DNA of 64,000 nt from Octopus sinensis. Its lineage: Eukaryota. Made by a program: the position numbers and the translations under genes. Positions 1 through 64,000 of the stretch are shown here, in pieces (position 1 is the first letter of the stretch; each line of letters opens with the position of its first letter). Where the stretch lies: positions 65,162,001-65,226,000 of the forward strand of contig NC_042999.1 in the NCBI RefSeq assembly GCF_006345805.1. The letters run 5' to 3'. The notes under the pieces are model-generated. The model saw nothing but the letters and a program-made list of their open reading frames with translations. It was not told the origin of the DNA and did no database searches.

Positions 1-296
1 GTTTCATGTCATGCTATTATGTTATTGACGAGGCATATTTATAGAATATGCCATATATCTTAAGACAATCTTTCAGGCTCTGCTTATACGTTACATATAA
101 TTCTTCGAAACAAAGACACTGCTCAATGAGAAAAAAAACGTGGAAAAAAACGTGAAGAGGGTTGCTACACAAAATGGAACAATAAAAATGAATCGAAACA
201 GCTATGTATATATATATGTATGTATGTTTCTCTATGTATAAAAATATCTATATGGAATGGAGTAGATGGAGCTAGGACACACACGAAAACGAAAAG

Positions 297-341
297 TGTC
301 GCTGAAGAGGTCGCAGATGTGTGACGAAAGATTTCCGGACA
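297..341 (+). ncRNA. Minimal type I hammerhead ribozyme-like motif (Penelope pLTR type)
   Basis: TGTCG-CTGAAGA-G-GTCGCA(gatg)TGTGAC-GAAA-GATTTC-CGGACA: core CUGANGA at 302-308, 6-bp stem II, GAAA at 326-329, stem I TGTC-G/C-g-GACA with one bulge. Stem III is imperfect. Confidence 0.55.
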
Positions 342-438
342 ATGAACATGAGTTAAACTAAAAGATTAAGCGAGTGAAGAACAAATATATAGTGCTTCTG
401 ATAATTTGGCAAAAAAAGTGACCATCCTTTTATACAAC

Positions 439-461
439 TATATATATATATATATTATATA

Positions 462-512
<51 letters not shown>
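439..512. repeat. (TA)n/(TG)n compound microsatellite
   Basis: Direct inspection. Confidence 0.95.
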
Positions 513-513
<1 letters not shown>

Positions 514-891
514 TATATATGCCTTATATGGAGTGAGAGAGAAAGAGGGAGAGAAAGTGAGTACAGATAAAATTGCGTCTAATCACGTAATATAATAGGT
601 ATGTACAAACAGTGCTCAGGTGTCTTTACCATTAATACTCTGACTTGAACTGCGACTAAATATATATATTTATATATTTATATATATATGTCCGATAAAT
701 AAGGTTGTGGTTGTTTCGCATCTTCTCCCCTCATCCAGCATCCCTAATATAATATAATGATTAGGGAAATGGCTACAACAGGGCCAACGTTTAATCTGTA
801 AAAAACGCAATACGACACATCTGCAAGGCAATTAGTCGGCAATTAGTAGAAATTTACAAGACTTTAAAGTGACCGAAGATTTTGCACAGTA

Positions 892-894
<3 letters not shown>

Positions 895-979
<85 letters not shown>

Positions 980-996
980 TGTGTGTGTGTGTGTGT
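895..996. repeat. (TA)n followed by (TG)n microsatellite
   Basis: Direct inspection; source of the spurious ORF 864..1046. Confidence 0.95.
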
Positions 997-1355
997 ATAC
1001 GAGAAGTATAAATGATTAAAAATCCCGGCAGATATCTATAAAGCACTCACTGTTAAATGAGTTTGGTTAAATTTATCCAAGAATCAGATGCCATTCAGTA
1101 CAAGTAGAATAAACATCCAAAGTAATTCCTAATGCATGATAAGTAAAACCAAAATCATGTATATTTAGAAGTATTTCAAGAAACTCAGAGCATAAGTAAA
1201 AAACAAACAAACTAAGAATGGGGAAAATTACATCTTTAATTGATGATTGCACCATACGATATGGACGATCGTTTCTGCAATATGAACGCATTTAGATACA
1301 GAAAATATCAGTCAAAATATTTAATATATCCGAAAATATATGTTAGCATAACGTC

Positions 1356-1515
1356 ATGTATGTAAGTATGTATGTATGTATGTATGTATGTATGTATGTA
1401 TTATGTATGTATGTATGTATGTATGTATGTATGTATGTATGTATGTGTATGTATGTATGTATGTATTGTATGTATGTATGTATGTATGCATGCATCTATG
1501 TATGTAAGTATGTAT
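1356..1515. repeat. (TATG)n microsatellite
   Basis: Direct inspection. Confidence 0.95.
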
Positions 1516-1526
1516 ATTATGTCAGG

Positions 1527-1870
1527 TCACTTTGAAGCGCTACTGATAACCCAGTACAACCTGTCGGGTCGTCGGCGACCAAACTCGAAACTCCACCAAG
1601 CTTGCTTGGTGGGGAGGGTGTTTATTGGACACCCTGCGGGATGAAAAACAAAACCTGTCAAAGGGCGGAGGAACTCTTGCGAGTCAACGGCCATCCAATA
1701 AATGACTTGAGGTTGTGTCATGCGCGGGGACATAGAAATAATCGAACTGAATACCCAGATCGCGCGGTGAAACCATTGAGAGTGAAGGACTCCTAGCCTT
1801 TCTTAGGGCATCCTTCTAGGAGAAGGTAAGTCAGGTAACTAGGATAACTCCGACATAAAACCTCCGGCTC
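1527..1870 (+). mobile_element. GC-rich structured segment resembling the 5' UTR of an RTE-type LINE
   Basis: GCATCCTTCTAGGAGAAGG...ACTC...AAACC resembles RTE 5' UTR motifs as I recall them; several hairpins; no ORF homology. Confidence 0.35.
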
Positions 1871-2139
1871 AGTGGTTACTGATAGTGTTGACTTGTTCTT
1901 CTTTTCGGATTATGGTTGCTGTTGCTTAGTGAGTGGGATTAACTCAGTGCACAGCCTTTCCTCACTTAAAAAAAAACTCTTCTTGTACAGGCAATGCACG
2001 ATAACAACATTGATTAAGCTTCCTGCAATTGCCATACTCGATAACAGCCACCATGTATGTATGTATGTATGTATGTATGTATGTGTATGTATGTATGTAT
2101 GTATGTGTGTTTGTATTTTCAATTTTTTAATTATTATAA

Positions 2140-3420
2140 ATCTTCCACTGAAGTTGGAGCCGGTGTCCAACAAAAATACAACGCTCCACCATTGGGGTGT
2201 AGTTAATACAGACAAATTCACATTTGGAACTTTAGAAAAGTCTTGCATATTTTCACTGTTCCATTCACAGACTGCTCTTGTAATATACGAATTAGCCGGT
2301 CGATTTCTCTTTCTGAAAATCTCAGTTAATCCAGATTCTCCTTTAAGCATTTACTAACAAAACCTAGTGCTCCAATTAATATTTGTATGAATACGAATTC
2401 ATAGTCTGGATATAGAAGCTGTAGTTTTCAAAGCAGTTGTCCATGGTTATCCTCTTTTTCTTTGCTTTTCAAAGAGATATTCATATCTGCGGAGCAGCCG
2501 ACCTCTATGATGGTACATACCTTTGCCCCTCTGTCCCAAACAACAATATCCGGTCTGTTATGTTTACCTTTGACAGACGTTTGCATGGGAATATTCCACC
2601 AGTTATTCTTGAGTTGGTGTTTATGAATGTATTCCATAACAGAGGGATTTTCTATGTTTATTTCAGGACAGTCTTTTCAGGGGATGGCATTGTAAATTGT
2701 TTTAGCAACAACATAGTTTCTGTGGAAGTTCCCAGTTGTCAGGATTTTGCAGGTTTTGATATCTATGGAGTGGATTTCCTCTACAGATTCAACCAAGCAT
2801 CCCAAATGTTGGAATCAACACTGGCACTCCTCTTTTTTGTAAGAGGAGTGTTTTATTGTAAAAGTTGTGTTCCTACTGTCATATTTTCCTAAGCCTTGTG
2901 TAATATTCTTGGGTCATTCTGACTTTGTTCACAGTGCCTTCATATGATACATTTTCGTCTATACGTAGATAATTGTAACATTCTTTGTGTGGAATGGGGG
3001 AGATAGAGAGACTGTTGATGCGCAGTTTTGGGGCTTGGGTGACTGATATTCTCGTTCTACAACCAGATATGAACATTTCTTTTGGCCAAATTCCATGCCT
3101 ATATCAGCTGAAAATGTTATTAATTCCAAGTTGTCTTTTTGACATTGTTAACACTTTTAACATAACTCTTCAGGTCGTCTATAAATTATGAGTTACATTG
3201 ATATTGCTAATAGCTGAAGATCCTAGCATGTAACAATTTGTTTTCTGCAGTAGGAACGATAATGCCTTCAATGCCAAAAGGAAAAGAAGCACAGAAAGAG
3301 TATCTCCCTGGAATATTCCCTTTGAAATGCCTATACTACCAGAAGCAATTATTCTGGTCTCAGTTGTACTGGTAAGAATCGCTGTCCATGTCTTTGTGTG
3401 TCTCTCTATAGCAGCAATTA
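2140..3420 (-). mobile_element. Decayed RLE-type non-LTR retrotransposon (R4/Dong-like), RT to 3' end
   Basis: Minus-strand peptides GIFQGDTLSVLLFLLAL (RT), TCKIL..HRNYVAKTIY, RPDIVVWD..CTIIEVGC.AD..K.KEKED (PD-D/ExK restriction-like endonuclease) and C-terminal IGALG..KICKTFLKFQM* (stop at 2218-2220). Contains stops, frameshifts and an internal deletion; flanked by (TATG)n. Confidence 0.85.
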
Positions 3421-3443
3421 TGTATGCGCTTAGGTATGGATGG

Positions 3444-3476
<33 letters not shown>

Positions 3477-3518
3477 TGTATGTATGTATGTATGTATGTA
3501 TGTATGTATGTATATATA

Positions 3519-3749
3519 TATTTCTTTACTACCCACAAGGGACTAAACACAGAGGGGACAAACAAGGACAGACAAACGGATTAAGTCGATTACATCGACC
3601 CCAGTGTGTAACTGGTACTTAATTTATCGACCCCGAAAGGAAGGAAGGCAAAGTCGACCTCGGCGGAATTTGAACTCAGAACGTAACGACAGATGAAATA
3701 CGGTTACGCATTTCGCCCGGCGTGCTAACGTTTCTGCCAGCTCGCCGCC
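3519..3749 (-). mobile_element. SINE family B (tRNA head, CORE-like body)
   Basis: Reverse complement of GGCGAGCTGGCAGAAACGTTAGC...GTTCAAATTCC...CCTTTCGGGGTCGATAAATTAAGTACC...GTAGTAAAGAAATA; near-identical copies at 16665, 40868 and 50652. Confidence 0.9.
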
Positions 3750-3940
3750 TTATTGTATGTATGTATGTATTATGTATGTATGTATGTATGTATGTATGTA
3801 TGTATGTATGTATGTATGTATGTATGCATGCATGCATGTCTGTATGTATGTATGTATATATGTATGTGTATGTGCGCGTGCGTGCGCGTGCGAGTGTGTG
3901 TGTGTGAGTGTGTAAAATTGCTACTCCTAATCTCATAGTT

Positions 3941-4076
3941 AGCGGAGGCACTTGGCCTAGTGGTTAGAACAGCGGACTCGCGGTCGAGGGATCGGGGGTT
4001 CGAATCTCAGACCGGGTGATGTGTGTGTTTATGAGCAAAACACCTAAGCTACATGCAGCTCCGGCATAAGGTAATG
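3941..4076 (+). mobile_element. SINE family C 5' part (tRNA-like head)
   Basis: A-box TGGCCTAGTGG and B-box GTTCGAATC; inverted relative to the copy at 4790-5081. Confidence 0.85.
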
Positions 4077-4789
4077 TGTGTATATTCAGGTGAGTAAAAT
4101 TTATGTGACCGAAACTTTGAAGAAATACAGTTTCACCCTTGCGCGTGTGTGTGCATGTGCCCGCATGCCAGTATGTGTGGGTACGTGTGTGCATGTCGCA
4201 CAATACATCGTAGGGCTAAAGTAGAAGACACTTGTCTAAAGTGCCACGTGCAAGGACTGAACAGGAAGCCACGTCTTTGCAAAGCGAATTTCTCAAACAC
4301 CTAGCCTTGTACTCTTAAGTAGATATATTGCACAATTCATAATTTTAGTTCACATCTTAGCATCTTCGTGTCAGCGTCATAGGATGAGGTACCGAAGAAA
4401 ACAAATTTAACAAAATTTCATGGAATCCATTCATTTCGATCCTCGTGCATTCCATATCGCCAAATTTGAAGCAAAAAATCTTTAAAAGCATCGGGAATAA
4501 TTGTTTAAGAACAGCTGTTTAAATGTTTGCTTCGTAATTGGGAAATCCCCGTTTCGACCTCATTTCATTGTAAATGTATTATACTAAAGCCTCGGGTAGC
4601 TCTTCCCCTTGCCAATTAAATTGTTTTGACGGAAAGAGAGTGAATGCCCGTTGAATTGAGTGTACTTATAATGTAACGACCAGTCATGTCTCACACACAT
4701 TGCCACGCCGATTCTACTCCAGTATTGTGCTAAGAGTACGCGTGCTTGTGTATTAATGATTTTCTTTAACTATAAAATTGTTTGTTCCT

Positions 4790-5081
4790 TCTCGAGGCAT
4801 GCCTGGCCCATAAGGACCGGTTTTCCGGTTGCCTTTCTCGTATAGGTTCCCCACATGGACGGGACGGCGGTCCGTCGCAAGTGAGCTGCAAGATGCAGGA
4901 GGAAAGAATGAGAAAGTTGTGGTAAAAGAGTCAGCAGAGGTTCGCCATTACCTTATGCCAGAGCCGCATGGAGCTTAGATGTTTTGCTCATAAACAAACA
5001 CATCACTCGGTCTGAGATTCGAACCTGCGATCCCTCGACCGCGAGTCCGCTGCTCTAACCACTAGGCCAAGTGCCTCCACT
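4790..5081 (-). mobile_element. SINE family C, near full length
   Basis: Homologous to 17721-18020 and 27809 onward; tRNA head at about 5010-5081. Confidence 0.85.
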
Positions 5082-5308
5082 AACTATCAGATTAGGAGTA
5101 GCAAATTTAGTTAATCAAACAACTGAATTAGTTATCATATAAAACCAACGGAGGACCTATAAATTATACAATGCCAACTGAGTTTGCTATAGATTTGAAT
5201 TATGTATCATATCTGTGATGGTCCTTGATTTCGAGGTTTGAACTGCCTCCATAGCACTGATGCAATTACGACTGTAATTTGAGTTAAAGACCCAACGAAC
5301 ATTTTACG

Positions 5309-5532
5309 ACCACCATCACCACAACCGCCACCGCCACCACCGCCACCGCCACCACCACCGCCGCCACCACCACCACCACTACCACCACCACCACAACAAC
5401 CACCGCCGCCGCCGCCACCACCCAACATCCCAACCCGGTCGTTCCCACACAACCACCATCGCCACCACCGCACCACCACCACCACCACCACCACCACCAC
5501 CACCACCACCGCCACCACCGCCGCCACCACCC
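5309..5532. repeat. (CCA)n/(CCG)n trinucleotide tract
   Basis: Direct inspection; source of the poly-G/V/W ORFs on the minus strand. Confidence 0.95.
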
Positions 5533-5542
5533 AACATCCCAA

Positions 5543-5935
5543 CCCGGTTCGGTCCTGTGCTCCCACCCACACTGCCACACTTGCTCTTACCTCTCCAACA
5601 CCACCCTCCTCACAAGCACCTATCATCGACCATATCATATCACTGACTCCTTCACTTGCACTTCTAGCAACATCATCTACTGCATCTCCTGCTCCCTCTG
5701 TGCTTCTCTATATATAGGTCAAACGGGACGCCGCTTGGCTTACCGGTTCGCGGAACACCTCAAAGACATCAGACACGGCAACGTCAACCAGGTTTCGCGC
5801 CATCTCCGCTATACCGTTCATTCTTTACAACACCACACCACATCACCATACCCCGCGCACACTAGCATTGACCACTTCCCAGCACCTACACCATCATCCA
5901 CACACACCTACACGTGCAAACACGTTATCTGCTGA
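5543..5935 (+). mobile_element. Penelope-like element fragment encoding a GIY-YIG endonuclease
   Basis: One open frame from 5543: PGSVLCSHPHCHTCSYL...DSFTCTSSNIIYCISCSLCASLYIGQTGRRLAYRFAEHL, matching the Penelope C/H-rich linker plus the IY..YIG..R..EH motif. Confidence 0.85.
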
Positions 5936-6290
5936 AAAGGCATCTGACAAATGATCTTACCCATAGCTAGATAAATGACGGAACAAATTATTATTTCCCC
6001 TAAGGCTACTTAGTGGACATTATAATAACCTCGTGTAGATGTATTTACAAACTCTGTTTCTTATTTTAACATAAGGCTATCATTACATTCTTAGCTGATT
6101 GAGTCCTTCTCTACTTGTTAAAGTATTACCACACACACACAGGCACACACACACGGAGAAACACAAACACACATATGTATCAAGGGTTAAATAGAATGAG
6201 CGCAACAAAGAAAAGTGAGGCGAAAGCAGAGCAAACGGAAAACTAGACGAAAATTAAGGCAAAAACACTATACACGCAAAAATTCACATA

Positions 6291-6661
6291 TTCTTTCATT
6301 CATTTTGACCGCGGACATGCTGGAGCACCGCCTTAAAGGATTTCTAGCCGAAGCAATCAACCCCATGATTTATTCTTTGTAAGCTTAGTACTTATTTTAT
6401 CGATACCTTTTGCTGAACCGCTAAATTACGCGTACGTAAACACAATATCGGTTGTCAAGCCATGACGGGGGACTAACACAGATATAAAGACACACATACA
6501 GAAATATATATACTTATATATTTACGATGGGTTTCTTTTCAGTTTCCGTTTACGAAATACACACACAAGGTTTTAGTCGGAAGACATTTGCTTAATGGTC
6601 CACGCAGTGGGACTGAACCCGGAACCACGTGGTTGGGAAGCAAGCTCCCTACCATAGTGCC
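6291..6661 (-). mobile_element. SINE family A
   Basis: Reverse complement of the family A consensus (tRNA head GGTTCAGTCCCACTGCGTGG; tail GGCGGTGCTCCAGCATG.CCGC.GTCAAA.TGA). Confidence 0.85.
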
Positions 6662-6684
6662 ATATATATATATATATTTATATA

Positions 6685-6734
<50 letters not shown>

Positions 6735-6860
6735 TATATAACAATTTAGGAATGGCCTAAACAGGCCATTCGTCCACCAGAAAGAGCAGCCAGAACTCCA
6801 ACCGCCAAGTAGTGTAATTCGGAAATAAGGTGAAAATTTAAAAACATTTACCCTAATTCA

Positions 6861-6961
6861 TCTTTTATACGATGCATCGTTTCAGTGTCTTTAATGATAG
6901 ACCAGCTTAATTAAATTAAATTAAGCTAGTCTACCATAGGTCACACTTCCTCAGTAAAAGA
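6861..6961 (-). ncRNA. Type I hammerhead ribozyme
   Basis: Minus strand reads TCTTTTA-CTGAGGA-AGTGT-[about 55-nt insert with 15-bp hairpin]-ACACT-GAA-ACGATGCATCGT-A-TAAAAGA: perfect 7-bp stem I, 5-bp stem II, palindromic stem III, GUA cleavage triplet (cut between 6868 and 6867). Confidence 0.85.
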
Positions 6962-7335
6962 AACCTGGGAGAGACGGATATACACGAGGCGACTGTATCA
7001 ATGCCTCGGGAATATCTGTCTTAAAATTTTCAAGACCAACGCATTCGCGCCAAACTTATCGGCAGCAAATATAAACTGCCGATTCAATCTCAGAATTAGT
7101 CAGAAAATTATCAATTAATCAATTTAGGGTAGCAAAAAATTCAGTAAAAATTTATCGCTACCAGCGGCCTAGTGGAAAAGAGAAAATAGTCAAAGACTAA
7201 ATATGTATAAATATAACAATTTAGGAATGGCCTAAACAGGCCATTCGTCCACCAGAAAGAGCAGCCAGAACTCCAACCGCCAAGTAGTGTAATTCGGAAA
7301 TAAGGTGAAAATTTAAAAACATTTACCCTAATTCA

Positions 7336-7429
7336 TCTTTTATACGATGCATCGTTTCAGTGTCTTTAATGATAGACCAGCTTAATTAAATTAAATTAAG
7401 CTAGTCTACCATAGGTCACACTTCATCAA
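7336..7429 (-). ncRNA. Truncated second hammerhead copy
   Basis: Stem II, GAAA, stem III and the 3' strand of stem I match the first copy. The core reads TTGATGA and the 5' strand of stem I is replaced by (TA)n. Confidence 0.6.
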
Positions 7430-9285
7430 CTTATATATATATATATAAGTTCAGCAAACAATTTAGATTCAAATGAATATGGTACTTAATTTAGATGTAC
7501 CAGAATCTTTTTATGGTATTACCCATAAAAATACGGGGGGTAATTATAATAAAAAAATAAGCAACAAGAATGGGTATATATATATGAATCCCTCTCTCTG
7601 TCTACACACACACACACACACACACATGCATATCAGATATATATAGAAGGCAACAGAAAGAGTGAGAGAGGGGAGAGGATAAAAAGACGGAAGGGAGGAG
7701 AACAGAGAGGGAGAAATCAGGAGTAGGAGGAGAAATCAAATGTTTATTTCTGCATATGATATAACTATACTTATGAACCTGCGAGTGGTTCTGAGTTCAA
7801 GTCTCACCTACCACTCTCTTGATTTTGTGCTTCCAATCAATAAACCTCTGTATCTGGACTACCAATACATGCTATAATACCCGTGGTTTTGAAACTAACA
7901 ACCCAACTGATATTTTCTCAGAGGGCGCGTTAACCTATGTATGATAACCCTTTATACTCTGTATTACCGGCTCAACTCTCGATACACTTAGTTTTAAGTA
8001 TTTATTCTAACAGAAGTCAATATCTCAAGTCTATACCTGAATAGATCTATGCTGTTTGAGAGATATAATATTATAAGATAACATTTCTAAGTTGTTGTCT
8101 GATTGTCAGCTTTTCATTAGACATGTACATACATATAATTTCTTCTTAATTCGTTTAAAAAAAACATGGCGCTTATTCTCAGTTTCCCTTCCGGATGTAA
8201 CTATTGACTCTCTCGCTTATTTTTTCTTCTCTGTTAACTTTCCTCATAACAACTCGCCTTCCGTCTCTCTTTTTACTCCATATTTTCTTCTCGTATACGT
8301 TTATTTTTTTATTTTACTCTCTTTGTCTCTCTGTGTGTCTTGCTCTGAAATTCTCTTGTATTATAATAGTATCGATTTGTTTCTGTATCCAAATATACGC
8401 ATATGCACACATATAAGAATTGCATTCAATAAAGAAGAAAGAAACGCCTGCTGGTATTGGTGAATGAAAATTGCAGAGCGAGATGTAGCCCGAAGCATTT
8501 GTTCATTTTGACCGCTAAATTACCTGGGTTAATAGAATTTTCTTCCAGGCTGTCTGTTTATTATTCTAACCTCTAATAAATACGATTTTTTTCTCTCACC
8601 TATCAATGACTTTTTCCTAAGGAAGAAACTTCCTTTTTTTTCTCCCGATAAATCTTTTCTTCTATCGGAATGTATGTGAGCGTGTGTATGTGTGTTCATA
8701 TGTGTATGCGTTGATCTCTGTGTATGTTTGCTAATATCCGAGAGAGTATGCAATTTCATGTGACGTCGGTTGTGTTGTAAAGTGAAAGCAAGATTATAAA
8801 TCTATGAATAGAAGTTGTTACGTCTCTTAGCTAATTTCTAAGACTGTTACATTACGAGGTGTATATCATCGTTCTAGTCACCATCTGCTTCGTCGTCACC
8901 GTCATCATCAACATCATCATTGACTCTGAGAAAATGGGAGTAGCGAGAAAACAAAAATGCTTTCTGCGACGTATCTTTATGCCTTAGTTTCGAACCTCAT
9001 TGGGGAATAAACGTTTCGTCATCAATTTGAGGTTGAGAATAAATACTACCGAAGTAATCGATTTTAATTTTGTCGCTTATGTCCTTCCTCAAAATGTCTA
9101 GTGTCATGCTTATTAATTAACGTCTGCGTTTCACCGGAAATGTGTGTACGTTTACTTAAAATGTACAAGCAAGTTTATTATTTATTCCTATTTAGCCAAC
9201 CGCTGTATATATTAACGGAAAATAAAATAAAACACTCAGCAGATTTTGTTATATACACTGTTCATGTATATATGAATATATCATA

Positions 9286-10320
9286 GCACCGCGAGTGCCG
9301 CGTTGCTCTCAAGCAACTATGCCGTCCCGGGTCGACCTTGAGTGACTTCAACACAACCAAAGCATTCTATAGGGGATTAGTGAAGGGGAGGTAAGACGAC
9401 GATCTCGGGGCGAACCTGGGCGTCGACGAGGAATACCTGGCCCGCCTGTTCAAGAAGACTTTTGCGCCGGGACCTATGGACAACTTCCAGAGATCCCTGG
9501 CCTGGCAGTGCTACTGAGAAGTGCTACCCGTTCGGGACAAGCTTTACAGACACGGCTCGAGAAACACGGGGCCGACCTGCCCGAAATGCGGTCAGAGCGA
9601 CGAAACCGTTCTGCACGCACTCGTACAGTGTCCAACTATTTGCGACCTGTGGGCTTATGTCGAACGACTGCTGTCACGTGTGGGACGAGTTGGTATATCA
9701 GCCGAGTCTATCGTCAATATCGTCACCCCTCCTTCCTTCAAACGAGAAGGAAGAGATATTTTCATCATACTTGTGGCTATGGCAAAAGAATGTATCTCGT
9801 GGACGCATCTGAAAGGATTAGAAACAAACACTTTCCTCTCTGGTCAATCTCTCATCAACTTCTTCAAGTATCACTTGAAAAGGAAAGTGAGAGTAGAAAG
9901 GCAAGTTTTGTCTAGCGAATGTTTAAAGAAAAGATGGGTGAATGTAGCAAGGATGGCACGTATGAATGACGAAGCCACCTTGCGCATAATCCTGTGAACC
10001 CGGAAAAATTTAAAACAGAGAGTTACTTACTTGCAAATAAATGTGTTAACATGTGACATTATTGACCGAGGTTACTACTGTGGTCTTTTCCGTAGGCTTC
10101 TCTTTCCACGGATAAACCTTATCTGTTTCCCCCATTACACTTTACATCATGACATTTCTGTGATACACGATCACTGTTGATCGTTTTTTTTTGTTCTCTC
10201 TTTCCTTTTTACGATCCCTTTTGATCGAAAACCTACCCTTTTTTATCCCCTAAAAGAAAAGCTATACTTTGTAATCTGTCCCGTCTGTGTTCAGCCTTGT
10301 GTGGCTAATAAAGAAACATA
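9286..10320 (+). mobile_element. 5'-truncated L1/Tx1-like LINE (ORF2 C-terminus with CCHC finger, plus 3' UTR)
   Basis: FQRSLAWQCY*EVLPVRDKLYRHGSRNTGPTCPKCGQSDETVLHALVQCP (zf-RVT-type). The 3' end GTGTGGCTAATAAAGAAACATA is shared with copies at 55451-57276. Confidence 0.9.
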
Positions 10321-11272
10321 TTATATTATATATTGTTGTGTGCATGCGGGTTTGTGTGCGTTATGAATCAGTTGATGGTTCATGACTACGAGGGGTTTAG
10401 TAGGTGCCTTTATATTCTGGCAATTTTTGATGAAGGACTTTAGGGAGAATTGGTGAATAGACAGTTACACCAATTTTCAGTGTTAGAAGAAGAACATGAA
10501 CATTCCTGTTGAAAACTTAGACGATAATTTTATTGCTGCTAGGTTTTCTGTACTGGTGTAGGAGAAATCCTACACTATTATAATCAGCAATTATAACTTA
10601 TAAAGTTGCTATGAAGAGTCAAGAGATGATAATTGTTTGCGACATAAATTTTTCAAAAATTGAAGATTTCCTACGTAACAGCAATTTTACAGTCAATATC
10701 TGCACTAATGGGATTAGATGTAAATGATGGTAGTATCTATCCTTAAAGATATTTGCAGTCACTACCGTGCAAATTCCCTCCAATATCATATGAAAGTAAG
10801 TGCGTAGATATGCGTGTTTATGCGCTTGTGTCTATGTACTTATAATGAAGACTCTAACAGCCTCACTCAAAGGAAATATATATCTACCCCTTGATGCGTC
10901 ACAAAAATGGTTGGCTTATAATAAAAGCAATGTGCCTTTGCTGCAGTTACGAGCCGTCTGTTATCACATTTAACATTGTCCATCACGAATTCCTGGTTGC
11001 GTAGAGAACTAAAATGCTCGATGGAGTGCGTGCATCGTATCCTCACTACACAATTGCAACACAAATCCTTAACTGCCTCTCGGAGTATACAGCATACTCA
11101 ACATAGTTTGGTTGTCATCATTTTCATAAGGTCTGTGGGTACGAATTTTGTATACCAATCTTGTTGAGAAAGAAAGAGTCAAAATTTAATGCAAAGTATA
11201 CATAATTGAGTGTTTAAATGACTGAAATAACAAGTAATTAAAGATGCGACATTTCATGTGAAATAAACTAAT

Positions 11273-11313
<41 letters not shown>

Positions 11314-11315
<2 letters not shown>

Positions 11316-12518
11316 GTTCTAGGACAAAAAATGGAAACGCCTTAAAATTTCAAACGCATTTATTTTAATATGGGGTAGGACCGCCTTTCGCAGTAATTAC
11401 ATCTTGAATTCTACGAGTTATGGACTCGTACAAAGTTTTGAATTGTTTCCAAAGTAATCTTTATCCATTATTCAGCTAAAACAGTCCCCCGTTCTTGTAG
11501 TGATGATGGTGGAGAATATCGATTCCTTACTTGTTTTTCTAAACTCCACAATATATGTAAAATAATATTGAAATCTTGGGACTGAGGTGGCCAGATAAGG
11601 TGTTCAACTTCACTAGAATTTTCCTCGTGTCATTCAGTAACAATTTTAGCTGTGTGAATTGGTGCATTATCATCCTGAAAGATTGCGCTTCCCTCCGGAA
11701 ACAGTTCCGCAACCATAAGATGAATTTGATCAGATAAAATACTTAAATAGTCTTGATAATTAATTTTGCCATGAAAGGAAACCATTGGGCCGGCGGATTT
11801 TCATGATATAGCTCCCAGATCTTCACAGATACTCCTCCATGTTCAACACTTGGAAGAATGCTTCTTTTGGCTGTCTCCACAGCTATACACGGCCGGTGAT
11901 CAGAAATATGGTAAAGGATGACTCGTCCGAAAAAATAACATTCTTCCACTTCTTTAAGGACCAATTCTGTAGGTTTTTACTCCACTCTAAACGCTTTGCA
12001 ACGTTTGTTTTTGAAAGTAGTGGTTTTCTGATTGCAGCTTTCCCGTGAAATCCGGTTTCGTGCAGCTCCGGCGAACAGTTTTTGTGGAAACTATTTTCTC
12101 AAGGTGGTCATTAAGATCTACAGTAATTTCGAGAGCTGTATTCTTGTGATCATTTCTATCAATTGGTGTATGAATCCGACGGTCGCTATCTGAAAGTGTT
12201 GGATTCCTTCTGGAGTTTTGTCTCGACGAGGAGGTTTTTCCCTCTTTCTCAAAGGCTGTCATTACTTTTACTTCTTGATACACCAAACATTTCGACTGTT
12301 TTCGCTACGCTAGCGGCTGCGATACGAACAGCGACAATTTATCCTCCTTGAAAGTCCGATAGATCTGTCATTTTAATGAATTTTAATTACATTTTTCTGA
12401 AAAGAAACAGCAATTTTTGCAAAACATATTAAGCAACACTAATAATAAATAAAAAAACATAAAAATAAAAAAGCTTTTGACGGTTTTATAGATATTTAAA
12501 GTAAGGATGCAATGATGC
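11314..12518 (-). mobile_element. Tc1-family DNA transposon, decayed
   Basis: Minus-strand VIFSDESS, AIFQDDNAPIH and WPPQSQDFNII (DD34E-type triad); TA-CAG end; homologous to 58823-60034. Confidence 0.9.
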
Positions 12519-12529
12519 TATATATATAT

Positions 12530-12595
<66 letters not shown>

Positions 12596-12815
12596 TATAC
12601 ATATATATACATATATATATATACATATATATACATATATATATACATATATATATATGTATACATACATATATATATATATGTATATGTATATATATAT
12701 ATCTATAAATACATACATATATACATGCATACATACACACACACACACAAACACACATATATATATATCTATATATATATTTGTATGTATGTGTATGTGT
12801 GTGTACTTGTGTGTA
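12519..12815. repeat. (TA)n/(TACA)n/(CA)n compound microsatellite
   Basis: Direct inspection. Confidence 0.95.
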
Positions 12816-13746
12816 CATATACATAAAAAAGGCTGTAGGTCTGGAGAATTTAATTGGCAATTTTGTGTGTTAGGGACAAATAGATCAGTAGACTGGACAG
12901 TAGGCAAACATAAATATATACCTTCTGATGAACAGTAAAGAAAAATAGTTTTGTAAAGCAGCTGTGTAAAGAATACTTGGAACGGTAATCGGTTCAGGGT
13001 TATTGCGACAAAAAACTGTTTAAATAAATTCCAGTAAACTCACTTCCAAATGAATTTTATAGATTAATTCTTCAACGCAGAAAAAATTGTCTAGAAACTA
13101 TACTGAACTACTGGATTAAGTAAGTGAGACCAAATATTTGCCGTATGAAATAAAACAAAGTAAGTGCTACATTTCCTTCTGGCGTAGGATGAAAATAAAG
13201 GGACAAAATGGTAGACATTCCACGAGTAATGTATTAGAGGTATTAAGGAAAGCTCTCTAAGTATATCTTCCTCGTATTTTTTTATCGAGATTAACCGTTA
13301 TAATCATACCGGCTTTGAAAAATACGCCAGGATTTGTTTGGAAACACCAGGTAATAATTACTTAGGGACAGTCATAAAATAGAAAGTAAGATGAAAATAG
13401 CCCCAGGAAACAACGGAAATAAGTGTGAAAAATAAGTCTAAATGTAAAATAGAAAGCAAACGGGAGAAATGATTTCGTGACAAAAATAAATAAAGTATGA
13501 TGTAAGAGAAGAAAAAAAACCTGTGGTGTCGAATGAGCCAGATTTAATGTTGAAATTAAATCATGTATACGATCCTCCGTCAGCCTCAACGGTGATTATT
13601 CGGTTGTGGATTAGAGTGTAAACAAGTGATTGTTCCATACAGATGCATAGTCTGAACACAATCATGTGGCTGAATCAGTACGGCACGATGCAGTAAATGT
13701 ACAGCTAAGAGATTGAGAGACGGACAAGAGAGAGCGATCATGGGAT

Positions 13747-13748
<2 letters not shown>

Positions 13749-13806
<58 letters not shown>
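13749..13806. repeat. (GA)n microsatellite
   Basis: Direct inspection. Confidence 0.95.
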
Positions 13807-13811
<5 letters not shown>

Positions 13812-14054
13812 TGGGATTGAAAAATACACTGTTATAAATTTGAAACCAAGACGATTTGAAAGGAGACATTTGAAATGTCAAATGGGCACACATGAAAGTA
13901 GTTGAGTGGTGTAAGCATTTGAGAATACGGAAGAAGATTAAATAAAATTTGAAGACAAGGAGCAAATTACCAGTAGGGAGTACACAAGGAGAGTGAGAAA
14001 AATACTACAGACAAAGTAGAATCCTAAAATAATGATATTGAAGCAATAAATGTA

Positions 14055-15050
14055 AGAGCAATACCGGTAATCAAATATGGAGCTGAAATTGCAGAAATGT
14101 CGTACAGAAACTTGACAGAAAAACTATGAAGCTGTATGGAGTTCAACATCGAAAAGAAAAGGCATGTTACAATATTTACAGAACAGCACACAGAAAGTGT
14201 AAATAGGAGGAAAGGATAAGAATGAAATTCAAAGAGAACATATTAAAGAGATTGAAGAGAAACCTTTGCAGATCAGTTTTGGAAAGCCCTTGAGGAGGTT
14301 TGTAGAAGAAAACTCGGGCTTAGTAGAAATAAAGGGCAATTAAAAAACTCCAGAAAGCCTTATTATAGCAGCTCAAGTTCAAGCATTAAAAACAAACTTT
14401 AGAAAATAGGTGCACGGGGAGAAGGTGACAGTAAAATGTTGCGTGTGCGAAATTTGATATGAAACAAGGACACACGTTGTTGGCCCAGGAGAAATATCAG
14501 AAACGGAGCTATGACCAAGTTGCGAAAGTTTTGCCCTGGAAGCTTTGTCAGAAATGAAGATTTGAAGATAGAAGTACTTGGTTTGAGTTTGATTTCAAAG
14601 GGTGCTTGACACGGAGAAATGTAAAAGTTTGTGGGAATTTCTTATTCAAACAGTTAAGAAGTTATAAAGTAATAGATAAGATAGAAAAGGAACATCGATG
14701 ATAGAAAAGGAACATCGATGTTACTTACTAATTGATCCATTCGTTTCATTTCAGGATTGTAAAAATAAAAATAAAAATATAAAAATGACAATCTCTCAAA
14801 ATTAAAAATTGTGTGAATTTGGAGTACGAAAACTGCAAAGGTTATGCCTAGATTAATTAGAGTATTAGGAACTGTGAATAATGATGCAAAAAATGGATGA
14901 ACGAGATCGGAATAGAATGTTCAGTAGGGCTTCTACAAAAATTTTGCTTCTTAGGGACAGGAAAGATTATCAGAAAAGGTTTTGAGCGAGTGACCGCTAC
15001 TCATATAAATTCTTCCTGGAGTAAGAACAAACCCGAGTAAAATAGAGTAA
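14055..15050 (+). mobile_element. Highly decayed RLE-type (R4/Dong-like) LINE 3' part
   Basis: Frame-broken peptides AIPVIKYGAEI, IIAAQVQALKTN, YDQVAKVLPWKLC, VLWEFLIQT and CFLGTGKIIRK; followed by (TAA)n. Confidence 0.65.
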
Positions 15051-15081
15051 TAATAATATTAGTAATAATAACCATAATAAA

Positions 15082-15113
<32 letters not shown>

Positions 15114-15123
15114 TAATAATAAT

Positions 15124-15712
15124 ATTCACAGACATGACAGAGTTGGAACCTACATACATTGGAAGCTATGCCAACATTATGGAATAACGACAGAAAAAAG
15201 ATGGTATAGGCACATACCAGAAAAGGTCACAGAAAACGAGAAAGCAACCATACTCTGGGATATGCCGATACACACAGATAGAGAAATTAAGGCCAACAGA
15301 CCAGATATAGTTGTCAGAGATCATGAAGAAAAAAAATGCTTTCTATTTGATGTATCAATACCGGCAGATGACAACGTGTCTCTAAAAGAAATGGAGAAAC
15401 TCTCAAAATACAAAGACCTGGAAATAGAGGTAACTAGAATGTGGAATCTGAAAACAGAAACAATTCCTATCATAGTAGGTGCATTAGGCATGATAAAAAA
15501 ATATTCAGACAAATACATAACAAAAACACCAGGACTTACAAACACATATAACATACAGAAAATTGCACTATTAGGCACTGCACACATCCTACACAGAACA
15601 CTTTCCATACAATAACCATCAGAACATCACAACAAATCACATTACATACCCAAGGCACACAGAGCTGCGCCCGGTAGTGAAGTGAAAGCACGCTATAAAA
15701 ATAAAACTACTG
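15124..15712 (+). mobile_element. 5'-truncated RLE-type (R4/Dong-like) LINE; endonuclease frame open 15124-15615
   Basis: IHRHDRVGTYIHWKLCQHYG...ILWDMPIHTDREIKANRPDIVV...DVSIP...EKLSKYKDLEIE...IPIIVGALG...LLGTAHILHRTL*; 3' UTR then (TAA)n; (TAA)n also upstream. Confidence 0.92.
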
Positions 15713-15749
15713 AATAATAATAATAATGATAATAATAATAATAATAATA

Positions 15750-15780
<31 letters not shown>
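15713..15780. repeat. (TAA)n microsatellite
   Basis: Direct inspection; a matching tract lies at about 15050-15123. Confidence 0.95.
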
Positions 15781-16664
15781 TGTTTTAAATTTTAGAAGGT
15801 GTTAATCATTTAAGTCAACCTCAGTAATTGACTGCTACATTGTTTTATCGACACCACAATGATGCAAGGCAAAATTGATCTCAGCGAAATTTTAATTCAT
15901 AATGCAAAGAACTAACTGAAATCCGCAGAAATCTGGTGCTGTAATGACTCGTAATTATCGGGTTTATGTCGCAACATAAGTAACTGCCTGTATTAAAAAT
16001 AAATGAAGAAAAATTGAGTCGATATTGATTGTATAAAATCAATATCGACTCTCAAATATCCTGCATTCATTTTTAATACAGACGGCGATTTAAGTGCCTT
16101 ATGCCTGTACAGAAAGGCCAACCGTATACAACAATAGAAGATAGTTGAACGCAGGTAACGTGTCATGACAAATTCAATAAAGTTTTTTTCTTCTGAACCT
16201 ATGAAGTGAAAATGAAAAATACTCATTACTTTTCAATGTCCTCACTGACTTGTGACACAGCTCTGGTTGATGTTCAGTTTTGGTCAATTGTTAGACAATG
16301 TGGGAAATGGTAAATACACGAGAGTTTCAAGTCTGGATAGGGAAACATGATCGAACTGTATCGAATGACAGTGAAAATCTATACAATGGTTATACAACGA
16401 GAAAGACAACAAAACAATTGATGAACGTAGTTACAAAAGCGGATTCCTATGAGAGATTGTTTAATATACAATAAAGAAATTTAGAACGGTTAATAACAAA
16501 TTTATAGTCATTTGATTTCTAGAAGAGTATAAAAGATATATTGAAAAAAATATACAAGGGACAGTATTCACTATTTAGGAGAATTAATAAAAGCATTATA
16601 AAAAAAGAAAGATTATTGAGAATATGTGACAATACTGCATTTCCTTAATAGTATTAATAGTTTC

Positions 16665-17083
16665 CGGCGAGCTGGCAGAATCGTTAGCACGCCGGGCGAA
16701 ATGCTTAGCAGTATTTTGTCTGCCGCTACATTCTGAGTTCAAATTCAGCCGAGGTAGACTTTGCCTTTCATCCTTTCGGGGTCGATTAAATAAGTACCAG
16801 TTACGCACTGGGGTCGATATAATCGACTTAATCTGTTTGTCTGTCCTTGTTTGTCCCCTCTGTGTTTAGCCTCCTGTGGGTAGTAAAGAAATAGAAATAG
16901 GTATTTCGTCTGCTGTTACGTTCTGAGTTCAAATTCCGCCGAGATAGACTTTACCTTTCATCCTTTCGGGCTCGATAAATTAAGCACCAGTTACGCACTG
17001 GGGTCGATGTAATCGACTTAATCCATTTGTCTGTCCTTGTTTGTCCCCTCTGTGTTTAGCCCCTTGCGGGTAGTAAAGAAATA
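16665..17083 (+). mobile_element. SINE family B plus a head-to-tail partial second copy
   Basis: Full copy at 16665-16893; the second copy restarts at GGTATTTCGTCTG (about 16900) and ends AGTAAAGAAATA. Confidence 0.9.
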
Positions 17084-17720
17084 GGTATTAATTGTTTCCT
17101 GGGAGATAAGATTTCTTTTTGGTGGGTGATATTGTGCGGCGTTCTCCATGTAACTCTATGTGGTGGTCGCCTATTTTGGATTCACCTCCCTTTAACTTCT
17201 CTATATATTTATAGTTGAATGTAGTTAATTCTCTATTAAGTTTCTGTCCTGTTATTTCTGACTTCCATTTTTACTCGATGTAAATACTTCATTTTTATGT
17301 ATTTAGCTCTCGAATTATCCCTCACCCACGAATCTGGTAAATTTATGACACATAAAAATGATTAGACATGGCTGTGTGATTAAAACGCTTGCTTTGAAAG
17401 CAGGTTATTTCGAGTTCAATGCCAGTGCGCGGCACCTTAGGCTAGTGTCTTCTATTTTACCCGGCAAAATTATTACTTTTTGAGTGGTAAAAAAGACGGG
17501 GGAGAAGATAGTCGATTGGTTTGATTAAACTCTTTTATGCGCAGTCTCATTATGGCAACAGAAACAAGTGAAAGCTAAGAAATAATGACTGTGTGTAAAA
17601 TATGTTGACTTCGTCAAATCATCGTTAAGAAACCGTTGTTTTTGGTTTATGATTTTAAAACTTTCACTTTCGTTACGCCGATTAACTTCCTGCACGTAGG
17701 AAGTTTTTATTTTATTTTAT

Positions 17721-18020
17721 GCGCCCTTTTCAAGCCTAGCCAGACTCATGGGCCCGGTTTCCCGGTTTCTGTGGCGTATGTGTTCCCCCCAGCTGGATGG
17801 GACGCCAGTCCATCGCGGCATTACTCAAGAAGCATGAAGAGAGAGAGAGAGTGAGAGAAAGTTGGGGCGAAAGAGTACAACAGAGGTCCCCCCCCTGCCG
17901 GAGTCGCGTGGAGCTACAGGTGTGTTCGCTCAATAAACATGCACAACGCCAGTCTGGGAATCGAAACCGCGAAGCTTCGACCGCGAGTCCGCTGCCCTAA
18001 CCACTGGGCCATTGCGCCTC
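17721..18020 (-). mobile_element. SINE family C
   Basis: Homologous to 4790-5081; tRNA head at about 17950-18020. Confidence 0.85.
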
Positions 18021-18204
18021 TACACGTAGGATGTACTTAAAACAATATCGCTGTGAAATATGTAGAATGTATCACTGCACGAAATTTATATTAGCTTGTT
18101 TTTGCTATTGTTTAGCTCCTGATGAGCTATGATCAAGCAGACCTATGAACAACGTGTTTATGGTCACACTACATACTCTTGTTTTATTATTTTCTATGGA
18201 AAGT

Positions 18205-18395
18205 CGGCGAGCTGGTGGAAATGTTAGTCTGTCTTTACATTCTGAGTTCAAATTCCGCCGAGGTCGACTTTGCCTTTCATCATTTCGGGGTTGATAAATT
18301 AAGTAACAGTTGCGTACTGGTGTCGATCTAATCGACTGGCCCCCTCCACCAAAATTTCGGGCCTTGTGCCAAGAGTAGAAAATATTATTTTTTGT
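18205..18395 (+). mobile_element. SINE family B, alternative 3' tail
   Basis: Family B head and core followed by TGGCCCC.TCC..AAAATTTC.GGCCTTGTGCC.AGAGTAGAA; same tail at 36303-36515. Confidence 0.8.
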
Positions 18396-18559
18396 AGAAA
18401 GCAGGGAGCAGGTAGAATCATTACCGCGGAGGAGAAAATACTTAGCGACAGTTCTCTCGTCTTTACGTCCATCTCTTTCGGATTCGACAAAATCAGTACC
18501 AGTCATATACTGGTTCGATGTAATCCTCTAGCCCAATCCCGCCAAATTTCAGTCTTTAT

Positions 18560-18962
18560 GCGCAGGAGTGGCTGTGTGGCAAGTAGCTTGCTTACCAACC
18601 ACATAGCTCCGGGTTCAGTCCCACTGCGTGGCATCTTGGGCAAGTGTCTTCTGCTATAGCCCCGGGCCGACCAATGCCTTGTGAGTGGATTTGGTAGACG
18701 GAAACTGAAAGAGGCCTGTCGTATATATGTATATATATATGTATGTGTGTCTGTGTTTGTCCCCCTAGCATTGCTTGACAACCGATGATGGTGTGTTTAC
18801 GTCCCCGTCACTTAGCGGTTCGGCAAAAGAGACCGATAGAATAAGTACTGGGCTTACAAAGAATAAGTCCAGGGGTCGATTTGCTCGACTAAAGGCGGTG
18901 CTCCTGCATGGCCGCAGTCAAATGACTGAAACAAGTAAAAGAGTAAAAGAGTAAAAGAGAGT
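18560..18962 (+). mobile_element. SINE family A, full length
   Basis: GCGCAGGAGTGGCTGTGTGG...GGTTCAGTCCC head, internal (TA)/(TG) tract, tail CAGTCAAATGACTGAAAC and (AGTAAAAG)n. Confidence 0.92.
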
Positions 18963-20344
18963 AGTCAGGATTATTCTACGCAGAAGGTGTTCATCAGGCA
19001 GAGTTGCTATCACACCAGAGAAAATGCTTAGCGGCATTTGTTCGTGCTTTAGGTGCTGAGTTCAAATTTCACCCAGGTTGACTTTGCCTTTTCTTCTTCC
19101 GGGGTCGATAAAATAAGTAAGAGTGAAGTACTGGTGTCGACGTTATCGACAAGCCCACTAACAAATTGTTGAACATATCACCAAAATTTGGAAACGATAT
19201 TTAAATTAGAAGTGTTATGAGAAGGATTTTGATTGATATCGCTGGCAGGGTTTGAGACTTTTAGAAGCTGTCCTTCAACTCTGAATAACTTGTTTAAATG
19301 CCACGATTCTGTTGAGTATAAATTGCGTCGAGATCGTGAAACTGATTCTACACACTGCTACACCGATGAGGATCAAACAGATCAATATCACACCTCTTCG
19401 GTAGACAAAATTTGATGCTCGCCCGATTTCTTTGAAGGCCCTAAAAATGTTAACACATAAGTAAGTCATATAATCTGTATCTTCTAAAGGATTTATAGCT
19501 CCTAAATTACATAAAATCTATTCCTAATTTGCCTGTCAACTATAAAAGTGATATATTGGAGTATTAAATGCGATCGATAATAACGCATGAAATAATTACC
19601 TCCAATTATTTTGACATGAGAGAATTAGAGGTGACAACAACGATATTTTGATTATCCAAAATCATTGGTTAACATATGCGTGGACACATTAGATTAGAAG
19701 AAACCTAGAAATGCGTAGATGGCTAATTAAGTTTCTAAGAGCAGCTGGCTTGTGAATTCAGTTCTTATTCCCTTTAATGACATATCTTTGTAAAATAGAA
19801 TGCCTCTGATTGATTCTATTTAAGTATGTAGTCGGAAGTGTAGCGGTGTGATTCGGAAAATTGTTTTGAAGCACCTGCGTTCCACATTCAATCCTAGCGC
19901 GCGGCAAATGGGACATTTAGGCTTTACTGCAATATCGAGTTGACCATCCGTTTGCGAGGCGAATAAGGGAACGCTGCAGGAACACACAAATGCGCATGCA
20001 TGCACACACGAAAATATATGTGCGTATGTGTGTCTGCGTCTATACATAAAACGACACACACACACACACACGTGTGTGTGTGTGTGTGAGTCTGTATCTA
20101 AGAGTGAATATGTGTCTGCGTGTATTCATACAAAGACACATTCACTTATACACATAGAAGGACTGTTCGAAATAAAAGAGAATTGTTTTCCGAAAGTCAA
20201 ATTTATTTACAGTCGGTGACAGCATCGAGAGTACTTTTGAACTTTTCCCATCGACCAATCATTTTCCAGGCTTTAAACACCCCGGAGTGTGAACGAGCTC
20301 GCAGCGAAGTTTATATCCTGATAATATTTTTTTCTGTCTGTATA

Positions 20345-20733
20345 GGCGCAGGAGCGGCTGTGTAGTAAGTAGCTTGCTTACCAACCACATGTCTCCGGGT
20401 TCAGTCCCACTACGTGGCACCTTGGGCAAGTGTCTTCTACTATAGCCTCGAGCCGACCAAAGCCTTGTGAGTGGATTTGGTAGATGAAAACTGAAAGAAG
20501 CCCGTCGTATATGTGTATATGTATCTGTATATATATGTGTGTCTGTGTTTGTTCCCCCAACATCGCTTAACAACCGTGTGTTTACGTCCCCGTAACTTAG
20601 CGGTGCGGCAAAAGAGTCCGATAGAATAGGTACTAGGCTTACAAAGAATAAGTCTTGGGGTCGATTTGCTCGACTAAAGGCGGTGCTCTAGCATGGCCGC
20701 AGTCAAAGGACTGAAACAAGTAAAAGAGTAAAG
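20345..20733 (+). mobile_element. SINE family A, full length
   Basis: High similarity to 18560-18962. Confidence 0.92.
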
Positions 20734-20859
20734 TGTAAAAGGGGATTTTTAAAGAAAAGAAGAAAGAAAGTAAAAACTACCCTTCGAGGGAGCACATTTC
20801 GCTCATGCACGACAATTATGTGAAGTGAATGATGAGAGTAAACGAAATGAAAAGCTAGA

Positions 20860-21780
20860 GGATTATTTATATGGATGAAAGCTACATCCACACGAACTAT
20901 TATCGGCGCAATGATTCATCGTACGATCCAAATGATTAGCAAGGCCATACAACTATTACATGCCACAAAGGACAAGAGTATTGGTACATTGAAGCAATTA
21001 TAGACAAACAATCGTATGAACAACAAGCTAGATTATCGATGGATACGATTGATACTTTTAAAGAGGGAAAGATCCAACGAATGATGACCATGGCTTCTTT
21101 GATCACAAATAATAAATAATTATAAATGCACCCTTTTAAAGCCGAGCCAGGCTCATGGGCCCAGTTTCCCGGTTTCTATGGCGTATGTATTTCCCAGCTG
21201 CACGGGACGCCAGTCCATCGCAGCGTTACTCATTTTTGCCAGCTGAGTGGACTGGAGCAACGTGAAATGAACACAAAGCGTCGCCCGGTCCAGGAATCGA
21301 AACCACGATCTTACGATCATTGTGCTGACACCCTAACCACTAAGCCACGCGCCTCCACTGTTTGATCACGAATACTTTGTCAAATAGATCAGATAGCTAT
21401 TGTAGTCTTTGAAAGGCGTTAATATATCCAATGCTCTTATCGTGATACACAATGTCAAGTTCCTTAAAAAATTACCCGAAAATACACCGAGAAACAACGA
21501 CGACAAAGCAACATTACAAAAATCGTGTACAAAAGCGGAATGGGTTTCATGGCAACGACACGAAGGCTATGTTATGGGAAAGATTGCATCCGTATACCCA
21601 AGGTAATGTAATTCCTGTTATTGCAAGAATGGCTCAAGATGAAGGACATGAAGTACTATTTTCACCATCTCATTGCTCGGATTTGCATCCGATGGAGCTT
21701 GTCTGGGCTATGGTAAAACGAGAGTTGGGTAAGGAGTACACAACCGGCACTCCATTCAAAGATGTAGTCAACATTTGAAA
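20860..21780 (+). mobile_element. Decayed IS630/Tc1-superfamily transposase, interrupted by a SINE
   Basis: IIYMDESYIHTNY (first D), DDHGFFDHEYFVK, LIVIHNVKF (decayed second-D region) and GHEVLFSPSHCSDLHPMELVWAMVKR (E motif). Confidence 0.75.
21128..21358 (-). mobile_element. SINE family D (tRNA head, CORE-like body, family C-type tail) with a 13-bp TSD
   Basis: Head GTGGAGGCGCGTGGCTTAGTGG...GTTTCGATTCC; target duplication TTTGATCAC(A/G)AAT at 21098-21110 and 21361-21373. Confidence 0.85.
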
Positions 21781-22189
21781 GTAAATACTGTTGAGGGATG
21801 CAATGGTAAAGCAAATAGGAATTTGAAAACGCAGGAAGTCTATGGAAAATACCTATGATGAAAATGGGGATGATTCAGATGAGGATATGGGTCCTCGTGG
21901 CTCCTTGATGACAAGGAAATCATCAGTGAGGACTCTCATAATGATGTTTAAAAACAAATCAGAATTTCCTTTTGTTTTCCCATATATTTCTATCAAATTT
22001 TCAAAATATTGTATCAATTCATGATTATACATTGGCCTAAATTGTGCTACCAAAAAGATCCCGGTTTAAAATTAAAATAAAATAATATATATGAACATAT
22101 ACAATAATGATAAAATAATAAATACCAAGCAAAGCATGGTTTTTGTTGCATTAAAGATATATATATGTTTTGTTTTGTTTTTGTTTTTC

Positions 22190-22398
22190 CAGTTTCAGCT
22201 CTTGAGCTGTGGCCATGCTGGGGCACCGCCATTGTGGTGAAAGAGTACAGCAGGGATCACCACCCCCTGCCGGAGCCTCGTAGAGCTTTTAGGTGTTTTC
22301 GCTCAATAAACACACACAACGCCCGGTCTGAGAATCGAAACCGCGATCCTGCGACCGCGAGTCCGCTGCCCTAACCACTAGGCCATTGCGCCTCCACA
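22190..22398 (-). mobile_element. SINE family C 5' half joined to an A/CR1-type 3' tail
   Basis: Family C head at 22236-22398; 22190-22230 reads GGCGGTGCCCCAGCATGGCCACAGCTCAAGAGCTGAAAC on the minus strand. Confidence 0.75.
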
Positions 22399-23296
22399 TA
22401 TATATATGTATGATTGTATGAATGTATGTCTCTATCTATTTATCGATCACATTTGTTTCTGTATTTTTCCGTGCACAAATTAAGTGTTGTATACGCACAC
22501 CTGTTGCAGGTGTGTATAACGTGTATTTGTACGCTTCGCATACACAAGTGTGTCATAAGCATACAGATTCATGTTATTCACTTAATTTGTGCACGAAAAA
22601 AGACAGTGAAACAAATGTAATTGATAAACAACTAGATAAAGATATACATACATACATAAATACGTACATACACTCATACATGTGAGTGTGTGTGTGTGTG
22701 TGCGTGTGCATAGGTTTGTGTCAATGTTCCTGTATCCGTTAGGATCTGTCATTATCGATAAAAGTTCTAATATTTGCTTGAAATATATACTATCAGCTCT
22801 AATATTTGCTTCAAATATATACTATCAGCACCGCTTTCACACACTTAATATTGATCGTAAATTACTCACTCAACTTTGTCAAACTCTCTGCAATGCTTTC
22901 ACACATCGTGATAACACTCAATGTCTCTTCTGGCCGTAGTGTGTAAGTGTGGCGTGTATGCCTCCTAAGTGCAAGCAATGATTACTGATATAGAAATGAA
23001 ATCGGTGTTTGTGTTTGTATTTTTTTTTTATAATTTCCACACCGATATGTCAAAGAAGATATATTTAGCACATAGTTTTCATGTTTATTCTCTCTGCGTT
23101 GTCGAGCTTCTTCACGCTAGAATTTTATCAGACTAATTTCGTAGACAAAGTGATATGATAAGAAATATATTTTTAAGTAAATTTCTGCAATCTCCGCTTT
23201 GCAACAATCAGCTAGATTTCGAGAGAAAGTTGTAAATATTTTTTCTTCTCCAGCGTTTCCCGTTTCTTTCCAGTAATACCTTTCCATTATCTATGA

Positions 23297-24020
<724 letters not shown>

Positions 24021-24309
24021 TGTCCATTAACTTTAACGACTTAGCCATCTTTAGATGTTTTCTGTTTTCTTATCTCTACTTCTTTTCAATACTATACTTT
24101 TAATGTCGAGATGGTTCCAGTTCCTAAAGTTTCCTGACTTCCAAATAAACAATGATATACCTTACACGTCAAGGAGTCTCAATATTTTTATCGCCTTTAA
24201 TACTGTCTAATACATTAGATTTTCAGTTTGTTCCTAACAGATGTAAACGTTCACTGCAGAAAAGAAAAGAAAAACGACAAACCTATATAATAAGTGTATT
24301 TGCATTAAA

Positions 24310-24435
<126 letters not shown>

Positions 24436-24506
24436 GTGTTTATTTATCCTTATGTATCTTACGTCATCGTTTTTAAAGCTGTACCTACTTCGAGTTCCAC
24501 TTACAA

Positions 24507-24563
<57 letters not shown>

Positions 24564-25362
24564 TCACATACACTCACATGAGTGTATGTGTTTGTGTGTG
24601 TGTGTGCATATGTGTGCATATGTGGCTCTGTGTGCTTGTCTGTATTTGTCTGCGTCTAAGTATGTATAATAAAAGATACATTCTTGATATATTGTAAATG
24701 TCTCTGCTTCCAGATATGGTAAGATTTTCCAAACCTGAAAGGTAAATAATCTCAAGAATCAAGAATACTTCAAAATTTTCATGTTGTTATTGAAATTCCG
24801 TCTGATCGTCTGATGATAGAAATACAGTTAGTTGCAAACCCATGTTTCTGCCTCAGTAAACCGAAACTCATCTTATATGTTATTCAGTATACCTGTATGC
24901 CACTTTGTTGTCCAAAGACAGACCACTATTAAGCTTGTTAGATTTCTGTTACTTCATTTCCCTTTAATTTATGTTCCTTACCCATGCCATAAGTGTGTCC
25001 TACTCTTTCTCATAAATATCTAAGCGCCTTGACAGCTGAAGATAAAGGAGAACAATTGCTATTCTAATGGCGCCCGCTAATGCGGAAACACGTATCGGAA
25101 AACGGTGATCTGTCCTCAGACAATCTGACGCTCGTTTCATTATTAACATGTCATTTTTGTAGAATTCTTGATTTTCGAAATTATCCTCCTTCATGCTATC
25201 CTGTCTGGAAGCGGAAATGATTCCAATATCCATGATTTTATCTTGTACGTTATTTAGTATATCTTTATTCGTCTTTGTTGTTCAAATACAGGCAACTGAC
25301 TTACTTGATCTTATCAAATTTAATTTTCGTCTGTATGTCTGCATGTTTATATAAATGCTGGC

Positions 25363-25432
<70 letters not shown>

Positions 25433-25451
25433 TATCTTTTTATGATTTACA

Positions 25452-25620
25452 TATTTCAGTCATTAAACTGCAGCTTTGCTGGGCTCGCGGCTCGAAGAAT
25501 TTTTACCGAATAAATCAACACCAGTGATTTTGTTTTAAGCAAGGTACTTATTCTATCGAACACTTTTACTGAACCACTAAGTTACAGGGGAATTAAACAT
25601 ACGTCAGTTATGAAGCGGTG
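25452..25620 (-). mobile_element. Old SINE family A 3' fragment
   Basis: Diverged match TTCAGTCATT..ACTGC..GCTGG...TACTTATTCTATCG. Confidence 0.6.
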
Positions 25621-27189
25621 CTGCAAGTCAAAAAGCATTTAATAGAATTTAAAACAACAGATCTTCCTATGGATCAACACGATAAATAACAACAAAAATA
25701 AAGAAACGCTCGCCTGGAAATTCTAAACTTATTGAAACATTAATATCATAAGTTCAAGCGAAATATTATATATGGCAGCCTCTGTACTTACAGAGGTGAA
25801 GTTTGCTTCAGTACATCTCATATACGGATACGAGATCCCAGTGCAAACAATATAGAAACTGAATATACAGAACAGGCTAGAACGTAACAGAAATATCTCT
25901 GAAACTTTCATAAAATCAATAAGAAAACGAAGGTGAGAAATACTTCGGAAATATCATAGAACAAAAAAAAAAAAGAAAAAAATATCGATAAATCAAAGAA
26001 CGTCTGAAAGGAGAGATCCTCACTAACTCGGAAAGAATCAGCGTGGATGTAAAGCAACAATTCTTGGAGTGAAACAAAGAGTGCAATTTCAATCTATGAT
26101 AATTTTATTGGGAAGTAGGTGGAATTTTAATGACAATTTATGCAGAACTATCAGCTTAAGAAACAGAATTATTCTGGGAAAGAATATGGAGAGCGAATAC
26201 GCGACAAGAGAAGGAAATTGATCAGTATCAGAGGATCAATGAATGATCATAACAATCCAGGAAGTATCGTACATGCTATAAAATCACAAAGAACTGCAAA
26301 GTACGGGAAGATGATAAGGTCACAAACCTTTAGTCAAATAATTGACAACATACGTGGATACAGATATTATTTAATTAGATACTAATGGAACCGCCGACAA
26401 CGCCTAGCTGGCAAATTGAAGGAAAATGCCAAGACAAATGAAACAACAATTCTTCAAACAACAGTACAATAAGAAAAGGGAAAATTCCAACTACAACAAC
26501 AGTGCAGTGGATAAATATTCAATCAGAGAAACACATATCTCCTGGTTTATTTGACACGGCATTAAAGAACGAAGGATGCTTTATTGAAAACGAGTTTAAC
26601 TGACAGAGATCATCTAACTCCAGCCATTGAAAATTAAAGCGATGCTTCATGTAAGGGAAAAATTATATAATAAAATTTTATTTAGAAAATACATTATTAA
26701 AAAAAAGTGTAAGTTATTCGTAAAATGGAACTAATATTTAAAAAGCAATTCTTTGATAAACCGTCGCCTGGTGTAATGCCACTAGCTGGATATTAGGTGC
26801 CTTTTGCAGAGTTGGGTCTACTGAATGCATTTGGTCAGGTCTCTTGTGTAAAAATAATGTCCTTTCATCTCTTTTGGAGACTATGCAAATGGATACGAGC
26901 TGCTACACATTCTTCTTTGAATAAATCATAAAAGCAATACATCTGATAAGACATTTTGAAAAATCTTCCACCAGTTCATGTGTTTGAAGCTGACACTAAT
27001 AAACATTCACTAAGGTATTAATAATTAAACATCAGAGGGAAAGTTACACCGGCAACAAAAGAAACGGAAATACAGTGGGAGTAGTTTTATAGTCGAAATG
27101 AAACCGTACAATAGAGAGGAAGAGAAAAATAGAGCGGAAATGTAACACTACGAATATGGCTCCCGTTTGAATAGTGGGGCATTTCCTAT

Positions 27190-27660
27190 CACAATAAAAA
27201 CGTTGGCAATTGGAAATGCTCCAGAAAATATAAATTCCAAATATCTGGTTAACGCACTTAGCCAGTATATAGATGCCGCTTTAGCAACAGCATTCAATGA
27301 ATTGTTAATTCGGCTATAATTAACACACAATAGACTGATAGATTGGAAAATAATATTTATTCTCTTAATTATGAAGTATAAAACATTTGTGACTAAAGAA
27401 GAAAAAAATGAACTACATACCAATAACCTGTTTAACTACTGGATATAAGGCCATGATCTCAGTCTGCCTGCTTACACAAGAAAAAGAAAATCATACTGAA
27501 AGTAAACCAACGCTGTGAATGGATATAATAAAATAATAGTTATTAGAAAGCAGAAATTTTCAAAGACAGTAAAGAAATAACCAATAATCCGTTGCGGATG
27601 GATTTCCGCAAAAAATAATTCTGATGCATGAATCAATAATAGAAGTTCAAAACAGTTAGT
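27190..27660 (+). mobile_element. Highly decayed RLE-type LINE RT N-terminal fragment
   Basis: Frame-broken NWK.P, LATAFNELL, NYIPITCLTTGYKAM (compare NYRPITCL) and WMDFRK (compare WIDYKKAFD). Confidence 0.55.
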
Positions 27661-27808
27661 CGACTTTCCAGCCATCAAATGACACCCCTACTGTCGTAAG
27701 AAAAGAAGGATCCATTTGGTGTTATTGTATTCATGGATAGAAAAACAAAAAAAAAAAAAAACAGTGTGGTTTCAGTTAACTTCAGAGTAAATAGAAGCAG
27801 CAACACTA

Positions 27809-28215
27809 GTGGAGGCGCAATGACCCAATGATTAGAGCAGAGGACTCGCGGTCGGAAGACAGCGGTTTCGATTCCCAGACCGGGCGTTGTGTGTGTATTT
27901 ATTGAGCGAAAACACCTAAAGCTCCACGAGGCTCCGGCAGGGGGTGGTGGCGACCCCTGTTGTACTCTTTCGCCCCAACTTTCTTTCACCCTTCTTCCTG
28001 TTTCTTGTCCCCGACTTCCTACGCAACTGCTGAGCTTGGATGCGCATTCCTCCATCCGTCGATGATCTCGGTGTCGGACGATTGACCTGCTTTCTCTTCT
28101 GCGGGTCTTACGAATAGCAAAAGACCACGTTTCGGACTTCTCCCATCTTGTGAGCTCTGGGACGACGACCGCTACGCTCAGAACTACAACAGCAGCAACG
28201 CTACATTTCGATAAC
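27809..28215 (+). mobile_element. SINE family C with an alternative long 3' region
   Basis: Family C head, then CTTCCTGTTTCTTGTCCCCGACTTCCTACGCAAC...; the same region is inverted at 52935-53241. Confidence 0.8.
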
Positions 28216-28824
28216 TTTGCTGCCAATACCCAAAACATTAACTTGTCCAGATACTATATCAACCGTTTCTATCGCCCCTCCATCAAGCTCTCGCTTGTTA
28301 TCATCAATAGTTATCATCAATAGAACTTCCCCAGTGATCTGTTTCTGTTATGAGAGACCACTGACTAATAGCCTGATACCAAATTTCGGTACTTCAGATT
28401 GCTTCCTGGTAAAACCGAACTACGCAACGCCAAACTTACATTGATCATATCTCATAAAGTAGCAATTTCCTTCTGAATCCTTTCGCCTTATAACATTTTA
28501 AAACATGCTTAAAATCATTAAGAAACATCGAACCATTATGTACTTATAATAGTACAATCATCCTCTGAAAGTTATACAATCAACTGTTGAACTTCTGCCA
28601 CGATCCCCAAAGACAGAACAAACCAACAAATTTTTCGAGCACTTCAATCATTCCATTTCCAAACAAAGGTAATCACTTGTCTCTAGACTACAGAAGAATT
28701 ATACTGGCATCGCTGTATCCTCATAGAGATCACCTGAAGCGGAGTATATGTACATAAAGACATACATACATATGTACATTCACACACACACATACACACA
28801 CATATCTATGTATACATGTACGCA

Positions 28825-28876
<52 letters not shown>

Positions 28877-29452
28877 GATATATATATATATATGTATATA
28901 TATGTATATGTATGTATGTACGTACGTACGTATTTAATTATTACATAAGTGAGTATGTGTGTGAGAGAATTGGTGGATGGTTAAGTGATGAATATATGCA
29001 AAGAATAAGAATGGTAATTATAGAATAAGTTATTAAATATATTCTCATTTAGTTTCACTAATAAATCCAATAACGTTGTTAATCTCGTTGAGTTGGTACA
29101 GATTACTATTTATTTTACTTCATTTCAAATTTATCAATTTTGGAGGTGATTGAATGTAATTGTTTCCTCGTCCTTCCAAATTACTATAGTATATTCTGGC
29201 CTGAGTATACAATAATGTATATTCCACATGGTGTATAAAATGATATAATGTTAGCAGTTGCATAGAAGAAGATATTAATATATAGGCTATATATTGATAT
29301 ACTAACATAGAAATAGCCATTGTAGATTGCTAGGCTTACGGTGCTTAATTGCATACGAGGTCTACATTCTGATGTATAATTTTGCAAATGCAACATGGTG
29401 TTGCACATTTAAAGGGGTCGAAGATATATCTGCGATAATATATTGGTTTAGT

Positions 29453-29905
29453 TATGGCTGAGTGGGTACGAAGTCCACTTAGCAACCATGGGGTTTCGAG
29501 CATAATCCCACGGCACGGCACATTGGGCTAATATCTTCGATTATAGCTCCGAGCCAATATATTCCTTTCGAGTAAATTTGGTAGAAGGGAACTGCATGGA
29601 AGCTCTTCACACACACACATATATAGATATGTGTGTATGTGTGTCTGTGTGTAAGCGTATATGTGTGTGAGTATGTGTGTGTGTATGTGTGTATATCTAT
29701 AAGTGCGTGCCATGAAGTTTATTTGTTCGTGTTTGTCCCCGCCAACATTTGACAGCAAAATTTGGTTTGTTTACGTTCACTCAACTGAGCGTTTTGGCAA
29801 AAAGATAGAATATTACCAGATTTAAAAATTAAGTGCTTGGGTCGATGTGTTCTAAATAACTCTTCAAGTTGGTGCCCCCTGATGGCTGTAGTTAAACAAT
29901 GACTG
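29453..29905 (+). mobile_element. Old, diverged SINE family A copy
   Basis: Collinear diverged head, central (TG)n tract and tail. Confidence 0.65.
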
Positions 29906-30723
29906 AAAGAATTAAATGCTGAAAGTTATTTTGTTTGACATTTTTTACTGCTTTTTTTATTTAAATAGCATACTACAAACTATAGCATCGATGGCAGAGG
30001 GGTGTAACCGGTTCACCACTGCTCCATTGCCTCTTTAGATGGATGAAACTTAGCAAGGAGTTCATGCATATTTCAGTTGTAAAATCAAAACAAAAATCGT
30101 CATGGGAAATTTGTTTGGAAGTAGAGATTTGTAGCAAGCGTTGTTTTAGCTAATTAATGAAAGGAACAAAGCTGAGTTACGATCTCTCATTTCTGTTGTC
30201 GGTAGTTGGCGCTTTGATGATACTGTACTTCCAGCAGTCTTTGCGACATATAATTTCCGCTGGAAAGATATATAAACTCTAGAGGGACATTTACTTTCCC
30301 TTTTTTTCTTATTCGGCGCACTGGACTGAATTCTTGACCCCTAGCTCTCGGAGCGGTTGGTTCGCTTTGCTCTTAGCCTTTACCGCTATCTCAGTATGTA
30401 GCTAGTGCACTCCTTACTCTATTCTGGTCCAGAAATATTCACATAAGATGAACCTTTAAGCATTATTGCCAACTGGCTTATTCTCCAGCCAACTAGCCAC
30501 CAACTAATTTTCACAAGCTATGAAACAACCACGTTTGTGCACATGCTATTTCACATGCACTATTTGTAAAAGCAGAGTTAGATAAGTTATCTAAGCTTTG
30601 ACTGAATGTTATTTCTCATACCAACGTACACGCAGCTTAACACAAGACAAACAAGAAAACCTAATTTATGTTCGACTTCTCACTAAATATTTATAGATTT
30701 TCGTGCTGATGTAAATATATTTA

Positions 30724-30925
30724 CGATGGAGTACTAAAAGTTCTTGGCTTTGGGTAAAAGAAAATACAGGAGGATCAGTTATGGTTATTTTCTTTAAATT
30801 TCTCCCTCAGATTCAAATACTTATTGCAGTGGTCCTTTAACACTGTAAAAAACACTGGGAATGTTGGGCTTCCAGCCAGGCCCTTCGTGATACCCTTAAA
30901 GCCAGGAACTGTTCTGTACCCCTCG
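30724..30925. mobile_element. Mariner-type MITE with about 30-bp TIRs and TA TSD
   Basis: TA|CGATGGAGTACTAAAAGTTCTTGGCTTT ... AAAGCCAGGAACTGTTCTGTACCCCTCG|TA; second copy at 54035-54252. Confidence 0.8.
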
Positions 30926-31129
30926 TATTTACTACTAATATACAATAGCAAAAGATATACTCATACATGCAAACTTTCATATAATTTCAGAGAAGTAAGT
31001 TTCACAAGCCAGGCATTTATTAACGAGCAATTTATATTCCCATTGGTTTTGTCTGTGGGCATTGGACAGCGGCATGGTACATACTAGAAATCAGAAACCG
31101 GTAAAATCAACATGGCTGCGACTGTTTTG

Positions 31130-31700
31130 AAGATTTGCAAACAACTACTCGTGTAAGGAGAGAAATGCGGAAGAGTGGGAGGAAGAGATGATTAGGACGA
31201 AGGAGATGATTATTAAGAAATCCAGGAGGGTGGATAGGATATGGATAAGTAGAGGAAGAAACGAGCTGGGAGCATCTTAGAGACTGTACAGGTCGAAAAA
31301 CGCGAGGCATTGTTGTAACAATAGAAAGACTAGACAAAAATGAGAATATCTCTTTTGGTAGAATTAGGTGTTCGGATTGAAATACGTGATTAATGAGAGA
31401 AATTGACGTGTTACCTGAGGGTACTGGATTTCAGTAGAAATCTCACATGCCCGATCGGTTGGTTAGCAACTTCATGCTAATATGTGGAGAGGCCTTTCTT
31501 TGATTATGATCTGAGATTTTTGTATGTGATGCAGCAGTTCCTTCTTGGTCAAGATTTTAAGAAAAGTACTCTACTGTAGACCTCACATGAGGTTTTAAAG
31601 AGTGTTATCAGTTGTTGGACAGTGAAGTATTTTCTTGATTATGGAGACAATATTTATGAGATGCAGGTTTGGTTATGTTGATGACGTACATTCAACAAGA
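31130..31700 (-). mobile_element. Highly decayed APE-type LINE (CR1/Jockey-like) post-RT fragment
   Basis: Minus-strand KYFTVQQLITLFK..HVRSTVEYFS resembles the conserved LYKAQVRP.MEYCS motif. Confidence 0.45.
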
Positions 31701-34110
31701 GGAATACTCAGTGATAGTGAGGCCGAAATGGCTTTTGAGACGCTTACGAACTTTCATGCGTGTCAATCTTGTTTAGAATTAGTAGTGTGCGCTAGTATGT
31801 CTGAAGGACGTGAGATTGAAATGAGCTTTGTGGGGCTACAACAGAAAGCAGCTTCTATTTTCGTGACGTAAGATTAATTTCATACCAACTATTTTCGAAG
31901 CGAACATCTTAATCACAATTTTATTCATTAATCTATATTATTGTCTAATCAGCAAACGCAAATTGCAGAGTCTGTCACTCGTAGGGGAGAATGCGTTGAT
32001 TTTGCGGTAATCCCTTAAGCCCTTAACATCCAAGGGCTCAAATTCTATCGAAGCCAATCTTCACTTTTCATCAATTTGATGTCGAAAAGTAGAGTACCAA
32101 TTCTGTATTAATTTACATACTTTTTTCCCCTAGAGTCAGCTTTCGTGTCCGTCATTTTCACTTCTGGAAAAGACTGCAGTCAGACGTAGGGAGGGATAGA
32201 GTCACGAAGTCTAAAATTATTCCAAAATCACAACATATGTCACGACGCCATCTAAACTACTTCATCAAAAATGAAGCCCCTCTGGCATGCCATGCATCGT
32301 CTACAAAATCTTGATTAAGTAATAATAACAGGAAATTAATTACGTACGAATAATATTTACTAAGTGGCAGTTGTGATGAATGAGATTAGAATTAAGATTT
32401 TAACATTTTAACACTCTCGAACTTTCCACAATGTTGAAATCAAATTGCGAAATTTATGATTTGTTTTGGAAACAGTCGTGAATAGATCTTGGCAGACAGA
32501 ATTTCGGCTAGAAATAGAAAACCTTACGTAACAAAGTTACCAAACAAATTTCTTTAAATACATTCCAGTTTTTAATTTCTGTAACTTCAGTAAACCAATG
32601 CCAAACTTTGGCACAACGTTTTACTGACATTAAATTACCTATCGTGTTTCAGTGCAGTAAAAATATACTTGCAGAGTCATTATTAACTCATCAGAGCTAA
32701 TACTTAATGACACAAAGCAATGACATAGCCAGCTTTTATATAAGATGTTTGTGTCGTTGCATAATGAAAATTGATTTTATAGTATAATGAAATTGGCACA
32801 GAAAATATCTGTTTCCAGTGTGAAATCTCTAAAGGTATGCAGTATTGGCTGTGAGGAGTATTTAATTGGGAGTTGATCTACGTAAAACCGATGTAAAAAG
32901 CGTTGAACACTTAACATATTGGAAAGAAAATGTTGAGCTGTCACTTTAGTTCTCTCGATAAAGAGAACTGTCTTCTCTTCGTAGCATCTGTTCGTGTAGT
33001 TGGTTTTGAATTTATAAATACTCCTGAATGCATATACACATGCACTCACGCACATGTATAAAAATACATACACACATATATGCACGCAACCTTATATTTT
33101 CTTTTCTCTGACGTGTGTGTCTCTCTTTCTCTATCACCATCTGTTTCTGTTCAGTAAAAGACTTGATTAATGCAGGTCTGCAGCTTAGTATGCTACTACA
33201 CGTTGCATAGCAATTAATATATCAACTGATTCCCATTCATTTGGACGGAGATTGAATTTTCGTGGTTCTGTGTTCAAATTAAAGTCGTCGTAAAATATAA
33301 AGTTTTATGGTAAACTTTTCTGCAAATAATGTTTCCTTCACTAACACCATAGATGAAAGATGACCTGCCACATAGAAGGATTTTGATTTGATTAAAAATT
33401 AAGATACCTTACTTTCAAATTCTTTCCAACATATTTGTAGATTTTCCACTGAAGTACAAGAGAAGAGAGTTCTTCTGTATACAGATGCTTACCCATGGCC
33501 CTGTTGCGATCTCAACAGAAATTCGCTTTGTATGGAAGACAAAGGATGCATCAAACTTCTTTTTTATCGGGGAGACAGAGCAGAAAATGCTTAACCCTCT
33601 TTCAAAATTGAGCAGAATATTATGTAAGATTCAAGCGCTGCTTGACCCAAAGGAAGTTGACAAGAAATGTATAGTTACTTAATGTGTTATTTTTACCAAG
33701 ATTATATATGGCACACATTAATTTCTTGTCTACAATTCAGCGAAAATCATGAAATGTATCATAAAAAGATCTGTGCCACAATTTCTGCCTTGCAGAAGCA
33801 AACCGGCCACGATGTGCAAAACCCATGAAGAATATAGTAGCAGGAATAAGACTTTCAAATGTCCTTATAAATAGAAAAAGAACCACACTATCCACTTTGG
33901 ATATGTTCTAACAGACCAGGAGCAACGAAATACATTGTTGAGGTCACGAATAGTGAAGAATCAACAATTATATAGTGACAGACTGAATGGCCCGAGGAAT
34001 ACTCAAGCAGTTGAACAGATTCATTTGAAGTGTAGCATTAACTTATAACGAAAATAATGATAATAATAATAATAATAATAATAATAAGGATGATGATGAT
34101 GATGATGATG

Positions 34111-34225
34111 CACTTTCCATACAATAACCATCAGAGCATCACAACAAATCACAGCACATACCCAAGGCACACATAGCTGCGCTCGGTAGTGAAGTGAAAG
34201 CACGCTATAAAAATAAAACTACTGA
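34111..34225 (+). mobile_element. 3' UTR-only copy of the RLE LINE at 15124-15712
   Basis: Near-identical to 15600-15712; flanked by (TAA)n/(TGA)n on the left and (TAA)n on the right. Confidence 0.9.
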
Positions 34226-34419
34226 ATAATAATAATAATAACAATAATAATAATAATAATGATAATAACGATAAAAATAATAATGATAATAATAATAATA
34301 ATAGAGATAGAGACAGTGCATATGATTTTGATGCTGAACTGACACTTCCAGAATAACATATACATTTATGCACTCTGAAACACACATATATGGCGCGCAC
34401 GCACACTCACACTCACATA

Positions 34420-35280
34420 TACTTATCAGTGACCCGTTGGGTCACAACCACTCCAAGTTGAAAATGTCGATGCGCGGTGGCAAAGGAAACAAAAATTTAT
34501 ATTTCGAACTTCATGCAATAAAATTCTACAGCATAAAGTAATGTTTTTGCAAAGTCACTATTGATGCACAATGAATAGAATTCTATCAGTGTTATTATGA
34601 TATGTCATTCATTGACAGCCATATATATATATACTCATTATTTCTGAGCAATATTCTCTGTTCATCTGATAGATGAACTTGCAGTTTCACTATTACTTCA
34701 TGAATACAAAATCCTAAAATGGATGCAACTGCTTCGGATGGTCCAATATACTTAACCATTAGATATTGTCTAATTTCGTTACCATTGTTTATTTGAACAG
34801 CAACTTGGTCATTTCCTTTCAGCGTGTACTTGATAACTTTCTTAACGTACTGAAACAATTATTCAACGTTGCAGTGGCATTTAAATGCTCTTAGAAGAGG
34901 TTCATTATAAGGTACAGCCCATTTATTGTTTGTTTTTTCCATTCTTATGAGATTCAGCTCTTCCCATTACAACTGATATTCAACTATAAAGAGATGGACT
35001 CTCTGTCTGTTTTTTTTTTCTGCCTTTTGATTAAGATGTTAAAGATTTTCAATAAAATAGTAATTTTCTCCATTAAGAAAAAAAAAAAATCATGTACACG
35101 TGATTAAAAAAAATATCTCATAATAATATAGGGAGAATTTATATCTTTCAGTCCACAGCACTCCGAAAGTTGTAGAAATGATTAAGGCAAGAATAAAGAG
35201 AGTAACATAATAGGACGGACGGCGGTAGCTGCGATGACTCTTTGAAGTGTCACCGCCTCAAATCGACATTTTAAAATTAT
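34420..35280 (-). mobile_element. Helitron/Helentron-derived remnant containing a Rep-helicase fragment
   Basis: ORF 34595..34858 reads KVIKYTLKGNDQVAV..NEIRQYLMVKYIGPSEAV..ILGFCIHEV..KLQVHL..EQRI, the conserved RepHel linker. Hairpin GTGACCC/GGGTCAC at 34429-34445; subterminal inverted repeats. The coding homology is firmer than the boundaries. Confidence 0.6.
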
Positions 35281-35861
35281 TTTTTTTTTGAAAGGGAGAA
35301 ATGACTGTTTTATTTGTAAGCTTTATCATCTTAATCAAAGGGCAGGAAAATAGAAAAACTTTGAGTTTTAGCATAATATAGACATATTGAAATATATTTA
35401 TATAACGCTACGCAGTCTGGTTTTTTTTTACTCAGTTGTAAAATGTTCTTGGAATATTTTTCTGCGACGTCTTTTATGTCTTTCTCTTTCTTTGTATATT
35501 TTTTGCCATCCACCCCCTCTCTCTCTCTTTCCCTCCTTAATACTTTACTTCTTCCTTCGTTCTGACTTTCTATCTGGCCTTCTGCCGTCTCCAGTTCTAC
35601 AGGACATTTTCGTTTTTCTTTGCGTTACTGTCTTGCAGCCGCACGTCTTTCTTAGTGAAGTATGCTTCTTTTGTCGTATTTATTTTCACCGTTAAAGGCG
35701 TGAAATTGTAAGGATATTTGCGACGTTGGCTGATGAGGAGTAAGCTACGAATTTTCTGTTTGATATGTTCTGGTAAAAAAATCCGTTTGTTGTGTTTTTA
35801 TTAAATTTTTGAAATATACATATGGTCCTTTATTATTTTACACGTTTCAAGTGATTGTGTC

Positions 35862-36212
35862 CTGCTGGGGCACCGCCTTTAGTCGAAGAAATCGACCCCC
35901 AACACGTATTCTTTGTAAGACTAGTACTTATTCTGTCGGTCTCTTTTACCGAACCTCTATATTTCGGGGGGCATAAACATATCAACATCGGTTGTCAAGC
36001 AATGGTCGTGTGCTAAGGAGACAAAAATTCCCACACATAATTATATATACATATATGTACACGACGGGCGTCTTTCAGTTTCCGTCTACTAAATCCATTC
36101 ACAAGGCTTTGATCGGTCCGGTGCAATAGTAGAAGACACCTGCTCAAGGTGCCACGCAGTGGGGTTGAACCCGGAACCATTTGGTTGGGAAGCAAGCTTC
36201 TTACCACATAGT
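35862..36212 (-). mobile_element. SINE family A
   Basis: Reverse complement match to 18560-18962. Confidence 0.85.
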
Positions 36213-36302
36213 CACACATGCACATGCACACAGCCATGCTTGCACCTGCACAGAGCCATGCCTGCACCTCCACATCTGCCCCACGACTATATATAGTAAT
36301 TC

Positions 36303-36515
36303 TGCGGCGAGCTGGCAGAAACGTTAGCACGCCGGGCGAAATGCTTAGCCGTATCTCGTCTGCCGTTTCGTTCTGAGTTCAAATTCCGCCGAGGTTGACT
36401 TTGCTTTTCATCCTTTCGGGGTCGATAAATGAAGTACCAGATGCATACTGGGGTCGATATAATCGACTGGGCCCCTCCCCAAAAACTTCTGGCCTTGTGC
36501 CTAGAGTAGAAAAGT
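36303..36515 (+). mobile_element. SINE family B, alternative tail
   Basis: Head identical in layout to 16665; tail as in 18205-18395. Confidence 0.88.
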
Positions 36516-37287
36516 GTATTTTAAATGACATCTTGATATAGAACCTGAATATTTTTGAGTCAATAAATAAATCATTTTATTCTTTTAATTGAAATCAATC
36601 ACTGACTCTACGTGAAAGTCAACTGTCGGGGTATATATTATTGCTGCATTGCAGTTTAGCCGGACAGTATCAGGAAACGAAAATCAATTTATACGTTGTT
36701 GTTTTCTTTTACTCTGTATTCCTGAAAGTATTTTGACTTTTAAAGTCGAATTAATTTGAGTAATCACGATTGAAGAAAATGAAAGAAATTCAATTCGTTT
36801 TAAACGCAATCACTTGCAATTAGATGTTTCATTTGAAACCGCATTAACTGCTGAAAATAATTACAATTTGATGTGCAGTACAACGTAACGACCTTTTGTT
36901 CGCCAAGCAAACGAAATTACTCTCTCAATAGATAATGTCAAAGAACATTCGGAATGTGTGTGTGTGTGTGAACTATACGAAGGTTCATGGGTGTTGCAGA
37001 ATATTATAATGACTTGGAAGATAGTTACAAGTCTTGAGATTTGGAGAAATGTATCGAACACAGCCATCAGTGTGATATTTAGGGAAGAGCATAATCAATT
37101 GACGCGACCACAGTATATGACTGGTACTTTATTTTATTGAGTCCTGAACATTGTAATAAAATGATCAAGTCATCGAAATGTGTTCGATGAGAAAATCTTC
37201 TACCCTACTTGTGTTGCTTAGATCGGCTGAAATTCACATTCTGTTGCTGTATAATTATACTACATCTATCCTTGTTTACACGAGTGT

Positions 37288-37507
37288 TTACTCTTTTACT
37301 CTTTACTCGTTTACTTGTTTCAGTCATTTGACTGCGGCTATGCTGGAGCACCGCCTTTAGTCGAGCAAATCGACCCCGGGACTTATTCTTTGTAAGCCCA
37401 GTACTTATTCTATCGGACTCTTTTTGCCGAACCGCTAAGTGACGGGGACGTAAACACACCAGCATCGGTTGTCAAGCAATGCTAGGGGGACAAACACAGA
37501 CACACGA

Positions 37508-37560
<53 letters not shown>

Positions 37561-37700
37561 TACAACAGGTTTCTTTCAGTTTCCGTCTACCAAATCCACT
37601 CACAAGGCATTGGTCGGCCCGGGGCTATAGCAGAAGACAGTTGCCCAAGATGCCACGCAGTGGGACTGAACCCGGAACCATGTGGTTGGAAAGCAAGCTA
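37288..37700 (-). mobile_element. SINE family A
   Basis: Near-identical reverse complement of 18560-18962. Confidence 0.92.
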
Positions 37701-38340
37701 ACAAAACATACTGGTAAATCAATCTGTGATAAACGAATCATTTTCACACATTTTGTACATGGAACGATTTAGATGATTCACTTGCATTAAACTTGTGCCC
37801 ACAATAGTAGAGCCTCCATCTTCGCGTGTTTTCTTGATTAACATTCAAATAGAGAAGATCAAATACATTCTCCGGCCTTATATGTTATACTCAGGCACCT
37901 TCCTACTTCACTGGTTCACTGGTTCCTTGTTAATGGGCACGAGTACGTAAGTTTATATAAAAAATAGACTGCTTCGCAGCACTGTCTGGGGGCAAAGACT
38001 GTAGTCAGTGCATTGTGGGGAGCTGAGCTGTGTGGCTGGATTACTGTACTGCTGTATAATTCAGAGAATATTTTCTATCTCATTTTTCTTTCTGAGATAT
38101 TAAGATAACATAGTATTTAACGTTTCTCTTATCACATACACGGTACATTATGAATTCCAGATAGTTTATTGGCCTTCAATATTTGTCATGGTTTGAAAAT
38201 TACAAATTAGTATTAAATTCAGTTAATATTAATTCGTGTATAGAAATTATTATTTCCATCTTTTATACATGCGTATTCAACATATGTTGTAGTAGCAGCA
38301 GCAATTACAACATATGTTGAATACGCACGTATAAAAGATC

Positions 38341-38992
38341 ACTCTACTGTATGGAAGTGAGACCTGGACACTATGCACACGCCAAGAGCGTCGCCTAAAT
38401 ATCTTTCACCTGCGCTGCCTCCGAAAAATCCTCCGCATCAAATGGCAGGATCATATCCCCAACAAAGATGTCCTCAGGCAAGCAGGAATACCAAGCATGT
38501 TTGCGCTCCTCACACAAAGACGTATGAGATGGCTTGGGCATGTTAGCCGTATGAAAGATGGCAGAATCCCCAAAGACATACTCTACGGAGAGCTTGCTAG
38601 GGGTACTAGGTCTGTGGGTAGACCGATCTTACGTTACAAGGATGTTTGCAAAAGGGACATGAAGGCCTGCAACATCAATATTAGCGGTTGGGAGGCAGTT
38701 GCCGGCAACCGTGGAGAATGGCGACGTACCGTAAAAGAGGGAATACAAAGGAGTGACAGAGAGAGAGAGGAGAAATGGAAAGAAAGGAAGAGACGTCAAC
38801 AAGAGACTATGGCACTACAACCAGCCAGGAACAGTCTTCGCTACATTTGCGGTACCTGCCAGAGGGAGTGTTTGTCCAGGATAGGACTACACAGCCACAG
38901 CAGGAAATGTATCAGGACATGAAATATAAAAGCCGGACTAGACTACTTTGTGCGCAACTCCATTGTCTCCCGAGACAGAAAGGATGCCAATT
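38341..38992 (+). mobile_element. 5'-truncated RTE-clade LINE (frame open 38341-38922)
   Basis: TLLYGSETWTL...FHLRCLRKILRIKWQDHIPN...RRMRWLGHVSRM..RIPKDILYGEL..GRP..RYKD; C-terminal C..C..CLSRIGLHSH..C finger; 3' end ATTGTCTCCCGAGACAGAAAGGATGCC. Confidence 0.93.
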
Positions 38993-40867
38993 CAACATAT
39001 GTGTCCTTTCAGTAGAGATCATGGAACAAACTTAACGTGAATTTAACTTGAAATTTAATGGCTTAAATCGAATATTGATTAAATAATTCTAATCCAAGGG
39101 GAAGCAAATTGGTGGAATCGTTAGATTGCGAAAAAAGGCTTTTGCGATAATTATTCTGGGTGTTTACAGACTGAGCTCGAATCTCGCGCCAAAGTCAAAT
39201 CTGTTTTTCAATCCTCTGGGGTTGATAAAATAGAGAACCTATCAAGTACTGCGCTGATAGCATTGAGAAAACGTCTCCTCTCAAAATTGCCGAACTTATA
39301 AGTATGTAACAAACTATTAATTTCTTCTAGTCCGAAAAGGGAAAGGTGAAACAAATATTTTACTCAAGTACCGACCAATAAAATACGTAAGGGAAACAGT
39401 GTGATGCAGCTTGTGAATAACGAAGCAACAACATACGGTATATGAGCGTTATTGTCAAAGTCAATGTTGAACAGTACAACATTAGAAATTCTTTTTTCCT
39501 CACTATAGTTTAGATAAAAGGATTATGAATAATTCATTGCTTTTATCTGACGTAGGTTTTCTTTTTGCCTCGATTCAAATACAAGTAATACAAATAAACA
39601 GGGTGACATTAAATGACTCCAGTGTTTTGTTTCTTCTGTTCTGTTCTAAAAGTAAATCCTAACGAACTTGATTTTGCAGCGTCATCTGTCTGAAGTCTAT
39701 ATAATTAGAAAAAGTTTCACAGTTATTTCAGTAATTTTCAATTCATACTTATCTTTTGCGAAATAAGTAACTGATATCATTATATCATTATCTGTGGCTA
39801 CTCAAAATAGAACAATATAAGTAATAAAAAGATAAGTTCTATGATAGTACAGTTAAGATTTAATATCCTATTATTTAGTTATCTAAATAATTCTTTCTAT
39901 CATTTGTGTACATCTCTCAACATACTTGCTATATCGGTACTGTAGAATGAGGGGGAATTGAATCTGTATTAGCAAGAAATTCAATTAAAATACACTTGAT
40001 TAATGTTTTATATTTGTTCCCAATTTGACACGAAGAGATAAGGTTGTTGTACTGGCTATCACTGAACAGCTCCTAGTAGCAAGCATTCTGTACGTTTTCG
40101 TTAAACGTTATAAGCATGAATCAACGAAGCAAAGTAGCCGTTTCTATTAAATCTACTGGCGGTGTCATCTAGATGCGAAAATAAACATAAAGCAAGCCTA
40201 AAGACACAAGAACAATTAATTTTTGGGCACGAACTTCACAATGTCGTGTTTAATTTTGGGTAGTTTAGAATCATGTCACAATTTTCATTTCTGTTTTCTC
40301 GTTTCCACTGCTTCCTTTCAATAAATCAAAATCTATACCCTAAAGGAGCTGTAAGTGCACAACATGAAACGCAGCCTGCATCAGCCATACTCATGTTTTT
40401 TCACAAAACTCTCTGTAACCACTCCCATTATAATTTCCTCTCTCTCTTTTTTCTAGGAAAATCTCCATGTCTGATTATTTTCGCTAGAGAGAGATTATCC
40501 TTATCTTTGTATCATGTTTCCTGACAAAGTCGCTTCATTTCTCATCTCTTATTATTATTATTATCACAGTTCTACGCTTGTGCTTTAGAGATTTCTCAGC
40601 AATTTAGTTGCCAACGATATTCTGTACTTGTAATCGTAGACGATTTCGCAGCATTTGATTTCACTTACAGCTGGGCTACCTTACTTCAGATAAAGGACAT
40701 ATACAGATCGTGCATCAATTCATATAAGTTTCCACTAGTGAAACCAAATACAAGAATTTTACGCGGTATGGTGATATTCGGGATACACGTATAAAAACGC
40801 AAGAGATCTTCGCGCATCTGGAAGCATTTCTATCTAGTATATAGCAGGACAAAATTTTGATTATCTC

Positions 40868-41230
40868 GCAGTATCGTTAGCACGCCGAGCGAAATGCTTA
40901 GCAGTATTTCGTCTGCCGCTACGTTTTGAGTTCAAATTCCCCCGAAGTCGACTTTGCCTTTCATCCTTTCGGGGTCGATAAATTAAGTACCAGTTACGTA
41001 TTGGGGTCGATATAATCGACTTATTCCGTTTGCCTGTTCTTGTTTGTCCTCTCTGTGTTTAGCCCCTTGTAGGTAGTAAAGAAATAGGTATTTCGTTTGT
41101 GTTTAAATTCCACCGAGGTCTATTTTGTCTTCCATCATTTCGGAGTCGATAAATTAAATACCAGTGAAACACTGAGACCGATGTAATAGATTCATCCTCG
41201 CTCTCAAAATTGCTTCCCTTGTGACAAAAT
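40868..41230 (+). mobile_element. SINE family B plus a head-to-tail partial copy
   Basis: Copy ending GTAGTAAAGAAATA at about 41085, then a restart at GGTATTTCGT. Confidence 0.85.
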
Positions 41231-42974
41231 TTGAAACCGTTATATATCTGCTCTTTCCTTCACAGCTAAAATAATTTTATATAAATATTTTGACTGAAAA
41301 TATAAACTCAACTTTGCCTCGCACAGTGAATACCTTATTATACATGATAAAACTAGTAATGTTTAATAAAATAAAACGAGAGATAAGTAGTGTGCTGCTA
41401 TTTCTAGCAGGTCGAGAAGCTGTGTTGCATTTACACAATTGCTCGACTTGATATAGAAAATTTAGTTTGATCTCTTCAGGCACAGGGAAGCCATTAACTT
41501 GCAATGTATAGAGTAAATTTACAACTTTTGTCTTTATTAATTCTTTATTATTTCATTGGTAAAAGCTTGTAAATCCATTTTTTTAAGTAAAATTTATAAA
41601 TCTTCATCCATGTCAAGTTAGTTTAGTCGTAATATCTCATCGCCACTTAGGTGGGCGCTAGAAATGACAACTTAAAAAGAGGCGCTACAAAATAAAAAGA
41701 AGAATAAAGTAACATTAAGGAATGTTAACGCCATATCGTTGCAACTCAATAATGACATGTTGGATAATGCAGTTCTAGATTTACACCTAGGATGTTCATA
41801 GATGGAATGTCTTTAATCAGATCTGACATGAGGCAGCACTTCTTATGCGTTTACAAAGCAACAAGGTTATCACTCGAGGTGATGTCGAATCAATTATCTT
41901 CAAAGGGTATGGCCTTGGTCATAAACTCATTCTAGTGGTATCTACATTCTTTCTTTCTATTGGGAGGTTTATTTTGGTATGGGAAAACGTCTCCAATAAA
42001 TTTATCTCTAACGAGTTCCACTACTTTAGCATCGTCAAGTGATGTATGATTGTCTGCACATACAACATGCCATAGACACTAAAAAGCAAACGCAAATAAT
42101 CATTGCCCTTGTTACATGGAAATTGTTTATATCTAATACTCCACAGATCAACTACATCGCTTCTCTGCAACCAGCGTTTCGGAGTGCAGACTGAATAACA
42201 AAATTAATTTGTTTTCCCTCGATCCTGCTCAGGCATAAGACACTCTGAGCCGCTCTCTTCTTATGGAACTTAGTGTATTTAATTTTGTGGATTGGAAATT
42301 TCATGTCCGACAGTTATATAGAGCAAATAGTGTCAAGGCACTTTCCAATATTCTTTCCAAACACAATGTAATTACACACCCAGCTTCATGAAATATTCAT
42401 TTGAACTCCTGAGGAAGTTGATAACCACCTTGTCCTATGAATCAGGCAAACTTAGGAGGGTTATATTATAAAAGAGGAGGTACAAACACGCAAACGCCAT
42501 CAGAAAACGATTAAATACTCAACATCAACAGGCAGCAGTAAGGAAGTACAAGAAATAATAGAAACCTTATAAAGCGTAATTCAGTGTATTGTATTTAATG
42601 GAAAACCCAGTATTGTTAAAAAGTAATTTCCCTCTGTGATCAGAAAAGGATTGTCAAAAGACAAATTCTAGCAGCTGTTCAAGAACAACATCAATATAGG
42701 CAACAAATACAAGTAGAAAATGTATATATACATAAGCTCACAACACGGGCGGGCGTACACATAGACACACACACACACACACACACATACACACACACAC
42801 TATTTCGAGCAAGTACAAGGGTGGAAAAATTTTGATGCTTTCATTGCCGCCAGTATGAAACGCTGACAACTTCTCTGGACCGTGAGAAAAGAACTGAAAA
42901 GAAATATTCTGTAGGATTTGTATGTATGAAAATACATACATATATACGTATATATACATAAATACATACATACA

Positions 42975-43006
<32 letters not shown>

Positions 43007-44544
43007 CATACATACATACATACATACATCATACATACATACATATGTACGTACATAAATGAATATATATATATATATAATATATATATATATTATATAT
43101 ATATATATATACTCCAATGAAAAGAAGACAACGTAAATAAATATATGTAGTATATATGTGTGCGTGTGTGTATATGGGTGTATGTGTGAGTGTGTCGGTG
43201 TGTAAAAAACGCTTTGCATGTTCTGCTACAATGTGCACACACACACACATACACACACACACACATACACACACACAGAATCCCATATAAATAAAGTAAC
43301 TTAAAGGGTAAAATTTCAAAATAATGATAAATGTATTTTCTTTTTGTAGAACCAAATATATAATGATGGTCGATATAAAGCAGAATAGTTCTTAGATGTG
43401 GCTTCCGCCGTGGTTTTCTTTATTCTTGATATCAGATGAATTCAATTAATTTCTATGAATACTAAAACTTCTAAACGAGTTACTAAAAATTTAACATATC
43501 GATATATTTGACACTCTTCCCTCTCTTTCTGTTTGTGTCTGTTTGTATGTATGTGTGTGCGTCTCTCTCTCCTTGTCTCTGTTTTGGTTTTTTCCTTGCC
43601 CCTATATCTGTCTGTGTCGTAAACACACACTCCTTTTGTCGAATTACAATACTTACAAAAGATCTATCCATCAATGAACAAAATAGTTGATACAATAGAA
43701 ATATCGGGAAATAGAAAAGCGTGGCAGAAGGAAAGCAGGTCAGTTTTAATCTGAATTTCTCAAGGGAGAAGAGAAAATATTTGTGATATATAATTGAATA
43801 TATTTCATGTACAGAGAAAGACTCTTTATATTTTTTAAGTATTGTCATTACCTTAAGCATTCAGAGAATTATGGTTCAGGTTGATAAATTTTATTTGATT
43901 CTCCTATTGTTATTTTATTTTCTATATATAAATTGATTCAGTATCAATTCATACAGATATATAGCTTATACGTGGTTACTTGTATCGAAGTTAAATATTT
44001 ACAACGATGTTAAAATCGAACGGAATGAGTGATGTATACAACCATCAATATATAAATTTTGTGAATATATAAATATAAATTTATACTTTATACACGCATA
44101 TCTGTGTGTGTGAGTGCGTCTGTGCGCGTTTGTGTCTATATGCATGTGATTGTATATATACATATATATACATTTGCTGCGACCTTCTTTACTCGTATAT
44201 CTGGCATCTCTCTCTCTCTCCCTCTTTCCCTTTCTCACTCTCTCTCTTTCCGTCACTTTCTCTCTCTCTCTCTCTCTCTGTCGTATTCGTCTCTCAGTGT
44301 GCAATTCCCCTCTTTATTTCTTATTTCTGTTGTGACCTGTTAGTTTTTGATTTCAGTTCCTTAGAGTTCAATCCAATATCTAAATATGTTCAGTATTTGT
44401 TGCATATGGTCAACGATTACTGTACAAACTCCCAAATTTACCACCTACTCTTTTCGAACCCTACCACATAAGATCTGGTTCGAAATATATTTTTTAAAAA
44501 GTGACACACAACCACTAATATAATAAACAGAAAAGTATTATTGC

Positions 44545-44790
44545 TAAATATCTAAACATGAGACATTCAGTAGCAATTATTACTCTAGAGTAAAGATTAT
44601 TTGCCACCGTAATGTGGCAGTCTTGGTTAGGACGATTTTACTGTCATTTCGCCTCCGGAAACATCGTCTCTAGCTGGGGCTAAATAAGAGTAACAATCGT
44701 CCAAAACAGGACTGCCACATTATGTTCGCAAATAACCTTTACTCTAGAATACTCATGTAAACTACTGAATATCTCATGTTCAGAGATTTA
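44545..44790. repeat. Imperfect palindrome of about 246 bp (foldback/MITE-like)
   Basis: Nested inverted matches: ACATGAGACATTCAGTAG/CTACTGAATATCTCATGT, CTAGAGTAAAG/CTTTACTCTAG, TAATGTGGCAGTC/GACTGCCACATTA and GGACGATT/AATCGTCC. Confidence 0.85.
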
Positions 44791-45016
44791 AAATGATAAT
44801 TATATATATATATATATATATTGTTATGTTTCGGAATGGTCATTTTGCCAGTTTAGCCAATAAAAACACACGCACTATATATTTGGTATTATTTTGCTTA
44901 AGTGTTATTTATTTTTTACATTAATCTTAATCTTATTTCTGGCTTGTTTCTGCCTGTCTCTACCTCGCTTGTTTACTCTTGTGGGTTCAAGGCCGTTGTG
45001 AATTCTTGGTAGGGAG

Positions 45017-45092
45017 GAAGAAGAAGAAGAAGAAGAAGAAGAAGAAGAAGAAGAAGAAGAAGAAGAAGAAGAAGAAGAAGAAGAAGAAGAAG
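45017..45092. repeat. (GAA)n tract
   Basis: Direct inspection. Confidence 0.95.
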
Positions 45093-45123
45093 AAAGAGAA
45101 GAAGGATGACAATAATTTTCTAT

Positions 45124-45170
<47 letters not shown>

Positions 45171-45263
45171 GCAAGATTTTTTATGTGAAGTCGTGTGTTG
45201 AAACAGATATTGTTATATTTCGGAATGGTCATTTTGCCAGTTTAGCCAATAAAAACACACATA

Positions 45264-46308
45264 GTGGCCCTTTCAGACATGCCTTCAGTTGCTACGATGG
45301 CCACCCTTGCTAGCTATGCAGATGACACAAAAGTCTCCCACACAATACAAAACCCTGAAAATATTGCGCATCTGCAACAGGAGTTGGATAAAATATACAG
45401 GTGGGCGGAGGACAACAACATGCAGTTTAATGCAGGTAAGTTCCAGGCCCTGCGCTACCGGCACACAAACGTAAACGACGTGCAGACTGGATACACTGGC
45501 CCAGGAAGAATTGCAATCCCTGAGTCAAAATCAGTGCGTGACCTAGACATTGACATGAGCAATGATGCATCTTTCCAAGTGCATATTACTAATCTGGTGA
45601 TAAAATGCAGACGGCTAGCTGGATGGATTCTCCGAAATTTCAGAACAAGAGAGAAGGAGACACTGATGGTCCTCTGGAAAACATTCATCCTTAGCCGCTT
45701 GGACTACTGTTCCTAACTATGGTCACCACACAATATAAAACTAACAGCAGAACTCGAAGCAATTCAGAGAAGCTACACAAAGAAAATCGTCTCAATGCAA
45801 AATATCAGCTACTGGGAAAGACTGAAAGTATTAAACCTCTTCTCCCTAGAGCGGAGTTGGGAGAGATATGCGGTGATATCCATCTGGAAAATACTGGAGG
45901 GTCTTGTCCCAAACTTTGGCATTCAAAGTTACCCCAACCGCAGAACGGGGTGCCACTGCATGGTGCCAAAGATTCCAACATCACCATCAAAATACAGGAC
46001 CAGATACTGCAACAGCTTGGGTTTCAGAGGACCACAGCTCTTTAACATCCTCCCTAAATGCCTGAGAGACTTACATGGTGTAGATGTGGGTTTCTTAAAA
46101 ACTAAACTGGATCTCTTCTTGTCGGGAGTCCCAGATGAACCTACTTCACGACAGGAGACGCAGATGCGGGTAGCAGCATCGAACTCCCTTGTTGATCAAG
46201 TGCCACGTATCAGAGGTGGATTCACATATTAGTGTAGCTCATTCAGCGGTGGTGCCCCAGCATGACCGCAGCCTTCGGGCTACAACATTTTTAAGGATTT
46301 AAGGATTT
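45264..46308 (+). mobile_element. 5'-truncated CR1-like LINE (RT C-terminus to 3' end)
   Basis: ASYADDTKV...MQFNAGKFQAL...VRDL.I...SRLDYCS*LWSP...LEAIQRSYTK...SYWERLKVLNLFSLER...GPQLFNILP...KTKLDLFL..VPDEP; tail GGTGCCCCAGCATGACCGCAGCCTTCGGGCT and (TTTAAGGA)n. Confidence 0.93.
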
Positions 46309-46335
46309 ATACATACATACATACATATATATATA

Positions 46336-46527
46336 ATTTTTTAAAGTAATCGTACTGTCCGACTTTTCATTCACAGGGAGCATAGACAGCGACCAGCCTG
46401 AACACTTTACCACTGCTGTGCGTCACATCCAAAACGACCAACCTGTCTTCCGGATCTATAAAGACAGTTCTAATCTCTAAATCCAGGTTTTTCCTGACTA
46501 GCACTGCCACTACTCCGCCCCTTCCCG
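46336..46527 (-). mobile_element. L1/Tx1-like APE endonuclease fragment
   Basis: GGVVAVLVRKNLDLEIRTVFIDPEDRLVVLDVTHSSGKVFRLVAVYAP; homologous to 48995-49196. Confidence 0.85.
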
Positions 46528-46949
46528 AAAGACGAAGGAAGAATCCTTGTGGATTAATCCAGAAATCGGTCCAATTCGCGAATGACAAATTCAAACAAAA
46601 AAAGTCTGTAGCTTGCTTTCCTCGTTTCAGCAAGCTGTGTATCTGTAGAGAAAAAATATTGTGCCGTTAGACCAAATATTGTGTCGTTAGACCACCTAAA
46701 GTCTATTTTTTCATCAGCATATTGGCATAGAAAAGTTTTTCTTTTGCACTTATTTATAATTGTTTATATTTATATTTTCACTTTGAAAGGTATTTTAATA
46801 TATAGCCACTGATAAAATTATATATATATATACATATATATATATAGAAAACATACAAACACACATACATGCACACACATAAACAAATACATACCTAGAG
46901 AGACAGGCTGACAGTCAGACAGTAAGTGTTAGTCAACAATGAAGTTTTC

Positions 46950-49196
46950 ACCTTTCTTTCCCTCCCTCCCTCTCTCGTTTCCCCTCTCTCTCTCTTCCTA
47001 CCGTTTGCTTTGCCACTGCCTGGAATTGTTTTTCGGTCGTGTTATTCTTTGCTCCACTGTGAAAGATTGTTTTTATGCCGAAAATTGTGAAAATTTACCG
47101 TTTTAGTCGTCGAGACCACTCATTTTCTGCTGCTACAGCAGAGTTTTGCTGTTGTTTCCCTCTTGTTCCAAGGAGGAAACAGCTAAAATCATGAATTTGT
47201 CACCAATTTCTTTCGAGTCCGAAGAAAACTTTGAAATTTTGTTGCAAGGCATAGAGAGGAGTATGAGGGAGGAGAGCGGTAAAGGTATAGAGGTGACTCA
47301 CGCGCTCGCTACAAAGGCAGACGATAAAATGTCTAGCGAGGCAACACAACAGGAAAAATCTAGAGTTAATTTTGTGAGTGCACCAGCTCGCTCTTGCGAA
47401 AATATTGAAATAATCAAGGAAGATTTTTAAAAATATCAAGGTTTACTCAAAAAGGAAGGTGAAAATGTGAAGTTGCTCCCTCCCAGAGAATTAATCAACA
47501 CGACGGAGAGAAAAACACTAATATAGAAGACTTACCACGTCAAAAATAGAAAACTTGACTTCGTGACGAGGGAAGCAATAGAGAAATGCTTGAGGGCGAT
47601 ATGGCAACAAACAAGTTATATAGCAAGGGGTAGTCGCTTCGGCACTGTATAGGTGCGTTTCCCTAGCGAAGAGAAAAAACAGGGAACATTCAACAATGAC
47701 GTTGAAGTCGGAAGAAGTAGTTCTCCTGGACTTGCTTAGGAAGGAGAACTTCAAAAATCAGGGTCAGTGATATACCACCCGAAATAGATGTGGCCTGCTG
47801 GTAGCTGCTAGTCTCACGGGCAGAGAAGATAAAAATTACCATTCTACAGACGAAGAGATACCACCACATGAACTAGGTTGAACAAGAGTTAGAGCTCGTC
47901 ATTCAAGCAACCCCATAGATTTAGAAGAAATGCCCAGTTCAATTATAATTGGGGAAGTTACCAACCTGATGGTGGTAGTCGAGGGGCGAAAGCCGAGGTG
48001 ATATAAATGTGTCGAGAAAGGCCACATAAGATCAAACTGTAAGAAGAAAGAAACAGTTAAAGGAAACGCAGCAGAAAAGGCAAGCACGCCACCGAAGACA
48101 ACGACCAACCGCTAGAAATAGCAGCCACGTCGCGCGCACAAGTTACCGAAGTAAAGCTGACAGCGGGAGAAAACAACAACAATAACCAGGAGTGGGTCAC
48201 CGTGAAACCTTCATAAAAGAAGACGGAAACGAAAAGACCCCCCCCCACTTCAGATACACAGGACTATGCCCCGAGAGAGACAAGCACACCCACACCCACA
48301 AATATAGCCGCAAACACACACGTAGCCTCCTCCACAAAAAAACACAAAGAAAAGACACACACACTGGAAAAGGCACACACAAATACACAGACACCTACCA
48401 CAAGCACACACACACCTACAACCACCCACGCATCTACAAGCACACACACACACCCATCTACAATCGACTAATAAAAAAAAAAGAGAAACAACTTCACGGC
48501 AATAAACAAAAATAATAATCTCTTAAGGGACCAAATTGTTTTAATGAAGTTGGCGAAAAAATATATCGCAACAGATTTAAAAAGAACAATTCTTGCGAAT
48601 GTCGAGTTTTATACCATCGACAACACAGACTATTTCGAACTAATAAAAATCTTTTGCGGAGAACGTCGGCCTATTACAGATGAACTTTTCCAGCCATCTG
48701 TACAGGCAATTCTCTAAACAAATGACCTCGAAAACCACAACACTTACAGACAGAAAAGAGGAGGATGAAACTACACGCTCTCTCCCACATATGATTTATT
48801 TTTCTCGTTCTCGTTTAAACTCGGGTGTTTAAAGTACGTGGCCTGGGGGTCCGATTGGAAGAAAGGCTGCCTCTTTGACGACCTTGGGTCGCGTCGTTTG
48901 GACGTAGTTGTAATTACCGAATCCAGACTGAGTAGACTGCTCACTTTTTCACCCCTCCTAAACGGTTACGAGAAATACGTTTCTCCTTGCCGACCGGGAA
49001 GGGTCGGAGGAGTATCAGTGCGAGCCAGGAAAAACCTGGATTTAGAGATTAGAACTGTCTTTATAGGTCCGGAAGACAGGTTGGTCATTTTGGATGTGAC
49101 ACACTGCAGTGATAACGTGGTAACGTGTTCAGGCTGGTCGCTGTCTATGCTCTCGGTGAAGGAAAAGTCGGACAGTACGATTACTTAAAAAAATTA
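46950..49196 (+). mobile_element. 5' part of an L1/Tx1-like LINE: 5' UTR, decayed ORF1 with zinc knuckle, ORF2 APE N-terminus
   Basis: ORF1 remnant VVVEGRKPR*YKCVEKGHIRSNC (CCHC, about 47975-48040); ORF2 GSDWKKGCLFDDL..RRLDVVVITESRL..GGVSV..RKNLDL; ends abruptly in (TA)n. The 5' boundary is approximate. Confidence 0.8.
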
Positions 49197-49290
49197 TATA
49201 TATATATAAACCAGCCACTTGGTGTTGCCACTTGGTGTTAATTGGATGTACTATTAAATTAATATCCAATTTTCTCACCCTTATTAGTTG

Positions 49291-49364
<74 letters not shown>

Positions 49365-50651
49365 CATGTATGCATATATGCACGTATAAAGTTAATCAAA
49401 GACATACTAAGTATGTCTACCTGCTGGAAATAACAGTCAATGTTATCTACGCAAATTGTTCACACATACGCACGTATGACTGTGCGTGTGTGTGTATACG
49501 TATGTGTGTGTGTGTTTGCATGCGTGTACGTAAATTTGCCTGAGTAACGTAAAGTTAAATCCAGTCATCAACAATCTTATCGGTTTTCCTCAGTTATTTG
49601 GAAACAGAGTCTACCCCCGCAAATGGCCCACGTTTGGATTAGGATTAACTTTATTAATTTATTCATTTGGTAAAAAAACTCGAACTGTTTTTACTAATTT
49701 GGTCCATAAACTCGATCTTTTCTTCCTCAATGAATATCAGTACAGCTTTTGTAAAGGAATAAATGTGAACCAGCTGTGCTATGCCGCTTATCAGTAAGAT
49801 CACTTTTGGTAAATTTGATGAAATACTGCTTCTTTTCACAAAACTTTGCTATCACCGTTATTATTAAAACTTTGCTATCAACTGAACCTTGCACATAAAT
49901 TTGATAGCAAACTGCTTTTAATCTGTCAGTAATTGCATCCCCATTCGTACATAACTTTTCATAGAGAATAGTCATGCATGTGCTTCTGAAACATCTTACA
50001 CGAAATCTACTCTGTCTCTACTAAAGATAACCGTGAAAACATCAGAAAGTAATAACATATTAGTATTGTTTCCATCAATAAAATTAACTATAAATATGCA
50101 CAAACGCACGCTCGCTCACACACACGCGCACACACACATACACACACGCACACAACAAACAGATAGATAGTGACAGACGCACACATTTTCACTCAAAGGA
50201 TTATAACTTATAACATTTCGCCTGTTTCCTGAAGATGGCCATCGATAAGTAGTCTCATGATCGCTACTGCAGTATTACTCAGGATCTGTTTTAGCGAGCG
50301 TGTATTGACAACAGTTAGAAATACATCACAGATATTGGCCCTACTCCTCAGTGCTGCTTCAGTACATGTCCACTACAACCGATTTATTTGGCTCAAATGA
50401 AACACAATAGTTTTCCCTCTTAAATCTGGATCGTTTTGCACAAAGACGTCCAAGACCATATCTAAAGAAAGGTTATGCGCCTGATTCACATAAATTTACT
50501 CACAAACACTCTTCAACCTCTGACAAGGGATTCGCGTATCGTTTCCTCTGTGCTCTGTGTAGCTTCTGATTTCCTGACTTCATTGAATTGTTGCCCTCTT
50601 CCCAAATACACACCCTTTTAACTCGTATATTCGCCTCGTGTCACCCATATA

Positions 50652-50883
50652 TATTTCTTTACTACTCACAAGGGGCTAAACATAGAAGGGACAAACAAGG
50701 ACAGACAAACGGATTAAGTCGATTATATCGACCCCAATGCGAAACTGGTTCTTTATTTATCGACCCCGAAAGGATGGAAGGCAAAGTCGACCTCGGCGGA
50801 ATTTGAACTCAGAACGTAACGACAGACGAAATACCGCGAAGCATTTCGCCCGGCGCGCTAACGTTTCTGCCAGCTCGCCGCCC
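50652..50883 (-). mobile_element. SINE family B
   Basis: Near-identical to 3519-3749; GTCACCCATAT is duplicated on both sides (probable TSD). Confidence 0.92.
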
Positions 50884-51174
50884 CATATAATGTCACCCAT
50901 ATAATGTTCCCTCACCATCGACATCCGAGTTTACTACAATAACCATTTATTGCAATCCAGAAATGTTGGTTTCCTGGATTAACATCCGTTTACGTTCTTT
51001 CCTACCGCTGTCGCTCAGAAGCTGATAAACAGAAGAGTTAACCGACTGCAATGTTCACTGCCAAGTAAACCGATACTACCATTGGTCTCGAAGTTAACCA
51101 CCACTTCCAGTCAAGCGAAAAGAAAAAAAAACGTGTACTATGTAAGTTGGTTGAGAGAAGTCATAGAATGAAAG

Positions 51175-51216
51175 AGAGAGAGCGAGAGAGAGACGGGATT
51201 GAGAGAGAGAGTGAGT

Positions 51217-51282
<66 letters not shown>
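51175..51282. repeat. (GA)n microsatellite
   Basis: Direct inspection. Confidence 0.95.
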
Positions 51283-51285
<3 letters not shown>

Positions 51286-52194
51286 GAAAAGAGAATAAGG
51301 AAAGTGGGAAGTTATTTTACAATATTATGTGTCACATTTTCTGAATATCTAATTGCTAAATCGATGGGAAGGCCTATATACAATTTGATTAGGTAGTAAA
51401 AACAAAGCTTAATTGTTTAGAAAGGCGTAAATGTTTGTAAGTGATGATTAGTCGTTAAGTGAGTGTGAATAATTGTCGGTGGAATAGGGAAACATACGAA
51501 AAGCTAAAAAATGCAAAAATAACGAACGGATTGTATTCGACTACACAAACAATATATAACCTTTCTTTAACTGAAATGTCAAGAACTACTTCTGCTTACG
51601 TTGCTGAAAATTAGTTCTATAGTCGCCTTGCAGCTGGAAATTGAATGAGAAAATGGTAGTGAGAAGTTTTAACTCTTCGGAACAGAAAATCAACGTAGAT
51701 TGAAGATCATAAATAAAAACCGTTTAATGCAGCGGTGGGAGTGAAAGTACCTCGTAATCTCGGGTTAGTAAGGTCTCTTTTTAATATTACTTCAAAATAT
51801 AGCAGCACGGAATTATTAATATGTAAGAGCAATATGGAATTTTGATTGAGGAGAGGTATCCATATGATTGTTTTCTTTTTAAAGGGCGTTTTATTTCAAA
51901 CGTTTTTCTAATAATCACGATAAACTTACGGTGATTGGATGAACGTATTAAGAGTTCGCTAAACATATTCTCTTGCCGAGCAAATAATGGAGGCTATTCC
52001 GAACAATTCTATTTATTTAACGACTATCAACGGAGTAATACACACCCCATTACTTTCTGTCTGTAAAGTAACTGGTTTAGTAACTATCAAGGATTGTTCC
52101 TCAATGAAAATATTTAGTACCGTCGTGAATGAGATAAGACACAGTGTAGGCATCGAGAATAGCATATTCCCTTGTAACACCGGTAGCGAAAGCG

Positions 52195-52530
52195 GATGCC
52201 TCGGTGGTTAGAGCGTCGGGTTCACAACCATGAAGTTGTGAGTTCGATTCCAAGACCGCACTGTGTGTTGTGTTCTTGAGCAAGACACATTATTTCACGT
52301 TGCTTCAGTTCACTCAGCTGTAGAAATGAGTTGCAACATCACTGGTACCAAGCTGTACCAGCCTTTGCCTTTCCCATTGATAACATCAATGATGTGGAAA
52401 GGAGAGGCTGGTTTGCATGGGTGACTGCTGGTCTTCTATAAACAACCTTGCCCAGTGTTATGCCTCGGAGAAGAACATTCTAGTTTCAATCCCATGGTCA
52501 TTCATGACCGAAGGGGGTCTTTACTCTTTA
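52195..52530 (+). mobile_element. SINE family D-like (tRNA head, CORE-like body)
   Basis: GGTGGTTAGAGCG...GAGTTCGATTCC head; CTTGAGCAAGACAC...TTCACGTTGCTTCAGTTCACTCAGCTG shared with 21128-21358. Confidence 0.7.
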
Positions 52531-52934
52531 CCGGTTGAAAGCTAAGAGTAAGAAGAGGTAATATGACCAGGCAGTGACTTTTGAAATTTCCAGTTTTTTG
52601 GATTTATTTTAGTTTTTGTTGTACAAATTATATATTTCTCAAAGCGTAAATTGTTATTGTGGGTTATACATACATTCCTAATCACCTTTTTCTACTCCAA
52701 GGTATTCTCAATTTCAATTTCAATATTTAGAAAAAGAAAAAAAGAGGGTAAATTTTAAGTTGTTTGAGTACATAAGATATTTAAATTTCCAATAAACCTG
52801 ATGATTGAGCAACTCTCCTTGCAGAGATCTAAACGGATAGAACATTAAAATTGCTGTAGCTTAGGAAACACAACGGTCAGAGGGAGCTGAGCTAATTTAT
52901 ATTTTGCAGGCTGGTTATAGGGCAAGAGAAAGAG

Positions 52935-53241
52935 AGGAGTTAAGCTGGAAGCTGGAAGATTATGCTGAGCAGTGATTTAGACATTGCTGCTGTTGCTGTT
53001 GCTGTTGAGCGAACGGTCTTCTTCCCAGAGCTCGCATGATGGGAGACGTCCGAAACGTGGTCCTTTGCTATTCGTAAGTCCCGCAGAAGAGAAAGCAGGT
53101 CAAACACCGACACCGAGAGCATCAACGGATGGATGAATGCTCATCCAGGCTCAGCGGTTGCGTAGGAAGTCGGGGACAAGAAACAGGAAGAAAGAGCGAG
53201 AGAAAGTTGCAGCGAAAGGGTACAACAGGGGTCGCCACCAC
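52935..53241 (-). mobile_element. SINE family C long-tail variant lacking its head
   Basis: Reverse complement of about 27945-28200. Confidence 0.8.
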
Positions 53242-53242
53242 A

Positions 53243-53738
53243 TTACTCTTTTTACTCTTTTTTTTATTTGTTTCAGTCATTTGACTGCGGGCATGCTGGA
53301 GCATCTCTCGCTCTTTCTTCCTGTTTCTTGTCCCCAACTTCCTACGCAACCGCTGAGCCTGTGTGCGCATTCATCCATCCGTCGATGCTCTCGGTGTCGG
53401 GGATTGACCTGCTTTCTCTTCTGCGGGTTTTACTAAAGGCGGTACTCCAGCAAATCGACCCCAGGACTTATTCTTTGTATGTCTAGTACTTATTCTACCA
53501 GTGTCTCTTGCCGAACAGCTAAGTTTCGGGGACGTTGAAACACCAGCATCGGTTGTCAAGCGATGTTGGGGGGACAAACATATATATACGACGGACTTCT
53601 TTCAGTTTTCGTCTACAAAATCCAGGCTTGGTCGGCCCTAAGCCATAGTAGAAGACACTTGCCGAAGATGCCACGCAGTGGGACTGAACCCGGAGCCATA
53701 TGGTTGGTAAGCAAGCTACTTACCACACAGCCACTCCT
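53243..53738 (-). mobile_element. SINE family A carrying an internal inverted insertion
   Basis: Family A sequence is interrupted at about 53306-53450 by inverted copies of neighbouring DNA. Confidence 0.85.
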
Positions 53739-54034
53739 ACATTGTTAAAATTTATGATACAAAAAAACAACAACAAAAAACAAATTAACCGCAGGTCGCT
53801 GCTCGTAAACCCGATATATATCTTATGACTGATGCTGCACTAGACGCCTAATATACAATATAAGATATAAATGTTTCCGTCATAAAGCTTAACATTACAT
53901 AGAAGTTATTCCGGCGTTCAAAATATTTTGTGGATGTTGTCAAACTTATGACCGCTTCTTAAACAATGATATTTATTCAACGAGAATATTCTTGTATGTC
54001 ATCTTTAGATACAAGTTACGTATACGTGCGTATA

Positions 54035-54252
54035 GGAGGGAGAGCTGAAAAGTTCCTGGCTTTGGGTAAAAGAAAATACAGGAGGATCGGTTAATTATGA
54101 TTGTATTCAGCATATTCCCCTCTCAAATTCACACATTTGTTGCAGCGTCCTTCACTTTTTCGAAACTCTGTAAAGGAATTCGGAATGTTGGGTCCTCCAG
54201 CCAGGGCTTTCGTGATACCCTTAAAATCATAAAGTTTCAGCACCCTATCTTG
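54035..54252. mobile_element. Mariner-type MITE, second copy
   Basis: Collinear with 30724-30925 (AAAAGTTCCTGGCTTTGGGTAAAAGAAAATACAGGAGGATC). Confidence 0.75.
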
Positions 54253-54462
54253 TATGTATGTATATATGCATGTATGTATCTGTGTGCGTGTGTATGTATA
54301 TATGTATGTATTTATGTATGTAAGTATGTATGCATGTATGTATGAATGCATGTATGTATGAGTGCATGTATGTATCTGTGTGCGTGTGTATGTATATATA
54401 TGTTTGTATGTATGTATGTATGTATGTATGTATGTATGTATATATGTATGTATGTATGTATG

Positions 54463-54523
<61 letters not shown>

Positions 54524-54993
54524 CTCTGTCTGTCTTAGCGAAATTTCAGGACAGACACAACACATACACACACGCACACGCATACATGTGTATGTGGGTT
54601 TATATATGTGTGTAGTGGGAACGTGTATTTGGATTCATGAGCATGTGTATTTGTCTGTGTCTGTGTATGAATGCCTTTGTGTGCATGTGTCTACAGATGT
54701 ATGCCGTTATCACACATCTTAAAAAATGCTAATGACCTTTCCCTATTACCATATTCGTTCCCACTCCCTAAATTCCCCCACTTCTGCATCGACTATCCCT
54801 TCATCAACACCGGTTTATACATCCTAGAGCAACCGTTGGCATTTCTTTTCTCACTGCCAAATAGATCTTAATGAAAGTGCACATTTCACATCTCTCTCAC
54901 TGCATAAATTTCTTGTAATGATTAATGTTCCGCTTTTGTATTTCCTATGCTAAGGCTTCCATATATTTTACTAACTGTCTGTAAGCGTGCTAT

Positions 54994-54994
<1 letters not shown>

Positions 54995-55060
<66 letters not shown>

Positions 55061-55147
55061 GACTGTCTGTCTGTCTGCCTGTCTGTCTGTCTGCCTGTCT
55101 GTATGTCTGTCTGTCTGCCTGTCTGTCTGTTTGTTTGTCTGTCTGTC

Positions 55148-55185
<38 letters not shown>

Positions 55186-55198
55186 TTATTTATCTATG

Positions 55199-55284
<86 letters not shown>

Positions 55285-55347
55285 GCAATCTATGAACATA
55301 CCTACCTACATATCTATCTGTTTATCCATCAAAATTTCCACCCGTCC

Positions 55348-55430
<83 letters not shown>

Positions 55431-55450
55431 CATCTATCTATCTATCTATC
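54995..55450. repeat. (TCTA)n/(TCTG)n array
   Basis: Direct inspection. Confidence 0.95.
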
Positions 55451-55830
55451 TAGAGACAAACACTTTCCACTCTGGTCAATCTCTCATCAACATCAAGTAT
55501 CACTTGAAGAGGAAAGTGAGAGTAGAGAGGCAAGTTTTGTCTACTGAATGTTTTAAAAAAAGATGGGTGAATGTAGCAAGGATAGCACGTATGAATGACG
55601 AAGCCACCTTGACTATGATCCTATGAACCGTAAAAATTAATACAGAAAGTTGCTTATTTGTAAAAAAATTATAACATATGGCTTCATTGACCGAGGTTAC
55701 CGTGGTCTTTTTCGTAGGCTTTTCTTTCCACGAGTAAACCTCACCTGTCCTCCCCTTTACACTTTATATTGACATTTCTGTGATAACGATCCCTATTGAT
55801 CGATTTTTTTTCTTTTTCCTTTTATTTTAA
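55451..55830 (+). mobile_element. Short L1/Tx1-like 3' fragment
   Basis: Matches about 9825-10200 (LETNTF..GQSLIN..KYHLKRKVRVERQ). Confidence 0.88.
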
Positions 55831-55842
55831 CCCCCCCCCATT

Positions 55843-57274
55843 TGCTGCCAACACCCATTAAAAGGAGGGCTGGGCATGCCATGATTGATGATGCGCATAC
55901 ACGCGCTGAAACTGCGACATCTCCGGCTCTATGTAGACGACGGTGAACAGGTGTGGTCGCCATATGTGAGAAACGCTTTCCGCAGCTCGTCTCCATGACA
56001 GAACTGCAGTCGTGGATCAAAAAGAGGCCCTGAAAGGGGGAATGGCACCGCGAGTGTCGCGTTGCTCTCAAGCAACTATGCCGTCCCGGGTCGACCTTGA
56101 GTGACTTCAACAGAACCCATGCATTCTATAGGGGATTAGTGGAGGGGAGGTACAATGACGATCTTGTGGCGAACCTGGGCGTCGACGAGGAATACCTGAA
56201 CCACCTCTTTGAGACGACTTTCGGGCCGGGACCTATGGACAACTTCTAGAGATCCCTGGCCTGGCAGTGCTACCGAGAATAGCTATCCGTTCGGGATAAA
56301 CTCTATAGGCATGGCTCGAGAAACACGGGGCCGACCTGCTCGAGATGCGGGCAGAACGACGAAACCGTTCTGAACGCAATCGTGCAGTGTCCAACAAATG
56401 TGGGCTTATGTCGAACGGCTGCTGTCACGTGTGGGACGTGTCGGTTTATCAGCCGAGTCTATCGTTAATATCGTCACGCCTCCTTCCTTCAAACGGGAAG
56501 GAAGAGTTATTTTTATCATACTTGAGGCTATGGCGAAAGAATGTATCTGGTGGACGCGCCTGAAAGGATTAGAGACAAACACTTTCCTCTCTGGTCAATC
56601 TCTCATAACTTCTTCAAGTATCACTTGAAAAGGAAAGTGAGAGTAGAGAGGCAAGTTTTGTCTAGTAATGTTTTTAAAAAAAGATGGGTGAATGTAGCAA
56701 GGATGGCACGTATGAATGACGAAGCCACCTTGATATGATCCTATGAACGGTAAAAATTTAATACAGTGTACTTATTTTAAAAAAGAAATGTAACATGTGA
56801 CTTCATCGACCGAGGTTACCGTGGTCTTTTCCGTAGGCTTTTCTTTCCACGGGTAACCTCACTTCTCTTCCCCTTTACACTTTATAATGGACATTCTGTG
56901 ATAACGATCCCTATTGATCGATTTTTTCTTTTTCCTTTATTTTTATCCCCACCCCACCTTTTCATTGCTTTTGCTTTCCTCTTTCTTTCTTTTACGATCC
57001 CTTTTGATCGAAACCAACCCCTCCTTTTTATCCCCAAAAGAAAGCGCTACCTTATAATTTGTCCCGTCTGTGTGAGCCCTGTGTGGCTAATAAGACATAT
57101 CTATCTATCTATCTATCTTTTTTTTTTAACCCCCCCTTTTGTCCTTTTCTTTCCTTTTAACGATCCCTTTTGATCGAAAACCACCACTCTCTTTTTTTTT
57201 TACTCCCAAAAGAAAAGCTCTACCTTGTAATTTGTTCTATCTGTGTGCAGCCCTGTGTGGCTAATAAAGAAACA

Positions 57275-57276
<2 letters not shown>
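55843..57276 (+). mobile_element. 5'-truncated L1/Tx1-like LINE with a duplicated 3' tail
   Basis: CCQHPLKGGLGMP*L..ALKLRHL...W...; CCHC finger; 3' end at about 57098, then a second 3' UTR end at 57121-57276. Confidence 0.9.
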
Positions 57277-57351
<75 letters not shown>

Positions 57352-57352
57352 G

Positions 57353-57404
<52 letters not shown>

Positions 57405-57539
57405 CCAATCTATCTATCTATCTGTTTATCTATCTATCATCTCTCAACTATCTATCTATCAACTATCTATCTATCATCTATCTATCATCTATCTATCTAT
57501 CTATCTATCATCTATCTATCTATCTATCTATCTATCTAA

Positions 57540-57589
<50 letters not shown>

Positions 57590-57612
57590 GTCTATTATCT
57601 ATCTATCCATCT
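57277..57612. repeat. (TCTA)n array
   Basis: Direct inspection. Confidence 0.95.
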
Positions 57613-58103
57613 ATCAATGCACCCAGCATCCATCCATCTCTCTCAAGAAATTAGAGCATGAATATTTATCACTTTCCATATCGCTTACACTCTGCCTATT
57701 CCCATTTCCTTCTGCGTTGTTCACCTCCATTGTTTCAATGCCGCCATCTTTCATTTCTCACCTAATATATATTTCATGGCGTTTCTTACAATTGTTCGCT
57801 GAACAAACATGAATGTTTGTTCCATTTTTCAAACAATCTATTTCCTGATCCACTACATAAAAACGCATAGCTTTACCTATATAATATATCTCCTTCTTAT
57901 CTTTTCTCTCCTTTATTCCAGTTACTTATTTCCGTTAATTTTCCTTTAATTTCTTGAACGCTACTATTCATCTGCTCATTCCCAGTTTTACACTCAATCA
58001 CGATTTTATTCACACAGTATGCCTCTCTCTCCCTTTCTGTGTCACATTATTCTCTTTATTTCCATTTGCTAGGTTTATATTATTTTTGTTTTACTAATTT
58101 TTC

Positions 58104-58300
58104 TACTTGTTTCAGTCATTTCACTGCGACCATGCTGGAGACTGCCTTAAAGAGTTTTAGTCGAAGAAAACAACCTCCAGCACTTTTGTAAATCTAGTAC
58201 TCATTCTATCGGGCTCTTTTGCCGAACCTCTTGATAACATGGACGTAACACACACCAATATCAGTTGCGAAGTGATGATGGTGGCCATGGGGAAGAAACA
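58104..58300 (-). mobile_element. SINE family A 3' half, diverged
   Basis: TACTTGTTTCAGTCATTTCACTGCGACCATGCTGGAG... Confidence 0.75.
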
Positions 58301-58447
58301 CAGAAACAAACATACATGCACATAAATATATACATACATATATACATATATTTATATCCATTTATGCACACACACAAACACACACACACAAATATACAAA
58401 CACGCAAGCACCACCACCCATATATATATATATATATATATACATTC

Positions 58448-58785
58448 AACAATATAAGGAATGGCTTGACAGGCCATTCGACCCGACTAGAAAGAGCAGC
58501 TAAACTCAAACCGCTAAATATGTAATTCAGAAACCAAAGGAAAAAAAAAAAATTACCCTTATCATCTTTGGACTATGCATAGTTTCGACATACATATTGG
58601 CAACCGATTAAATTAAATTAAATTAAATCTATTTGCCATTGGCCTGTCTCGTCAGCAAAGAAGCCAGGGAAATATATATCCACGAGGCGACAGCATCGAC
58701 GCCTCGAGAATATATATTCTAAATTTTCAAAATCTACCGTCACCGCGCCCCAACTTCTCAGCAGCAAATATAAACTGCCGATTTC
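58448..58785 (-). mobile_element. Diverged single copy of the hammerhead-bearing non-coding unit
   Basis: Collinear with 6741-7085 (GGAATGGC..ACAGGCCATTCG, AGAAAGAGCAGC, CACGAGGCGAC, GCAGCAAATATAAACTGCCGATT); flanked by (TA)n. Confidence 0.8.
58565..58661 (-). ncRNA. Type I hammerhead ribozyme
   Basis: Minus strand reads TCTTTG-CTGACGA-GACA-[insert with TGGCAA/TTGCCA stem]-TGTC-GAA-ACTATGCATAGT-C-CAAAGA; GUC triplet, cut between 58571 and 58570. Confidence 0.87.
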
Positions 58786-58822
58786 ATTTATATATATATA
58801 TAATATATAATATATATATATA

Positions 58823-60034
58823 CATGGGGTTGGACAAAATAATGGAAACAACTTAACATTTCAAACACATTTATTTTAATATGGGGTAGGACCGCCTTTG
58901 GCTGTAATTAGAGCTTGAATTCAAACTCGTACAAAGTTTGAATTGTTTCCAAAGGAATCTTAATCCATTCTTCATGTACAACAGTCTCCAGCTCTTGTAG
59001 TGATGATGGTGGAGGATATCAACTCCTTATTTGCTTTTCTAAAATGCACCATAAATTTTCAATAAAACTGAGATCCTGGGACTGTCGTAATCAGATAAGA
59101 TTTTCAACTTCACTAGAATGTTTCTCGCGCGATACAGTAAACAAATTTAGCTGTGTGAATTGATGCATTATCATCCTGAAAGATTGCGTTTCCCACCGGA
59201 AACAGTTCTCCAATCATAGGATGAATTTGATCAGATAAAATGCTTAAACAGTCTTGACTATAAATTTTGCCACGAAGGGAAAACATTTGGCCGGCTGATT
59301 TCCAAGATATAGCTCCCCCAACAGATCATCACAAATCCTCCTCCATGTTTAACAGTTCGATTTTTTTTGGTAAAGAATGACTCGTACCGAGAAAATAACA
59401 TTCTGCCATTGCCCCAAGAACCAATTCTGTAGGTTTTTACTCCATTCAAAACATTTTACAACGTTTGATTTTGAAAGCAGTGGTTTTCTGATTGCAAATT
59501 TCCAGTGAAATCCGGCTTAGTGCAGCTCCCGACGAACAACTTTTGTGGAAGCTGGGTCCTCGAGATACTCATTAACATATGCAGTAATTTTGAGAGCTGT
59601 ACGCTTGTGACACTTTCTAATAATTCGCGTCAGAGTCCGAGGGTCCCTATCTAAAAGTTTGGGATTTCTTTCGGAGTTGTGTTTCCACGAGGAGGTTTTT
59701 CCCACTTACTCAAAGGATGACATTACTTACAAGACAGAACTTCTTGATACGCCAAACATTTTGACTGTTTTCGTTGCGCTAGCGCCTGCCATGCGAGCGC
59801 CTGCCATGCGAGCTCTTTGAAATTCCGATAGATCTGTCGTTTTAATGAATCTTAATTAGATTTTTCCTGATGATATCTGAAAAGAAACATCAATTTTAGC
59901 AAAACATATTCAGCAACGCTAATAATCAATTAAAAAAACAAACAAAAATAAACAATCTTTTGACGGTTTTATAGATATTTCAAAAGTATGATGCTATTAT
60001 ACTAGGTGTTTCCATTGCTTTATCCAGCATCTAC
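58823..60034 (-). mobile_element. Tc1-family DNA transposon, decayed second copy
   Basis: AIFQDDNASIH and QSQDLSFIENLW; degenerate TIRs (GGACAAAATAATGGAAACA / TGTTTCCATTGCTTTATCC); homologous to 11314-12518. Confidence 0.88.
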
Positions 60035-60040
60035 CTATCT

Positions 60041-60103
<63 letters not shown>

Positions 60104-60229
60104 TTCAAATTAAATATACGGGTGAAAAAATTGAATATTAATTAGATTAATATCAATTTAAAAGCCGTATCTACATAGTAAAATCTGCAGATTCAAAAAA
60201 TTATATTAACATACATATATACTTATATG

Positions 60230-60234
60230 TATGT

Positions 60235-60266
<32 letters not shown>

Positions 60267-60296
60267 CTATATATATGTATGTATATATATTATTCT

Positions 60297-60328
<32 letters not shown>

Positions 60329-60910
60329 ATATATATACATATGTATATCTATATATATATGTATAATATATATATATATAGTATATATATGTATATATAT
60401 ACATGTATATATAATATGTATATATAATATGTATATACATATATATGTATATATGAATATTTATATATATACATATATATAGATATGGTGTGTGTTGTGG
60501 TATACATATATACTTATATGTATACATATATACTTATATGTATGTATATATATAATATATATATATTATGTATATATATATTATATATATATATATATAC
60601 CTGTATATATATATACATATGTATATATATATATATGTATACATATATATATATATATGTATATATGAATATGTATATATATACTGTATATATCTATATG
60701 TATATATAAATATTATATATACATATATATATATAATGAATATGTATATATATACATATATATATATGTGTGTGTGTGTGTGTGTATGTGTGTGTGTACA
60801 CATATACATGCATATGTATATACATATATATATGCAAACACACACACAACACACATATATATATATATGTATACATATGTATACATATATATATACATAT
60901 ATTTAGTATA
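60230..60910. repeat. (TA)n/(TATG)n/(TG)n compound microsatellite
   Basis: Direct inspection. Confidence 0.95.
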
Positions 60911-61574
60911 TATGGTGCCAGGAAGTGGGACTGAACCCAAACCCATGTGGATGGGATGCATGTTTCTTAACACAGCCACGATTTTATACACACAATATAT
61001 AACTGTCCATTTCTACGTCACATTTTTCTGTATTTCTGTTTACTAGGTTTATATATTCATTTTTTATGTTATTGTCTTATGCAACATATAACAATTTTAT
61101 AAATAATCACCACATATATAAATTATTTTCATTTATGCAAACACGTGCTTGTGTGTGTATATATATATTGCATATGCACACATATAATTATATTCATACA
61201 TAAAGATACACACACGCACACATATATACATATATATATGTATATATATATATACAGAAAAGGGATGAAAAGTGAGGTGGGAGCGTAGAAGTTTATTCCA
61301 TTCGTTTACAGCTGTTTCATAATCTTATTAATTCTTATTAGTTACATAATAAATATTACATCAACTTCCAGAGATATGAAAATACACATTTGAATATGTA
61401 TGCATGTGTATACCAATATATATGTGTGCTGAGAAGTAGATCAAACAGACTAAACGTCGCAACAATTATGCTTATATATATGTATGTATGTGTGTATTAA
61501 TCTATCTATATTTGTACGTTCGTACGTATTTGTATGTACGATCTTGGATGTTTTATATGTATATTTATATATGC

Positions 61575-61585
61575 ACATATGTATA

Positions 61586-61629
<44 letters not shown>

Positions 61630-61652
61630 ATATATATATGCACATATGTATA

Positions 61653-61691
<39 letters not shown>

Positions 61692-61997
61692 TATGCGCAT
61701 ATGTATATACTATATATATGTAATATTTAAATATATATATATACATAACTCTACACGTATTTACATGTATATAAATTATATATATAGATCCGGAGAGAGA
61801 GAGAGAGCATTTGCATATGTAGATATACATAAATACATACAGAACACACGTGATACACATGTATTAAATACATGTCTATATAGACAAATACACAAACACA
61901 CACACATAAAATCTACGCAGACGAACACACACATACATGAATATATATTATTATATGTGTATGCATGTATATATATACAATATATATATATATATAT

Positions 61998-62052
<55 letters not shown>
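61575..62052. repeat. (TA)n-rich low-complexity block
   Basis: Direct inspection. Confidence 0.9.
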
Positions 62053-62056
<4 letters not shown>

Positions 62057-62155
62057 CTTTGACCTCTGGCCGAAATCAGATCGCCATGTTGATTCGTTAG
62101 CTACTGCACGCATTTTTTTTCTCTCCTTCTTTCTGTGTTTTTCTCTCTCTGTGTA

Positions 62156-62193
62156 TCTTTCTGTTGAAGAGCGTAGGCTCGAAACGTTAAAGA
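62156..62193 (+). ncRNA. Minimal type I hammerhead-like motif with variant core (Penelope pLTR type)
   Basis: TCTTT-CTGTTGA-A-GAGC(GTAG)GCTC-GAA-ACGT-T-AAAGA: stem I TCTTT/AAAGA, stem II tetraloop hairpin, loopless ACGT palindromic stem III. The core has A6 changed to U. Confidence 0.55.
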
Positions 62194-62289
62194 CTTGTTT
62201 TATTTATATTTCCTGAGCGCCATACTAATACAATTGTTCGTTTGTTTTCCACCTGCCTTCGTCTTTTGTTTATTTTCATAAAGCTTCCC

Positions 62290-62299
62290 ATATATATAA

Positions 62300-62369
<70 letters not shown>

Positions 62370-62374
62370 CATAC

Positions 62375-62432
<58 letters not shown>

Positions 62433-62484
62433 CATATATATATATGTATTTATATGTATATATATTATATATATATTTATAATA

Positions 62485-62541
<57 letters not shown>

Positions 62542-62856
62542 ATATATAATATATATGTATATGTATGTTATGAATAGCTGGGCGGTATATGGACGGAACA
62601 TAAGTCTGTTCACATACAAATAATTTGCTCAATTAGCTTAGGTTCTGTAATATAGAATAAAGTAATTGCCTGTAATCACAACGAAATAATTGAATCACAT
62701 TCGCACATGGAATATTACGTAAGGAAATTCAATAACTTATCCAGTCAGGAATCTAGCCGCAACAATTTCCAACTACAACTGCACTCACGCTACATCACTC
62801 CACCATTTCCTTAAAGCCGCGAAACAATATATATATATATATTATATATATATATC

Positions 62857-62932
<76 letters not shown>

Positions 62933-62986
62933 CATATATACATATTATATGTATATTATATATATATATATATGTATATATATAGA

Positions 62987-63027
<41 letters not shown>

Positions 63028-63175
63028 TTGTATAATACACACTGTGTGTTTACGCACCCATCTTTGTCTTTTGTATTGTTTGTAAATTTTCACTATATAT
63101 GTATATATATATATATAATTTATATATATATATACATATATGTGTATATATTATATATATATACATATGTATATA
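62290..63175. repeat. (TA)n-rich arrays, interrupted at about 62575-62830
   Basis: Direct inspection. Confidence 0.9.
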
Positions 63176-63177
63176 TG

Positions 63178-64000
63178 TAGTTGAAGGGGTAAAATCAAGC
63201 CCAGCCAAAGTCAGTAGTGGCGTTCCGCAAGGCACTGTGTTGGGCCCACTTCTTTTCATCATTTACATTAATGACATTAATGACATCATCAAGCACAGCA
63301 ACATAAAAATCTTTGCAGATGACTCCAAGCTACAGAAGGTCATAAATGAGGCGAGTGACCGGACATGCCTTCAGTCAGATCTACTGGCTGTTATCCAATG
63401 GGCAGAAAAAAACATATGCTGCTGAACGAGGATAAATTTGAGCTAATCCACTTTGGAAAAGAGGATGCCCTGAAACTCCCACACTCCCTTCCTTCAGGTG
63501 AAACTCTCGCGGCGTCCAACAACATCAGAGACTTGGGAGTAATTGTGACAAACAACGTAAGCTGGGCCACTCATATAAACACCAAAGTTGACATGGCCCG
63601 CAGAATGTGTTCCTGGATTCTCAGAACTTTCCAGTCGAGAGATATCCACACCATTATCCTTCTCTTCTCCACTTTTGCCCGACCCCACCTTGAATACTGT
63701 TGTCCACTGAGGTCTCCCCACACAATACAAGGTATCATAAAAGTTGAAGCACCTCAAAGGGCAATCACAAAAAAGATAGATAGCATGACAGGCCTCGACT
63801 ATTGGGGTCGGCTAGAAAACCTAAAACTCTATTCTCTCCAACGTCGTCGTGAGCGCTACATCATCTGCATGATGTGGAAAATATTCCATCAGCATTGCCC
63901 AAATGATGTTGGCATCACCTTTAAGGTACATCCAAGGCTTGGGCCCCGTGCCATCCGCCCAAAACACAAAATCGCACTCTCATCTCATAACAACAATACG
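63178..64000 (+). mobile_element. CR1-like LINE RT fragment running off the window end
   Basis: VSSGVPQGTVLGPLLFIIYIND...KIFADDSKL...LQSDL..W; frameshift near 63415; then RDLGVIV..., RPHLEYCCPL*SP and DYWGRLENLKLYSLQRRRERY. Confidence 0.93.

What the first reader, a model, noticed from the sequence alone, without database searches (positions are those of the whole stretch)
6861..6961. Hammerhead ribozyme with an unusually long stem II insert and a 12-nt palindromic stem III
Seen: all core nucleotides are present (CUGAGGA, GAAA, GUA), with a 7-bp stem I. Stem II (AGUGU/ACACU) is extended through an internal loop into a 15-bp hairpin (UAGACUAGCUUAAUU/AAUUAAGCUGGUCUA). Stem III ACGAUGCAUCGU can fold as 4 bp plus a UGCA loop, or pair intermolecularly over 12 bp. 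Known Penelope-type minimal hammerheads typically have a very short stem II, so this architecture looks atypical. Novelty is an inference, since I cannot search the literature or Rfam.
Basis: partly seen in the sequence, partly recalled or inferred. Interest (0 to 1): 0.85.

Follow-up and report, generated by a model that had tools for sequence, protein, structure and literature searches.

The report
Hammerhead ribozyme inside a small retrotransposon
The motif is a genuine type I hammerhead self-cleaving RNA carried by a ~475-nt non-coding retrotransposon of the animal "retrozyme"/Penelope-like kind; this class is already known, and the only unusual feature is a very long, conserved stem II.

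Summary
On the minus strand, 6961..6861 carries every hammerhead core nucleotide and all three helices. Such a motif never appeared in 300 shuffled windows. It is one of three copies of a non-coding repeat:
- A: the full 475-nt unit.
- B: a 5'-truncated copy directly upstream, identical to A over 214 nt.
- C: a 75%-identical copy at 58443-58786, with its own complete hammerhead.

A and C differ by compensatory changes in 12 base pairs. These fall in helices I and III, in the base of helix II, and in the long distal hairpin of helix II. The fold, including the 62-64-nt helix II, is therefore conserved and not a one-off insert.

All element ends abut (TA)n microsatellites. Copies share a 3' end, and 5' ends are truncated or tandem. 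A degenerate Penelope-type GIY-YIG fragment lies 0.9 kb away. Together these fit a non-LTR retrozyme, a non-autonomous Penelope-like element.

The palindromic helix III is ordinary for animal hammerheads. The long helix II is still atypical: Rfam Hammerhead_1 scores copy C below threshold and misses copy A. Cleavage, RNA circles and the mobilising enzyme are inferred, not shown. Interest is modest.

The parts
6861..6961 (-). Hammerhead copy A (complete, type I). Helix I 6961-6955/6867-6861; core CUGAGGA 6954-6948; helix II domain 6947-6884; GAA 6883-6881; helix III palindrome 6880-6869; H17 = A6868; predicted cleavage 6868|6867.
   Evidence: Sequence; fold; shuffle control; covariance model R1, 126 bits.
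6884..6947 (-). Helix II domain of copy A (64 nt). Proximal 5 bp with A10.1-U11.1, a 5x5 internal loop, then a 19-bp distal hairpin 6937-6919/6912-6894 tipped by (UUUAA)n.
   Evidence: The distal hairpin is kept in copy C with 4 both-side and 2 one-side changes. Its 2 G.U pairs would be A.C mismatches on the plus-strand RNA (plus-strand hit).
6736..7210 (-). Full 475-nt unit (copy A) of the non-coding retroelement. It contains conserved hairpins at 7083-7058 and 7008-6985 and a 3'-terminal hairpin GAAUGGCC..GGCCAUUC at 6771-6750. The 3' end reads ..CCUAAAUUGUUAUAU.
   Evidence: Self-BLAST period of 475; alignment; coordinates. The unit between cleavage sites folds with z = -7.9 and is 63% paired.
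7211..7428 (-). Copy B, a 5'-truncated upstream copy forming a partial tandem (pseudo-LTR-like). It is identical to A at 214/214 positions from G8 to the 3' end. It begins at U4 of the core (C3 position = T7429) and lacks the helix I 5' strand. Its substrate side is intact (helix III 7355-7344, H17 A7343, site 7343|7342).
   Evidence: R1 98.5 bits.
58443..58786 (-). Copy C, a diverged (about 75% identical) single copy lacking the first ~115 nt of the unit. It ends with the same 3' hairpin (58479-58459).
58565..58661 (-). Hammerhead copy C (complete). Helix I 6 bp; core CUGACGA; G10.1-C11.1; 62-nt helix II domain 58648-58587; helix III ACUAUGCAUAGU 58583-58572; H17 = C58571; predicted cleavage 58571|58570.
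   Evidence: Rfam Hammerhead_1 matches end to end at 19.7 bits, E 0.013. R1 51.7 bits, E 1.7e-11.
6662..6740 (.). (TA)n microsatellite at the 3' boundary of the A/B insertion. Its partner tract at the 5' boundary is 7432-7447.
58420..58442 (.). (TA)n microsatellite at the 3' boundary of copy C. Its partner tract at the 5' boundary is 58789-58822.
5525..5932 (+). Degenerate Penelope-type endonuclease fragment, giving context only; a link to the element is not shown. It has a CX4CxxC linker followed by NIIYCISCSLCASLYIGQTGRRLAYRFAEH (GIY..YIG with internal cysteines). No reverse transcriptase lies next to it.
   Evidence: translation. Pfam GIY-YIG PF01541 E 2.4e-4, 21.8 bits, just under the 22.6 cut-off, covering profile 3-42 of 78. 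No database homologue found.

Best explanation
The motif is a functional-looking type I hammerhead ribozyme. It belongs to a ~475-nt, AT-rich, highly self-paired, non-coding retroelement of the metazoan non-LTR retrozyme kind, that is, a non-autonomous derivative or passenger of Penelope-like elements (PLEs).

Proposed mechanism:
1. Read-through or tandem transcripts of the minus strand fold the three-way junction.
2. The RNA cleaves itself after GUA (6868|6867) or GUC (58571|58570), leaving 5'-OH and 2',3'-cyclic phosphate ends.
3. Cleavage occurs either in a monomer (4-bp helix III) or in a double hammerhead, in which the 12-nt palindromes of two copies pair.
4. Unit-length RNA can be ligated into a circle by a host RNA ligase.
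5. A PLE reverse transcriptase/GIY-YIG endonuclease copies the RNA into (TA)n microsatellites. This yields the shared 3' ends, 5' truncations and partial tandems.

The long helix II grows out of the position of loop 2, 4-5 bp from the core. It is a conserved part of this family's ribozyme.

Shown here: the motif, its copies, the compensatory changes, the insertion-site pattern and the tandem structure.
Inferred: cleavage itself, circular RNA, the PLE as the mobilising enzyme, and any role of the long helix II.
For: 1. The core and helices are complete in A and C. There were 0 such motifs in 300 shuffles.
2. A and C are about 75% identical overall, yet all invariant core positions are kept. Twelve pairs changed on both sides: helix I 3, proximal helix II 4, distal helix II 4, helix III 1. 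In total 92% of cells are paired. Shuffles gave 4.0 +/- 1.6 such pairs (0 of 500 reached 12), and slid registers gave <=1.
3. Rfam Hammerhead_1 aligns to copy C end to end at exactly the predicted ends.
4. Retroelement signature: three copies share a 3' end and 3' hairpin, one copy is 5'-truncated, and one lacks the 5' 115 nt. A and B form a 475-nt-period partial tandem identical over 214 nt.
5. All four outer boundaries abut (TA)>=5 tracts, whereas only 4.4% of window positions do.
6. PLEs are reported to prefer (TA)n targets and to form partial tandems, giving pseudo-LTRs with hammerheads near the 3' end (PMC8557442).
7. Non-LTR retrozymes are low-GC, highly self-paired repeats with type I hammerheads and consensus lengths of 51-972 bp. 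They are related to PLE pseudo-LTRs (PMC7229834; bioRxiv 10.64898/2026.07.22.740005).
8. The unit here is 36% GC, 63% paired, with z = -7.9.
9. A PLE-type GIY-YIG remnant lies 0.9 kb away.
Against: - No cleavage or expression data exist.
- Only two independent sequences (A/B and C) support the covariation, and the alignment was fitted to the model structure.
- Copy A has A10.1-U11.1 instead of the highly conserved G10.1-C11.1, and GUA rather than GUC.
- The nearest-neighbour probability of the catalytic fold is low: 0.11 (A) and 0.006 (C) in isolation, and about 1e-5 with 40-nt flanks.
- Neither copy reaches Rfam's gathering score.
- No intact PLE is in the window, and the endonuclease fragment has no detectable homologue in the protein search.
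- In the one PLE tested in vitro, hammerhead mutants did not affect insertion (PMC11167929). Ribozyme activity may therefore be dispensable for mobility.
- No relatives were found in the searchable collections.
Confidence: 0.72

Rival explanations
1. Fossil or passenger motif. The sequence descends from a hammerhead but no longer cleaves, or its cleavage is irrelevant. It persists only because the repeat was copied recently. The long helix II would then be a tolerated microsatellite-driven expansion of loop 2.
For: - A10.1-U11.1 and GUA in the young A/B subfamily.
- A (UUUAA)n repeat at the tip of helix II in all copies.
- Low predicted occupancy of the catalytic fold.
- PLE insertion in vitro is independent of hammerhead activity (PMC11167929).
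- PLE hammerheads show low activity in vitro (PMC4209133).
Against: - There are 12 compensatory pair changes and an intact core across about 25% divergence, including 4 in the distal hairpin. This argues for selection on the fold.
- The subfamily with A10.1-U11.1 is the one that inserted most recently, with 214/214 identity.
Confidence: 0.18
2. The element is mobilised by something other than a PLE, such as a LINE acting on a SINE-like RNA with a simple-repeat tail. Alternatively it is a locally duplicated satellite, and the (TA)n flanks are its own tail or a coincidence.
For: - Several LINE reverse-transcriptase fragments are in the window.
- (TA)n tracts are common there, with 63 tracts.
- The authors of the retrozyme paper leave LINEs open as mobilisers (PMC7229834).
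Against: - (TA)n lies on both sides of both insertions, not only at the 3' end.
- A partial tandem with a 5'-truncated upstream copy, plus a hammerhead about 130 nt from the 3' end, is the PLE hallmark (PMC8557442).
- Retrozyme consensus sequences group with PLE pseudo-LTRs.
Confidence: 0.08
3. The 19-bp distal hairpin is the real functional unit, for example a small-RNA precursor or a palindromic insertion. The surrounding hammerhead-like letters would then be incidental.
For: - Many weak microRNA-family hits on the hairpin.
- The region folds with z = -7.8, mostly because of this hairpin.
Against: - All microRNA hits are far below their gathering scores.
- The hairpin sequence differs in copy C, while the flanking core and helices I to III are kept with compensation.
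- A chance occurrence of the full hammerhead descriptor is about 0 in 300 shuffles.
Confidence: 0.02

Closest known systems
Metazoan non-LTR retrozymes (Cervera & de la Pena 2020, PMC7229834; Li et al. 2026 preprint 10.64898/2026.07.22.740005)
   Same: - Small non-coding, low-GC, highly self-paired repeat carrying a type I hammerhead.
- Occurs as monomers, dimers or partial tandems.
- Unit length (475 nt) lies inside the reported 51-972 bp range.
- Co-occurs with PLE sequences.
   Different: - Only 1.46 units in tandem here, and the upstream ribozyme is truncated.
- Helix II is 62-64 nt instead of a 4-5 bp stem with a small loop.
- No expression or circular-RNA evidence.
- Organism unknown.
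[quoted passage not shown] 2021, PMC8557442)
   Same: - Type I topology and a palindromic helix III with potential to act as dimers.
- Located near the 3' end of the unit.
- Partial-tandem structure and (TA)n insertion sites.
- Helix II longer than in canonical animal hammerheads.
   Different: - PLE minimal hammerheads have helix II of 6-8 bp, an extra unpaired base after A9, a short helix I (4-5 bp) and little or no helix III.
- This one has a 6-7 bp helix I continued by an internal loop and CCC/GGG, a 4-bp helix III, no extra base, and a much longer helix II.
- No reverse-transcriptase ORF in the unit.
Rfam RF00163 Hammerhead_1 (type I hammerhead)
   Same: Copy C aligns to all 45 model positions at exactly the predicted ends. 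All core nucleotides are present in A and C.
   Different: The score is 19.7 bits against a gathering score of 34. Copy A gives no hit even at E<=10. The cause appears to be the ~55-nt insertion in helix II and, for A, the A10.1-U11.1 pair.
Chrysanthemum chlorotic mottle viroid minus-strand hammerhead (PMC3705267)
   Same: A natural, self-cleaving hammerhead described as having an unusually long helix II. This shows that a long helix II is compatible with activity.
   Different: It is a type III ribozyme in an infectious plant circular RNA, with no sequence relation. Its helix II length is not comparable in detail from the text available.
Newt satellite 2 / Schistosoma Sm-alpha / mosquito repeat hammerheads
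   Same: Repeat-borne animal type I hammerheads with a short palindromic helix III, able to form a 10-12 bp helix in a dimer (PMC3088659 Fig. S8; PMC4209133).
   Different: They have a short helix II with a terminal loop 2 that contacts loop 1. Here, the position of loop 2 is an internal loop leading into a long hairpin.

Membership tests
Hammerhead ribozyme (type I) | Conserved core C3 U4 G5 A6 N7 G8 A9 / G12 A13 A14 / A15.1-U16.1 / H17 not G | tested here: met
   A: CUGAGGA, GAA, A..U, A17. C: CUGACGA, GAA, A..U, C17.
Hammerhead ribozyme (type I) | Three helices around the core with helix I open-ended, supported by covariation | tested here: met
   Helices I 7/6 bp, II 5/4 bp proximal, III 4 bp. 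Twelve pairs changed on both sides between copies, with 0 of 500 shuffles reaching that number. Caveat: there are only two independent lineages, and the alignment was fitted to the model.
Hammerhead ribozyme (type I) | G10.1-C11.1 closing pair of helix II | tested here: inconclusive
   Present in copy C. Copies A and B have A10.1-U11.1. This is a known conserved position but not an absolute requirement (PMC3088659).
Hammerhead ribozyme (type I) | Rfam RF00163 gathering score (34 bits) | tested here: not met
   Copy C 19.7 bits, E 0.013; copy A no hit. The shortfall coincides with the large helix II insertion.
Hammerhead ribozyme (type I) | Site-specific self-cleavage 3' of H17 giving 5'-OH and 2',3'-cyclic phosphate ends | not testable with these tools
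   Needs in vitro transcription or RNA end mapping.
Hammerhead ribozyme (type I) | Loop 1 / loop 2 tertiary contact of canonical animal hammerheads | tested here: inconclusive
   The geometry fits. Helix I of 6-7 bp is followed by an internal loop closed by CCC/GGG in both A and C. Helix II of 4-5 bp is followed by an internal loop. The loop letters could not be compared with a reference set here.
Non-LTR retrozyme | Short non-coding repeat carrying a type I hammerhead, low GC, no LTR/PBS/PPT | tested here: met
   475-nt unit, 36% GC, no long ORF; hammerhead as above.
Non-LTR retrozyme | Tandem arrangement so that two ribozymes delimit a unit | tested here: inconclusive
   There are 1.46 units in tandem with period 475. 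The upstream ribozyme lacks C3 and its helix I 5' strand. Its cleavage site could be cut only in a double hammerhead that uses copy A's catalytic strand (inference). Copy C is a monomer.
Non-LTR retrozyme | Highly self-paired unit RNA | tested here: met
   Circular MFE -149.7 kcal/mol, 63% paired, z = -7.9 against 100 shuffles.
Non-LTR retrozyme | Expression as circular RNA | not testable with these tools
   No transcriptome is available and the organism is unknown.
Penelope-like element (non-autonomous derivative) | Partial tandem with a 5'-truncated upstream copy (pseudo-LTR) and a hammerhead near the 3' end | tested here: met
   Copy B (218 nt) lies directly upstream of the full copy A and is identical over 214 nt. 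The cleavage site is 132 nt from the 3' end.
Penelope-like element (non-autonomous derivative) | Insertion bias for (TA)n microsatellites | tested here: met
   All four outer boundaries of two insertions abut (TA)>=5 tracts, against a background of 4.4% of positions. The bias itself is described in PMC8557442.
Penelope-like element (non-autonomous derivative) | Sequence shared with the 3' end or pseudo-LTR of an autonomous PLE of the same genome | not tested
   No intact PLE is in the window. The nearby GIY-YIG fragment (5525-5932) shows no similarity to the element in the window self-BLAST.

The most novel reading that the evidence does not exclude
The 62-64-nt helix II may be a functional module rather than a tolerated expansion. 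It could be a protein- or reverse-transcriptase-binding arm, or a folding switch grown out of loop 2. It would then define a class of "expanded helix II" hammerheads that standard descriptors and Rfam models systematically miss. This could also explain why some Penelope-like clades look hammerhead-less or show only "half cores" 35-50 nt apart (PMC8557442).
Probability: 0.15. Interest if true: 0.55.

Novelty: new variant of a known kind. Interest (0 to 1): 0.33.

Why it matters
Hammerheads in animal retrozymes and Penelope-like elements are well known, so the find itself is ordinary. Two points have some value.

1. Detection. This is a natural type I hammerhead whose helix II is about ten times the usual size and is kept by compensatory changes. 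It escapes Rfam's threshold, so current censuses of genomic hammerheads, and claims that some retroelement clades lack them, may undercount such variants.

2. Mobilisation. This locus links a retrozyme-like element to the (TA)n target preference and partial-tandem insertion structure typical of Penelope-like elements. That adds small, independent support for the view that these elements mobilise animal retrozymes.

Tried and rejected
- **Rfam.** At gathering threshold the whole window gave no hits. In E-value mode on copy A there was no hammerhead hit, only weak microRNA-like hits on the hairpin.
- **Simple pattern search.** It returned chance-level hits: 9 found against 11.9 expected.
- **Other candidates from the descriptor scan.** The hit at 35726-35850(+) has helices of only 4/4/2 bp, and 0.11 such hits are expected per window, so it was rejected. 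The hit at 32615-32694(-) has no helix II by eye.
- **Covariance model R1 with filters off.** Beyond A, B and C it hit only plain inverted repeats without a core, at 15990-16079 and 38259-38338.
- **Relatives elsewhere.**
  - The metagenome scan gave 5 contigs representing 2 distinct loci. About 3 chance hits were expected by my own rough estimate. They lack helices I and II and have no similarity to the window, so they were treated as chance.
  - The viral and prokaryote-genome scans gave 0 hits.
- **Organism.**
  - Exact look-ups of two window ORFs found nothing on record.
  - The endonuclease fragment has no homologue in the search.
  - A LINE C-terminal ORF has best hits of only 68% identity. 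Named relatives come from crabs, a gastropod, a sea cucumber and a fish, so the source remains unresolved.
- **Other checks.** ARAGORN found no tRNA. The supplementary consensus file of Craig et al. (hammerhead half cores) is not held.
- **Alternative register for copy A.** Reading an extra unpaired A after A9 with G10.1-C11.1 was rejected, because it would leave an extra U between 11.1 and G12.

Full report
**1. The observation**

The minus strand of 6961..6861 reads UCUUUUA-CUGAGGA-AGUGU...ACACU-GAA-ACGAUGCAUCGU-A-UAAAAGA. This is the complete type I hammerhead layout:
- Helix I is 7 bp and open-ended.
- The core is C3-A9.
- Helix II follows, then G12-A14.
- Helix III is closed by A15.1-U16.1.
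- H17 is A6868, followed by the 3' strand of helix I.

Helix II has 5 proximal pairs and a 5x5 internal loop. The whole domain between A9 and G12 is 64 nt.

The hammerhead fold costs only 0.5 kcal/mol more than the MFE. I wrote a descriptor scan requiring the core plus helix I >=6, II >=4 and III >=4 bp, with helix II up to 170 nt. It found no hit in 300 dinucleotide shuffles of the window and two hits in the real window.

**2. What surrounds it**

A self-comparison of the window shows that 6723-6953 is repeated at 7198-7428, a period of 475 nt. It also shows that 6712-7084 has a 75%-identical copy at 58420-58783, all in one orientation.

Three copies result, all on the minus strand:
- **Copy A** is a full 475-nt unit (7210..6736).
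- **Copy B** (7428..7211) lies directly upstream. It is identical to A at 214 of 214 positions from G8 of the core to the 3' end. It begins at U4, so C3 and the 5' strand of helix I are missing, and N7 differs.
- **Copy C** (58786..58443) lacks the first ~115 nt of the unit.

All three copies end in the same way, with a hairpin GAAUGGCC..GGCCAUUC followed by ..AUUGUU. Two further hairpins (7083-7058 and 7008-6985) are kept in C.

All four outer boundaries of the two insertions abut (TA)n tracts (6662-6740, 7432-7447, 58420-58442, 58789-58822). Only 4.4% of window positions lie within 5 nt of such a tract.

The unit has no ORF of note and is 36% GC. The 475 nt between the two predicted cleavage sites fold with z = -7.9 and 63% of bases paired.

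The rest of the window looks like repeat-rich animal DNA: microsatellites, LINE fragments, a mariner-like fragment and a SINE-like repeat. About 0.9 kb from the element, on the other strand, an ORF fragment carries a CX4CxxC motif followed by NIIYCISC..LYIGQTGRRL..R..EH. This is the Penelope-type GIY-YIG endonuclease signature. Pfam GIY-YIG scores E 2.4e-4, just under its cut-off, and covers only half the domain.

**3. Is the ribozyme fold conserved?**

Copy C has its own complete hammerhead at 58661..58565:
- Helix I is 6 bp and the core is CUGACGA.
- Helix II has a G10.1-C11.1 closing pair and spans 62 nt.
- Helix III is ACUAUGCAUAGU, and H17 is C.

Rfam's Hammerhead_1 model aligns to it end to end at exactly these coordinates, with 19.7 bits and E 0.013 in a 151-nt search. 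This is below the gathering score of 34. Copy A is not reported at all.

A covariance model built from copy A and its hammerhead structure recovers A, B and C (E 1.7e-11 for C). It recovers no other true hammerhead in the window.

On the resulting alignment:
- 92% of cells are standard pairs.
- Twelve pairs differ on both sides between A/B and C: three in helix I, four in the proximal helix II (AGUG/CACU versus GACA/UGUC), four in the distal hairpin and one in helix III. The helix III change (G-C to U-A) keeps the palindrome.
- Shuffles give 4.0 +/- 1.6 such pairs, and none of 500 reaches 12.
- Slid registers give at most 1.

Caveats apply. There are only two independent lineages, and the alignment was fitted to the structure.

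All invariant core positions are unchanged, although the copies differ at about one position in four.

Beyond helix I, both A and C continue with an internal loop closed by CCC/GGG. The ribozyme therefore has the canonical animal geometry: helix I of 6-7 bp up to a loop, and helix II of 4-5 bp up to a loop. The difference is that the loop 2 position opens into a long hairpin tipped by (UUUAA)n.

The two G.U pairs of that hairpin would be A.C mismatches in plus-strand RNA. This points to selection on the minus-strand RNA.

**4. Most likely mechanism**

The element fits the metazoan non-LTR retrozymes. These are short, low-GC, highly self-paired repeats with type I hammerheads. [quoted passage not shown]

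Three features of this locus are hallmarks of Penelope-like elements (PMC8557442):
- a partial tandem with a 5'-truncated upstream copy;
- a hammerhead about 130 nt from the 3' end;
- insertion into (TA)n.

I therefore read the locus as a young insertion, since A and B have not diverged, of a non-autonomous Penelope-dependent element. Its RNA cleaves itself at 6868|6867.

Helix III is weak as a hairpin (-1.0 kcal/mol in A, 0 in C). As a 12-bp duplex between two copies it is strong (-18.7 and -15.9 kcal/mol), so a double hammerhead is plausible. Invertebrate type I hammerheads with a helix III of this size are also reported to cut as monomers (PMC7761336).

One testable inference follows. In a transcript across the locus, copy A's catalytic strand could pair with copy B's intact substrate side and cut at 7343|7342, while A cuts itself. 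This would release the 475-nt unit.

Shown here: the motif, the copies, the covariation and the insertion pattern. Inferred: cleavage, circularisation, the mobilising enzyme and any role of the long helix II.

**5. Points against**

- Copy A carries A10.1-U11.1 rather than the highly conserved G-C, and GUA rather than GUC.
- The thermodynamic occupancy of the catalytic fold is low: 0.11 and 0.006 in isolation, and about 1e-5 with flanks.
- PLE hammerheads are poor catalysts in vitro (PMC4209133).
- In the one PLE reconstituted in vitro, insertion did not need the ribozyme (PMC11167929).
- A fossil or passenger reading therefore remains possible (about 0.18).
- Mobilisation by a LINE, or local duplication, is less likely, because (TA)n flanks both ends and the tandem structure is PLE-like.

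**6.

The stated contrast is wrong, however. [quoted passage not shown]

Most type I hammerheads have 4-5 bp in helix II (preprint 10.1101/2024.05.16.594327), so 62-64 nt is still unusual. Two precedents exist:
- The minus hammerhead of chrysanthemum chlorotic mottle viroid has an unusually long helix II (PMC3705267).
- Craig et al. note hammerhead half cores 35-50 nt apart in some PLEs that do not fit current descriptors.

The palindromic helix III is standard (PMC3088659 Fig. S8).

**7. Novelty and verdict**

This is a genuine hammerhead in a known kind of element, with a conserved structural variant, the expanded helix II, that evades Rfam's threshold. No relatives could be fetched, and the organism could not be named. 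Family-wide statistics are therefore missing.

The finding is of modest interest (0.33). Its main value is as a warning that hammerhead censuses may miss long-helix II variants, and as a small piece of support for Penelope-like elements as retrozyme mobilisers.

Noticed in passing
window 5288-5932 (+), informative part 5525-5842: Degenerate Penelope-like GIY-YIG endonuclease fragment. It has a CX4CxxC linker and NIIYCISCSLCASLYIGQTGRRLAYRFAEH, preceded by an (ACC)n-type low-complexity run, and has no adjacent reverse transcriptase. Pfam GIY-YIG scores E 2.4e-4, just below its cut-off. No homologue appeared in the protein search.
   Followed up: partly
window 302-330 (+): Candidate Penelope-type minimal hammerhead core: CUGAAGA, one unpaired G, a 6-bp helix II (GUCGCA/UGUGAC) with a GAUG loop, then GAAA. 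Helices I (3 bp) and III (1 bp) are weak. This descriptor is expected 0.08 times per shuffled window. It lies at the edge of the window, so any parent element may be outside it.
   Followed up: partly
window 6291-6662 (-), also 18569-18934, 20365-20719, 35863-36206, 37315-37699: Dispersed ~370-bp repeat, about 71-73% identical between copies, that abuts the same (TA)n tract as the hammerhead element. Its head (GGCACTATGGTAGGGAGC..GGTTCCGGGTTCAGTCCC) looks tRNA-derived, with a box-B-like GGTTCAGTCCC, suggesting a SINE. ARAGORN calls no tRNA there.
   Followed up: partly
window 38259-38338 (both strands): An 80-nt near-perfect inverted repeat, TCTTTTATACATGCGTATTCAACATATGTTG..CAACATATGTTGAATACGCACGTATAAAAGA. 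Its ends share the 12-mer CGTATAAAAGAT with the hammerhead cleavage region. It lies directly before a LINE C-terminal ORF (38335-38919). It has no hammerhead core, and the match may be chance.
   Followed up: no
window 38335-38919 (+), 45264-46232 (+), 9373-9994 (+), 63359-64000 (+): LINE reverse-transcriptase and C-terminal fragments. The 38335-38919 ORF has more than 1100 homologues, with best identity 68%. Named relatives come from porcelain and mitten crabs, a dog whelk, a sea cucumber and a catfish. This hints at a widely shared marine-animal LINE family but does not identify the source organism.
   Followed up: partly
window ~58890-59300 (-): Mariner/Tc1-like transposase fragment with stop codons (..IFQDDNASIHTAKF..), immediately upstream of hammerhead copy C.
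   Followed up: no
L001 3962-4049 (+) (same locus in L002, L005): A metagenome locus matching the search pattern carries CUGACGA, a long paired segment, GAA, the same 12-nt palindrome ACUAUGCAUAGU as copy C, and a distal GCCAU/AUGGC pairing. It lacks proximal helix I and a proper helix II base. It was treated as a chance hit but not examined further.
   Followed up: partly
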